DNA from: Oikopleura dioica
Lineage: Eukaryota; Animalia; Chordata
Assembly: GCA_907165135.1 (NCBI GenBank)
Contig: OU015566.1
Span: 9,920,001-9,984,000 of the forward strand
Direction: 5' to 3'
Length of the DNA stretch: 64,000 bases
Position 1 is the first letter of the stretch; every line of letters begins with the position of its first letter. Both the position numbers and the translations under genes were made by a program. The notes beneath the pieces were generated by a model. It worked only from the letters and a program-made list of their open reading frames with translations. It was not told the origin of the DNA and did no database searches. This document shows, piece after piece, positions 1-64,000 of this stretch.

Positions 1-54
1 GCACTGGAAAATTTTTATTTTTAGAGAGGAGCATTTTGAGCCCAAAAACTCCAG

Positions 55-3000
55 GTTTGGTTAACTCTATCAAAAGTTATAAAATCCAACCGTAAAAAAA
101 GCGCGTCTAAGTCTGAGATAAAATCCGAGCTGATCGAAAAGTTCTACAACGAAAAGTCAAAGGATGAAATGAAAGGCAACAGAGGATTGAATAGACCGAT
201 GGTCTGGGGAGTCGACTGGTCCGACAAAGAAGTCGCTGCTGAAATAGCTTCCTATGCCTGCAGCGTTGGATGCACCCCCGAAGTCCTCGAAATTCTCTGG
301 TCAGGCTATCCTCTGATAAAAGAAACGAGTATGAAACAACTCCTTCTTGAGCGAGTCTACGTTGCGCTTGAAAATGGTCATATTGGAACAGCGAATTTCC
401 TCGTAGAAACCGCCTCTGTTACGAAAGGCTGTGGTATTAATTTCTCCGAGCTTCAGTTGAGCTCGCTTCGACAAACGAAAGACAAGAACCACGCCTTCAA
501 CGTAAATATGAATATGGCCCAGGTCCGAAAGAAGGAACCAACGAATATGCGCATCACGGCCATGCACACAGCCGCTTCTAATCCCAACGGAGGATTCATC
601 AGCCGAATGCTTTCAAGCGTCCCAGATGCCTGTTCAAATCAGGACGAACGAGGTCGAAAACCAATTCACTACGCTGCTACAGCTACCACTGGTGAATGTC
701 TGAAAACACTCTTCCAGGATAAAAGTCGATTTCACAACATTGATGATGGCGATAAAGACGGTATTACACCATTGATGCTTGCTTCAAAGCTCGGCCGATT
801 GAACAACTCTAGCGTTATCATCGAAAAAGCTGCGAAACTCAAGCTCAACGTCAACAACTTCGTCAACCGTGGAGACAACAACAACTACTCTCCTATCCAC
901 TACGCCGCCGAAAATGGCCATCAGCTTCAAGTTGAGATGCTCTTGTCAAACAATGCCGATGCAAACAAACACCTATCGATCAAAAAGCAACGACTGACTC
1001 CGCTCATGCTCGCTGCTCGAGCTGGACATCAAGACGTTGTCAAGGCGCTCATTAGTCACGGCGGAAAGATTGAGAAGCGAGACTCGCTCGAGCGAACTGC
1101 ACTCATGCATGCTGCCGCCAATGGTCACTACCCACTCGTCGCGCTCTTGCTCAACAAAGGAGCTGATCCAAATTTGTCCGATGTCGCTGGAAACACAGCT
1201 TTGCATTACGCCGCTGCTTATGGCTGGTATCACATTGTACAGCTTCTTCTCCAAGGATCAGCTAATTCCGATATCGTGAACAATGAGCGACTTTCCCCAC
1301 TTGCTGTTGCTCTTCTCAAGAGAAAAGATGATATTGCCAAGTTGTTGTTCAACCAGGGAGCTGATGCTAATGTGACAGATGATAAGAAACAGACACTTCT
1401 CATCGGACTCGTTGGCCATCTCCCTGACGATGGCGTTCTCGAACGAATCAACTATATTTTGCAACACTTCACTTCAAGCATGGATCATCAGGACATACAC
1501 GGCTACACTGTGCTGCACCATCTCGCAACAATCAAAACCGACAAGACTGATGCTCTTCTCGAAGCAGCGAAACTGTTCACTTCACACGGCTGTGATGTCA
1601 ACATTCGTGATTTCAACCATCGCTCGTGCTTGTTCCACGCTGCCAAAGCTCAGAACATCGAACTCTTGCAGATGTTCATCAAGAACTCTTCCGGTAAATG
1701 TCCAGATGTCGCTGCTGTCGACGAGAAAGGCGAGAACTTCATGCACATTATGGTGCGAATGTGGACCAAGCCACAAACTGTGGAGATAATAAAAAGTCTC
1801 GCTGTTGCTAGTCCCCAGCAAATCAGCGAGCTTTGCAATCAGAAATCTAAGAGTGGATACACTCCTCTTCTGCTTGCTTGCAAGCTCATTTCTGCCGATC
1901 CAGAAATCAAGAAAGCGACCGTAAGCGAGTACGCAGCAGAGCTGATTGAAACTCTCATCACAACTGGCAAGTCTGATCCTTCTGCTACAGTCGCCAAAGC
2001 AAAGTCGTCGAAGCTAGCTCACAAAGAAGAAGATACAACTGCAGCGCACTATTTAGCAGCCGGTAAATCCGTTCAAGTTCTTCGAGTCCTTCTCGAGCAC
2101 AAGCCACGTCTTGAGTGTACCGATAAAACCGGAGCGACACCTCTGATTCATGCTCTCCGGAATTCGGATTCAGCCAATGTCATTGCGCTCCTCAATGCTG
2201 GCGCGTCCGTCAATTTTGTTCCAACTTCTGGCAAGGACTTTTCTTTCAACATGGCTCCTCTTCTTTTCGCTTGCAAGATCCATGGACCGGAGAAGAACCT
2301 GATGCAAGCACTCAAGCTGATGTTCGAAAAAATCTCTGATGTCAACTCTGTTCCTTCTTGCCCGGAAACTGGACTGACTCCTCTCATGCTCGCATGTACT
2401 TATTCTCAGGACACTGAACTCGTAAGGCTTTTGCTCTCGAAGAACGCAAGTGTAAATGCTACAGATAAGCAAAATCGAACGGCTCTTCATCACGCTGTCT
2501 TATCTACCGAAATCCGCAAGCACGTGTCTGAGATAATCGAAATTCTCCTCGATGCGGGTGCTTCTACAAGTGCTGAAGATCAAGATGGCAAGACTCCACT
2601 TCATATGGCATTCCAGGCCGGTCATGATCCGATGCCAATGATTACGCTTCTAATCGAAAAGATGGACGACGTTGAGATCGACAGTGGAGACAACAACAAA
2701 CGAACTGCCCTTCACCTCGCCGCTGAAACTGGGGCAATCTGCTGTATCACCACTTTGGCCAAACGAAATGCCAATCTTAACGCTCGAGACAAAGATGGAA
2801 ACAGCCCTCTTGCGCTCGCTATCAAAAACGAGCACGAAGCAGCCACCGCCATGCTCTTACAACTCGGATCAAACTTGAAGGTCAACATCGTTTATGTCCC
2901 AAAATCTGATGTCACAGAAAATGAAACGCAATTCTGGACCAATAGAAAGCCAGCTCCAGTTGCGGTAATTGAGTCGAAACCAGCAATTCAAGTTGTTATT

Positions 3001-6000
3001 GATCACAAATGGTTAAACATCATGACTTGGATGCTCTCTTCCATTCTTGATGGCGGAGCAGAAGCCATGGAAACTGATAACGCCGAAGATGTCACATTCA
3101 TCAACATTATCGAAGCCGCTGCAGTTGTCGGTGATTTCGAAACGTTCAAAGTTCTTGTGAGACAGCAGAAGAACAACGGAGACTTCAAGAAAGCCAACAA
3201 GTCCAGTCAAAACCTCCTGCACATTTTGGCCATCTATTCGTTCGGTCAATGCCCAGCCCAAATCAAAGCCATCGCCGATCTGTTGATCGAGAAAGGCGTC
3301 AGTGTTGATGATGCGGATAAGTTCGGTATCACCCCTCTCCACTACGCAGCTTACAACAAATCTGCCTCTCTTGTCGAGACTATCATGAGAACTCCAAACA
3401 GTTCCGCGCTCCTTGAAGCATTCGACGACGGCTGCAGAACGCCAACTCTCGCACTTTTCTGGAACGAGAACTTGAACGATTCTGAATCAGTTCGTATTCT
3501 CAACGAATTCATCGGATCGATGGGTGATATGTCTGGTGACATTTTGACGCCTCTCACGTCAATGCCGACTAATGAAGCATATGAAAAGGTTGATGCTAAT
3601 GGACGAATCGAATTCTACCAGAACCCGCCAAAGGACTCCTATCTTCAAATGACACCACTCCACAGAGCAATGTTTGCTGATGCTTCATTGATCATCGATA
3701 AACTTCTCTCAATCGAAGTTGATATCAACTTGCAGTCGTTAGACTGTCAATCAAAGACACCAGTCATGATTGCCGTGGAGCGAAACAACATCTCGGCTGT
3801 CAGAAGACTTTTGGAATGCACCAAGCATCCGCTTTTATTCTCATGCACTGATGACAACTGCAGAACAGTTCTCCATCATCTCTGTCGACAAAGCGGTTCT
3901 GGATGGGGCTATTGGGAGAACACAGACATCCTCAAACTTCTTCTTGAGCGAAATAACTCACCATCTGACCAGGACGTCGATGGAAAGACGGCGCTCGACT
4001 ACGCACTCGAGGGTGGAAGTGGAAAACTTGCTGAAGTCATACAAGACGTTCTAAATGTACCTGAAGGCTCTCGAAAGAAACCAAAGGCAATTGGTGTAAA
4101 GCTCGACAAAACTACAAAGTCTTCATTCAAAAACGTTGACTATAAGACAGATTCTGCTTCGATCGTCGACAAGATAATGATTGACGAATCAGAAACGAAG
4201 AAAGCTCATCCGGAAGTCGACGGACTTTCGGAAATGGCCGATTGGGGACAGATCATTGAAGATCTGACCACAGGTCTTCATGGAGATGTCCTTCTGGCAA
4301 AGGTCGAGGCAAAGCCTGACGGATCTGCTGTTGAGTCGTTCACTAGAATGCAAATTATCGGCCACAAATTAAGTCGCCAGTGGGTTCTCTTCACCCGAAC
4401 CGGTGATGCTGGGGAAGAAGGTGAGCGAAAGATCACTCCTTTCCAAGTCCCTGAGAACGCCATCCGCGAGTTTATGAAACAGTACAAGATCAAAACTGGT
4501 AACGATTGGACCAATCTGCCAGAGTTCCGACGATGCACCAAAAGTTTGCTCTCGTTCCTTTCGAACTCTGCGCTCGCGCACCAGCTACTGATCTCGAATT
4601 CGACCTTGCAACTGACGCAGTGTCCAATCTCGCTGAGCCTGTGCAAGAAATGTTCCTTGAATTGACAAATATCCAATTCTTGAAAGCCGTCGCGCAGAAA
4701 TCAACACTCTTGGACTCGACTATCATGCCTTTTGGCCGATTAAACAAGGAAAATCTCTTGGGAGCACTCGAAAAACTCTTTGATGCGAAAGATATTGCTC
4801 TGGCAATGCAGGAAACTCTCCACCCTGTTGGCCATAATCAAATTGGTAAGACAAATTTTGATGTCCTTTTGGTCTCTAAAGCAAGTATTAGATACAAACA
4901 GACTCCAGTGGTTCCTTGAGCAGTCCATGAACGTCACTTTCGAGTTCCAAAAGCTTATCCCTCAGCCTGGCGCTCTTCTCGACAGAATCAGGATCATATC
5001 AGATCTTAACAAGATCGAGGAGCTCATTCAGCTCACACGAGGACTTCTGAAGCTGGAATTCGCCAACCAGTTGCTTCTGGGAGCTCAGTACAGAATAAAC
5101 GACGGAAATCCAATTGATTATATTTATGAGGTGATTAATTGTTTTCGATTTACTGAAGATTTATTGAATCTTTAGGCGCTGGACTGTGTGATCGTCCCGC
5201 TTGAGCGTAAATCTGCCGAAACTCGTGCAATTTTGAGCTTGATCGAAAACTCTGGTTCGAACTCAAGAATTCATCACATTTTCAAGGTAAAATCAACGAA
5301 CTCGTAGCACTTTCTATTTAAACTCTATCAGTGTGAACGCGGCGAGGATGTCGAATCTATTGCTTCTAGCAATATTGACAGCCACAGACTTCTTTGGCTC
5401 CCTGCATCCTTGTCCGATATTTTCCATACTCTTGGAAAAGGAGTTGTCTCTCCTCAGCGAAAAGTAAGCCAGTTACCTCCCCGTGTTTCTTAGTTTCGTC
5501 TTCAGACCCCCGCAAAACCACCAACTCGCTATCGAAGAGACAAGGATCTTCCGGAAGACGAGCCTTGCCATGTCTTTTACGAAATGTTCAACGATATCAA
5601 CGCGGCCCAGTTCTCAAATGAATGCAAATATGCATTCCTTTGCCAGGTAACGAAGAGATGAATATCCCGTGTTAACAAATTTTGCCAGGTTGCAATGGGA
5701 AAGAACCAAAAGGTCGGTGGTTCCATTCCAAAATCTCGTCCTTCAATGGATCACGATTCATTTACCGTCGAAGGTCGTGATTGCTTTGCCGCTGACGGCA
5801 AAGAGGTAAATTTCCAGGGTCAAGATCTTGTTTACTAAATTCGTTTATAGCTTGTTACTCCACAAGGCGCAAAGCTATCCCTCGGACAACGAGTTCAAGT
5901 CGACCAGGATCCATCAAAATACCCAAGCAACAGGGTTGTTATTTATGAATCCGAGCCGCAACAGGTAAACCACCATTTAATTTATTCGAGAATAAACATT

Positions 6001-6045
6001 TTTCAGGTTGCCGTCCGCTACCTTGTCCGATTCTCCGACGCGTGA
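55..6045 (+). CDS. Ankyrin-repeat + WGR + PARP regulatory + PARP-catalytic-like protein (tankyrase/pme-5-like); multi-exon; one frameshift at ~4540; probably begins upstream of the window
   Basis: Many ankyrin repeats (e.g. GRKPIHYAA, GNTALHYAA) in ORF 169-4665. WGR-like segment (LFTRTGDAGEEGE...KTGNDW). Regulatory domain SNLAEPVQEMFLEL in the shifted frame. GT-AG exons give HRLLW...AFLCQVAMG...QVAVRYLVRF and stop TGA at 6043-6045. The frame stays open upstream of ATG169 to an AG acceptor at 53-54. Confidence 0.88.
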
Positions 6046-6389
6046 AATCGACGCCGAATAACACAATATCTAATATGAACCTAAAAGTTCTCATTAATTC
6101 ACAAAGCTGCCAAAAACTCTCTCCTATCATCCCCGAAACGCACAACTTCCCCCGTCTAGTAGAATTTCCCCCTTCTTTGTTTTTTCATCATCGTTCATTC
6201 ATGCGTTCAACTTATTCTCCCAAAAAGCAACCAAGCACTGCGATAATTATTAAGGACTTGCTACATGTACCAAAAGCAACTGTCAAATCGAAATTAGGAA
6301 AATAAAAACTGTAAATAAAATCACTAGCTCAGGGCTAGATAAAAACGAAAAGTGGCTGATTGAAACTGAATTTATTTTGTTCAGCCAAA

Positions 6390-9300
6390 ATGGCTGCCTC
6401 GGTCATCGATGAGGACTTCAAACGGACGATGAAAGAGCGGAAGGAGTATTGGCAGGGATAGAGATTAATTTATAGCAGGCTGAGTTTAGAATCTCAACTT
6501 GAGATGTTTTTATTGGTAGTTTAATTGCAGCTCTGAATCCTCGAAAAGGGAACCTATTGAAAAAGGGTTGAAAGATCTCGAAGATGCTTTCAAAGAGGCG
6601 GGTTTCGGAGATGCAGAACCACATTTCAAGCGGTTGACATATTATCTCGACAAATGCAAGGATACGTCCGACTTTGAATACCACTGGAGTGAGCTGAAGA
6701 ATACGGTAGAAAAGCCAGCAGTGCAGAAGTTCCAAGTTATCGGAGACCAAGCCGTTGTTGATTTTATTGAAAAGAATCCGGACTATTTCGATGATTTTAA
6801 AGAAGTTGTCATTGAACCTCCGAGGAAGAAGCAGAGAGGTCGCCCGGCAAGATTCAAAAGTGGACAAGATACAAAAACTGACCATGCGCTAGAATTCGCC
6901 AACGAACTCCTCAAGAACGAGCGACAAAAAGAAGCTGTTTTCTCAAATGAACGAGGCACACTTAATAAACCATATTTAATGGCAGTTACGAGGGGAAAAA
7001 GAGACCGCCTACCGCAGTTCTATGTGAATATCGATGGACTTATTCGCGCCATACGAGTTGACCATATTAATCTAAGTGGAGCTTTTATGGCGAAATGTTG
7101 TGGATTCATGGGTCCAAGCAAATGCAAAGCCCGACACAAAATTCAAATAACTAACAAAAATCTTTATCACATGATTGAAGCTGGAGATGCTGGTCGAGAA
7201 CGCTTTGCCCTGAAAGAAAATGCACCCCAGCTGTTCGACCGCTCGTCATATGAGATGGTTCCCCACGATTCTATTACCGGTGTTTCTAATCTAAGTCCTC
7301 TCTGTGAACACACATGTGACGAAGTTAGTATCGAAGAAGTTATAGCAAAGCTGAAGAAAAAGGGCCATATCGATGAGAGTGAAACACTCGAGTCATTGAC
7401 AAAAAATGACAATTCTTCGATAGCGGCACTGGGCGATTCTTCAGATACTGATTCTGTGATGGAAATCGATGATTTCTGCGATGAACCAAGACGAGATAGT
7501 TCAAACGAGGACAATATTGTTGTGGAAGGTGTTTTATCAAACGAGCGAGGGACTTTGAATCTACCACACTTGGTTGCTGTTTCAAAAGGGAAGAAAGGTA
7601 GACTACCGAAATTCTTTCTGAACATTGATGGAGATATTCGCTCTGTGCGACCTGATAAGATGAACTCTACTGGAGGATTTATGACAATCTGCTCTGGAGC
7701 AAGTGGTCCCATCAAATGTAGAACTCGTCATAAAATTCAAATCAAGGATAAAAGTCTTTTCGACATCGTCAAATGCGAAGGTTCTGATCGAGAAAGAACT
7801 GCCATAAAAGAGGATGCACCAAGCCTATACGATCGTTCTTCATATGAAATTATTCCGTACGATTCTTTAGGAGGTGTTCCTAATATAGCCACCCTTTGTG
7901 AACACACGTGTGAGAAGATTCACCTAGAAGAGGTTATTGCATTACTGAGGAGAAATGGTCAACTGGATAAGAGCGAAGAAGACGATCGAAATTCCCTTTC
8001 TAACTCTGCTCTCACCAATAAAATCTCCAACGAGCGAGGATCGTCGAGTCTTCCGCATTTAGTCGCTGTTGTTAAAGGTAAACAATTGCCGAAATTCTAT
8101 GTGAACATCGATGGAAAAATTCGAGCAGTGCGCCCACAAGAAATTAATTCAAGTGGAATGATGATAATAAAATGCAGTGGCCACAAATGCAAAGGCCGGC
8201 ATAGATTTCAAGTCGTCGACAAGTCTACTATCCGACCTGCAAAGCGTAAAGGCTGTAGGGACCGTTATGTTTTTAATGAAGATGCGCAAAATCGTTTTGA
8301 CCGCTCTTCATATGAAGTCATTTACCACGATTCGGGTCACGAACATACATGTGAGACAAGTTCTGTTGAGGAAATCATTGCAGCTCTAAAGATGGTTAAT
8401 CGGGACGAAAATCAAAAACTTGAGTCATTGACGAAAAACGAAAATCCCAATTGTCTAAAGGAACGCAATTACTCGGCTTCAGAAATCTCTACTGATCCAG
8501 AGCCGATGGATCACGAGGAAAATATGCCGGTTGAACGACAAAGGAATCAGTCAAAAGAAGATGATCTTGTTGTGGAAGGTGTCGGTCAAGTAAGCCTCCC
8601 TCATTTGATTGCTGTTGCCCCTGGTAAAATCGTTCAAACGCGGCCGAAATTTTACGTCAACATTTGTAATACCTTTTACGAAATGCACCAGGAAACGCTT
8701 AATTTGGATGGTGGTGTAACGCTTGTCTGTAAGAAAAGGGACTGTAGTGCCAAATCTAAACTTCGGATTCTTGATGAGACTATGATTGCCAAGGAACCTG
8801 GCAAACGAGCACCAACATTTGTCGAGGGCTGCCCGAATGTTTTCAATAGAAATTTTTACGAATTCGAAAGATTCGATAAAACCCAAGCTCACACATGTGT
8901 TGGCGAAGATTTGAGTTACGAAGAGATTCGTTTCAAGCTGAGTAACGTGCGTGTTATCACTCCTCCGAAGCGACTTATGATTGAAAATGGAGATCCAAAC
9001 GCAAAACCATCGACAGAAATCCTATCAATCGAGTCAGGAAAGTGCATGGGTTGCTGTAGAACATTCTCTTCTTCCGACCTTCTCATCGAGCATATTCTCA
9101 AGTCTCATCGATGCTCAGATACGTATGTCCTTACATACGCGACTCACTGTTTCATTTGCTTGAAAGAACACAAAGCATTACGGACGCATTTTCGAGATAC
9201 TATCAATGGCGGTTCTGAGATTTCTACTGCCATGAAAAACTTGCATATCGACATGTACGAAGTCTACTCTGGCGAACCTTGGCAAAGTAAACTCGTCAAC

Positions 9301-11264
9301 CGAGTAGAAATTCTTCCGAGTAAGCTACGACGATCAGTTCTTGGAAATTCTTTGAATGAAGACAAGATTTTTGAGCAAAGCACGAAGGGATTTACCTGCT
9401 ACACGATCGAATCAGGGCAATGTAGCTCCTGTCACGATAATTGCGATTCTTGGGAAGGACTTCTTGCTCATTTGGAGGACCAGCGATATTACTTATGCCG
9501 GGAATACTACCTCACCAAAGAATATTGCTTCATCTGTAGCAAATTCTACTCCAAAGTTAGCCAGCATTTCAATGATGTAAAGCGCGGAAAGGGAGGGAAT
9601 TTCGCTGGGAAGCAAACTCTCGACATTCACAATGCTTTTCTGGAGCGATTTATTATCCCTTGGGTATAAACCTACTCTTTGTTATTGAGACTAACTTATT
9701 TTTAGAAAACAAAATCAAGAATCCCTAAAAATCTCTTTGCCGCAAATTCATCGATAGCAGACCAGGATTCTAGTGTAGTAAAAGTCTCCAGAGGCCATGA
9801 AATCGTGATTCCAAGCGAATACCATCCTATTGTTTCTGGCAAATGCTCCAACTGCAACGTTCAATTTGAAAACTGGAAAAATCTGATTGCTCATATAAGA
9901 GGAAAGCAGGATTGCAAGGATTACCATGTTCGCAAATATATCACATTCTGCTTTATTTGTGCGCGACCTTTCAAGCAGATAAAAAGTCATATCAATGACT
10001 GCTTGAGTGGAAAAGTTATGACATCTCCTGACGAAAGGAAAATGCACGAGCTGATAAAACCGATTTATATTCCTAATCCAAAGCCATTCCCAAAGTCAAA
10101 GAAACAAGAGAGACGAACTAAACCTCGTAAAGCTGATCCTGAAAACTCTTCAGATGAAGACGAGTCTTTCAAAACCGGAAAGATACGAAACAGAAGACAG
10201 AAAAAGACGAGGAAACTTCTTGGGAATTATAACCCGAAAGATATGATTGAGCAAGTTATCGAAGGTACTCCGTCTTTTTTTTATTTTCTATACAAAGTTT
10301 AATATAGGAGATGGTACTTCAATGGTTCCGCATCTAACTGCCATCACCATCGGTATGAAGCGCTCTCCAAGATATTATGTGACTATATCTGGGAAACTTC
10401 GAGTTCTTCGGTGCAGATCATTTTCTCATCAAAAAGAAACCTTCCGAATGCAATGTGTCGGCTGCAGTTCCGTTTACCACAGCATGGAAGTCATCGACAA
10501 GTCACTTATTCTTCATCAAGGGACGAAAAATGCGACGATTGATATGAGCAATCCGAAAATATTCGATGTCAACTCATATGCGATGCTTCCATCTGAAACA
10601 AATGAACATGGATGCTCGGTTTCCATCACAAAAGCGGTAATTATCATGCGGTAGTTGAATCTCGATAATTTTTTATTCGTAGATGATTCGAGGAATCCAG
10701 CGCGGGGAGATAGAACCAAGTAACCTTCACGCCACCAGAGATGTCGACACGAGAGATATACCTGCTGCTCCAGTTGAAAAACGGTTCGATGATCATTTCT
10801 GAGATCCCTTTTTAAAGTTTAAATCTTAGGACTACTCCTAAAAGAGCCTCTACAAAACAGTCACATCATGAGTCCGGTGACTCCGACGAAATGGAGATCG
10901 ATGATGGCGAGGATTCGCAAGAAGAAACAACTATCAGCGACGAAGAATCGGACGGCTTAGACGAAGAGAGTGAGCCGGACTCTGATGAACTCATGGACAG
11001 TACTGAATACTCAGCGACGGAATCTCCGATAAAGTCTGGTAAGAAGTAATCAATGACTTTATCTTACCCTTGATTTTAGCTGAATCTTCCAGAATTGATG
11101 TAGACGAAAATATGTCCGATGAAGCGGAGGATGAACCAGTCACTAGTACCGAAGGCAATGAACCACAGAAAACTGTAAATACTCAAGATAAATCCGAAAA
11201 AGAGATCTCATTTCATCTTGATACCTCCTCAGAAACCAACAATCCTGACAATTCGTCTCTGTAA
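6390..11264 (+). CDS. Uncharacterised nuclear-type protein 'A': N-terminal helical domain, five copies of a novel C-C...HxC domain, three double zinc-finger modules, acidic tail
   Basis: ATG 6390 follows an AG acceptor. ORFs 6568-9669, 9805-10302, 10247-10654 and acidic exons join by in-phase GT-AG introns (9664-9705, ~10265-10308, ~10628-10682, ~10786-10829, ~11040-11079). Stop at 11262-11264. Confidence 0.8.
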
Positions 11265-11305
11265 TCACATTTTTTGAATCTAAACACCTCGATACGTCTG
11301 GCAGA

Positions 11306-11444
11306 CTCTAGTACCTGCTTTTTTGTCTCGAGAACAAGTAGTGAAAAGCTCATATTTTCTCTAGAGCTTCCTTTTTTCGAACTCTTCTTTTAGTAGTCCT
11401 TCCCAGAGTTACTGAATTCTCGAGAGAAAAAGCCGGTACTAAAG
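11306..11444. repeat. ~140-bp element with imperfect ~28-bp terminal inverted repeats (MITE-like/hairpin) just upstream of gene B ATG
   Basis: ctctagtacctgcttttttgtctcgagaa (11306-11334) versus the reverse complement of ttctcgagagaaaaagccggtactaaag (11417-11444). No clear TSD. Confidence 0.6.
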
Positions 11445-11455
11445 TGTGTTTAACC

Positions 11456-13069
11456 ATGGAAAATCGAAGGTACTGTAACTCGCCAAAAAACACTCGTCGA
11501 ATCGATTTTCTTCAAAACAAATCAACGCCTAAATTTCTATTTATTTCAGCAAAAATGACTATGATCTCGACGATCTTGATGAGGAGTTTCGGCTGTTGAT
11601 AGCTAACGACAAAAAAGTATGGATCAAGATCCTGGACTTAGTGACCAAGCTCGCCACGAACGATCCGGGCTTAATGCGCTTGAAGACTATGTTACCTAAA
11701 GTTCAAAATTGTGACACCTACCTCACCTATTGGAACATCATCAAAACGAAGAGTATTCAGAAATCTCTTCCTGCCATCGAAGGCCCTGATGAGACGATCA
11801 CAGAAACGACCGCAGCGGAAAGTGATATAGAAGTAATTCAAACCGGAGAAGAAGAGCAGGAGGAGAACGCGACCGTTTCGATTCAAGAAATGTCAGACTT
11901 GTCCGATGCTCTTTCTCCTGAAGCACTTGCTCAGACAGCGGCCTTGCGTGCGCTCTACGCTCAAAGCGCGAAGAAACGATCAAGTACTGCATTGTCCTCT
12001 TCTGAACAATTGTCGCCACCATCATTTTACGTACCGCCGAAGAAACGTTTCATTGAAGTGACTCGAAATTCACCGAATAAACGAGTTACCCGACAGAATC
12101 TGCAAGAGAATACGCAGCACACTGGAATAACTCCTTTTACTCATGAAATATTGATGACTGAGGCAGACAAAAGCTTTACGAGGAACCTCCTTGGTCCTGG
12201 TTCCGCTGCAGAAAACTTAGCTCCTGCCCCAGTAGAGCCGACAATTTTGGAGGAAGTCGACGAAGACATTCAAGTCGTTTCCGAATTCGTCAACAAGCGC
12301 GGAACAGATCAATTTCCTTTCCTGGTGGCTATTCTTCTCAACGGCAACAACCCTAGATTCTGCGTAAATGTCGACGGCTACTTGCGAAGCTGCCGACCGT
12401 GTCATATCAACATGTCAAAGATGGAACTTCTTATCTTCTGCACTCGCGGTCGCGAAGGAGTGCAGTGCCGGGGAAAACACAAGTTGAGAGTCAAACACAA
12501 AGAAATGGTGCTCAAAGAGAAGGATTTTTCAAAACGATATCCTCGAAACAAACTCCGCTTGAACATTGAAAGGCCGGATCTCATCTATGATACGAAGAAC
12601 TACGAGGTTGTTTCATACGTATTATCCTCACTCCTTACTCTTACTTTAGGTCGTTCCTTACTTTTCATCCCAACATACATGCGAGCATCCGATCTCTTTC
12701 AAGGTAACTATTCATTGTTTTCACTTTTTAAAGTTTTCAGAGCATCAAAGCTGTGAAGGATGGACAAATTACGATTAAAGAGCTGCTTCCAACAAGCCGC
12801 AAGCACATAGAAAAAGAGATGATGTTGTAAGTTTCTGTTCTTGAATGAACTTATTCAAATTATCCTCTAGCCCATGCAAGACTGAAATCATCGATTCGTC
12901 GTACCCTCTTCCTCCTCCAGTAACGAGGCCACCCGTCGACAATCGCTGCCGTCCATCGAACCTCCCTGTTATTCCATTCGACGAACATCCGCATCCAGGT
13001 GGGCAAGAAATCAAGAAATCGGGGGAAATACTGACTGTTAAAATTGAAGTCACTGAGGACTGCCAGTAA
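11456..13069 (+). CDS. Uncharacterised protein 'B', paralogue of gene A (N-terminal helical domain + one C-C...HxC domain)
   Basis: Exon 1 ATG GAA AAT CGA AG|gt (11456-11469) splices in frame to 11550 and ORF 11596-12756. Later GT-AG introns give NYE|VVPYFSSQHTC and an end at TEDCQ* 13069. DEEFRLLIANDKKVW matches DEDFKRTMKERKEYW of gene A. Confidence 0.8.
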
Positions 13070-13317
13070 GACCAGCTGCGAAAAAACAATGGAACTGCCT
13101 TAAAATTATTTAATTATTTTTCTTTGCACTTTTACTGCCATAGTGCTCACTTTATTTATGTTCCTTCATTTAATAAAAATTAGAATCAAAGTTATCTCAT
13201 CAGCCAACCTTGTATCATTGATAGCAGGAATCTTGCCTGGAGTGCCAAAATATATCGGATCTTTTTATCAAAATCAAATAATTGCCGGCGATTTTTCTCA
13301 ATTTTCGCAGGTTCGAA

Positions 13318-14496
13318 ATGAGACTTTTATCCCTTCTTCCATTTTCATTTGCACAGAAACTTTCGCTCTTGAACGAAGTCGCTTACAAGTGGGTGCAGGA
13401 GAATGAAATCAAGACACTGATTTTCTTCGAGAGAGACAAAGATTGCTATCATTGCGAGAGCGCGTTGAAGGAAATTAAAAAAGTGGCAGAAAAGGTGGAC
13501 TTTGAAAAGGTTGCCTTTCATCGAATCAATTGCGATGATCAGCCGGGCATTTGCGAGGCAGAGGCTATTCGTAGATTTCCAACAGGAAAGGATTAATTAA
13601 ATAAAGCCCCGTTAGAAAATTAGAAAGGATATTTCGATCTCTAATAAGTCCGCTACTACGAGGACGGAGAACATCTTCGAGACTACTCTCAGCCCATCCT
13701 TGAAAATACCCTGGCGAACTGGCTAGTCAAAATCGTCGATTACATCCCGCTCCCCATCAGATCCGAGCGAGATCTCAACGATCTCAAAGAAATCTCCAAG
13801 CTTCCTCTGGCAATCGCTTTCTTCGACGAAACGCAAAAAGAAGAAATGACAGCGTTTACGCGAGTTGGAAATCGTTTTACAAACACATTTGAATTCGTCA
13901 AGGCGGACTTTGTTTCAGAAGAATATTTGGGTTACTACGGAAAGATTTTGGTGATCAAGGGAGAGGAAAAGATCGTGTACGATGAAGACAGCTTCGATCA
14001 AAAGCAGATGAACAGATGGTTCCAGGACATTTCGGTGAATTCCGGCTGCCCTACTATCTCTCCTAACACTCTTCACTGTAAGAATTTTCATTTCTCTATT
14101 GTCTTATATTTTTAGCGTATAAAAAGCCACTGATTATCGCTTTGATTAGTCAGGAACGATTCAAGGTGGAAAAGAAGTACTGGTGCAATAGAATTCAGTC
14201 TGTCACTGGAAACTTCCCGACTTTCAAATTCGCGATCGCTGATGTAATGGACTTTGCAGGGAAACCAGGAATGCGCAACGGGGAGATTGGTGGAGCAAGT
14301 TGGGATACGTCAAAGGTAAGCTTTGTTTTGAACTCTTCCATTTCTTGAAAAATTCTAGCCCCATTTGGTGATCATGGACGAACACGAACGAGTCTACCCG
14401 ATGCGCGAAGAGTACGACAACTTTAACATCCGCCGCTTTCTCACTTACTACGAAGATAACAAGCTGGAACCATTTGTCTCTCATTCAGAGCTCTAG
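13318..14496 (+). CDS. Protein disulfide isomerase-family protein (a-b-b' type, CYHC active site, C-terminal HSEL)
   Basis: Signal peptide MRLLSLLPFSFA, CxxC (CYHC), INCD...FPTVRYYEDG thioredoxin motif, ERp57/72-like b' segment KYWCNRI...FKFAIAD, ends SHSEL*. Confidence 0.82.
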
Positions 14497-14705
14497 AATT
14501 AAATATTTAATAAATGGCAAGTTGCTGTTCTCTCTTTTGTTCATTCAAGCGTGTTAAAAATAGGGAGCGCGTTGACCAGAGGTTCTGGTTGGCGGGCTTT
14601 CTACCGCGCCCAATGGTGGCGCTGAGATATTTGGACGGGCACGGGTAATCGGTGGTGGTGCTACTTTGAGTAATTGTAGAGAGAAGCCCGAAGTGATTTT
14701 GAAAA

Positions 14706-16192
14706 ATGGGGATATTTTCTTTATTAGTCTTTAATATCGTGGTTTCAGCGGTCAAAGATAAGGTAGGTTTTCTAGTCTTTATTATTAGATTGTATTTATT
14801 TACAGTGATTGTTGCAGTAAATAATTACCTTCTTTATTTCAGACTCTGGATAAGCCCCGGTTAAAATCATATTTCCTGCCTGAAGTAGACCAATACATTG
14901 ACTGGTGGAAAATCACTGACCAAAATTTCGACCAAAGAATACTCGAATCAGTGGATCCATGGATCGTCGTCATTGCGCCGGAGCATCAGATCCCCGTCGC
15001 TTGGAAAGAATACGCGATGAAATACAGAGGACTAGTCTTCTTCGGAAAGTTTTTTGACAAATGGGGCGAGAATTTGGAAGAAAGATTCGGCTACGAGGGC
15101 AAACCTAAAGTAAGTTTTCTTCTGAGTTTTGAGATAAATATTCAATTTTCAGGCCTTGGTGTATCCTTGGACAAGAGAGGCAAAAAAGAAAGGACCCGTG
15201 ATTACTGACGACTTTTCTGTTGCGATCGAAAAAGCGGTTGAAAGCCTCCCCGTCAAGAATCTTCAACGACTGACCTTCGATACAACCATTGTAAGCTCCT
15301 TCCTTTCTTTCCTTACTTTTACTGTTTCTCTAAGGAAGACCCTTCTAATATTGACGCTTTTCTAACAAACTCCCTCTACGGGGAAGAAAAGAAGCCCCGA
15401 TTCCCTGTGATCTTCTTGCTTTACGACAAAGAAGTCGAAGGAATTCCAGCCATTGCGCGATCAATTTCCCATTACTTCAGCGACTCGTTCAAATTCGCAT
15501 TCATAAAGTTTGAGCAACTCGTAGACTTGCGAAAAGTCTTTCCAGAGTATTACCCAACTGAGATGATCGATGAATTTCCGGATATTCTCGTTCCTTTGGG
15601 GAAAGAACCAGCTGATGATGCTGAAGAGGTAGGATAACTGTTAATTCTGATGGTTGATTGATCATTTTTCAGGAGGACTTTGAGCTGACATTTTCGGTGG
15701 TGCGAATGTCCAAGCAAAAATTCGGTAGTTCTTCGAAATTTAACGACGTCACTGGCTTCTTATTCTGGGTAAACGAGCAATTCCGCGAATCCCTTCCCGG
15801 TCGAGATCCAAACGAACACATGGATCAGACGACAATGGGGCCCATCAGAAACAAGCTCTGGAAAAGACTTGAAAGTAAGTTCTGCCAAATCGACAAAATA
15901 TGATTTTTTAGTAATTAAACCGGCTGTGATGAAGGCGCAAAAAGAAAATGATGTCATGAGAGCAGCAAAACGCTTTGAAAAGCTAAACGAAGCTGCAACC
16001 AAAATGGTCGAAGAGAATAAAAAAGAAGTTGAGCGGCTGAAAAAAGAGCTCGAAGACTCTGAAGAAAAGCTCAAGGAAACCGAGGCTAAACTCGAAGAAT
16101 CACAATCAAAGATCGAGGAAACCGAAGCAAAGCTTGAAAATGACGGGGCTAATGAGTCTTCTGATCCGCCTGAGAAGAGAGACGAGCTCTAG
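14706..16192 (+). CDS. ER-resident redox-inactive thioredoxin-fold protein with coiled-coil tail and C-terminal RDEL
   Basis: Signal peptide MGIFSLLVFNIVVSA. Trx-like segment KITDQNFDQRILESVDPWIVVI without CxxC. GT-AG exons. Ends PEKRDEL* (ORF 15869-16192). Confidence 0.75.
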
Positions 16193-16367
16193 AATTTACG
16201 CATGCTCTTATCAAATTAATTAGACTGATAAAACTTCTATTTCTGCTATATTAGACTTTAAAACTTGAACCTTGCCAAGGTCCAATAAACTCAATTCAGC
16301 AACAAAATAAAAAAATCCAAGTTGAAATTAAAAAATCATCCTCTTTTATGAAAATTTTGAAAAAGTA

Positions 16368-16439
16368 AGGGGACACCCGGGTTTGAACCGGGGACCTCTC
16401 GATCTGCAGTCGAATGCTCTACCACTGAGCTATATCCCC
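16368..16439 (-). tRNA. tRNA-Cys (GCA)
   Basis: Exact reverse complement of 16568-16639. Cloverleaf with GGGGATA/TGTCCCC acceptor stem, CTGCAGA anticodon loop, GTTCAAAC T-loop, and a T-run terminator. Confidence 0.97.
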
Positions 16440-16567
16440 ACTGGTGATGCCAGGGAGTTTTGGTTATTTGAATTAAATTTCACCGCTTGAGCCGGTTTAT
16501 TGTGGCAACAGATCCGGTTTTGCCGGGCAATCAAATCAAATATCCGAATTGGAGTGGCTTCCTCAGT

Positions 16568-16639
16568 GGGGATATAGCTCAGTGGTAGAGCATTCGACTG
16601 CAGATCGAGAGGTCCCCGGTTCAAACCCGGGTGTCCCCT
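16568..16639 (+). tRNA. tRNA-Cys (GCA)
   Basis: GGGGATATAGCTCAGTGGTAGAGCATTCGACTGCAGATCGAGAGGTCCCCGGTTCAAACCCGGGTGTCCCCT, 72 nt, followed by TTTTTT. Confidence 0.97.
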
Positions 16640-16686
16640 TACTTTTTTCATTTTCGAGTTTGCTCAACTTTAGTTTTTAGAAGAGA

Positions 16687-19600
16687 ATGGAAGGGGGCTT
16701 GGACCTGAATAATGTGCAGGAATTACAGTCGGAATTGAGTCGGTTGTATCGAGCACTAGAAGAGAGCGATCATGATATCAGAAAATACAGGGGTACTCAT
16801 TTCTAACTTCACTTTCTTTATAACGATTTTCTTACAGAGGAAAACAAGTCTCTCCGCGAAGAAAAGCAACTGTACCTCAGTTCAGCGAAGGCAGCCGATT
16901 CTGGCGACGCTGGACAATCGGCAAAAAAGATCATTGAGCTCAGCAAGAAAGTCCGTAACATAACAGCTGAAATGGAAAGCGCAAAGACAAAGGTCAGAAA
17001 CTCGGAGAAAGAGAATCGAGAGCTGAAGGCGAAAAATGACCTTTTGGCGGCAAAACTGAAGCAAAATAATATGGACTCTAATGTGTCAGGAAACGGTTGA
17101 ATCTTCGTACTTTCTTCCTTGTTTTCTAGCGCAATTTTTAACCGATTTGAAGACAGTGCGAGCGCATTTTCCCTACAGAACTTGTCAAAAAGATATGAAG
17201 CAGAGCTGCGAGAAAAAGCAAGGAGAGAAAAGGAACTGCAAACTCAAATTGAACAACTTCAACTGGAGATCAAGTCTCAGAAGAAAATACTTGAGCAAGA
17301 GCTTGGCGAGAACTTTACTTCAGCTTCTTCCCTGTTGAATGGGAACTGGAAAGGTCGACAGAATCAGATTATGGCCCTGCAAAGTCGAATCAAAGGGATG
17401 GTTCAATTTTTTTAACTTTATTTGGTAATTTCCTATTGAATGTCGATGAGATAATGAGGGATGTCGTATCCGAAGAGGTCAAAATCGGGCTTGTAGGTTT
17501 CGTAAATCTTCTCGAGCCAGTGTCGACCGAGTCCTTTGTAGTATCGGATGATCATCGAGTGATCTGTAGTCCGATTCTTCGTTGGGTACTCCGCTAGATG
17601 ACTAACTTTCATATCTTAAAAGATTTTAACCTCCGTCTATTTAGAAGTGTTTCACCTTCAAGAACAAACTGCGAATCCTCATTGACCGTTTCTAACTTTC
17701 CGATGAAATCCCAATCAAATGAGCAAATGCCACAAAGATCAACATATCTCTTCCAATGCCGGATTCGCGATCCTCCTGCAGCAAGGTCTACTCTTTTTGT
17801 CAAATACTTTTCTTGAGTTCACCTTGGTTTTTTCGATAGATTTCTTTCATATTTTGTTGAACTCTTTCTTGACAAAAGCATGAAAGCCTTCTTTGTCGAG
17901 ATCCATGAACTCATCAGCGTCGTGATCTTTTACTTTTCCGGGGATTTGGAAAGGCAGATTTCTTAGGAAATCGTATTGAACCTTGTCTCTATGAATTTTT
18001 TACTCAAGAGGACGTTTTCTCGAAGGATTACCTGTAAGCCGATAAGATTCGTTCAAGCGGATGACGGACAAAAATAAATTTGTAAAAGCTATCCACCATT
18101 TTTAGCCTTTCTTCTGCCGGCCATTCTGTAATGTATTTGTAGCCCTCTTCTCCGTAGTGACCGTGAGGCCCTTTTATGTCATCGAACGCTAGTTTTCCGA
18201 AGGTATTCGGTTGGATAAGCTGAAGCATCGTTCGCTTCCAATTTGTGCAGCCAACTTTCGGGAGCTCGCAGTAAAGTACCTTGTTGTTTTCATCAACGAC
18301 AAAGCGCACGTCAGGGCTTGACCCATTTCTCCAACTATCTTTTTCGGTTTTATTAAATCTATGTCTACAAGAAAAAAATCCTTTTTAAAACACATTCCTT
18401 GGACAGAAAATTCGGGTTTGAACTCTTCCGTTTGGCACAACTCGCGTAATCGTATCTTTCTAGCTTCGTACTCGCTTTCCCAGTCTAGATTCTCATACGG
18501 CTCATAATTTGAATCACCGGAGGATTCATCGTCTGTTTCTAGCGCCAAAAGACTTGAAGGATAGGCGAATTTTTTGCTACTTAAGGCGTTTTCCAATTTT
18601 GACCACTTTAATAAGCCTTTATTTATAAGTTCTTTCGTTTTATATTTCTGAGCATGGCTGTTGATTTTGAGTCCTTTGGTTTTACCCGGCAATTTTTTTC
18701 GGGCAACCCGCAGATTTTTTAGCGGGTTACTCGCACGGAGAGTCTTTTCACGGGCTACCCGCGCTACTTGACTTATCCTTTCCGCCGAGTAGCTCGCGAT
18801 TACCCGCAACCCTTTTTCTCTAGCCAATCAGACGAGCTAATTTTTTTCTTTCTACTCAAAATTTACGCGAGTAACTCGCGATTATCCTTTACCCATTTAC
18901 TCGATTTACTCGCGCGGGTCTCCGCCCGAGTAACCCGTAGAAAAATCTGCGGGTTGCCCGGAAAAAAATGCCGGGTAAAACCAAAGGACTCAAAATCAAC
19001 AGCCATGTTTCTGAGATTAAAAGGCTTTCCTGAGAGTTACAGACTGTTTTGTAAAGATCTCTTGAGTACTTTTTTGAAAATCAAAATCTCTGATACTAAA
19101 ATGGAAAACGTTCTCTTGATTTTCTTTTTTCACACACGTCCACCTTTGAATAAATTGCAGAGCTCAAGAAAAATCCCAAAAGAGTAAAAATTATAATTGT
19201 AAGCGTACTCGTTTTTCTCGGTGTTGAAATATAGATTTCCATTTTATTTTATAAGAAGAATGTTTTGAAGCAGAGAAGAGGATTATGAGTACCGCATGGT
19301 GCTGCCTCGGGCTTGAAAAATAATCTTTGTCCGGGTTAAGCCTTCGCGGAGTATGAAAGTCATAATAATTCAGCATGTGTCTATGTCGAATGTCTTCTTC
19401 TGATTTTCTTCATTCAGTGTAGAAAAATGCATTCATCAAAAATATTTATAAAATCATTTTGATAAAAGACCTTTTCTAAAACGTTTCATTTTAAAATGGT
19501 GATGCTGGTGGGTCGTCGATTGCCTATTTATGCGAGCGTCCATCAATGACAGATGAAACTTCTCTTTTCATCAGTTAATATCGCAACAGAAAATCTGTTC

Positions 19601-20629
19601 TCTGTTACAAAATTGAACCAGCTGGTCAGAACTTGAAAGATCAAAAAGTCAACAAAGCGCAGTTCCGGGGCAGCTGAAGGTAATCCAAATCGTTTGCAAG
19701 TTTCCTTACGTTTGAATTAGGAATTGACGAAACTGCACAAAGAAACAGTGGAAAAGCACAAGGCTGAAATAAGCAGTAAAGATGACCAAATCAAAGATCT
19801 GACGCAAAAAGTTCAACAAGTAAAAGTTCGATGCCAAACTCTTACGAATCACCAGCGAGTTTTGAAAGAACACTCTTTAGGGAAGGTTCGAAAAAGTCTC
19901 AAAAAGATTTCACTTGGACAATTTTAACCTGAAAAAGCACTAGAAGAAAAGACAAAACATGACGACGAACTAATTGAGGCTCTTTCCCAGCGAATCAAAC
20001 AAATTCCAGCAGCTGTTCATTCGGACGAGATTCCAAAAGGCCCAACTGTCAAGCTTGAGAGCAAAGAAACTTTGACCGAGATCAAAAATTTGAAAGAAAA
20101 AATCAACATTTTGGAGCAAACTGTCGCTAGAAAAGAAGAGCAAATTGATCAGCTTCACGGAGCTTGCGAGGTATTTTCCTTCTTGAACTAAAATTTTAAC
20201 CATTTTTGAAAGACATTGAGGAATGAAAATGAAAACTTGCAGAAATCAATTGTCAGCGGAGAGGTAGAAGTCAAGCGAAATATAGAGCGCGATAGTTTGG
20301 ATCTTGAAGCTCACGATACAGCCAGTAACGTTCAAATTCAAACCCTCGAGCGAGAGAAAGCTCTTGCTCAAGAACACCTCGACGAGTGCCGTAAAGAGCT
20401 ATCATCATTTATCGAGCGTTTTGATAGGTAAAAATGACCCGAAAGGATAAACTTCTGATTTTTAATTAGAACATCCTCTGACGAACTCCTGGCGGATGAT
20501 TTACGAAGCCTTCGAGCGGTTCTTCAAGCTCAAATTCAAGGTCGCTCAAAAGATACGAAGCGTTTTCAACAACTTCTTGAGCAAAATCGACTCGCCTTTT
20601 TAGAAGCCATTCAACTCCTGCAGAAATAA
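16687..20629 (+). CDS. CCDC13: Coiled-coil domain-containing protein 13 homologue; multi-exon with a ~2.2-kb intron
   Basis: KIIELSKKVRNITAEMESAKTKV, LEQELGENF...GNWKGRQNQIMALQSRI and LEEKTKHDDELIEAL match recalled CCDC13 conserved blocks. Ends FLEAIQLLQK*. Confidence 0.8.
17433..19376 (-). CDS. Carbohydrate sulfotransferase (Sulfotransfer_2; CHST8/9/11/13-like), nested antisense in the CCDC13 intron
   Basis: 5'-PSB LYCELPKVGCTNWKR, 3'-PB FIFVRHPLERILSAYR, HW...LCGIC...DFIGKLET, and C-terminal YKPDFDLFGY. Stop TAG at 17435-17433, AATAAA at 17422-17417. Confidence 0.9.
18653..19007. mobile_element. Non-autonomous DNA transposon (MITE), hAT-like, ~88-bp TIRs, 8-bp TSD TTTCTGAG
   Basis: Ends catggctgttgattttgagtcctttggttttacccggc... 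and ...gccgggtaaaaccaaaggactcaaaatcaacagccatg. Identical tttctgag at 18645-18652 and 19008-19015. Confidence 0.9.
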
Positions 20630-21099
20630 TCATTCTTTTTGTTCTTGCTTGTTTTCCTTTTTTATTTTTCTATGCAATAAATTGCTATTTTTATATGAAA
20701 CTGGAAGCCTCATTCCTAACAGAGTTAAACTGCTCCGATTCGCCAGTAAAGACAAAAAGCTAGCGCATGTCTCAAGCGTCAGAGTAAAAGGCCAACGCGG
20801 ATTTTTTTCGAAACACGCGATTGCAAAAAATCTTAAAAGCTCACTTGCTAACCTTTCCTCAAAATTCCTAAACCTTTCCCGAATTCTCCTGACATTTTGC
20901 TATGTACCGTTGTTACTCGTACTAGAATCAACGAAGAGGCGCATTTTCTGGCAAATATTTTATTTATTGAATAGGTTTTTATATTTACATTGCGATGTGG
21001 TGTGGTTTAAAGGATATAATAAGTTTAATTATGAACACTGGCAAGTTTTTTATATAAAATGGAAGATCATTCAGCCAGCATTTTAATTTAGAATAGCGC

Positions 21100-24000
21100 C
21101 TAGGATTCTTGGCTGATGACAGACTGGGGAACGGGAGTAAGAGCATTTTGATCCTCCTTTGGGAGGTCTGTTTGCTGTTCTTCGGGAGCAGGAGGAGCTT
21201 GTTCGAGAGGAGGGTTGGTTGCTTCTGGCTGTTGCTGCTGTTTGGGGATTTCGGGCGAAGAGGTTTCTTCCTGCATCTGAATTGGTGGAGCCTCTTGATA
21301 GGTGATTGTTGGCATGTGCTGTTCTGAAACGACTGGTGGGACTTGGTGCTCTTCATGGGCCAGATGATCTTCCTGGTGCGCGTAGAGCTGGCCCCACTTT
21401 TGCTCGTGAAGAACATCTCCGTTGGGCTGGCTGATCAAGGGCTGCATGACGACCCCTTGCTGGGTGTACTGAGCAGGAGCGGATCGCCACATTGCATTTT
21501 GCTGGTGCTCGGTAGTCATGACGTAGACATAGCCAGTGTTTGGATCGTGAAATTGACCAGTTACTAAAAAAGCGTTTGAAATTCAAAATCTTGGAAGACA
21601 AGGATCAATGTATTTTATGACGTCTTTCATGATTGCGCGCTTCTTCCCCGATCCCGGCGTTTGATCTTTACAAGAACTTCAGAAAGGCAGTGATTAGTGA
21701 CTAAGTCCCAAAATGTAAATCACGTGTACCAGCGACACACTAATGGAACAAGGGTTTATTCTTGACGCGCGATCGTAAAACGACATAGCCCGGGCTATAA
21801 CCATGAATTTTATAATTATTACTGCCTCCAAAGAAGAGATAATCAAAATTTGGACAGCAGCTAAGCGCCAAAGGTCATCGAGGAAATAATGATGATCGCG
21901 CAATTTCACCGGATTGAGCAAGTTTTTACGATTTTCTGACAAGAGGTCGGGACAAGGTGTCAATTTTCTATCAGGAATAAGGTGGACACTGGCTGATCCC
22001 TAATTTAGACAGGTTTATGGCTCTCAACGGGTGGGGAGCCAGGCGCGCCTTGCGGAAGAGGAAAGTGACGCGCGAGTACCTAGCTTTCCATCACTTTTGG
22101 CAGCTCTGATATTTTTAAGCTACGGGCGGGGAAAGCACGGTGACGGGTATCTACAGTGTAAAAATGAACCCGAACTCACCATTGTTAGAAACTTGAACAG
22201 CAGGTTGAATATCCACAACATCCATCGCCTCACTGGTTTGTCCGATTTCATCTTGGTAGTTTTCTCCGTCCATCGTAGAAGGGCTATTTCCATGTTCCAT
22301 TTGCTCAGCAGAATCCATCTGGTGACGATCCCGAGTTCTCGGAGAATGTCCTCGTTGACGCAGTCGCTTTTCTTTCATTCTCCTGTTCTGGAACCATATT
22401 TTAACTTGACGATCTGTTAAGGTCAGGCGGCGGCTGATTTCCTGTCGCTGTTCTCGAGTTACGAACTCGGTTCGACGGAATTCGGTTTCGAGCTCTTGGA
22501 TTTGAAGTTTTGTGTAAGGTCGTCGTTTCTGTTTAAAAAAAAGTTAGAGATCTTTTTGAGCGATGTATCATTACCTTTCGTCCTACTCTTGGTGTGCCAG
22601 TTTCTTCCATGTCTTCCATGGTCGAGTTCGGATTCGGACTCATGAATCGTCCAGCGTTATCAATGCTTTTCGGAGCTCCCTCGCTACCATCAGACTTTGT
22701 GATGATACCGATGTTGGTCGCACTCGCTTGACTGGTGGCAGAAACTCGAGGAGTTTGAATATCTTGACTGATGTTTTCCGTCTTCACGGAAATTGGCGAG
22801 ACTCGCTGTTGCTCTTCATAGGTAGTTTGCGGGACATAGACGTATCCACCGTTGTTATAAACATTTGGAGCATCGTAGAGGGCCAAGGTACTGTGGCCTT
22901 CCTAAATAAGACCGTAAACAAGAGGAAAAAGAAGGAGATAAGGTTAGTACCGTGTGTTTAGAAGCTGTAGAATGTGCAGTAGCATTGTTTTGATTTCGGT
23001 CTGGGCGGCTGTACGGCAAGAAGTAACGGTCAAAATTCTAAAGACGAATTTTAGACCAATGCAAATGGTTAGGAGGTGATTTTTTTACAGTTAAAGATTT
23101 CCGTTTCATCTTTCCGCCCTAAATTGCCTTCTTGGGAAAAAGTGCGTTTTACGAAGACCGTGAAATACGGTAGCGGTGCGTCTTAAAACCGGATGGTTAT
23201 AAAAACCTGTGGCCGGATTCTAGCGCGTCTAATAAAACTTATAAAAGTTTCTCTAAAGCTTTCAGCGCAAATTGGAGAGAGAAACCGATGGGTATTGTAA
23301 ATCGTAAAAAATGCGTAGCTTGATCAAGGGCAGATTCGAGATAAGCCGATTTTATGATTGATAAGACATAATATCCGGCCGAGTCCGACTCACGACAAGC
23401 CTCAGTAAATTTAAGGGGGAGGTCGTCGAGAAATTTTTTTTCACCTTTTTAAAATTTTGATTATATTTTTGGATTCCTCGATAAAAAAGGAGTATTTTTG
23501 GTCCCTAGCTTTTTCTCAATTTGTTAACTTTTTAATGTAAAATTTTCGATTTTAAGTCCCGAAACTGAAATTTCTTGAAAATAATTGGTTGGTGATTTCG
23601 TCCAAAAACTATCTGAAACTGATTATCATGCACAAGGCATTGTTTTAAAATGATTTCTGACTAATCATTTAAAAAAAAATCCGAGTCTTTGTGATTTTCG
23701 CACAAATTTCCATGAAAAATCGGCAAAAATGTATATTTTGACGAAAATCGAATATTTTTAATCAATAAGAAAAATTTTTTTATGAAAGTACTCCTTAATT
23801 TTTTGATCGCCGGTTAATTTTTAAGGGTCTAAACTATTTATAAATTATATTTGATGAAGAAAAAAAAACTCGGTTTTCGAGATTTTTTGGTCAAGAGACA
23901 CCCCCACTTCAACCCTAATTTTTGAAAAATTTTTCAAAATTTTTTTTTTTTTGCTTTTCGCCGGTTAATTTTTCAAACCCTTTTCTTTCAATCCGAAAAG

Positions 24001-25471
24001 TCAGAATTTTCCTATCTAATCGGGTTTCTCCGCATTTTTGGTCACGGAAATCCCGATTCTCGTCGACCTCCCCCTTAAAATTAACCGGCGATCACAAAAT
24101 TAGGGGTAACTTTCATAAAAATTTTTTTCTTATTGATTAAAAATATTCGATTTTCGTCAAAATCGACATTTTTAGCCATTTTTTCATGGAAATTTCTACA
24201 AAAATTACAAAGACTAGGATTTTTTAAGAATAATTAGTCAGAAATCATTTTAAAACAATCCTTAGTGCATAATAATCAGTTTCAGATAGTTTTTGGACGA
24301 AATCACCAACTAATAATTTTCAAGAAATTTCAAGTTCGAGACTTAAAATCGAAAATTTCACATTAAAAAGTTAACAAATTGAGAAAAAGCTAGAGACCAA
24401 AAATACTCCTTTTTTATCGAGGAATCCAAAAATATAATCAAAATTTTGAAAAGGCGTAAAAAATTTCTCGACGACCTCCCCCTTAAGTAAGAGGACAGGG
24501 TAAGCTTTTCGCGGACAGGATAAACCCTGTTCTACCAGAAATATTCATTTCGACGTTTCCTATGAGAATCGGTAACCCAGAGGTTTAGCAATAAATAATT
24601 CTGACTTTTGGGCAGATCAACGCAGCAATTATTCCCTTTGGTGATTGTTTAGCAATTAGTGAGCCGCGTACAGTGCAGGGAGTGCTCTGACTAGTCTTTT
24701 GTGTCTGTGCGCGGATATGATTCGTTGAACTCTAGAATTTTTTTGTCAAACTTACCGCATCTTGGTGAGTATATTCAACTCCTTCAGCAGATGTGAACTC
24801 TACAGCGGTTGGGCGATCGACGGGCTGGAGCGTCACATATCCACCGTTTTCTGTGTCGTACTGTAAAAACATGATTATTTCAGGCAAGTTCTCTGCAAAT
24901 TTGGCAATTTTCGAATCAAGCTTTGATTTTAAAATTCACTCGAATCTTGAAAATCAAGAAAAATTGCATCGGAAAATGCCGGTTGACAAATTTCGCATCT
25001 CGAAATCAAGGAAGACTACAAGTTTTCTTACACTCACATATCGTCCATTGGAATTCACAAAGCCGATGCTCGGGAAGACGGTAGACTGGATCGCAGACGG
25101 GGCCTGGTGCGCTTCTGTTTGAATGCTCTGTCCTGAAGAAAAACTCTTTAGTTCTGGTGTTCATTGCCTCTTTTTTCCTCTGGCTGTGAATGAGGCTCTT
25201 TTGATCTGTAAAGCGTTTTTCCAAGTTATTTTTTTATGATTTTGATGATCGTAAAGCTCATAAATTTACAAACGATAAAAATTGCGATAAAAATATCCGT
25301 AAATATCTTCAACGACTTTGAGCACGGCTCACAAGCTCGCTATCTACCTGTTTGCATGTGATTCCCTTGGAGAGAGTAATGCGATGCATAAACTCGCTCG
25401 TCGTAGCCGCCCGTGACCGGGGTATGGCCTCCCCCAGCGTTGGGGTACTGGGCGATCTGGGGCGAATCCAT
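21100..25471 (-). CDS. Hox12: Posterior (Abd-B class) Hox homeodomain protein, most Hox12-like; the 3' end is either stop 22151 or a spliced extension to 21100
   Basis: Homeodomain GRK|[56 protein letters not shown] (exon starts 22528). Upstream exons join in frame from ATG 25471. The paralogue-group call (12 vs 11) is tentative, based on QIxELE.EF, EF at positions 21-22, and KRL. Confidence 0.85.
23415..24482. mobile_element. Fold-back non-autonomous DNA transposon, ~410-bp TIRs, TTAA TSD, GGGGGAGGTCG termini (Kolobok-like), with an internal TTAA-bounded ~250-bp piece
   Basis: ttaa|GGGGGAGGTCGTCGAGAAA (23411-) and TTTCTCGACGACCTCCCCC|ttaa (-24486). The arms 23411-23827 and 24070-24486 are near reverse complements. 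Inner TTAA at 23821-23824 and 24075-24078. Confidence 0.88.
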
Positions 25472-27659
25472 GGTAAGGAACGAAATCGTGGAGGGTGTTC
25501 TATCTCTAGGCTCTGGAATGATGGGTGTTGCCTCGGAGGGAGGACTTAGGTTGAACGAAAAATGATTGGAAAGCGGCGAGAATGCGTTCAAAAGTCGAGA
25601 GCCGTCGGCGGGACGCCGGCCGACAGGGGGCGCCACCGTCCGGTAGCCCTTCGATCCTGGGACCAATCCAGAGGACGCATCTAGCTCCCTCCCTTTCGGC
25701 AGCATCAAAAACCGATAGCACTGATAAGGGCCTCTCTATGTTAATCAATCTACGCAAGGGCAATATAATTAGGGCACACGTGATAATACGCAGGGATAAT
25801 TGCCCTACTAGTAGTAAATATCAGACGTCGTAAGAAACGGATTTCCCTTTTGAATACCAAAGTAGTAAATTCGCACAAAGGTTGTAAATGTATTTTTATC
25901 TCGAAATGGGCGTTTGATGAGGGGATGAAGTCTAGGTCATTGTTGGTCAGAGTCTGCCAAGAAGAAAAAGAAGCCATAAGTGTAATATTTTTCTTTACCA
26001 TTTATATAAAATGAATACCAACAGAAATGGATTATTTTATAGATCAAAAAAATAATGTAGAGAACTCGGTGATCTTATCGTTTTAAGCTTTCTTATCCCT
26101 CATATTTTGGGTTTTCTTGGGTAAAAAGTTTTTACTAAAAATTGAGGCAGAAGGAAGAAGAAGATCAAAGAATTCCCTCCTTCCTGATGATAGACAGTCG
26201 CGACTGACACCTAAGTTTTGAAAGCCATGTTAAAGATTAAAACCGTAAATTATCCCTTCTGAGAAGATCCGCCAAAGATCATGCTTTTATGATCCGCCAA
26301 GTTGGCTTAACTTTTATGATTTCAAAAGGGTAACAGTGATTATATAATAACGCACAGCCTGGCGACTTATTTATAAATTCTAGCGCTTCCGCAGAGGAAA
26401 TAATTGATCAAGAAGTTGATTCAAGCAGACTCTATCAAGCAGAATAAGGAATTAATTCTGGATTGGCGTGGCTCCGTCTTGGGCGTTTGTCAAAAATTCA
26501 ACCGTCGATTGATCAAAATTTCGTGGCCCAGCGAAAAGAAGTAGACTTAGACGAGAATAGAAAGATGTATGAGGCTGAGATAAGCCCGAAAGATCAAAAT
26601 ATATTCCCAGCTGAGCTTCAAGGGCAAAATTAACCGAATATGAAGACCGGAAACAAGTCCGATCAGAAGAAGGAAAGGACAATAAAAACTGGTGGAAAAT
26701 TATGATGGAGATCATAAATTCCAAATACGGTGCAATCCGACCGCAATAAATCAGGCTCATTATCATTTACTCCGGGGCTAGAATTTTCTCAGGCAAAAGA
26801 CGAGCTTCTATTTTAAAAAATGAGGAAGACACTTCAGCTAACCTCTTTCATTTGTTATGAAACTTCATTCATTGCAGAGTTTTTAGTCTAAATCTGAGAC
26901 GATCAAGCTTTTCGAATGCAAAATCTGAGCAAGGAGGCTATGAATAACTTCTTAGCCACATGTTATTCGGCCCGTTTCTTGACAGGCGGGGAACCACTGG
27001 CTCAGAAAAGTTAACCTTTTGCGAGCAGTTTTCATTTTTTTCGTGAGCGCGCGCGTTGCCGATTTTTACGAGTTTTTCACTACTTCGTAAGTAGCTCATC
27101 CGATGCCGCTCGTAAATCTCCGTCGGTAGCACAACGCGATGCGCAGAAAAAGTCGAAAATAACTCGCCCCTTCACCAGCTCCCAAGCACAGGTGCACCTG
27201 ATTTAATGACTACCTACCTCTAGGTTTATGAATCTCATTTTTTCGCCAAGCTACGAAATCCACTCGATGACTAGTAGTATCTTCTACAAAATTCCTAAAG
27301 TCTCTATCTTCTGAATCTCTCGACGAAAAAGCAAAATTATCCTGAGCTGCGACATGATGAAAAATGAGGAGAGTGTGGAGCTGGGTGTTTTATGGTTTAT
27401 GATCTTGCTGGTAATTATATTCTCGGATTTTTATTTCGCCATTGTCTAGGGCAGATTTACGGCCGTAAAATGTTGCATTTAAAGGCAAGATTTAAGATAT
27501 CCTATCTTTCGGATCGATGGAGAAAAGAGATTCAAGTAGAAAGGTGTTAAAAAGAGACTAGCAGATTTTATACTTGAAAATTATGAACATTTATATTTCT
27601 GAATGACCATCATTTAGATTTTCTCACGCAAAAAGCTCAAGATGCGGCAAATCATGAAT

Positions 27660-28260
27660 TACGGCAAGGAGTTTTTCCGGCTATGCATCCCTTGCCGCAA
27701 TTGACACTTTGACGAAATTCAATGATAGATTTTACGTCTACCGATTTATGTCTAGCTAGCTTCATTTACCTATTTTGAGATCAACAAGAAATCCAGTCCG
27801 GCTTATCATCACTGCCATATCTTCTGACTCCTGTTCTTCCAAATTATCCTCGTCCTCAATCTTCTTCGATTCCCTCTTGTTCGAGTCGTGGAACTCTTCT
27901 TTGAACCCCGTAATTTTGTCTTTGTATTCTAGTAGCTCAGGCGCGAGCTTCAAAAGGGAGCAATAAAAATATTCGATTGTATCTGTTTTTCTTTATTTAT
28001 TTCTGAATGGGTAGCTAGATGATCTGGTGAGGGAGACGCTAAGTAAACCGTGTCTTGGTCTCTGGCCTTGGTTTGGCTCTTTTTCGGTTGACTGGCGCTT
28101 TATTTACAGTTACTCATCTATAACAGGCCGCTATAAATTGTTCTTAAAATTCAACAATCGGCCAATTTTCAAGATTTTCAATAAAGACCAGAAGAATAGA
28201 GCCTCGGATTTAGCCCATTGCTACTCCTCACCCACCGTGTCCGATTTTTTCAAGGCCATT
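27660..28260 (-). CDS. Possible small acidic multi-exon gene (low confidence)
   Basis: Open charged exon LAPELLEYKDKITGFKEEFHDSNKRESKKIEDEDNLEEQ ends at an AG|GTAAAT donor (~27768). Adjacent exons can be joined but no homology was recognised. Confidence 0.3.
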
Positions 28261-29632
28261 ATTATACAAAACCATCGCGAAAAATTGCGCCCTAGAAAAT
28301 TTGATGCGACTCAAAATAGAGCTCCTTTGTCTCGGTAAAATCCTCGGAAGACGGGGATCTCACGGAAAACTGCTTTCTCGACGGAATATTACGCTGCTTT
28401 CATTCGTATAAGTACAGTTGCTTTCACACGATTTTCAAGTGTCTTGTAGATTGAGGAAGATAGAAAGTTTTCCTTACCCTGCTTCAACAGATTCACTTCC
28501 TCTGAATCAAATGATGAAAATTATGACAGATCTACCCACAATATTCTAAAAACTAGCCACTTATTCCCGCCAATGTCAAATGTTTCAGTCTAGCCGAACA
28601 AAACGTTCCCACGTCATTATTATGTGCCCATCTTTCAGAGTCATGAGGCCATGAAAGCGCCGAAAAAGTTTAAATCCTCCCCAGAAACCGTAAAAATATT
28701 TTATAGCCTCAACATATAAGACCTGGGTGGATCGTTTCAGACACACGTTAAATTGAGATCTACCGTTTTTTTGACTTCTTTTTTTTTTTAAATGAATCGA
28801 TATTTAAATCTCATTCCATGCTTTCCGAACTCGTCTTGTGACTGAAATCAAATAAATGAAAATACAGTAATAAACAAAATTCCTATATTTTTACTATCGA
28901 TTGTGTATTCGAAAAAAAGAGAAAGAAGGATTCAAGAGTAAAATCGCAAATCAAGATCTCAATCTTGATCTCCTAATTTCCCCTCTTAGATCTTCCCATT
29001 TTACAAATAGCTGTTTACGTTACAGTCATTTTTACTAGAAGTTTTATGATAGTTGCTTGGATCCGCTTGATCAGACCAAAGAAGACGCGAAGCCGCCCGT
29101 TTTTCCGCTCTGGTCTTTCCAGAGCTCGGGCGAGGAGACCCGCCGCCGCGCGATGTCTAATGACCCCCCAATAAAGAGAGAAGATTGTGGCACTTTAATT
29201 AATTGCAGTTTCCGATGCTAAGGTGCTCGTAAAAACGGCCACCATTCCCATCCATTTCAATAAGAACGCTCTTTCATCATAATACAGGAATTTCAACTGA
29301 TGAAGTGCATATTTACCGATTCAAAAGGGAAATTAATCGTATCTGCTTCCGAAGATTTCGCTCTTGAATCACTGAGAATTTGAATATAAAAAATATTTTA
29401 TATTAAATTTGAAGCATCTATTTCTTGTCCACGTGAGAAAGCGGGCAGTGCTTATTCCATTTTGAAAGAAAAATTACCAGTACTGCTCATTATTAATCAG
29501 GTACTTGCTGGGCTTGAAAGAAACCAGAGTTTTTCCTTGAAGCCCAACTCAGTCTGAATATTTAACACGCAAATTCTCAAATGCACTGACCGCACTACTC
29601 ACTATCTATTTTCGAAGCACTGCTCAATTTCA

Positions 29633-32600
29633 ATGGTATTATGGCAAACTACTTGTAGAGTCTTGATATTTTTTCACTGCGTTTTTGCATTTCGGCCTGA
29701 TATACTGGTAGAGAAGGGAAACTATTCCAACTTTCACGTCGTCATCGATGAGGATGTCAAAGTCGATACATGTATGCTTATTTAGTCATTAATTCTTAGG
29801 AAATTTTTTTTCTAGCGTTTTACAATTCGCTGAAACAGTTCACCCAGCAATTCGCTACGGCTCTGTATGAAAGCACAGACAGGCAAATTCGCCTAACAGA
29901 GATCTTCCTGGAATATCCAAAGCAAAATCCACCGACTGAATTTCTCGACCCTAAGGTTACCCAGCTACCTGACCGATATCTCGTGCCGATTAGAATTGTC
30001 GATTCTGAGCGAGAAATTTGCGAAGCAAAGAAACCCACTCCCTGCGAAATTCCCGGCGACCAAATTATTATTTCGGAGAAATTTATTCGAAACTATAAGA
30101 TCACCGAGCTAAAAACAGAAGATGGCGCAAAGAATTATCATCAATGGAGGATGATTAAGATTCTGCAAGAATGGGCGAAGTTTAAATGGGGAGTTTTTGA
30201 CGAGCGCCCGATTTATAATAAAACTTCATACTTTGACAGATTTTACGAAGAGAAAAACACACAATGTACTGAATCAAATCCAACGATTATGTACTCCTCT
30301 AATGAGGTTTATTTTCCAAGTCGTAAGAAGAACACCGTCTCATTTTGTACGGACGAAGATCACGTGTCCATAGCGCCAACTTCCCAGAATATGTTCTGCG
30401 ATCGTAAATCAACTTGGCAAATCCTCAAGAACCAACCCGATTTTGCACAAAAGCTCGACGATGATCAGCTGAAAAAGCTGACGATCCAACCAGTCATCAG
30501 AGCTTCAAGAAAAATCGTCATTGTTTTCAATGCAATGCCTTTGAATGGAGATTCTGGCGAAATTTTTGCACAAATTTTGAGTTTTATTCGGGTGCTTATT
30601 TTTATCGCTAAGAATGATGACTTCAGAATTGGACTTATTGCTATGAGAGGCGATGGATTGAAGTCGTGGCCTAGCGGAAGATATACCGATCTTCAGGTAG
30701 AGATTAATTATTCTTCTGGATGACTTTCTTTTGATAGAAAATTGACGAGCGCAAGATGCAAGAGATTCATGAATGGCTGCCGCTTGAAGTCGCTCCCTAT
30801 TCATCGAAGTCCGACATTCTACTTGAAAATGCAACTAACGATGCTATTGACCAAATCACTTCCTCGTTCGACGATACAATAAGAAATGAAGACACGCGCG
30901 GCGAGGTGATCATTCTGGACCACGCAGAGCCTGGCGTTCGCTTTTCCTCCGTGATGAGTGCAATTGAGCCGATGGTGGTGAACGGATTGATTCAAATACA
31001 TAGAGTCGTCTTCGGAAGTGGGAAAAGACTGGGCGACGATTGGTATACCAACATGGTCCAACTTTCAGGCGGGAAAGAGCTTGTTCTTCCGACGAAGCGA
31101 AGTATCAAAGAAAACAAGATTTCAGCGCTAGAATTTGCCGTCGATCTGGCAAATGATAAGTCTCGTAGCGCGATGAACATCCCCTTCATCTCCAATGAAG
31201 GGCAGAAATACAAATTCTCTCTATCGACACCCAGATCGGTCTATTTAGTCGTTGGCTTCTCTCTCAAAGATTCCGATGGTTTCGTCAGATCGATGCCGAG
31301 GGAAGAACTTATGAATGCATTTACAATCATGCGAGAACGACTCATTACGCAAATCATTATTCGGAACGATGTTGGATGGGAAAGAATGCTTCTCCATGAA
31401 CCAAGTGAAATCTTCGCTGGATACGTTACCAAAGAGTTTCAGCTAGAAATTGGTGACTACGAAGTTGACGTTTCTAAATCCGCATTATACCTGGAAAACA
31501 ATTTTATTGAACGTCTTCTAGTGGATTGTAAGATCATTGCCAAATCATCATCATCGGATCCAGTGGTCAAGCTGATCACCCATCGTTTATCTGACAATCG
31601 AGTCTTCATGACCGCATCATTCGCGAATATCCAGCCACTAAAGGTCGTTGCAGAGATTTTTTCCAATCAAGTCAATGCGTCCTATCTATATCGAGAAGAA
31701 ATACAGCTCCTCGACGATGGAAAAATCTCTGATTTGTATAAAAACGATACCTGGTTCACGGCAACTGCTGAGCCCTTCCCCTGTCCGAATGTTATCCAGC
31801 GTCCATCAAGATACGGACTCGAGATAAAGTGTACAACAGGACTGATAATAAAGCTGACGGCAGAATCAGAGAACGAAAAGATAGAAAAGCACAGTACTCT
31901 TTCTTTACAAGACGTGAAGCCTGACTGTAAAGGATTTGTAATTGAAAGACAATGCTTACAATTCACAAAACAGCGGATGAAGTTTGCTTATCCAGGGGCA
32001 AAATGTGGCTATGGCAGATATTTAACATACAATGAAGCTTTTCGACTCCCATCAACTGCATTTGGAGCCAATGGAAATAGAATATGGCTTGAGAAAGAAG
32101 GAAGTCAATGCTTTATTCTCAGCTCAAATGAACCAAGAAAAGCTGACTGCGACGAAATCGCCGATGGTTTCTATTGTGTAACACCACTTTCATCTAGTTT
32201 CGCTCTTGGTCACGTGCGAGGAGTTCGAGTACAAGAGAACGAAGACGAATATCAAGTATCTTGGGAGCACTCGGAGGATGCGACTACAAGAATGAGCTAC
32301 AAGATTTTGCATGTTTATTCACAAGATTTCGCTGACACAAGAAAGCGGGTCAATTTTTTTCCTTTGACGCAAGTTCAGGCCACTTTTTGATCCGCTTGTA
32401 GTATTCTAGTGAAGACAAGATTAAACAAGGTGGAAATCAAGAAAACGAACGATGAAATGATCTGCCCGCCGCATGCACCACTCAATATTCTTTTTGACCT
32501 CGAAGAAATCGACTATAATCATGTGATTGACATCAAAACGCACCTTCTATTATTCCGCGAAAAATATTTCAATGCTCAAGAAAGAAACAACATCCTCCGA

Positions 32601-34245
32601 GTTCGACAACGGTCGCTTCTAGCTGATGATGAACCTAATGATCTGCAGTTTCATTTTCACATCGATTCCATTCCCAAAAAGGATATTTACAGGAGAAATT
32701 TTCTGGTTCAGCTAAAGCTTGGCGAAAAATCAACGAAATACACAGAGGAAGAAGTTTTTAGCAGAAAAGGAATTCAGTTTTCTGGTTCAACAGAAATAAC
32801 GCTGAATGTTTCGTTCGAACAAAGATCGAAGAACAACTTTGTCGTGAAAAATTTCGAAGAAAATCACAAAGGACTTATTCATTTCATATGCTCTTTGGTC
32901 AACACAAGTACCTGGCACATAGCGATCCAAGCTGAAGATCACAACAATAATGTCTCCCCGTATTCCCTCGGTCATTTCATAGAGATGGATCTTTTGAAGG
33001 TTGAAATTCCATCTGAAGAGCAACTCACTCACCTCGACGTGAAACCCGGAAGAGGAGGATTCAAACAAATTGTTGCTGTTCTCGTTAATTTCACGACAAC
33101 GACTGTTGGCATTGCAATTATTGGGTCTCTTAGTGGACTTTTGTTTTTAATAGGATGCATCAAGTGCATAAGATTTTGCTGTTGCACTGCTCCCAAGGTA
33201 TAAACTACTAATTTTTGATAGAGAATGCGAAATTATTTTTAGAATAAGAAGCCAGGAAAGCAATCAGAAATGTCCAAAGACTCCGAAGAATCAGCAAGTG
33301 GCTCTGACAGAAGATCACATAAATTTGTAGCCAGTAAAAGAGAAGTGTCAGCAAAAGCGCGAAAGGCTCATTCTAAGAAGAACAAATTTGTAGAAAAGAT
33401 GGAGACCCTGACTGAAACCGTTCGAAACAATTCCACAATCTCCAAGTTTCGTGCAGCAGCCCGTAAGGAACACAAAAGATGGCGCATATTAATAATTTTT
33501 TTATAGAACGAAACATCAATCATAATGCCATCAAGCGACTGATAAGTGCTAAGGCGGAGGCTAGAAACAAGTTCAAAGGAGCCTTTTCAAATGTGCGAAT
33601 TAATAATTTGTAAGTGTTAATTATTGTTAATGAGAAAGCGGTATTTTAACGGCCAATATAAAATGACCTATTTTTAGCGCGCAAAGTTTTACTAGCAAAC
33701 TCAGACGATCAAAATCAAGGGCAGATTTCAAGTCGGCGACGGAGAAACTTGGCATCGTTGCAAAGTGGGAAAAGCTAGGCGTGATGCAGACAAATCAGCG
33801 AAAGCGTCGGGAGAAACGCGAAGCCAGGGAAGAAAAACGACGGAAGAAAGAAGAACGGGACAGAAAGAAAAAGGAAGAAAAGGATAGATCGAATAGAAGG
33901 AATCGCCATCTCCCGAATAATGTCGTTATGCCGATGGATTCAGCATTTTACGAAAACGAGATTGATTCTATTGGGAAAATCCCAAATTTGGATAATATGA
34001 TTATGGATGAATACGGAAATATCTTCGAATCGAAGCCGGGAGTTTCTTATTATGAAGACGAATTTGGAAATATTTACGAGCAAGAAGTTAAAGTAAAAAT
34101 CCAAGCTAAACAAGCTTATTTAATTTATATTCAGATCGTCCCAGATGATCCACAAAAATCAGCGAGAAAGGAGGCATTAAAATCAACAGCTTCAGGGAAA
34201 TCAAGAGGAAAAAGAAGAAAAAAGCGTCGCAAACATCATCATTAA
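29633..34245 (+). CDS. CLCA-like (calcium-activated chloride channel regulator-like) type I membrane protein: degenerate M87-type peptidase domain, vWA-like, lectin-like/FN3-like modules, TM, basic tail
   Basis: Signal peptide. GNYSNFHVVIDEDV...ALYESTDRQIRL, QEWAKFKWGVFDE and APTSQNMFCDRKSTWQIL match CLCA N-terminal motifs. TM GIAIIGSLSGLLFLIGCI. ORFs 29983-30723, 30756-32390, 32409-33203 and 33781-34245 are linked by GT-AG introns. Confidence 0.85.
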
Positions 34246-34360
34246 AATGAATCTCTTGTATCTTTTGTATTTTTGCCATCAACAGCATATATAAAATGTG
34301 AATAAACTCATAAAAGATTTTTTATACACGCAGTTGATTTTTGCAGCGTAGAAAAGAGTA

Positions 34361-34699
34361 TTAGTCGAACATCTTCATGTCAGCTCGGTTCAAGATGGCC
34401 TCTTCAATTATTTTTAGATAAAAATAGTTTGAATATAAATTACCAATGTTTCTTGCGTTTTGTCGTGCCTGATCCTTGAGATCCATAACGTGGCTTCCGG
34501 TATCTCGCATTTCCTATATGGAGTTTAATTTTTTGCAAAATTAAAAAGAATGAACCTTCTGGAGGAGGGAAAGCTGCTTGTAAGTAGAAGCGGCCTTCTG
34601 TCCGCAGATGTTGGATTCCTTTCGCATTCTAAGATCGGACTCGAACTGCTCGTCCATCTTTTTGATTATTCGCTCTCGCTCAGCCAAAGTAATGGTCAT
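34361..34699 (-). CDS. Small three-exon orphan gene (~90 aa, helical), absent from the ORF track
   Basis: MTITLAERERIIKKMDEQFESDLRMRKESNICGQKAASTYKQLSLLQK|EMRDTGSHVMDLKDQARQNARNI|EAILNRADMKMFD*, with two short in-phase GT-AG introns. Confidence 0.62.
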
Positions 34700-35117
34700 C
34701 TTCGGTGTCTATCTGATTTCTTTTAAAAAAGAAGAATTCAACTCAATTAGTTCAACTGAGGCACAAAAAAGGGATCGAGGGAAAGGGAGACAATCAGCTG
34801 TTAGAATAAGAGACAGGAAGAATCAGCTGTACTTGTGTTGAAATGAAACCACTTTGAGGGATAAGGCACGAAGTAACACGGTTGCAAAGGCGTTGATTTA
34901 TAACCTGTCGATGGATGGGCTCATTTACAGGAAGTCACCTGCGATCGACTAAGGTGTCAAGGACGAAAACATAATTTTTGCTATATTCTTGCTTTTTCCT
35001 GCTTTTTTCTTGAGATAAATTCATAAGTATTATGATGGAATTTATTGTTTTTCCGAGTTTTCAGAATATATACTTGTGATAGTGGCAAATAATTACGATG
35101 GTATACATTTAAGTTGT

Positions 35118-38100
35118 TTAAGCTTCGCAGACGGCCTGGACGGGCTTGGCATCCCAGTAGTGCCAGTTGACACCGAGTTGTCGCCAGGTTCGCTCAAGGT
35201 ATTGTCCACCGAAGGCGTTGTCAAGAGCGTTACACTCATCAACGAAGGTCTCTTCGAAGGCGAATTCAGCGGACTCGGCAATGGTGTTGACGGTGGTTCG
35301 ACCAGCGTTGTTGAATTCCTGGACGGTGCCTTCTGGGAAAGTACCATCTCGGAAGAACTGACCGAAAGTCTGTCGCATGACTTGCTTGAGGTTCTGGATC
35401 TCAGCAGTGGCGAGCCATTCGTCGGTCTTCTTCTGGTCATCAGTGTACTGTCCTTCGAGTCGTGGGACAACGAAGTTCTGGTTGTACATGAAGTGAGCTT
35501 CAGTGCAGTGGCAAGTCTTGGTGAAGACTCCGTTCTCGTCTGGGGCGCAGTTTCGGGCATTGAATTGGGTAATGTAGATTGGACCGAAGTCATCATCACC
35601 CTAAAATTATTTGTTAAAATAACGTCAAGAAAATTTTAAATATGAGTTTAATCAACAATTTAAAAATGAATCAACTTACTCGAAGGGCATCAAGAGCAGC
35701 TCGGGTGTTGCAAGTCCATCCGTAAGAAGTAAGGAATCGATCGTACTGGACGTTGCACTCCTTGGTCTCACCATCATCAGCGCATCCGAAAACTTCCTTG
35801 ACACCATCGGCTTCAGGGCCAAAGATCTCTTCGAGGATTCGGTCAGAAAAGTTGGATGGAACAACGAAGCCCTTGGCTTCAGCGGCTTCGACAGCTTCGA
35901 TTTCTCTCCAGAGGAACTTGTTCTTGTGGGTGAAGAAAGAGAGATGGTTGAATTCCCATTGGTCGTGATCGTTGTAAGACCAGGAGATAGGAGTGTGCTT
36001 CTTGATCTTCTTGCTGGAGACAAGAGTGAAAAGATCGTCAACGATCATCTTGCCATCGATAACTGGGGCGAATCCGGGTTCGAGAGTGATCTTGGAGGAA
36101 GAGTGTCGGGCGGTACCAGCGGCCTTGTTGGCAGCATCTCGGATTTCTTCTCGGGAGTACTGTCGGAGGCAGTCGATGGTGTCACATCCCTGGAATTTGA
36201 GGACGAGCTTGGTGGTATCCTCACCGACTTGAGTGCTGACGGCGTTGTTGACACCCATGCACATAACATTGACCTTGTTGTAGAATGGCCAGGACTCTTC
36301 GAGGACTGTGTGCCACCAGACTGCTTCACCAGCAGAGGAGGAACCAGAAAGAACGGCTTCAGCTGGGTTACCACCGAAGATTGGAGCGTATTTCTGAGCC
36401 CATTTCATAGCACCCTGCTGATCCTGGAGACCGAAGTTGGATCGGTATTTCTGGCCATCTTCAATTTCTGGGAGGAGGAGGTAAGCGAACATACCAAGTC
36501 GGTAAGCAACAGAGACAACCATAACGTTCTGTTCAGTGACCATATCGTAAGCGTCATATCGGTTGAAACCGTGGTTTCCTCCGCCACCGTGGAGGTAGTA
36601 GACGATTGGAACACCTTCAGAGTTGGCGAGAGCGTCCTTCTTGACAGCGATGTTGACAGTAAGACAATCTTCCTGGGAGATTTCTTGTTGGACACCGTAG
36701 CATCGGTGGCAAGCGCACATGTTACCCCATTCAGTAGCGTCAACGGCTTCGTTTTCGTACTTGATGAGGACTGGAGACTTCCATCGGAGAGCACCTTCTG
36801 GGGCCTCAGCGTATCGGATACCTCGGCAATCGACAACGTCATCTCGGTCAAGGCAAGTGAACGTGACGCCGAGGTTCGTCTCGACATCGCAAGTTTCACC
36901 ATTGCAAGAGAAGGATTTGAGCTCAAAGTCAGAAGCTGGGAGTTCGGCGTTGAGGTAATCGAAGTAGGTCTTTTCTTCTTCGACAACAACTTCTTCAGCC
37001 TCTTCGGCTTCGAGGAGAGAGGCAGCAAGAACGGCTTTGGCAGCAGCCTTGGCGGCTTCGAGGGCCTGTTTGGCTTCAAGAGCGGCGAGTTCGGCTTCGG
37101 CTTCTTCAGAACCACCGAATTGACCCTTGGAGGCACCGGTAATCTGGAATCCATCGGCAACATTGTCCTTGTCAAGAGCTGGACCACCTTGGGAAGTGGC
37201 GACAATGTAGTCGTTTTCGACGCAATCGTCATAGTGGAATTGATCAAGAGCTCGGCACTCATCGACGTAGGTCTTCTCCTGAGCCCATTCGTAACCGTTG
37301 GCTGGGCTAATGACGTTGTAGGTTTCGTGTTGATCATCATCGATGTCGGACCACTTTTCGATGGTTCCGGCTGGGAACTCACCGGTTCGGAAGTATTCAC
37401 CCCATGCGGATCGCATTCTGTCGACAAGCCAGACGGACTCCTTGGCGGACATATCGTAGTAAAGTCGACCGAGGTTATCGTCAATGACCTTAATGAATGG
37501 CTTAGCTTATTGTTTTTCCTGATGTAGATTTAATTTGAGTAAAAACTGTGCTTACCTTAAGGTTGTAGTCACCATAGACGAATGGACCTTCACCGGTGTG
37601 GCAGGTCTTTCGGTAGTCACCGGTAACTGGATCGGGATCACAGTTCTTGGCGGAGAATTGTGTGACGTAAAGGGGACCGAGTTCAGGGAAGTTCTCTGGG
37701 TCAGAGAGGGCACCCTTAAGACCCCATCGTGTGTTGCAAACCCAGTTCATTGAGTTGACCCATCGAGAGAAGATGTCGTTGCAGTCCTCACCGTTGTCTT
37801 CGCAGAAGAAGTTCTCTTTGATGACGGAAATATCATCGTAGTTGGCGTAGAATCGCTCAATGAGAGTGTTTCCGAATGGGTATGGGACCTTGTGTCCAGT
37901 GGAGGCCTTGGCAGCAGAAATGTCTCCAAGTTGATCAGTCATGAACTTGTACATAGAGTTAGCAAAGGCAAGATGGTTGAAGGCCCAGTTATCGTGCTCG
38001 GAGTAAGACCAGGCGATGGGAGTGTGTGGTCGAACGTTACCGTCTCGAACGTCAAACATGAGCTGTTGTCGACCGAATCGACCATCGACGACCATACCGA

Positions 38101-40095
38101 AACCCGGTTCGAGGGTGATCTTGGTTGGATGTCGAGCACCGTAGGCAGCAGCGTCACCAGCGTGAGCAAGATCATCGTGCTCCTGGGCTCGCATGCAAGG
38201 AGTGTCAGAGCAGTTGAGCTCGCCGTAGACAACATCTCGGAGCTTGGGGGTGTGGTCGAGTGGGTACTCAGTGTTAAGACCCATGTTCATCATGTTGACT
38301 CGCTTGAAGTATGGCCAAGCGCATGGGACGGTAAGGAGACGCCAGACGATTTCGGCACCGGAAGATCGGGCAGAGAAGGAAGCGTTCTCTGGATCAGCAC
38401 CGAAGATTGGACCGTAGGTCTGGGAGAAGGCCATGGCGGCAACTGGATCCTGGAGACCCCAGTTGGTCTGGAAATTCTGGCCCTGTTCGATCTCTGGGAG
38501 TGTGTAGAAACCGAAGATACCGAATCGGTAACCGATGTTGAAGATAGCAACCTGCTCCTTCTTGATCAAGTCAGATGATCGCCATCGGTTGTTACCGTGG
38601 TTGAAACCACCACCGTGGACGACGTAGATGATTGGGACGAGTCGGCCTTCTTCAAGAGCATCTCGTGGGACGGAGATGTTGATGTTCAAGCAATCCTCGG
38701 AGGTTCCGTCAGCATGATGGTGCTGGGCGCAAGCGTCACCGAAGTCAGAGAAGTCATAGGTCTTTCCTTCGAAGTTGAGCTTGACCAAAGGCTGGGTCCA
38801 TCGCATCTCGTGGAGTGGTGGAATAGCGTATGGGACACCTCGGAAGTCAACAACACCGTCTCGGTCCTGACCGATGAAGACAGTACCGTCGGAGAGGGTA
38901 AGGGTGGCCTGGCCATTCTCGTCGATGCAGAAACCAGTTCGCCTCAAGTTCTCTGGAGCGTGGAGAAGGTTCTCATCAACAAGGTTGCTATCGTAGGTCA
39001 TTTCTGGAAGACCGTGGTTGGGGAAGTCATTGATCCAATCAATGCATTCGCCAGACTCATCGGGCTGCTGGACGTTGACGTGCTCGGCGCAACCAGTTGG
39101 AGTGTAGTTGTAACCCTCAGCATCGGCATCGGAGCAAGTCTCGGTCTGGATCTGGCAATTGTCCTCACCGTTGACGCAAAGTTTGACGTCACAGGTGACC
39201 TGAACTTCCTGGGAGTTGACGCTAGCATCGCTAGAGAAGGAGTTGAAGGTGAATCCAGCCTTCTTGGACTGAAGGTATTCGTGGACAGGTCCAGTCTTGG
39301 TGACTCCGAGGGCGTTGGAGTAGCAGTTGTCCTTGATGATCTGAGCAGAAACAGCTCGAGCACCACCGAGGTTAACAGAGCAGTCGGAGACGTAGAACTG
39401 GACGAGGTCCTGGTCAGCGCTCCATTCAACATCAGCCCAGACACGCGCACCGATGTAAGCGAGACCGTCGATGGGAGAGGTTCGGGACTGGTCGGAGAAA
39501 AGGTTGAGGGAAAAGGCGGAGGAGAGATCACCGTGGGCGGAGAGCTCGCCATCGGCGACAGCGCTGACAACGTTGTAATCCTTGCTCGAGACGCTGACGG
39601 TGGAGTCGTATGTGCATGAAGCGGAAAGGGAGGCAGATTTGGCGGTGTTGTAAAGCTCAATGTCTCCAACGGAGGCGAACGAGGAGTCACTGTCGACGGT
39701 GAGTTCGAGATTGAAGTTGATGTCTCCGTCGGCGTTGGAGGCGGCAGACATACCGCAATCACCCAAGTTGCATTGGACGCAGTATTGGCCATCTTCGAAC
39801 TTAGCGTTGGGGAAGAGAGGCGGAGTTCTCGTCGATACCGAAGTAGTCGGCAGAGAATTTTACTTCCATCGAGTCAGCAGAGCAGCTGATGGAGGCGCAT
39901 CCTTCTTTAAGGTTGCAAGTACCGGAAGCTTCATCGAAGCTCCAGCACTCGGAGGAGGGGCATGGGTTGGCAGCTTAATGTTAATTAGAGCTCTGTTGAA
40001 TGATTCAAGGGGGTGAAATTTTCTCTTGGGGATTTTTTTTCTCTCGACTTACCTGAAGATTTGGCCAAAGCCAAAACACTTGGGAGGACCTTCAT
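35118..40095 (-). CDS. Secreted oikosin-like protein: Cys-rich/ZP-like domain + two tandem carboxylesterase (alpha/beta hydrolase) domains; one frameshift at ~39810
   Basis: Signal MKVLPSVLALAKSS, then ANPCPSSECWSFD...C. ZP-like segment (SASCTY...VQFYVSDCSV...VTCDVKLC). Two COesterase domains: FRGVPYA/CRGIRYA, EDCL, HGGG, GIFGF/GMFAY, and terminal His motifs KTCHTGE/KTCHCTE. Strong C-ending codon bias. Confidence 0.85.
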
Positions 40096-40147
40096 TCTGA
40101 GGGCCCGGTCTTACCAGAAGACTGATTTTTTGCTCCTCCACCATTGC

Positions 40148-40154
40148 TTATATA
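40148..40154 (-). promoter_or_regulatory. TATA box of the ZP-esterase gene
   Basis: TATATAA on the minus strand ~55 bp upstream of ATG 40095. Confidence 0.55.
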
Positions 40155-41040
40155 GGACGCTGGAGGCCGTTGGTGGTGCCATCTCAAAGAATTACTAGAC
40201 CCCAAGATTGTGGTGTATGATGTTTCGGACTCCAGTAGGCAAAAAATAGACAGGGGTCAGCGAAATATCGGATTTTTTGCAGCAGAAGATTTCGCAATCG
40301 AGTAATTGAGGTCTCTCATGGACAAATATTGGTTCCATAATGTTGATAAACAAGCGGTTTTCCGGATATTCGTTGACCTAGATAGAGCGCGTACCGAAGA
40401 AATGGCTGAAAAGTAGGGCAGGGATCGCCGCGGGCAAGAAAATGGTGAGAGTCGCGAGGTTTGCTTACGATTTCTGTGTGGTGTTCGCTTGAATTTTCTT
40501 AGCTGGAAAACTACATCCTAGGTAAAAGTTTGCATACAGTATTAGGTAAGTTTTTGCCAGCATTGAATAATTTCTATTTCAAAAAGACTCTTTTTTAGAC
40601 ACTCGCATAATAATAAAATCTCTGTAAGAAATCGGAGTTTCAAAGGTTTTTCATGAAGTAGGTACAGCACTTGAAGCTAGTAAATAGCGAAGATCAGCAA
40701 AGTTCTAAGGTGACTTTTGATGAAGTTAGAAATTTGACGGTAAAACATCAAATTTTTGGCCAAATCGAATAATTTTTAGTCGTAAACAACAATTTAACCC
40801 AGTTTTGGCGATGCAAACAACGGACCTGTCTAATTTCTTGATTTGTTTCGTCCTAATCAAGTCGCGCTGCATGTCGCGTTTGGCCCACGTGAATGCGATA
40901 AAGCCCGTTTTCCCGGACTCCAGTCGGTTTTTTCTCCGTGTGACCCACAAAGAGTCGTCATGCTTTCCTGCTGGGTCAATTAGCCGTATTAGCTCGGTTT
41001 CTTGGACGTTCTCCAGGATGAAGATTCTTATAGAAAAAGC

Positions 41041-43896
41041 ATGAGAAACACGATAAAACATTTTATTTATATATTTTCTATCGGAGCATTACTAACAGCT
41101 ACTGGAGGATCAGTAACGCTAGAATGCCCAGGAGAGCTATCAGAGGGTCAGCGAGTTGTCTGGCTGCAAAACGGACTCGAAATAACGGATGGTATTGGCA
41201 AAGTAAACCCAAGAAACAAGGATTGAAACAGATTGATTGAGCAAGAATCTAAATAAAGTCTTCATCCAAAAATAGCACAGGCGAGCTGGTCTTATCCTCT
41301 GATGAAACCACAATCAAAGTCGACGAGTTTAGCTGCGAAACCAAAACGAACAAGCGACCAGGTAAGCAAATAACAAATTGCAATCATAAATCGAGCCACG
41401 TGCTGTGGCATGTTTGAAAATTTTCACATGATGCTCGCCCTCGTGGTACCTAAGAGTCTTAGAGTACTAGACAGAAACAAGAACTAACGAGTTTAAAGTG
41501 ATACACCACCATCGAACGGCGAACATCGAGCCCACGCTTCAGCTAGAAGTGGAGGAAGCAACGCCAGGTATGGAAACTAGGACTGCTGCTGTCTAATTTT
41601 AACCCCCTAGAGCTCGATTATGAAACGCAGGACTACAACATTGCCAATTGTATTCTCAATTCCTCTTCTCTCGACGATGCCGACTCCTTGAACTACTCGA
41701 TTGAAAGTTCATCCTTTTTACAGCTTGAATCTAGGTACTTGAGTACAGGAGAACAGAAACTAGTTACGTAATACCTCGGTAACGCGGGCGCTAAAATTTA
41801 GACACGCCGGAATTAGACTTGCAGTTTAAAATTTCTGTATTCAGATGGAAGCTGGCGAATAACAGAAACAAAGATGGATCAAAAACTCAGAAAATCATGA
41901 TATTTGCAAAACCATCCTTCAATCAAATGTTCGCAAACGTTACCTGTCAGGCAGGGTCACTACACAGTTGAACCAGGTCTTCGGTTCGCCATCGGTTGAC
42001 CCAGAAAAACAGGCAATCGTAAAGGGTGAAGAAATAAGTTCCAGCAAATTGATAAAGATGGCGATGCCACCGACGATTGAAATGGAAATCAGTGCTAACA
42101 AGCTTCTGTGTACCTCCAGTCTTGATTTTTTAAATAGACTTCTTCCGATAAAACATTAATTTTGCTTTCTTGCTTTTTCCGTGAGCGTTTTCGGAACTGC
42201 TTATTATGAAATCAAACAGACGTTGCCCAACGAGCTCGTTCCTTCGAATAAAAATCTTCTGAAAAGAGGCTATCCTGATTCAACACTAGTCTATTTCGAT
42301 GCAAACGGTACCGAGCTATCTAACGAGTCCGACTCTAATTCTGGCGTCAATATCACCACTTCTGGCACGTATGAATGCTCTGGTCTGTAATTTATTAAAA
42401 CAAATTTGTGATTGCTTGTTTTCAGCATTCAATGCGGTTGGAATGGATTCAAAGGCGATTAAAATCTCATCCGGTGGCCTTGGTTTAACAAAAGAAAATG
42501 TCCACGTGATGAAGCCTACAAAGAAACTGATCTTGGAAGCATCCAGCGTTTTCGACTATCCATTACAGGTGAAAGAACTCATTAATAATCAAAGTATCAA
42601 AGTGAAATTCGAGGTTAACTGGCGACATAATCTTGATTATCTTCCGCGAACACTGCATCAAGAAGAAATTGAACTTTTGCCAGATGGAAGAGTTAAGACG
42701 ACGTCTAAACTTCGAGTCTCATCTGACGATAATTTGACGCTGAAAGAAGGAGGGCTGTACGAGGCTGAGTTCATTATCGGTAAAGTTACCGTCTATTTTT
42801 CACATTTCTGTTTTTGAACAGCTCAAAAAGGATAGTTCATGGTGTCTATTTTAGGCTTGAATGGATCGCACTACATCTCAAACCAGCGATTTGATGTCAA
42901 AGTCGAGGTTCCACCGAAAAGGGAAAATATCAAAATCGGTAAGTAAAACCGGTGAGTCAAACCGATTTCGAAATAGCTCTTGGTCTTTTTTTCTCCGGCA
43001 AAAAACAGACAGAGAATCGCAATTTAAAATTTAGAAGCGAGCCCGTCAGTCGGTCAAATCGCTCGAGGCGAAAACGTGAAAGTCTCTTGTCGATATGAAT
43101 TTGACGAGGATCATCTGATTCAGGTAGCGGATCAACAGTACCAAGAAATTCTTTATTATCGGTTTGTACATCTAGCCATCAACACACCTAAACGATGGAG
43201 AAGAAGATCTTGTCATTGAAAAACTGGAAAGCCCGGTTGAAATTACTTGTTTGGCGAAGAATACAGCAGGAAAAGCATCAGCCAAGATGATTCTCATCCC
43301 AAACTCTCCACCAGAAATCACGTCTCTTGACTTTGATACAAACAAGAATATTGTTTGCAATGCAACTGGCTTTCCAGAGCCAACAGTAACGATTCAACTT
43401 CCAAATGGAACATCAAGGTTGTTAATTATTTCTTTCATCAAGTACCTAGGCAGTTTATAGAAACGAAAACACTATCGCTAAGTCCAAAACATCAAGCGGA
43501 ATTTATCGCTGCACCGCTTCGAACCTGCTTGGACAAGCATCCGTCATTCGTCAAATTGATCCCTTCGACGCTGCCGCCATAGCACTTGTCGTCTCCGCTA
43601 CTGCAGCCTTTGTTCTATTAATTGTGCTTCTGTCACATAAGCTTTCTCCGATCAAAATGCCCGGCGCGAGGTGCGGTACGATGGACATTCCACAGGAACA
43701 TCGTCCGAGCGAAAGTTACAGGCAGCGTCGGAGCGCTGAACCCATCGCTCATCAAGTACCTATTGCTGAATAACTTCATTTCCACATTTCCGAATTCAGA
43801 TTCCTCAGAAATACATCATCAGCAGCAGCTCGTCAGGCTCGTCCGATCCAGACTCACCCCAAGTTGTCGTTCTTCAACCACCATCATTCTGATTAA
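41041..43896 (+). CDS. Immunoglobulin-superfamily type I membrane protein (about 4-5 Ig domains; cell-adhesion type)
   Basis: Signal peptide. VTLECPG...VVWLQNG, ANVTCQAG, SGTYEC, IVCNATGFPEPTVT and GIYRCTASNLLG motifs. TM AAAIALVVSATAAFVLLIVLL. Last in-phase exon ends HHHSD* at 43896. Confidence 0.8.
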
Positions 43897-43929
43897 TCTA
43901 CGAGCTTCTGTAAATAACCAAATAAAGAA

Positions 43930-45375
43930 TATTCGAGTTCAGAATATAATTTGCCCGGGACAAGACTCGAGACTTGATCAAAATGAGCTGTCACAGAAGC
44001 TAGTGTTTGATAAAGTGCTCCCGACGGGGCCTTGGGCACGCGCCACATTGTGTGCCTGGTTTTGAAATCAAGATTGCCTAATTAGCAAGAAAGCTTTATC
44101 AAAATGCGGCAGAGGGGCAAACCTCGACTGGGGAGCGCCATCAGGCCCGTTTTTTATGTTTCTCATTTTGGGCCATCATCTCGCTCTTTCTCAGCGCTAA
44201 TTATCCAAAAATACAAGATTGCTACCACCGATTCTTCCCTTACGATTGTTCCCAGGACAAAGCCACTCAGTGACGAAAAGAGAGCAAGAAAGACGGAGAA
44301 GCTGGCGAAGGTCCTTGAGAAGATAAAGAGATTGCTAGAATTAGTGAATGAGAAGATCAAAGAGAGAAATTGCGTGAAGAAATTCAAGAATCCATGTCTT
44401 GCGAAGAAAATGCCCTCGGATCGCTCCCGGGTTGTCATGCACTGCGGTGAAGTTTTTAAACACTGATTTTGATTAAGAGCCAATTATAATTATATAAATC
44501 AAGATTTTCATTTGAGCCTCTTCCTTGATTGCAAAAAATGATCTTAGACAGTATAAATCATGGGTGTTTTGATGCTCGATTGGATATAAAAATATGGCAG
44601 TGAATTGTTGACTATATTCGGCTCTCGTCAGATTGCAGTAAATTCGAGTGACCGCAAAGGTTGAGCTCAATTTGCAGCGTCGGCAACATGCTGAAATCAT
44701 GTCTTCACCGCACTTACAGTGGCATTTTTGTGCTAAGTGGAGTCACATTCACGTTCCTTTTACCTTTAGGAAGGCTTGAGAGATAATAACGGGAAAAGAA
44801 AGAGAGTTGAAGAGGCTGTTCAAGTGCCCTTTTGATAAAAATAAATAAGTAAATCAGACTCCATAGGCCTTTGGAACATCCTCGAATAGGAACCAAGCGG
44901 TTAATTACCAGCAACAAGTAGCCATTAATAATTTATTCTACCGGACCTTTTCTTGAACCAATTATTCTAGCCAAAAGCTCAAAAACATAAGTATAAGTTT
45001 AAGAATTAAGAGATTTAAACATTTCTCAAGCTGATAAAAGTCAGAAAAGTAGACATGACTTCGAATTTTCTTCTGGCTTCCATGCAAGGTTTGAACTTTT
45101 GAAAATTCTAGAGACGATTCCCTTTCTTTAGTTTTTGGGCCGGTTTTCCTTGCAGGAGGAATTCTTATGCTGGTTTACGGAATGTGCGGAACGCCGCAGT
45201 ACAAGATGAAAGTTTGGATTTCGGAGTTCAATCGACTTACAGGTACAAATAGGAAATGTTTCTCCGGGTACAGAGTTTTTCAGAGAAAGAAAAAGACTCG
45301 GAGGAAGACGAAGAAGAATCCGACTGTGATCAAGACCTTGAAAACCCTGCCAGTTTGCACTCGACGCGTTTCTAA
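43930..45375 (+). CDS. Possible uncharacterised multi-exon gene with charged/coiled segment and acidic tail (exon structure unresolved)
   Basis: ORF 44104-44466 (EKRARKTEKLAKVLEKIKRLL). Exon GILMLVYGMCG...NRLT splices in phase to EKEKDSEEDEEESDCDQ...TRF* (45375). Intermediate exons were not resolved. Confidence 0.3.
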
Positions 45376-45479
45376 GGCGCCCGAGAGCGTCCCTATTCTT
45401 TGCTCTCTGTTTATTTACTTCTGTAGATATAGACTTTACTTATAAATAATAGAAATAATAGCATACAAATTAAAGGAGA

Positions 45480-47486
45480 CTAGCTTGAATCGCAGCAGCC
45501 GGCTGTTGTCGCGATGATCCAATCAAGATAATAGGCCACGTTAGTATAGACAGCAGGCTGAACATCGGAGATAATGGTATTGCAACTTGTGCCGCCAACG
45601 GAGGTGATGCCGAAAATCGTCCATGTTTTGTCCTAGATACGTAGAAGTGAGTAAAATCTGGCTTATTGTTAGTCATGAAACATACCTTGCTGGTGGTGTA
45701 ACTTGAATATGAAAGCGAATCTTTTGCCCTAAAATGTTCCATATTGAAATTTTGAAATATTTTGATTAACTTACCTATATCCAAGAACAGGTCCGCCACT
45801 ATCTCCAACGCAAGTGTCGTGTCCATAACTTCCCCCGCCACAGATAAGGCCTCTTCCACTATCAGGGAATCCATCGACTTTTCTTCTGCAGCTATTTTCA
45901 TCGACGATTTGAACTCCTACTTGCTTGAGTTTATGATTGCTAGGTCCTCGATTTTTGGTTATTCCCCAGCCGATCGCCCAGCCAGCTTCGTTTGGATTTG
46001 GAACATCGTCACGAGCTGTCGGGAGACAAACCGGCTTGACGTAGTCGTTGATTTCCATCTCGTTCCGAAATTTTACAATGCCAATGTCATGCTTCATCAC
46101 TCCTTTGCCAACGTATTCGAAGTCGGGATGGGTGATCATGAATTCAATGCCGTCGCCTGTTACCACTTTACGATGCTTGTCGAATTTCTCCGAATCTTCG
46201 TCGTTGCCGAAATATCTCCCGAAGAAAAATCGGTAATTTCGAGTGTCAAAGTCCAGTCGACCGACAGGTTTGAGGGTTTGGTCCGCAAAGCAGTGAGCAG
46301 CTTAATAATTATAAACTTGTTTGACGAGCAATAAAAAATATTCTACCTGTGAGCACGAATTTCGAGCAGATCATCGTCGCCCCACAGACAAAACTCCTCA
46401 CTCCCTCCTGCTTTTTCATCATCACCGCCCAGGGATGTCCATACATCGGCGACCAAGATCCTCCAACGATCTTCTTTATTCGCCACGCTTTTTGCTCCCC
46501 ACATTCTGACGGAAAACACGCCTCTGGTAAAGGGGGTGGTTCCTGCCCGCCATCGCAAGCCTCGTTCATCTCCATATCAACTTTGCAGGATATCGAGCAG
46601 AAGATGGTCAAACATGAGGTTTTGAAGATAATTTCGCCTGGGTCGTAAAGTTTTCCTTGGTTGACACAGCAGACCATTGTCGTCGAATTGCTCTCGAGAT
46701 CTTTATTGGATGAAAATTGGAATTCTTTTTCATGAAAAAATGAATTTTCAAATCCAATCCTGGAATAAGAGGTTTTTCCTTCTTCTGATTGGTTTCGGAA
46801 TCGGTTTTTGTCGGGACCGTTATTTGAAAGTCATTATGCGAACAAGGAGGACCCACGCATAATTCCGCTTTCTTATCAGGTCCTTTGCAAAAGTTCCTGT
46901 TTACCGGTGAGTTGCCATATTTTGTGTAGGCCGTGCACGTTCTTCTCCTTATTTTAACCCCGACTCCGTTGCAATCAGCTGTGCAAACTGAGTCGAGCCA
47001 ATCTGCCCAGGCATATCCGACGATCAACGGGTTCTTTATCTCCGCTGGTTTTGAAGAAACAATTGAAGAGTAATAATAAGGAGATCTAACGATTGCTTTT
47101 GGTCTATTGATCGGATTTTGCGTTGTCGGAGGAACATACGCTGCTGGCTCGTAGCAGGGTGGTCGATCGGAAACAGGAAACCAGCAACATCCCATTTCGA
47201 CACATGAATCTTCATTTTCTGCATCACAGGCGGTGACATTTCGATGTGGGATGTCACAGTAAGAAGCACATCCCGACTTGACCTGAGGAAGTCTTCTGTA
47301 GCACTCTCCTGTTTCTTCGTCAATGCAACAGTGAAGTCTGCCACACATCTCCAAGTTCCTATTCAGCGATCCAGGAAGGCATGATTTTCTCTCCTCTTTA
47401 TACTGTAACAAACATTCCATTTCACATTTTCTCGCTGTAACTCGAGCATTTTCTGAACCAAGAAAAAGGAGCAAAGAAAAACGCAT
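45480..47486 (-). CDS. Secreted mosaic trypsin-like serine protease (trefoil-like x2, TSP1, VWC-like, S1 domain)
   Basis: Signal MRFSLLLFLG. CVEMGCCWFP...PPCY (trefoil-like), WADWLDSVCTADC...RRRTC (TSP1), activation site KKIVGG, triad TAAHC / HDIG / GDSGGP, Asp189 (DTC), ending VYTNVAYYLDWI...*. Confidence 0.9.
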
Positions 47487-47959
47487 AAACTTTCTTTTTC
47501 TTGTGTGAAAATAGAATTGACTGGAACAGCGAATGGAAAGCGCTGGATATTTTTAGAATTAACACGGCCAGATTGCCTTGTAAATTCATTTCCACCGCGC
47601 GGTTCCGTTCCTGGGAACGGTACTGATCTTATTAGCTGCAATAATCTCCGCGCTTGTCCTTTTTTATCACCAGTGAAAAATTTTCACGCGTTTCCTTTTT
47701 TATCTTCGAAAAACAATCAGTTTTTGAAAAGGGCCATTATTTTCAATGAATCTGCAAATTTGGTGCAATTTGGGAAAAAAACTTAAAGATAAATAAGTTC
47801 ATTTTTATTTGCAAATCGATTCATCCGTTCGTGGGAATAATGTGCCGCTATCAAGTATTTGAGAAATGAAATGAATATTGTTTTTATGATGCAGTAAAGG
47901 GCAAATGTTAGCCTTCTTCTTAGTCGGCGCTTGAAGTGAGAATAGAAGTTAAATATGAA

Positions 47960-49202
47960 ATGAAAATCTTGATTTTTTTCAGCATCGTCGTCGTTTTCAA
48001 TGCAGAAACAGTCGAAGGGAATCAAGTTTGTTCCGTTGGATTCACTTGCCAAGAATTTTGCAAAACTAAAGATGGGAAAAATGCTTTCAAGAGATGTGAA
48101 AAACGACTAAATAAGACTTACGCTACTTGTATGGCTATATGCTCCTCTGACAGTAACTGCATTGAGGAATGCAAGGAAGAACTAAAAGGGGGCAAGAAAT
48201 TGTGTCCTTGCTTTTCTGAAGATTTTGAGATGGGGAAGTGTGAAAATGATGAGGCAAAAGAAGAAATTGAAAGACTGAAGCTTGAACATCTTGTCCGAAT
48301 ACTGGTAGAATTCGAACAAAGAACTGAAACTAATATTTTCAGGAATTGGAGGACGAACAAGTTGTACTCGGCGAACGACTTAATTATACTAAAGCGGAGA
48401 ACGTGGACTTAGCTCGAATCGTCAAAGAGTTGTCGCTAGAAAATGAGAACTTGAAGCTGAAACTTGATGAAAAAGAAACCTTATCAGATGATTCTGATAT
48501 CTTCGAAGAAAGTGGCGACTGTGAAAATACAGAGTATGTTGTTCAGCTCAATGATCTGGTTGAAATTAATATGGTTTGTCAATCAGAGAATGGCCAGATA
48601 TCTGATTATATTAAGGAACTCGAAGAAGAACGAGATAAGGCGCTAAAAGAGGTTGAAGAATGCAGAAACAAAAAAACCGAAAACAGCGAAGAATTTATGA
48701 AGCTAAGGAAAGAAAGCAAAAGCTGGACAAAGGAAAAGGAAAAATCTGCTGATCTTATTTCTGTGAGAAGAAAATGTATTTGACTGATTTTAATTATTAA
48801 CTTTAGGATCTAAAAGAGAAGAAAAATAAACTGGAGGAAGAAAAAGACGAGTTGGAAGAAGAAATTTCAACGCTAAAAGATGACATAAAAAAGCTGAAGC
48901 GTTCAAACAAGGACCTTCTTGGCGAAGTAGAAGACCTAAAAGATGATGTCCAAGATCTCACTGAAGAGTTAGACGAGTTGAAAAGTGAACGAAAGGAATG
49001 TCAAGTCGGAAATGTCGAATCCGCATCAAACAGCGAAGATTACATTTCCGATGATGACTGGTATTTTGATTCTTCTAGTTCAAGTTCAGAAAGTTCCTCT
49101 GACAGTAAGGATAGCCCTGTTAGCTACAGTTTTGGTAGTGCAAAAATGAACAACTGCCAGTTTTCACTTTTGCTCTTTTTCGTTTTCTTTCTTGTTCAAT
49201 AA
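47960..49202 (+). CDS. Secreted Cys-rich + long coiled-coil protein
   Basis: Signal MKILIFFSIVVVFNA, a module with about 10 Cys (CMAICSSDSNCIEEC...CPC), then heptad/acidic coiled coil in ORFs 48346-48783 and 48852-49202. Confidence 0.65.
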
Positions 49203-50181
49203 AAATAAAGCTTCCATTTGTCGAATTTTTATCTCGCAGGTGCATAAAATTAGCATTTGAGTCGCCGAGTGGAAAATTATTTGGCCTCGGTGGGAGTTTT
49301 ATTGATTGCCAAGGTCAAAAGAGAGCTCGTTGTGTGAAGAGATCATTCGCTACCCGAGCGAGGCGCTCAATTGTCGTTCAATTTTTGGAGAAAAGTAATA
49401 AACGAGCGAGAACGAGAAAGAAAGAAAAAAGAGGGAATCCGAGTCTTTACAGCCTGTAACTTACAAGTTTACTGAGAGGTAAGTTAGTTTAATAAATGCT
49501 AGTTTTTTGAGAAGTACTAAATAAAGCAAATCGATACTTGCTGTCAAATGGCGATAATTGCAAGTACTCAAATGGTGATAATTATAAAATCATATGCTGC
49601 ATATGATTTTATAATTATGATATGCATTATAAGTTATAGTTATAATTTATAACTAAACCAAGCGTTGTGATCCTCATTATTTCTAAGCTCTCATCAATCA
49701 AGTTGAAGATCAAAGAGCGTCTAACGCCCAAAATAATCCGTTTCCCATAATCACTCGAGTAGAAATTATCACCAAATTCCTCAACTAAAGTTACTGATTA
49801 TCGCCTCCACTAATTTTCAAAAATTATCGCGCCGAAATCACGAGCAAAGCGCGCGCGGTCAGTTTTTGGGGACGCAAAATGGAATCTCTTGTTTTTTGCT
49901 AAATTCGCGTGTTTTTCCGCCCCGAGGGAGCAGGTTCCGCGGAGGGACATGAAACTTCGGGGCGGGGATGAGTCAGCCATGGCTACTCACTCGGCGCGCG
50001 CGCTGATTGGGCGGCTGTTCCTACGCGCGCCAAGTAGTGTTTCGTTTCACAGTTTTTCCCAAAACGCGCTCTTTTCTGCCGCTTTTTTCGAATTGCAAGC
50101 AAAGGAAAAACACGAGAAAAGGAAAAATACTCGAAAAAATTAAAGAAACACAAAAATTCATATATTACGTAACATGGGACA

Positions 50182-53100
50182 ATGGAGGACGATATAAAGC
50201 AGGAGGCTGACTTTACGCTTGCCAAAAAGTATAAAGGCCGAGATCTCAATCCGGACATAGATGTTCAGGTAGATACAGTAACGGGCGCGTTATTTTATTC
50301 GGTGTTGAGTAAATATTGGTTCGCGCAGGTTACTTTTATCGAAAAAAAAGTGAAAGCCTTAATTTTGTGTTCTCAATGAGGGAATAGTCTTGTGTAAAGA
50401 ATAAATAACGAGAAAATTTTTTTTTTAGTTTTTCAAGGTCTAATTTCACTAAATCATCTAAGTGTTATTGGTCTTCATTCGTGATAATTTTAGCAAATAA
50501 AGTATATTCATATATCAATACTCAGCGAAAAAATCGATAAAAACCGGACACTTCAGGAGTACATCAACGGAATCGACCCCGATTGCGCGGTTTACCCTTA
50601 CGTCTGTCCCAAATGCGGCCGTCCCTACAAGGATGAGGTAATGCTTGAAGTCCACCTCGACAGTTTCGACCACAACAATCCGCCTGACGACTATGATCCC
50701 TGCGATCTTCGTAAGTCCGTTTCGCTGGTCTTTTTTTAACGAAAAACGTAGATTGGAAGCCAAAGAAACGCGTGGAACGTTTGAAAGACGAACTGGAGCG
50801 TGAATCTCGCGACTCTGGATCAGAGACGGGGAACAACGGGCCCAGTACGCCGAAGCAGAACGCCCGCACCCCCGGCCGAGGTCCTGGAAGTCACAAACGG
50901 CGAAAAACAACCCCCTGGTCGAGGAAACGAAAAGCCAACTTTCGCCGGGGCTCCGATGTCTCTGATACGCCGAGGACGAAGACGAGGGTCAGAGTTGACG
51001 AAAACGGGCGGATTACGACGGATAACTTGACATGGGCCGAAGCTCAGCGACTGGTCGAGTTTGAGGATGATAATACAAACAAGATCTACAGAGTCTCTAT
51101 CTTTGAGGTACATTTTCTCTCCTTTAGTCCGTTTTACAGTGATTTTTAAGGACGTCGAAGTGGTCAAATCTGACGGAACAGACCTCCCTCCCCTTCAAAA
51201 AGGCCCCCGCGTTCCTGTGCCAGAAACGATAGTAGAAGAAGTCGATGTGCCGAAGTTACAAAACAGAAAAATTTCCTCAGAATACATCGAATACAAAGCG
51301 GAACCGACCGAAAATGCGATCGAGTACCAAATGGACGAGGAAGACCACGTCATGCTCGAGCACATCAACGAACTGAGAGAGAGCGACAATCTCAAGCCGC
51401 TCAGCTGCGAGACTTTCGAAAAATTCATCGATGCAATCGAGAAGGAGTCGATGTGGGACACGGGGAACAAGCCGAGGACGAGCACGAGGGACATTGACGA
51501 TGAAGACGTTGTCTGCTGCGTTTGTAACGACGGAGAGGTAGGGATGTTCTCCCTTGATTTCAAGCTAAAATGTTATTCTAGTGCACGAATACGAACGCGA
51601 TCCTCTTCTGCGACTTGTGCAACTTAGCTGTTCACCAGGAGTGCTACGGTGTGCCATACATTCCAGAAGGCCAGTGGCTCTGTCGTCGTTGCCAGTTCTC
51701 CCCTTCTCGGGCTGTGGATTGCGTTCTATGCCCCTCTCTCAACGGAGCATTCAAACAAACGCACGACAATCGCTGGTGTCACGTAGTTTGCGCGCTATGG
51801 GTGCCAGAAGTCTCCTTTCAAAACCCAGTTTTCCTCGAGCCCATTGATGGATTTTCGAAGGTGCCCAAGGCGCGCTGGAATCTGAAGTGCTACATTTGTA
51901 AAAAAGCAGGCGCCTGTATTCAATGCAACAAAAACGCTTGTTACACGGCCTTTCACGTTACTTGCGCGCAGCAGACCGGCTTGTACATGGAAATGAAAGT
52001 TCAAAAGTCGGATGGAATTAATGGAATCACAAGTAACAAAGTAACACAGGTAATGCCATCGTTTTTTCCGCTCAAAGTCGATCTATTTCTTTAGACTGCT
52101 TTTTGCCACAGCCACACGCCGAAAGACTGGAGTCCCAGGCCGCTAAAGTCATCAGAAAAACTGCCAAAAATAAAAAATAGAGCGGATCAATTCCAAGCCA
52201 AAGGTAGCTATCTCTTTCATGATGATCTTCGTTTACAATTTTCTTCAGTCGACGAAACGCGGGAAGCAATGGAAGGGCGAAATACAACCCGAACCTGTGT
52301 CAACATCCCATACATTCCATCCGACAAGTTGGGCATCCTGCGTGCGATTTTGAGCGAAAGTGTAACAACCAAAGTCAGCCCTTTGTTCAAGCAATTGCTG
52401 ACGTTTTGGAACGAAAAGAGAATGGTGCGCAACGGCGTTCCCCTGATTCGAAGATTACTTTCTGTCCAAAAAACTGAAAAAGACAATCATGCCACTGAAG
52501 ATGATAAGAAAAAAGTCAAGGTACAGAAACGTCAATCCATCGTTTTCCCTGATTTCATATCAAATTCAAGGAACAATTGCGAGTCTGGCAGCGCTTACGA
52601 CACGATCTTGAGCGTGCTCGGCTGCTTGTAGAGCAGATCAAGAAGCGTGAACGATTAAAAGCAGCTGAAATTCAAAAATGGATACAATTATCGAGAGTGA
52701 GGATAAATCCTTGGGCCTACTTTCTCAAGGACATTGTTGAGAAACTAAAAGAGCTTGATGATCAATCGGTAACTCATTCCACCACTTTAACTATTCTCAG
52801 CCGCCTTTCAGATATTTTACAACCCAGTAACGGACGATATTGCCCCTCTCTACTCCAAAATCATCACCTCGCCGATGGCCTTCGCCACGATGGAGCAAAA
52901 AATCGCCCAAAGTAAATACAACTGTTTCCCCGCTTTCGAATACGACGTAAGCCTCATCCTTCGTAATTGCATGCACTACAACGGCAGCGCGACGATATTC
53001 TACAAAATCGCCAAAGATTTGGAAACGAAGATTCAGCCCATGTTGCGCGAGGCTAGAAAGTTAGCCAAACGATACAACACGGTCACTGGTACGTTCTACG

Positions 53101-54913
53101 CATTCATTATCTTTTCCCATCTTATCATTATCTTTCAGGAAATCACCTCCTTCCCGGCGAAAAATTTGACCAAAAGGAACCCGAAGTCGCTCACGTGCGC
53201 AGCATTCTTGCCGATCTCCGAAAGTGCCTGCGAAAAGTCCAAAAGAACTCCAACACCAAACACTCAAAGAAAACTGTTCAAAAACTCACTGCTGATATCA
53301 AGATTTTCGAGCGACGGCTTCGGACGATGGGGGTTGACGAATTCGAGACTGCTCCTGTCGTCAAGAAGCAGCCAAAGATCGAAGAGGTTGAAGATAATGA
53401 TGAGGAAGCTGAAGAAAAGGCTGAACCAGACACTAAAGAGCCTGAACAAACAACAGATGCGGGTTGTGAAGAGGAAGAAACTCAAGAGCCAGAGACCAAC
53501 GGCGAAGTGGGAGAATCAGACTCCGATGTGGAAGAAGAAGCGGAACAACAAGATGAACCCTCCGCAACTTTGGAAAAAGGAGAATCCTCGACTCCTCTCA
53601 CCGAGGTCCATGAAAACGGCCAAGAGCCTCCCGAAGAGAAAGAGCCAGCTTTGAAGAAAGAATTCGTGAACGGCACCTCAAAAGAATCAACCGACAGCGA
53701 AATGAACGGCTTTATCGAGGAGGACGATTCAAACGACTCGAAAGAAGAGATTAAATCCTCGAACAAGAAAATAGACCTTCGCAATTTTCAGCCTCTTGAC
53801 ACAGTATGGGCTAAATGTAAGGGTCGTGGTTGAGCAATAACAAAAATCGATTACCAGATGATGTTGGGTGAGAAATTATTAAATACTTTTTCATTGGTGT
53901 GCTTGCGCTCATTCTAGTAACGGTGAAATGTAGGCTTCTCATTAGTTTCATTCAGTATCACAGTAAACTCGTGTTAATCTCAAAAATATCATCCTGGTCA
54001 GCTTAAAAAATGCTTGAAATCACAGTAATAGCCCTCCCCGTCGCCCAAATCGATGAAGCAACTATCAATGAAAGAATTCCTAGTCAACAAAGTCACAAAA
54101 CTGCCAAACTAAAGCCGCAACAAATTAATAAACAAAATATATATTTAAAAGCCCGGTCGTTTGATTTATTAACACGCGTTTGCTGTAGTACCAAGTCTCA
54201 AGAAAATTATCTTTCTTGACGCGCCTGTAATAGAGTCAAAACCTGCTCAACCCCTGATAAGGGCTACCCCTGGTACCCGGCGCGGATTATCAACCCCGAG
54301 CTGACAACTGGGGAGCCTCTGTTGCTCGGGGACGAGGAGATCCCCCAGCCTTCCGTCGACATCATTAAGGCTGGCAACAAGCTTAACCTCGAGGGTGAAT
54401 CCCAACATCATTTGGTCCTTTTCTTCGATCAGAAGCGCACATGGTGATTATTAAAATTAATTTGCGCTCGAAAATTAAGGATATCATTTTGATAATCATA
54501 CCCTTGCAAAAAACAATAATGGTGTGATTATAATTACGGTCAACTTTTACAATTGGTGCATTCGTAATTCCGTCAATTTTTTTAATTGCATGACAATGAT
54601 GACATGACATTACATGAGATTTTTTTCTAAAAAACATGACCTCCCTTCAATTCCGCCATTTTAGATAAAAAAAATGATGACCAAATTGTGAAAGTTGACC
54701 GTACCCCTAATTTTCAAGAGCTTATTCTATCCAACCTACCTTCATCACGATTATATTTTATTCAGGATGTGGCTTCCAACTAATAAAATCGCGCTGCTTG
54801 GCAAGGATAACAAGTTCGACAACAGTAAACTTCGAGAAGGAAAAACTAACGCACAGAAAAAATCTATAATGCGCGCGTATAAATGCGCTCTTGAACCTCT
54901 CAGCCCAGATTGA
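50182..54913 (+). CDS. BRPF1: Peregrin / bromodomain and PHD finger-containing protein (BRPF1-like)
   Basis: N-terminal C2H2 YVCPKC...[14 protein letters not shown]-like [19 protein letters not shown]...[27 protein letters not shown], bromodomain [23 protein letters not shown]|GYPWYPA...VLFFDQKRT. Stop at 54913. Confidence 0.93.
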
Positions 54914-55582
54914 ACCAACTTATTAAAAAAGAAAAAAACTTTCAAACATGTTCAACAAATAAATTTTATTCAAATTCACCAAATCTCTCGTCGCGTTTCT
55001 TTCTAAATGTGAGTAAAGCAGGGCTTAAAATGCTTAGAATAAGCACGCAACGTTAAAATTTTAATCCTTTATGTTTATTACGGGCGGGATAGATTTTCCT
55101 GTCTTACAAGAAAATCGCCCGTAGAGCAGTTCGAAGGACTCGATAAAAATAGATATATAACAGGGGGATTTTGGACAAAATGAGCGGAATTTTCTTCTAA
55201 TAAGCTTACCATCAAGACATTCAAGTCTTCCAATAAATCTATCGAATAAATTGATCTTCTTTTCGAGCTCAATTTATATAATATTGCTGCTTTTCGCTGA
55301 AAACGAATGTTAACAGCAAACAGTTATTAATTCAATAGTCGCCTCTCAAACTGATTGCAGCTGCAAAATATTTACAGTTTCAACAAGGTGAGAGCGCCGA
55401 ATAATTCACGGTAATATCTGTAGGTTTATTCTAACGTGCGATTGCACCAAGTCCGACTCAGCGAAAGTACTCAAAACCCCCCAGGCCGGCGCGATTCCTC
55501 CGCCAATGTCGAGCTGCTCAGACTGAAACGGCTGCAAAAAGGGTTTATACATATTCATCATTTTATAATTTTTTCGATTTTT

Positions 55583-56360
55583 ATGAAAGTTATTGAGCTC
55601 AGTCTTGCACTAGGCCTGGTAGAGGGTTGTTTTTGGTTGAAAAACGATGAGCCAGAGAGGAAAACTACAGTATCTCGACCACCTGTGAGGTTGAAGACTG
55701 TTCCAAGAGGAAATCCGAAGGTTTCTTTGTCGAAGAAAGGAGGTTTGTTTTTATCAATTGCTCATTCAATGGTGTTTATTGAAACTTAGGCTTTATATTT
55801 TGTTGTATTCAAATATTTATTGGGGGTGTGTCACTGATAGAACATGTTTTCACGTTATTTCCTTCTCTAAAGACCAGTTACGAAGAGGATTCTTTAGCAA
55901 ACGCATATTTTAGGTCCAAAAGGAAAATTCTCTAAAAAGCGAAGAAAAGGTAAAAAGAAGCCCCCACCACCACCTGTCAAAGAATTCGTCGGAGAACGTC
56001 CAACTTGGCAAAGTGTTCCGCAAAAAGGCCAAATTTGCAAAGGGACAAGTTCAGCCGCAGTTCCCTGCAAGGATCCAATCAAAATCGGCGCCAAGTGCGA
56101 TGAAAAATTCCAATGGAGTACAAATGGATACATACAGAGCATCGTTCACTGCAAAAAGAATCCGAAAGGAGGCGTTATCCGGAAGGAGCTTCGACAAGAA
56201 TGCAACTATGACTCTGGAGTTCTACAGGTTTTGACTTCTTATCTGTCTTCTTTTTTATCTAAATTTCTAGTGCTGGCAACACTGGTCAACAACAGGATGC
56301 CACGACGATACATGCCAAAGTGACAAGCTTGGAAACGGCTGGCTACCCCCTAAATCCTAA
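55583..56360 (+). CDS. Small secreted basic Cys-rich protein (3 exons), mostly missed by the ORF track
   Basis: MKVIELSLALGLVEGC signal. Exon 2 (from ~55914) PKGKFSKKRRKGKKKPPPPP...ICKGT...PCKDP...KCDEK...HCKK...ECNYD. Exon 3 CWQHWSTTGCHDDTCQ...PKS*. GT-AG introns are in phase. Confidence 0.7.
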
Positions 56361-56589
56361 ATTTTATTTCATAAATCCGTTCCTAAATCTACAAGTCCTT
56401 TTTCTAACTCCTTCATTCGCATACTGATTTACCGCTGTCAATAAACTCCCATTCATCGAGCTGCGCGTAGCTTGAGATAGGCTTTACGTCCTCCAGTTAA
56501 ATAAGTGACGTTACGAAATTAAAACGTTGGCGTTTTTATTCAGTAATTACTGATAGAAGAGTTGTGAGGACACTTTGTCCAATAATGAA

Positions 56590-59250
56590 TTATGAAGATG
56601 GAAATCTAACGAGTTTCAGAGTGTATGCAATTGGATAAAGATACCATGTATCATACTTCATGGTTTTTCCGAAATTTTCATTCACAAGCTTCAGTCTCAT
56701 TCCTTGGTCGTAGAAGACAATATCTCCATTTTCATAGACACAGCGCGTCGAAATAATTTCCAAATTTGCGTAGTAAGGATGGGTCTGCTTGATTTTCAGG
56801 ACTTTTATTTGGTTTAAGATTACAAATAGTGAAAAATTCTTGTCTTCAAGTAATTATAAATGATGGAATATTTGTACGCATTATGGAAATATAATCATAA
56901 CCTAGTCTGATTCCGATGCATTGGTGAATTCGTTGTTTTGAAGGACGTATTCGCAATTTTTGATATTGTCGACTGTCATCTGATGAAAATGTACTCCTCG
57001 CTCCTTGATATTAATCGCCACAGTTACAGTAAGTGGGCGGTCAAAGATGAAATTTTCATGAAGAGTTACTAAGAAATAGTTTTTTTACCATTTAATGCTG
57101 AGCCTACCTGTTTGATAAGTACAATAAGATAAATCTGGTCGCGTCAGATTTGTTTGGCCAAGGCGCCTTATTATTTCCCATCCTGATTCCATGATATATG
57201 TTTTGGTACAAATTCGCTCCAGCAGATTCACGATATCGTTCATCTGATACCCGTTTTCTTTTTCGCTCGGATTCAAGTTCAGTCCAGCCATACTTCGAGG
57301 GTAAACAACGTAATTTAAAGTGGCAAGAATTTTCTCGGGTGTATGAGTCTTTTGTCGGTCCTCGAATTGAAGATCTTTCCTTAGACTGTGTCGAATAAGA
57401 GTCGTTACACAAATCGGCACGCAAAGATGACTGTACTTCTGGTTGAGGATATTTTTTGAGAGGTTGACCATTCCAGAATAAACACATTTTGATATTTCCT
57501 CCTTCAAAAAGGAAACCTGACATGACCGAGATAGATTATCATCATCCAAACAATAAAATCTGTCGATACTTTCGATTGTTATTATTCTTTTTACTCGATT
57601 TATAAAAGAGTAAATATCTTGAATGTCGCCTTTCACCAAATCATGGATTCGTTCTGCCCCACAATTCTTTAAGCAATAGGCCATTAAATTTAGCAACATT
57701 TTTAATTTTTTACCTCCATTAAATTATCGATAAAGTTTCGATCACTCTCCGAGGCTGGTCGATACAGTAATCTCCATGCAGTTTTCCAGCCACAAAAGAG
57801 ATAAATATAAACAGGGTGCAGTGAGTTATTACGACTTCTATCTGCAAGAGTTAGTTGGTATTGCATCGAAAATCCAGGTGTTCCGGCAGCTACAAGTCAA
57901 CGTTATTATTTGCCGAAATTCAAAACGATTTTTTTATACCTAGAGCGCTTATAAATCTGTATTTGTCCCCTCTTCTTGCGTATCCCATCTGGCGATAACT
58001 GAGCTTGCCGGAAGTTTCACAAACCAATCCGAAATCGCATATTTTTAGTTGGTATCCAGGTCTACTTTCGTCCCAAAGAAGCAGAAAATTTGCTAGTTTC
58101 CTGTCACAATGTTGAATTCCGATTTCGGATAAATATGCAAGACCATCAGTAATTTCTGTCGCCATTTTCTTTCTCCTTTTTAGGCAAAGTTGGTTCGATT
58201 TCAAGAGCGAGCGAATGCTTAAATCGCATTTTTCCATTATCGTTATCCATCCGAGGCAATCTTTCATGTGAGTATCAAATGGATGAAATAGTTCTATATT
58301 TACAAAGTGCCTTATAATATTGGGATGAAATGGAATTTGCTTTACATTGGCGTCTTTTTCATTTAGAGTAAATCTGTCTGCTTTCGTGAAGTTCGATGAC
58401 AAATGAATCTTCGCCCGAATTTTCGATTCTTGAAGTTCAAGTCCAAGCTCAAATTTCTTTGTAAATAGAAAGGGATCAAAATGATGAATCCGAACTGCAT
58501 AAGATCTATCTCCGAATATTTGAGGAATAACCAGCGCTTCTCCACCCTCTGAAATTTTTCGTATTTTTTTCATTCTCCATTTTCCCTTTTCCTCCATAAT
58601 TTCCGATCGTTTAATGATTACATTATATAATGAAGGATTTGCTGCTAGAATCGAGCTTTGAAAGGCTGTGATTTCGTACATTTGAGGCTCATCAGTTAAA
58701 TCCTTTTGGATCGCGAATTTCTTTTCTTCTTGGAGAAATCTGCAAAATTTCCAGTGATATGCATCTTCCTTGTTTTTGAATTCTTGTCTCTCAATTGAAG
58801 CAATCAAGCGGCACTTTTCTGTTCTTGTCGTAATTCTCTTCAATGATGGAAAAAAGTCGGACATCCATCTTTTGATTTTGATTTTTGAAAGTTCAGGAGG
58901 ATGATCATCTATCGGCTCACTCCATCTCAATGCAGTTAAAATCGCTAGCTCGTCAATCATTTTTGACCTTGTAATTTCACTTGCAAGGTACTCGGTGCAC
59001 TTAGAAAACAAAAAAAAAATCGGCGTTTCTGAATGGCGGGAAAGGGGCTTAAAAGAATCGAACCATGACCCGCTTTGTGGGGATGAATAATCGGCGAAAT
59101 CGCGAACCTGCGAAATTCGAAAATAAGAAAGAACTGACAAGTAGGATCACTTCAAATATCAGCGCCAAGCTCTTCCTTGATTTCAAAAAGAAAATTTTTC
59201 ATATCAGAATTCTTATTATCATTTATTTCTTCAAATAAATAAGAGGAAGA
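56590..59250 (-). CDS. Protein kinase domain fused to a C-terminal papain-like cysteine protease domain; start codon uncertain; possible in-frame stop at 56904-56902
   Basis: Kinase motifs ISEGGEALV, YAVRI, HPNII, HCDRKLAN, DFG, AGTPG. Downstream exons give NQKYSHLCVP, FHQMTV and YVLQN. A further coding-like exon VLKIKQTHPYY...YPIAYTLKL* ends at 56590. Confidence 0.8.
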
Positions 59251-61263
59251 ATCTATCTTGAGAACTGAATTGTATCATAATTTTCTAAGTTGGTTTTCTA
59301 AAGTACGCTGCTGCAAAACACCGGCTCGACCGCAAGAAGGTGTAACACGTGACCTTACGGTAACGTCTTAAGCTTTGGTCAGAACCTAAACATGACTAGT
59401 GGGTAACTTTTCTAAAAATCAAATAAGATTTCAAAAGCGAATAATATCCTCATAATCCAAAAACCGTCATTTCATTACTTTTACGAAGTCGATATTACGA
59501 CGAAGTTATCGTAAGTACCAAGGATCGAATACAGCTGCTGCTCTAGAACTACGGCCCTATAAATGATGTCACTTAATTTCGCGCTGTCTGAGGAGTTCAA
59601 AACACTCATCCTCGAAATCAATTTAAGATTTCAACGCCGCGCAAATTGCCCGTTATTAGCATGAGTACTCTTGACTGAGCATTATTTTCAATCCGACCCA
59701 GGCGTCTTCATCCCTCCTCGAAAAAGAATTACACAGTAAACTGTCTTATCAATGTCAATTTAGATCAGCCGTGCTAGTTAACTTCGGAGAAGTTGAAGGG
59801 ACTGAAGAAATTTGAGACAGTAGGGGAGCTGTAGAACATTTCTTCTATTGACGTGGCTTAAAAATAGAGGGTTATGTTCGAGTATCACTTGTTTCTCTAT
59901 TACTACTAGTGAGTCGCCTTCTTTGTATTTACCGAATTCTCCCTTGTGTACTAGAAAACACAGACTACCAAATACCTTGATAAGCCCCCGCTGAGCATTT
60001 GTTGCTCAGTGATAAGAATGCTCCAACAAGAATCCACGACAAAGATATTTCTCCCGAATCGGGTAAATAGCCCCACCTTACATATCCTCCCTCCGAGATT
60101 CATTATCAAAGTTCATTCGCTTTTTTTTGAAAGAAACATTTATTAGAATGATGAGAAAGCAATTTCTGGTTTAATTAATATGTGCAGGAGATGCAAAATC
60201 TGGCGATTATCTTGGTCGGACTTCCTCCGTTTTCGTTTACTCAATGCTGGGCCGGATCATATTCTCAGCGGAGGATGTGGCCAACTTCGATTAAAACGCG
60301 TGAGACTTCCATGTGAGAGTACTGTTATCATCATACTGAATATCGCCGGCTACAGCAAGGTCGAAAATCCACGGAAAATATTTTTGCGGATGATATTTTG
60401 AAATTTATCAGAACATCTCATCGCTCTGACAATCGGCCTAAAACCAAATAGTGGAGGTAGAAGTTAACGGATTTGACAGGTGTATGTGTAGCTGACCCCA
60501 CCTACTCCTAAGTCCAGGTCCCGACGCCGCAAGAGGATTACCCGACGAAAAAGGTGCCCATTTATACGTGATCAAACGAACTTTCGTGAGAAGTTGAAAA
60601 TTAGTTTTCTGAACTCAAATTTTCGGCCCAAAAAGAAAAAATCCACGAAAAAGGAACTGATTACGAAAGAGGAAGCGAGCTAGGGGTCATTGTAGATTAG
60701 CAGAGAGCAGTAAATTGGCGCACGTGATGCACCTGTTTCCCTCGCTTTATCAATCTTCAACTTTGACGAAAACGAGCAAGGAGCATCTGTCCACGCTGAA
60801 GCTCACGTTTCTTGACAAGCATTTCTTGTCTTTTTAGCTCGAATAAAGGTAGAATGGAGGTAAGATGACACGAGTCTGGATTTGTCGAATTCGCTTTTGT
60901 TTTTGTTTAGAAACATTTTTCGCTGATTTTCGCGGATAATGTTGGAACTCTCCAATAGCTAACTCTCATTTTATTATGAGAAAAATACCGAAAAATATTT
61001 TTTGTCAGGAAACAAACTGAATTGGAATATTTACCGAATAATTACGATTAATGTTCGGCCCCAAATATAGCCAAATGGACCAGTTAAAGTTGTTACCTGC
61101 AATGGTCGGAAAATATATATTTTCGATTTTGACAAAAATTTCAACTAGGGGCAAAATCATTATGTTGATCGTTTTAGTCATCATCGAAAATCTAGAAATC
61201 ACCTGAAAAAAACTTTTTTTTATTGCCTGGGGCGATTCTGAGACCATTTTTATGAATTTCCTA

Positions 61264-61532
61264 CGAACTGCCATATCTCACGTTAGAGATGATGAAATCT
61301 CGTGATTGATACATTTTTAAAAAGCTCAGTTTCTGAGGATTGGGGGAAAGAAAAAACATTTGAAAAAAGTTGATGTTGACTGGCAAAAATAATTATTTCA
61401 AATTTTCGGCCAATCAGAAATGTCGATTTTCCGAAATGATTTTTACGTTCCCCCAATCCTCAGAATCTGAGCTTTCAAAAGATACCTTCATCCCTTGGTT
61501 TCATAAAGTATAACGTGAGCTATGGCTGTTCG
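61264..61532. repeat. Imperfect ~85-bp inverted repeat pair (degenerate MITE/fold-back remnant)
   Basis: cgaactgccatatctcacgtta...aagctcagtttctgaggattggggga (61264-61347) versus tcccccaatcctcagaatctgagct...taacgtgagctatggctgttcg (61449-61532). Confidence 0.7.
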
Positions 61533-63579
61533 AAGGCGAAAAATTTATATTTTTTCCGGCCAATGCGTTAATCCAAGATGCTTCAATCTTTGGCCAAAAA
61601 TGTGGGCATTTTCGATGAAATATTAAGGTTCAACTTTAGTGCTCGTTATTTTCGTTCAAAAAACCAAACACCAACTTCCGAGAAACGCCATGGAACGGCC
61701 TGAAATTGTTGCGTTCGTTATCTCCACCACGGATGTTGGCCAAGGAGCGGCTGACGACATTGACGAGTTCGATTCCGATAACGACCGACAGCTCTATTTC
61801 GTTATCTGCCTCTCAGAAATTTCGGAACGCAATACTTTTTTTTCCTCTTCCCACAAAGAGTCTTCTTAAAAATTTCAATCTGTGGTTGAATTTCTAAAAT
61901 TCCACTTCGTTTTCGCCGAAAAAGAAACTCGCCTAGGACGCACTCGCGGGCTTCCATGATAGAACGCGTGTTGTCGTGTTTTTACACATTGTATGTTTGA
62001 CATGAGAGACGTAGAATGTACTCACAGCTAAAATTAAGGGGGTGAACAACAGTTACGTGTTTGAGAATACGCACACGCGTAATTGACATAAGGTGACATC
62101 TGGTAAGCCGGTTCTGACCCACGTCATAGCAATCTATGCTAGACAGCGAGTTGCCAAGGAAAGTTATGCTACACTACTAATAATATTGCTAGCTCGATAA
62201 AATCGAAATATCCTCGAACTTGAATTTCATGGTTTTTTTTTATTTTTATCAAGCTATCTTATCAATTTTCGCTATCTACTGCAAGACAGATGTTCGCCGG
62301 GGCATAAAATCAGTCATGACTCATGATATAAGAACAGGCGCTTTTCAGACTTCAAATCTCATAAAATGTTTGCTTCTTTTTTGGCTCCGCTTTGACTAGG
62401 CCTACATTGCTTCTGATGATATGATGGTAAAATGAAAATCTTAACCCACCTTTGGAAAGTAATTGTTAAAATAATGAATTTTCTCGACATAGTTTGATAT
62501 TAAATTTATTCCTGCAAATTATTTCGTTTTTTTGGGGTTTCTTTTCAATTAGTGCTGCAAAGAGTGTAGAAAATAATTTTCACAGAGGGGTCAAAATTAG
62601 TGCGTCTGGGAGAAAAAAGTTTAACGAACATTTCTAAAGTGTCAAGAAAACGTTTATCGTGCTGGCGACACGACAGAGCTTGCCAGATGACGACCACTAA
62701 TCCAACAGCACGTGTCATAAGCATGGTTTTATGTTCACTTTTTTTTTTCTTATTTCTTTATTGTTTAGAATCGGCGAGACAGTAAAGGTATCCAGCGTCG
62801 GGGAGCACTCAGTTTCCTCGGAAGAAAAAGTCGTCGTAGTAGTCGTAGTTATCTGAAGATTTGCGTGTTGTGAGAATTTCGGAAAGGTTGTTTGATTAAG
62901 GTGATAGAGGACGTTTATCGTGTCTGTAAAAAAGACCAGCGTAGAATTTACAGATCAGTTCAGAGTAACAAGCTCAAATGCTGGTAGATAAACGAGCTAA
63001 GATAGTAGCCAAGAGTAAATTCTTTTTCTTTCAAATATTGCTTTTCATTTATCATTTCTCATATTGACTTACCGAGGGGAATAGTTTCGATTCTGTCATA
63101 AGTTCGTTTTGCAATTTTTCCCGGCTGAAACGACCTTTCTATTTTGGGGTTTTATTTCGGAGCAAAAGTTCTTTTTCTAAACTTTATTCGAGTTTAAATT
63201 CTATGGCGCGATTGGTACTGTTTCTAGCTAAGGTGATAAACCCGTTCTCGAACATGCGTTGATACAAGCGCTGTCGGGCGATTCCAGACAACGGTTCACT
63301 GAATTAGCCGTGTTATCGGATCACTAACTCACCGTATTGTACTAGTTTTAGACAAGGTGCGACTTTACAAGCGAACGAAGATAATCTCTATCACTAATAA
63401 GAGTCTATTAACTCAACTCCTAAAAGAGGATGAGGGGAGCGAACTTAGTGATAGATAAACAATAGTAAATACTCGTGGGTTCTGGACCATCCCTTATAGG
63501 TAACATCTGGCAGGATCGTGTCTCAGTATGATAATAACAAAGCTGTAGAAATGCAGCGAGTTTACGAGTTATTCAAACC

Positions 63580-63700
63580 TGGCAATGTCACGCTTGGGCC
63601 ATGCGCCGGTGGCTTGTTGAGCGCTGACCACGCTGAAAGGGGATTGCGGATTAAACTCAGTTAGACACTGCGCCAGAGGTGAAAGAGACACCGTGCTCAT
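63580..63700 (-). CDS. Possible first coding exon of an unresolved gene
   Basis: ATG AGC ACG GTG... MSTVSLSPLAQCLTEFNPQSPFSVVSAQQATGAWPKRDIA followed by an AG|GTTTGA donor. Downstream exons were not identified. Confidence 0.3.
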
Positions 63701-64000
63701 TTCAAAACTCCTCGGCAATTGTATAAGCCCATTACCACCGTTGACCAGTGTTCTCTCAATCCCTCGCTCAAAAAATACGAAAAGAAAACGAAACGAAGAG
63801 CTTTTTTGGTAATTCCGCAATCCCATCACAACTCAGCAGGAAGATTTTAATAGCGTTAGCGATAAACATCTTCAATTTTAAATTGAAAATCGCTCCGAAT
63901 CAAACAGTCTAAAGAATGAATACTCAAGCTGTGACACCCTTATTTTTCCTTCCAAAAAGTAAAGAATGGCCTATCAGTTTGGTTGTCATATTAATGGTAA

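What the first reader, a model, noticed from the sequence alone, without database searches (positions are those of the whole stretch)
6943..12682. Unrecognised ~110-125-aa zinc-type domain repeated six times across two adjacent genes
Seen: six copies at about 6943-7317, 7537-7911, 8026-8352, 8581-8898, 10310-10615 and 12289-12682. Consensus: (S/V)NERGT..PHL.AV..G..P(K/R)FYVNIDG.IR..R....N..G.....C-x3-9-C..RH...I.DK...D...YE......HTC, followed by an amphipathic helix (EEVIA.L). C, C, H and C are invariant, even across an intron in copy 6. Known: C-C...H-x-C/H on a beta sheet defines WRKY/GCM1/FLYWCH DNA-binding domains, linked to MULE transposases. Inference: a lineage-specific array of WRKY/GCM-like modules with a long insert, i.e. 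a possibly new family of transposon-derived multi-domain DNA-binding regulators.
Basis: partly seen in the sequence, partly recalled or inferred. Interest (0 to 1): 0.76.

Follow-up and report, generated by a model that had tools for sequence, protein, structure and literature searches.

The report
Transposon-derived FLYWCH-like zinc-finger array
Two neighbouring genes of the tunicate Oikopleura dioica carry six copies of a previously unnamed zinc-finger module that is a divergent FLYWCH/WRKY-type DNA-binding domain, borrowed from a Mutator-like jumping gene that still lives in the same genome.

Summary
Six copies of a 110-125-aa Cys/His module sit at the stated coordinates, five in gene 1 (6390-11264) and one in gene 2 (11456-13069). 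They match a profile of themselves at E 1e-36 to 1e-51. Pfam finds nothing.

- AlphaFold models of copy 3 (pLDDT 91) and of a related transposase domain (pLDDT 83) both place the human FLYWCH domain 2RPR first among 48,161 PDB chains (Z 5.2 and 6.5). AtWRKY1 is second, and further WRKY and AFT2 chains follow.
- A family profile finds only 109 proteins among 1.84 billion. Two of them are true multi-FLYWCH proteins, with both Cys ligands aligned.
- In the same genome the module sits at the N-terminus of several MULE transposase frames.

The family signature is C-x4-12-C-x43-73-H-x-C/H. The spacer before the His is about 30 residues longer than in WRKY or FLYWCH and forms a beta-hairpin insert. 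The genes are conserved, spliced and co-transcribed in a second O. dioica lineage, where they are named only "uncharacterized".

The most likely function is a polydactyl DNA-binding regulator. Zinc-site geometry and DNA binding could not be tested. Verdict: new variant of a known kind.

The parts
6390..11264 (+). Gene 1. Inferred CDS exons: 6390-6451, 6549-9663, 9706-10264, 10308-10636, 10683-10783, 10830-11038, 11080-11264 (4560 nt, 1519 codons, in frame). Ortholog of O. dioica CBY21785.1 (1528 aa, 'C2H2-type domain-containing protein').
   Evidence: ORF list. Splice sites read from the sequence. tblastn of spliced homologs L016/L017. 46% identity to P0113. The exon lengths sum to a multiple of three.
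6943..7347 (+). Copy 1 of the FLYWCH-like module, with its C-terminal helix. The core ends about 7317.
   Evidence: E 6.0e-47.
7537..7941 (+). Copy 2.
   Evidence: E 4.7e-47.
8026..8382 (+). Copy 3, the most compact copy. This is the one modelled (C50, C55, H107, C109 in its own numbering).
   Evidence: E 3.7e-51. AF2 pLDDT 91.1, pTM 0.82. Fold matches.
8581..8928 (+). Copy 4. It has a 1:1 ortholog in the Norway lineage.
   Evidence: E 1.9e-41. Tree support 99/100.
9007..9216 (+). Double zinc-finger module 1: a C-x2-C-x12-H-x6-C finger followed by a C-x2-C-x9-H-x2-D finger.
   Evidence: Alignment A5. Weak C2H2 Pfam hits.
9385..9606 (+). Double zinc-finger module 2.
9817..10029 (+). Double zinc-finger module 3, in exon 3.
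   Evidence: zf-C2H2 E 2.5e-4, below the Pfam cut-off.
10310..10636 (+). Copy 5, in its own exon. It has a 1:1 ortholog in the Norway lineage.
   Evidence: E 3.0e-40.. Tree support 100/100.
11456..13069 (+). Gene 2. Inferred CDS exons: 11456-11469, 11550-12606, 12650-12703, 12741-12826, 12871-13069 (1410 nt, 469 codons, in frame). Ortholog of CBY21786.1 (441 aa, 'Uncharacterized protein').
   Evidence: 44% identity.
12289..12703 (+). Copy 6, split by a 43-nt intron (12607-12649). The H-T-C ligands lie in the 54-nt exon 12650-12703. The helix continues in exon 12741-12826.
   Evidence: E 4.8e-36 for the first exon.. Tree support 98/97 with the Norway gene-2 copy.

Best explanation
The six repeats are a divergent, larvacean-restricted subfamily of the WRKY-GCM1/FLYWCH zinc-finger superfamily. 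It is the DNA-binding domain type that Mutator-like (MULE) transposases carry at their N-terminus.

Each module is predicted to fold into an antiparallel beta-sheet. I infer one zinc ion held by a Cys at the end of one strand, a Cys 4-9 residues on at the start of the next, and an H-x-C after the last strand. A beta-hairpin insert of about 30 residues separates the second Cys from that last strand. This is what sets the family apart, and why Pfam's FLYWCH, WRKY, FAR1 and MuDR models miss it.

An ancestral Oikopleura MULE donated this domain to a host gene, where it was duplicated in tandem. Gene 1 now strings five modules together with three double C2H2-like fingers and an acidic tail. Gene 2, co-transcribed just downstream, carries one module.

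Shown here: the repeats, the predicted fold class, the sequence link to FLYWCH, the MULE association, conservation and splicing.

Inferred: the products are nuclear, polydactyl, sequence-specific DNA-binding regulators. By analogy with WRKY and GCM1, each sheet would insert an edge into the major groove, and the array would read a long composite site. Zinc binding is also inferred.

The confidence given is for the whole statement. The fold and origin part alone I put at about 0.8, and the DNA-binding regulator role at about 0.55.
For: Repeats: profile E 1e-36 to 1e-51 for the six copies. C, C, Y, C are invariant and H is more than 90% conserved across 19 rows at 19-55% identity.

Fold:
- Copy 3 model: pLDDT 91.1, pTM 0.82.
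- Against 48,161 PDB chains: rank 1 is 2RPR FLYWCH (Z 5.2, rmsd 2.6, 72 of 87 residues). Rank 2 is 6J4E AtWRKY1 (Z 3.9). Rank 21 is 9M0K WRKY. 5W3X WRKY and 4LMG AFT2 also appear.
- Second model, of the transposase version: core pLDDT above 94. 2RPR Z 6.5 (76 of 87) is rank 1 and 6J4E Z 4.8 is rank 2. 9M0K, 1WJ2, 8K31 (WRKY) and 4LMG (AFT2) are within the top 14.

Sequence: profile A2 against 1.84 billion proteins gives 109 hits. Two of them (P0054, P0109) are Pfam FLYWCH repeat proteins (47.1 bits; P0109's 23.5 bits is just under the cut-off of 23.6). The profile's C-x4-C core lies on the FLYWCH Cys pair in every repeat. hhalign local E is 1.1e-4.

Transposon link:
- The host-only profile A1 hits ORFs L009, L010 and L014 (E 1e-6 to 8e-4 genome-wide).
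- Those frames match Pfam MULE (28.3 bits against a 27.6 cut-off for L014/L018).
- L019, L024 and L029 carry the module as well.
- P0030 pairs the module with MULE, and P0107 pairs it with two homeodomains.

Host-gene status:
- Intact, in-frame multi-exon models.
- Orthologs in the Norway lineage with the same architecture.
- Modules are 41-52% identical between lineages, against 21-35% for the linkers.
- 1:1 orthology of copies 4-6.
- Spliced transcript contigs L016 and L017.

Framework: Babu et al. 2006 (PMC1702500) describe the WRKY-GCM1 superfamily, its MULE-borne HxC family and repeated recruitment of such domains as transcription factors.
Against: - Foldseek found nothing significant. 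2RPR was at rank 13 with E about 1.
- The VIA Z-scores (5.2-6.5) lie in the range that the tool itself calls common for unrelated folds.
- No Pfam WRKY-GCM1 family model matches any copy even at E 1.
- The FLYWCH Trp two residues before Cys1 is absent.
- A profile search of PDB sequences found nothing.
- The sequence link to FLYWCH covers only about 30-40 columns around the Cys pair and is significant only when summed over repeats.
- Some FLYWCH domains (Mod(mdg4)) are known, from my own knowledge, to mediate protein contacts rather than DNA binding.
- A precomputed Pfam tag, PF27214.1, on the close homolog P0001 could not be identified. If it models this module, the domain already has a name.
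Confidence: 0.65

Rival explanations
1. A transposon tamer. The array of transposase-type DNA-binding domains binds the ends of the resident MULE elements, or of their extinct relatives, and represses them. This would be comparable to truncated-transposase repressors or to KRAB zinc-finger proteins in vertebrates. The fold assignment is the same as in the best explanation. Only the target differs.
For: - The same module heads MULE transposases in this genome.
- One such element has two full-length copies at 97% identity and 31-nt terminal inverted repeats.
- The modules diverge faster between lineages (41-52% identity) than the C2H2 part of the same protein (70-81%).
- Copies 1-3 lack clear 1:1 orthologs, and one environmental variant has an extra copy. 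This is the pattern expected of an arms race.
Against: - Host copies are only about 16-25% identical to today's transposase domains and group apart from them.
- Copies 4-6 are stable orthologs.
- The MULE family is low-copy.
- No binding data exist.
Confidence: 0.15
2. Protein-interaction scaffold. The modules keep the FLYWCH fold but serve as protein-protein contact surfaces, and the C2H2 fingers do the DNA binding.
For: - The C2H2 double modules are the best conserved part of the protein (70-81%).
- From my own knowledge, the FLYWCH domain of Drosophila Mod(mdg4)-67.2 binds Su(Hw), and human FLYWCH1 binds beta-catenin.
- Residues that contact DNA vary widely across WRKY-GCM1 families (PMC1702500).
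Against: - The closest relatives with a known context are transposase N-terminal domains, which must recognise element ends.
- One relative is fused to two homeodomains.
- Gene 2 has the module but no C2H2 finger.
Confidence: 0.12
3. An unrelated, new zinc or non-zinc beta fold that resembles FLYWCH/WRKY only by convergence. The MULE association would then reflect a separate DNA-binding domain invention.
For: - Z-scores below 8 and no significant Foldseek hit.
- No Pfam or PDB sequence match.
- The spacing between Cys2 and His is more than twice the canonical value.
Against: - Two separate models both rank FLYWCH first and WRKY second among 48,161 chains, with up to six superfamily members in the top 14.
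- The profile reaches true FLYWCH repeats with the Cys pair in register.
- The position at the N-terminus of MULE transposases is the classic place of WRKY-GCM1 domains (PMC1702500).
Confidence: 0.06
4. Decaying transposon debris with no host function, merged into gene models by chance.
For: The module is transposon-related, and other fragmentary copies with stop codons exist in the genome (L011, L012).
Against: - There are long intact frames, and the multi-exon models sum in frame (1519 and 469 codons).
- The architecture and gene order are the same in a lineage only about 45% identical.
- The modules are more conserved than the linkers.
- Spliced transcripts exist.
Confidence: 0.02

Closest known systems
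FLYWCH zinc finger (Pfam PF04500; human FLYWCH1 fifth domain, PDB 2RPR; Drosophila Mod(mdg4); C. elegans PEB-1/FLH)
   Same: - It is the best structural match for both models (Z 5.2 and 6.5, 72-76 of 87 residues aligned).
- The C-x4-C core aligns at sequence level with true FLYWCH repeats.
- It occurs as tandem arrays of up to five in one protein (PMC1702500).
   Different: - No Pfam FLYWCH hit.
- No Trp two residues before Cys1.
- H-x-C instead of H-x-H in most members (49 against 9).
- 43-73 residues between Cys2 and His, against about 20.
- Extra N-terminal strands carrying a conserved G-x3-P-H-L-x-A-V motif.
[quoted passage not shown] 2006, PMC1702500)
   Same: [quoted passage not shown]
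   Different: - That family was reported in plants, fungi and a microsporidian, not in animals.
- No long insert after Cys2 is described for it.
- The Pfam scan at E<=1 returned none of the WRKY-GCM1 family models, the MuDR DNA-binding model included.
WRKY domain (AtWRKY1 6J4E, AtWRKY4 1WJ2) and AFT2 (4LMG)
   Same: They share the beta-sheet core. They are the second-best structural match and recur in the match lists. The ligand order is C, C, H, H/C.
   Different: No WRKYGQK strand motif, and the C-to-H spacing of 22-23 in WRKY is more than doubled here. WRKY is plant or protist, and AFT2 is fungal.
FAR1/FHY3 and other transcription factors domesticated from MULE transposases
   Same: The evolutionary route is the same: a MULE DNA-binding domain recruited into host regulators (PMC1702500).
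   Different: FAR1/FHY3 keep the whole transposase body and have their insert between the two Cys. Here only the DNA-binding domain was kept. It was multiplied and combined with C2H2 fingers.

Membership tests
WRKY-GCM1 superfamily (fold level) | Antiparallel beta-sheet core shared with solved WRKY/FLYWCH/GCM1 structures | tested here: met
   Two AF2 models (pLDDT 91 and 83). 2RPR is rank 1 and 6J4E rank 2 of 48,161 chains in both searches. More WRKY and AFT2 chains lie in the top 14-21. The Z-scores are modest (5.2-6.5) and Foldseek is not significant.
WRKY-GCM1 superfamily (fold level) | Four zinc ligands: two Cys around the turn between two strands, and H-x-H/C after the last strand | tested here: inconclusive
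   The sequence pattern is met and conserved. The Cys pair aligns with the FLYWCH ligands. In the model, C50 ends strand 45-50, C55 precedes strand 58-63, and H107/C109 follow strand 96-99. Ligand distances could not be measured because no coordinates are returned.
WRKY-GCM1 superfamily (fold level) | Association with MULE transposase catalytic domain | tested here: met
   L014/L018: the module is at residues 39-161 and Pfam MULE at about 330-401 of one 596-codon frame (28.3 bits, cut-off 27.6). L009, L019, L024, L029 and P0030 show the same arrangement.
FLYWCH (Pfam PF04500) | Match to the Pfam model above the gathering score | tested here: not met
   No FLYWCH hit at E<=1 on any window ORF. 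A six-frame genome search with PF04500 found nothing, but its controls did not ring either.
FLYWCH (Pfam PF04500) | Trp two residues before the first Cys, and H-x-H about 20 residues after the second Cys | tested here: not met
   The position two before Cys1 is I, A, T or L. The spacer is 43-73 residues. H-x-C occurs in 49 and H-x-H in 9 of the 58 domains (of 84 near-full ones) that fit the pattern.
FLYWCH (Pfam PF04500) | Detectable profile-level homology to FLYWCH repeats | tested here: met
   P0054 E 3.1e-7 and P0109 E 8.3e-4 against 1.84 billion proteins. P0054 passes Pfam FLYWCH (47.1 bits); P0109 scores 23.5 bits, just under the 23.6 cut-off. hhalign local E 1.1e-4 over 31 columns.
HxC family of MULE WRKY-GCM1 domains (Babu et al. 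2006) | Short Cys-Cys spacer, H-x-C ligands, MULE context | tested here: met
   The spacer is 4 in most copies (4-14 in the wider family), and H-x-C predominates. MULE context. Direct homology to plant or fungal members of that family was not tested. The Pfam scan at E<=1 listed no such model.
Sequence-specific DNA-binding transcription factor | Binds defined DNA sites and regulates transcription | not testable with these tools
   Inferred from the fold family, the transposase context, the fusion to homeodomains in P0107 and the C2H2 fingers and acidic tail of gene 1.

The most novel reading that the evidence does not exclude
The array is a host defence built from the enemy's own DNA-binding domain. 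In this reading it is a fast-evolving, copy-number-variable 'polydactyl' protein whose modules track the terminal repeats of Oikopleura MULE elements and silence them. That would be a functional analogue of vertebrate KRAB zinc-finger proteins in a very compact animal genome.
Probability: 0.12. Interest if true: 0.72.

Novelty: new variant of a known kind. Interest (0 to 1): 0.46.

Why it matters
It gives a name and a testable function to two Oikopleura dioica genes that public databases list only as "unnamed" or "uncharacterized". One is 1,500 residues long.

It adds an animal, insert-bearing H-x-C branch to the WRKY-GCM1/FLYWCH superfamily, one that current Pfam models miss.

It also offers an unusually clean case of transposase-domain domestication. 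The donor-type MULE elements, single-module host paralogs and a six-module host locus all coexist in one 64-Mb genome. Copy number and sequence change between cryptic species.

The principle itself is well known: MULE DNA-binding domains become transcription factors, and FLYWCH domains form tandem arrays. The gain is therefore a new branch and a good model, not a new concept.

Tried and rejected
- **Pfam** on all window ORFs at E<=1: no zinc-finger family other than weak C2H2 hits.
- **PDB sequence searches** with the ORF and with profile A2: nothing.
- **ESM Atlas** on copy 2: no usable hit.
- **Foldseek against PDB:** no significant match. Only the exhaustive aligner brought out FLYWCH and WRKY.
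- **The search for related loci with alignment A1:** I used P0002 instead.
- **PF27214:** not in the local Pfam library. The only paper hit for that string is unrelated.
- **Genome search with PF04500 (FLYWCH):** empty, but its controls were empty too, so it says nothing.
- **Shared N-terminal helical domain in genes 1 and 2:** I first thought they had one. BLASTP finds no similarity, so I dropped the idea.
- **MITE arms as the MULE's own terminal repeats:** I first read the 140-nt multi-copy stretch at the head of the L009 frame that way. The inverted-repeat analysis shows it is a separate MITE of about 520 nt, nested just upstream of the transposase start. The element's own candidate ends are 31-nt repeats 3.07 kb apart.
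- **Names for further environmental hits:** none available, so the range of the family beyond O. dioica stays open.
- **Joined spliced proteins:** none was sent to any search or fold tool. Exons were searched by reference. Copy 6 was joined from its exons only inside one local tree script.
Full report
**What is there**

The window is chromosome-scale contig C4:9920001-9984000 of a 64.3-Mb, 19-contig assembly. The organism is Oikopleura dioica: the named relatives of the two genes are CBY21785.1, CBY21786.1 and AAS21377.1, all from that species.

A 1033-codon open frame (6568-9669) holds four copies of the module. Further frames hold copies 5 and 6. Aligning the six gives 30-56% identity to copy 1 (A1). 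A six-frame search of the whole genome with that profile returns the six copies at E 3.7e-51 to 4.8e-36.

**Gene models (inferred)**

These rest on reading splice sites and mapping the spliced homologs L016 and L017 onto the window.

- Gene 1 has seven coding exons: 6390-6451, 6549-9663, 9706-10264, 10308-10636, 10683-10783, 10830-11038 and 11080-11264. They total 4560 nt, or 1519 codons. The Norway ortholog has 1528.
- The first intron of gene 1 (6452-6548) has to be GC-AG to keep the length of the homolog.
- Gene 2 has five coding exons: 11456-11469, 11550-12606, 12650-12703, 12741-12826 and 12871-13069. They total 1410 nt, or 469 codons.
- Both sums are multiples of three, which supports the models.
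- The intron inside copy 6 is better placed at 12607-12649 (43 nt) than at 12619-12649. The spacing from Tyr to His then equals that of the intron-less transcript.
Exons were used by reference. Copy 6 was joined only inside one local tree script.

**Architecture**

Gene 1, in order:
- an N-terminal region that is 60% conserved between lineages;
- four modules;
- three copies of a 60-70-aa double zinc finger (C-x2-C-x12-H-x6-C, then C-x2-C-x9-H-x2-D; A5);
- a fifth module;
- an acidic tail.

Gene 2 has a long low-complexity stretch, one module and a short tail.

**What the module is not**

Pfam gives no hit to FLYWCH, WRKY, FAR1, MuDR-DBD, GCM, THAP or BED, even at E 1. PDB sequences give nothing. 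The ESM Atlas gives nothing.

**What it is**

*Line 1: structure.*
- AlphaFold2 with a 19-row by-reference alignment (A2) gives a confident model of copy 3: pLDDT 91.1, pTM 0.82. It is mostly beta, with strands at 11-16, 23-28, 31-40, 45-50, 58-63, 69-71, 81-83 and 96-99.
- Foldseek is not significant. 2RPR is at rank 13, though with the highest probability in the list.
- The exhaustive aligner against 48,161 representative chains puts the fifth FLYWCH domain of human FLYWCH1 (2RPR) first: Z 5.2, rmsd 2.6, 72 of 87 residues. AtWRKY1 (6J4E) is second at Z 3.9, and another WRKY is at rank 21.
- A second look at Foldseek's own top 1,000 chains adds the RRS1 WRKY domain and AFT2.
- A separate model of the transposase version (L018, A4; core pLDDT above 94) gives the same answer more strongly. 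2RPR scores Z 6.5 with 76 of 87 residues. 6J4E scores Z 4.8. 9M0K, 1WJ2, 8K31 and 4LMG are all within the top 14.
- Each Z alone lies in a range the tool calls common. The repeated, exclusive appearance of one superfamily at the top of two searches is what counts.

*Line 2: sequence.*
- Profile A2 against 1.84 billion representatives finds only 109 proteins at E<=1e-3.
- Scanning 108 of them with Pfam shows two FLYWCH proteins, one MULE and one homeodomain protein.
- P0054 (FLYWCH 47.1 bits) and P0109 are arrays of canonical FLYWCH repeats. The profile aligns its columns 35-73 to every repeat, with both Cys in register.
- hhalign of A2 against those repeats gives a local E of 1.1e-4 over 31 columns.

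*Line 3: context.*
- The profile built from host copies alone (A1) also hits L009, L010 and L014 in the same genome. These are open frames of 376-611 codons whose downstream part matches Pfam MULE. L014/L018 scores 28.3 bits, above the 27.6 cut-off.
- L019, L024 and L029 are further, divergent MULE frames with the module at the N-terminus.
- This is the position and partner that Babu et al. 2006 describe for WRKY-GCM1 domains. Their 'HxC family' (short Cys-Cys spacer, H-x-C, MULE-borne) is the closest described relative (PMC1702500).

**What is distinctive**

Across 84 near-full domains from 70 proteins, 58 fit the pattern C-x(2-14)-C-x(37-73)-H-x-C/H, most often C-x4-12-C-x43-73. Of these, 49 have H-x-C and 9 have H-x-H. 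WRKY has 22-23 residues between Cys2 and His, and the FLYWCH repeats seen here have about 20. The extra residues form a beta-hairpin, which is long in the transposase model (strands 76-86 and 93-103) and shorter in copy 3.

The FLYWCH Trp is missing. There are extra N-terminal strands carrying the G-x3-P-H-L-x-A-V and P-K-F-Y-V-N-I motifs.

**Is it a working host gene?**

Yes, as far as sequence can show.
- The Norway-lineage orthologs keep the same order of parts and the same neighbour.
- Between lineages the modules are 41-52% identical, the linkers 21-35%, and the double C2H2 modules 70-81%.
- Copies 4, 5 and 6 have 1:1 orthologs with 98-100% support. Copies 1-3 are unresolved.
- An environmental variant (P0002) has one extra copy.
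- The transposase domains group apart, with weak support of 79/84.
- L017 lacks five stretches of 41-124 nt that genomic L015 has, so it is a spliced transcript. It runs from the end of gene 1 through about 120 nt of spacer into gene 2. The pair is therefore co-transcribed, as in an Oikopleura operon.

**Mechanism**

Shown: repeats, predicted fold class, homology link, transposon link, conservation and expression.

Inferred: one zinc per module held by C, C, H-x-C. DNA would be read by the sheet edge, as in WRKY and GCM1. Five modules plus six C2H2-type fingers would read a long composite site, and the acidic tail would act as an effector region. One distant relative fuses the module to two homeodomains (P0107), which fits a transcription-factor use.

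Rivals:
- The array may target MULE ends as a repressor. The faster module evolution and the copy-number change speak for this. The low identity to living transposase domains speaks against it.
- The modules may be protein-contact surfaces, as some FLYWCH domains are.

**Novelty**

No paper in the searchable library mentions Oikopleura together with FLYWCH. Public names for the genes are 'unnamed', 'uncharacterized' or 'C2H2-type domain-containing'.

The superfamily, its MULE origin, domestication into regulators and tandem FLYWCH arrays are all established. This is therefore a new variant: an animal H-x-C branch with an insert after Cys2.

One open point remains. The close homolog P0001 carries a precomputed Pfam tag, PF27214.1, which is absent from the local library and which I could not identify. 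P0002 and P0003, with the same modules, carry no tag.

**Limits**
- The range of the family beyond O. dioica is unknown, because most hits are unnamed environmental contigs.

Noticed in passing
window 9007-9216, 9385-9606, 9817-10029: There are three copies of a 60-70-aa double zinc-finger module: I-x-S-G-x-C-x2-C-x12-H-x6-C followed by C-F-I-C-x9-H-x2-D. It is the best conserved part of gene 1 between lineages (70-81%). Only weak, sub-threshold C2H2 Pfam hits were found.
   Followed up: partly
L017:1-3023 against L015:4145-6617; window 11264-11456: Contig L017 is spliced relative to genomic L015 (five stretches of 41-124 nt removed). It spans the 3' end of gene 1, a spacer of about 120 nt, and gene 2. 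This is evidence that the two genes are one polycistronic (operon) transcript in the Norway lineage. In the window the spacer is about 190 nt.
   Followed up: partly
window 6452-6548: The first intron of gene 1 has to be GC-AG (non-canonical donor) to reproduce the E-Y-W-x-P-I-E-K junction of the homolog. There is no GT donor in a suitable place.
   Followed up: no
G000:C3:264168-267237 (L009:1-3070): This is a candidate autonomous MULE element of 3.07 kb, with 31-nt terminal inverted repeats (90% complementary) and a 611-codon transposase frame. A second copy at C4:5923271 is 97% identical. Three further sites carry a single end, one of them the C4 copy. Target-site duplications were not checked.
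   Followed up: partly
L009:1908-2427: A foldback MITE of about 520 nt is nested just upstream of the transposase start in the C3 copy only. Its arms occur more than 40 times in the genome, often as inverted pairs 0.4-0.5 kb apart. It may be related to the MITE noted earlier at the start of this window.
   Followed up: partly
P0107 (334 aa, unnamed environmental protein): This protein has two homeodomains (Pfam E 1e-24) followed by one copy of this module, with H-x3-C. The domain combination appears not to have been described.
   Followed up: partly
L007 (G000:C2:2844736-2845080), L013 (G000:C1:12551855-12552136): These are single-module host paralogs, annotated only as OKI2018_I69 gene models (P0006, 226 aa; P0009, 257 aa). 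L013 has H-x3-C in place of H-x-C.
   Followed up: no
P0001: P0001 carries a precomputed Pfam tag, PF27214.1, that is not in the local Pfam copy. P0002 and P0003, with the same modules, carry no tag. Its identity is unknown.
   Followed up: partly

Follow-up and report, generated by a model that had tools for sequence, protein, structure and literature searches.

A family of Oikopleura dioica genes predicted to join a divergent protein kinase to a papain-fold thiol hydrolase

The papain fold and protein kinases are each well known, and plant EDR1 is the only described protein we found that combines a kinase with a papain-like fold. In EDR1, the papain-like domain lies N-terminal to the kinase, and the EDR1/CTR1-type Raf-like kinases are plant proteins. 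The EDR1 domain (PF14381), which shares one polypeptide with the protein kinase, is described as closest to the C71/C93 peptidases in a paper whose acetyltransferase section treats it alongside transglutaminase-core families (PMC10318531). We analysed a 64,000-nucleotide stretch of the genome of Oikopleura dioica (contig OU015566.1, positions 9,920,001 to 9,984,000; hereafter the window), for which an original prediction had proposed a protein kinase fused in one chain to a papain-like protease domain. PF14381 matched neither the exons of this window gene, nor its public paralogues, nor the 113 members of the family alignment, and EDR1 belongs to a different branch of the superfamily. We found no described animal protein in which a papain-type protease follows a kinase. 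The original prediction had recognized no named animal family of this kind; literature searches gave none either, nor any description of an Oikopleura kinome or kinase-protease family, and EDR1 stands as the one precedent outside animals.

To place the C-terminal domain among known folds, we used an AlphaFold2 model of the domain from the public paralogue P0040, based on a 113-sequence family alignment, and a full-length model of the public paralogue P0286. The P0040 model has a pLDDT above 90 over residues 65-310. Foldseek against the PDB returned cathepsins S, L, K and B, staphopain, phytochelatin synthase and the ComA C39 peptidase as its top matches, with a probability of about 1 and a marginal E of about 2e-3. 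VIA-align, which is independent of Foldseek, gave clan CA in all 50 top rows against 48,161 representative chains; a best Z of 7-8 is common as background in this search, and the P0040 list is homogeneous with a top that exceeds this level. Shape and feature searches of the ESM Atlas led to Peptidase_C39_2, C39, C1 and Mac-1 clusters. The papain-like clan CA fold of the original prediction was thus borne out, the paralogue models matching clan CA peptidases almost exclusively, and in these models the C-terminal domain is shown with the two lobes of that clan, a helical lobe and a beta-barrel lobe.

The best structural matches belong to papain family C1 (cathepsins B/L/S, calotropain, Der p 1, xylellain), with 155-179 residues aligned at Z 10.2-10.8 (calotropain 10.8, xylellain 10.6, Der p 1 10.4, cathepsin B 10.2); staphopain scored 9.6. 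Like the C1 enzymes, the Oikopleura domain has a Gln six residues before the Cys, the Cys at the N-terminus of a helix, and the His and Asn on a beta hairpin. On the assumption that the alignments hold no gaps there, the starts of the aligned ranges put Gln and Cys on Q23/C29 of cathepsin B and Q29/C35 of Der f 1. In contrast to C1 peptidases, however, the domain has no detectable sequence similarity to them, lacks a signal peptide, a propeptide and the disulphide pattern of C1, and is fused behind a kinase; PF00112 (peptidase C1) matched neither the window exons, nor five public paralogues, nor the 113 members. The C39 and C39_2 bacteriocin-leader peptidases ComA and PCAT1 offer a minimal papain fold (PCAT1 at Z 9.9, the PCAT1/ComA C39 domains at 9.6-9.9, rmsd 2.8-2.9), are the nearest ESM Atlas clusters, and share the Gln six residues before the Cys. 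The range starts put Gln and Cys on Q11/C17 of ComA, and the Cys on C21 of PCAT1. Unlike the Oikopleura domain, C39 enzymes occur in bacteria as fusions with ABC transporters and have Asp as the third residue. The likeness to them is structural only, since PF03412 and PF13529 (C39 and C39_2) gave no HMM match in the public paralogues or the 113 members. The cytosolic clan CA proteases of ubiquitin-like (UBL) proteins, UfSP1/2, ZUFSP and ATG4, are intracellular papain-fold enzymes as well (Z 6.9-8.2), but score below C1 and C39, have a different catalytic arrangement and lack a kinase fusion. By structure the domain is nearest to the C1 and C39 peptidases, and by sequence it is a member of neither.

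Sequence searches gave no family for the protease part. Pfam and NCBIfam had no significant match to it in the window exons, Pfam found no protease family in five public paralogues, and among the 113 members of the alignment nothing was significant, one member showing a weak PF03051 match. PDB sequences were searched three times, with a profile or with a single sequence, and returned nothing significant for the protease part. Kinship with glutaminases was considered and rejected, the matches being weak (E 0.18).

The window gene lies on the minus strand, and its parts are as follows.

57940..58960, minus strand: exon 1, with the ATG at 58960; N-terminal region, kinase N-lobe and catalytic core (GGEA loop, AVR, HCDRKLAN, DFG)
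57890..57939, minus strand: intron 1, 50 nt, GT..AG; the junction ISAL/AAGTPGF is the same in the public model P0102
57714..57889, minus strand: exon 2, carrying the last part of the activation segment of the kinase (GTPGF) and the alpha-F region (LFCGWKTAW)
57667..57713, minus strand: intron 2, 47 nt, GT..AG
57108..57666, minus strand: exon 3, 186 codons and 1 further nt; last part of the C-lobe of the kinase or a linker (with the conserved CLDDxNLxxS), then the helical half of the papain fold, with YPRSMAGLNLNP and SGWEIIR
57069..57107, minus strand: intron 3, 39 nt, GT..AG, phase 1; the junction YQT/V/TLHENF is the same in P0102
56902..57068, minus strand: exon 4, with the initial beta-half strands, His614 and Asn630; ends in the in-frame TAG at 56904-56902
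56801..56901, minus strand: AT-rich stretch with in-frame stops at 56883-56881 and 56856-56854; corresponds to the position of a phase-1 intron in the nearest paralogues
56590..56800, minus strand: conserved last piece of the domain, VLKIKQTHPYY ... WYLYPIAYTLKL, open in the same frame, with the stop TAA at 56592-56590

Joined together, the four exons form a continuous frame of 1923 nt, or 640 codons and a stop; the joined exons served this check of frame and length only, and the database searches used the exons separately. The start of exon 1 aligns with the annotated starts of paralogues, and a region of about 130 aa precedes the kinase. The locus carries a named public gene model, OKI2018_I69.chr1.g2663. 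The junctions of our gene model match the public model P0102 wherever P0102 covers them. P0102 has 199 aa, begins within the kinase, ends at the TAG and treats 57594-57244 (117 codons, including the Gln and the Cys) as an intron. The Okinawa assembly of O. dioica has 64.3 Mb in 19 scaffolds and a median intron of 49 bp (PMC8008620). The 351-nt intron of P0102 is out of keeping with this median and with the gene family. Four RNA runs labelled as the same species, scanned over 56300-59500 at 90% likeness, gave no reads of the window gene and hence no junctions. The reads that were found match conserved motifs of 35-45 nt and then diverge; their source is either paralogues or a divergent population, and they therefore supply no splice junctions for the window locus.

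The kinase part is recognisable by sequence. Exon 1 passes the Pfam Pkinase model PF00069 (E 6.9e-10; 39.2 bits, where the cut-off is 31.7), and the window kinase keeps the HxDxKxxN motif as HCDRKLAN as well as the DFG. Among the paralogues compared, the Asp, Lys and Asn of the catalytic loop are each present in 8/8, and the DFG Asp in 9/11. The position of the beta-3 Lys (AVR) is occupied by Arg in the window copy and in 16 of 17 paralogues, the remaining one having Lys; this assignment is provisional, as the divergent N-lobe was aligned by eye and with MAFFT. Next to this Arg, the GGEA glycine loop is invariant. The best PDB sequence matches of the kinase are weak and mixed (PLK2, DAPK, HIPK2; E about 2e-4), whereas the kinase part of the full-length P0286 model finds at least 500 solved kinase structures at E <= 1e-3, with DAPK1, Pho85, ERK and others at about 4e-6. 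Taken together, these matches indicate that the window kinase has a real but unclassified kinase fold, which may or may not be active. The P0286 model (mean pLDDT 87, pTM 0.87) suggests that the N-terminal region, kinase and protease are held in a compact, fixed arrangement, the sole segment of low confidence being the linker with the strongly conserved CLDDxNLTKS.

The fusion is the usual form of the family. Exon 3 has 124 matches in the O. dioica genome (64.28 Mb, 19 contigs) at 25-58% identity, which correspond to about a hundred loci because some copies give two matches. At 30 of 30 paralogous loci, the N-terminal region, the kinase and both halves of the C-terminal domain follow one another in this order on one strand within about 2-3 kb. 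Two loci, L014 and L015, each contain a single open reading frame (ORF) that starts at the N-terminus, spans the kinase and extends into the protease domain, and four public O. dioica proteins of 690-710 aa (P0281, P0283, P0284 and P0286) contain all parts, although their names ('protein kinase domain-containing') and precomputed Pfam matches mention the kinase only. That kinase and protease exons belong to one gene, as originally predicted, is therefore supported by collinearity, by single ORFs and by public full-length proteins. An arrangement of protease, kinase and protease, suggested by the metagenome ORF P0258 and by an ORF of L024, was rejected: on its contig, P0258 has a separate kinase ORF ahead of it, and we read such ORFs as running through tandem copies that lie close together. 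When 1.84 billion cluster representatives were searched with a profile, only 172 relatives emerged at E <= 0.001; those with a name are all from O. dioica and the others are metagenome ORFs, while a scan of IMG/VR with two conserved peptide patterns found no viral relatives. These searches show a large gene family of O. dioica that has so far been found in this species and in metagenome ORFs only.

The putative catalytic residues of the window copy lie where the original prediction had put them on the minus strand, with exactly the spacings claimed. Exon 57666-57108 encodes Gln475 (CAG, 57441-57439) and Cys481 (TGC, 57423-57421), six residues apart (NQKYSHLC), and exon 57068-56902, beyond the 39-nt GT-AG intron, encodes His614 (CAT, 56985-56983) and Asn630 (AAC, 56937-56935), 16 residues apart (HQMTVDNIKNCEYVLQN). 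In the family alignment the four residues are largely kept, the Gln in 59/59 members, the Cys in 59/61 (the other two having Ser), the His in 64/68 and the Asn in 65/77, so that the conservation among paralogues required by the original prediction held when it was tested. Ser replaces Cys in a few paralogues (L015, L016 and P0122). The third residue, Asn, varies in the most divergent members, one of which reads HAVILFDHDDKTYHFKNS, a sequence that in our reading resembles the His-to-Asn stretch of papain. According to DSSP, Cys71 of the P0040 model starts the helix 71-88, His214 lies within the strand 210-222 and Asn232 follows the strand 227-231; in the full-length P0286 model, Cys475 starts the helix 475-491, His608 lies within the strand 605-616, and the Asn is residue 624. 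In both models, the predicted placement of Cys, His and Asn on helix and strands is the papain arrangement, and His and Asn are offset around the turn of the hairpin just as H159 and N175 are in papain. From the secondary-structure positions and alignment ranges, we infer that the four side chains converge.

The spacing of Gln-Cys and His-Asn could be thought a chance resemblance in an unrelated coding sequence, as neither Pfam nor PDB sequences match the domain. This explanation is effectively refuted: fold, secondary-structure placement and family conservation agree, and the pattern goes beyond chance because it is kept in paralogues and falls on the catalytic positions of a papain fold. It is also improbable that the domain is a catalytically dead pseudo-protease serving as a binding module for the kinase or pseudokinase. 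The copies with Ser for Cys would fit such a role, and the atypical beta-3 Arg of the kinase means that both halves could be non-enzymatic scaffolds; however, near-invariant Gln, Cys and His across paralogues that are 40-55% identical are hard to explain without catalysis. A somewhat better case, which we still regard as unlikely, can be made that the papain-fold domain is not a general protease but a UBL protease, a deamidase, an acyltransferase, an enzyme of transglutaminase-like activity or one restricted to self-cleavage. Cytosolic clan CA enzymes are among the structural matches (UfSP at Z 8.2, ZUFSP/Mug105 7.8, ATG4 7.5, coronavirus PLpro 6.7), the window copy has no signal peptide or propeptide recognisable by eye, and the linear CLDDxNLTKS stands conserved in the low-confidence linker ahead of the domain. 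Against this, the C1 and C39 peptidases are the best structural matches, and the Gln six residues before the Cys together with the His/Asn hairpin make up a C1-type arrangement.

The window copy differs from its intact relatives, whose proteins have about 700 aa, at the C-terminal end. The TAG at 56904-56902, which the original prediction had overlooked, closes the frame 10 codons after the Asn; the predicted protein thus stops at ...NASESD and is left without the last approximately 70 residues (about five strands) of the fold. The conserved domain end, 56800-56593, lies in the same frame behind three in-frame stops, for the TAG is followed by about 100 nt with two more stops and then by an open stretch of 87 codons, of which the last 69 are clearly homologous to the domain end; in the models, the residues homologous to this last piece form the last strands of the fold. 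The site of the TAG is a phase-1 intron position in the three closest paralogues, and most paralogues are intronless there. With the splice site marked by a slash, the donors are CCAG/gttaat in L005, CCAG/gtaggt in L007 and CCAG/gaacag, a GA donor, in L002, the closest paralogue. The window reads TCAG/ACTAGgttatg at this donor site, and the acceptor aaaag/TC is conserved. Canonical splicing around the stop was rejected, as the sole GT beyond exon 4 comes behind the TAG, and in phases 1 and 2 there is no donor that begins with G. A phase-0 GA or GC donor, such as that of a GA-AG intron, could skip the TAG, and the last piece (56590..56800) would be reached only by an unorthodox splice of this kind.

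Whether the window copy is a decaying or truncated member of a family that is functional as a whole seems to us nearly an even question, tilted slightly against decay. With a TAG ahead of the last five strands, the protease domain of such a copy could not fold. In keeping with decay, the stop stands at the intron site of the paralogues with no phase-1 donor starting with G, the public model P0102 stops at it, and the four RNA runs hold no reads of the window gene, although these runs may come from a divergent population. The same TAG sequence is also present in an independent Tara Oceans metagenome contig that is 97.5% identical, so that both known haplotypes have the stop and it is not an assembly error. 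The two alleles, however, differ in exons 3-4 by 7 non-synonymous and 9 synonymous changes, and the resulting pN/pS of about 0.21 argues that the window copy has been under constraint (purifying selection). Further points against decay are that the downstream piece is still an open frame of 87 codons with the conserved motifs of the family, that a GA donor serves the same intron in L002, the closest paralogue, and that non-GT/AG introns make up 11% of introns in O. dioica (PMC8008620). On balance, we think it somewhat less likely than not that the window copy encodes a complete protease domain.

We consider it probable that the window gene is one member of an O. dioica family whose proteins consist of an N-terminal region, a divergent kinase and a C-terminal papain-fold domain, the latter being a predicted thiol hydrolase. 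The C-terminal domain would be an active enzyme working by the papain mechanism, in which the Asn would orient a Cys-His ion pair and the Gln and the Cys backbone would provide the oxyanion hole. As the window copy lacks a recognisable signal peptide, the enzyme is probably intracellular, and its substrates may be proteins or conjugates of the ubiquitin-like or isopeptide type. Arg at the position of the beta-3 Lys, with catalytic loop and DFG kept, suggests that the kinase is an atypical kinase or a nucleotide-binding regulatory module, which would be packed rigidly against the protease as in the full-length model.

The C-terminal domain is without a Pfam model, and our analysis supplies a domain definition for annotation. 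Public models of these genes are often fragmented; the one at the window locus is such a fragment, of 199 aa, and leaves out the catalytic Cys. Natural variants, with Ser for Cys, a variable third residue or the beta-3 Arg, are suited to testing the coupling of kinase and protease. With about a hundred loci, the family takes up a share of one of the smallest animal genomes that is large enough to imply an important lineage-specific biology. As a tentative proposal that we would not rate as likely, these fast-diverging genes may form an intracellular system, peculiar to this lineage, that makes proteolysis depend on nucleotide binding or phosphorylation, or the other way round. If true, such a system might have roles in immunity, self/non-self recognition or reproductive conflict.

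For the window locus the public gene model is P0102, 199 aa long, which begins inside the kinase, at an internal Met, and treats as an intron a stretch that contains both the catalytic Gln and the catalytic Cys:

57244-57594, minus strand, 351 nt removed by P0102, equal to 117 codons of exon 3

Because the equivalent stretch is coding in all paralogues, the P0102 model is probably an annotation artefact. Elsewhere in the window, the G+C content is 0.51-0.54 at 36001-40000, compared with about 0.40 in the rest.

In places, a single open frame continues past the end of one copy's protease domain and directly into the following copy's N-terminal region and kinase, as in two stretches:

L024:3152-4939, read-through open frame between adjoining copies
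L034:1395-3455, read-through open frame between adjoining copies, metagenome contig

Copies joined by such frames therefore lie in very tight tandem arrays. The apparent 'protease-kinase-protease' proteins are tandem copies joined by gene callers. Family sequence is also linked with a fucosyltransferase domain or a DnaJ domain in two public models, P0306 (568 aa) and P0215 (489 aa); the probable cause is a merger of adjacent genes, not a genuine fusion.

The catalytic Cys is replaced by Ser in some paralogues, namely the protein P0122 and two near-identical loci separated by about 55 kb (G000:C4, at about 3.23 and 3.29 Mb), with the Ser in the contexts FLSVPFSV and NLSVPISI:

L015, 1666-3672, Ser-for-Cys paralogue
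L016, 1727-3448, Ser-for-Cys paralogue

In one subfamily (P0283, P0284 and P0286), the N-terminus (residues 1-25) carries a hydrophobic stretch, EFSILAILATCIAGMI, that could serve as a signal or anchor; the window copy lacks this stretch. N-[LV]-T sequons recur in the linker preceding the protease domain, for example at residues 33-35 and 57-59 of the paralogue P0040.

Reads from three bulk oligo-dT RNA runs matched the locus only at 57263-57308 and 58224-58263 and then diverged, with 90-95% likeness over the conserved motifs (the YPRSMAGLNLNP and LGWITIMEKC regions). The reads thus show transcription of at least some relatives of the kinase part and of the protease part alike.
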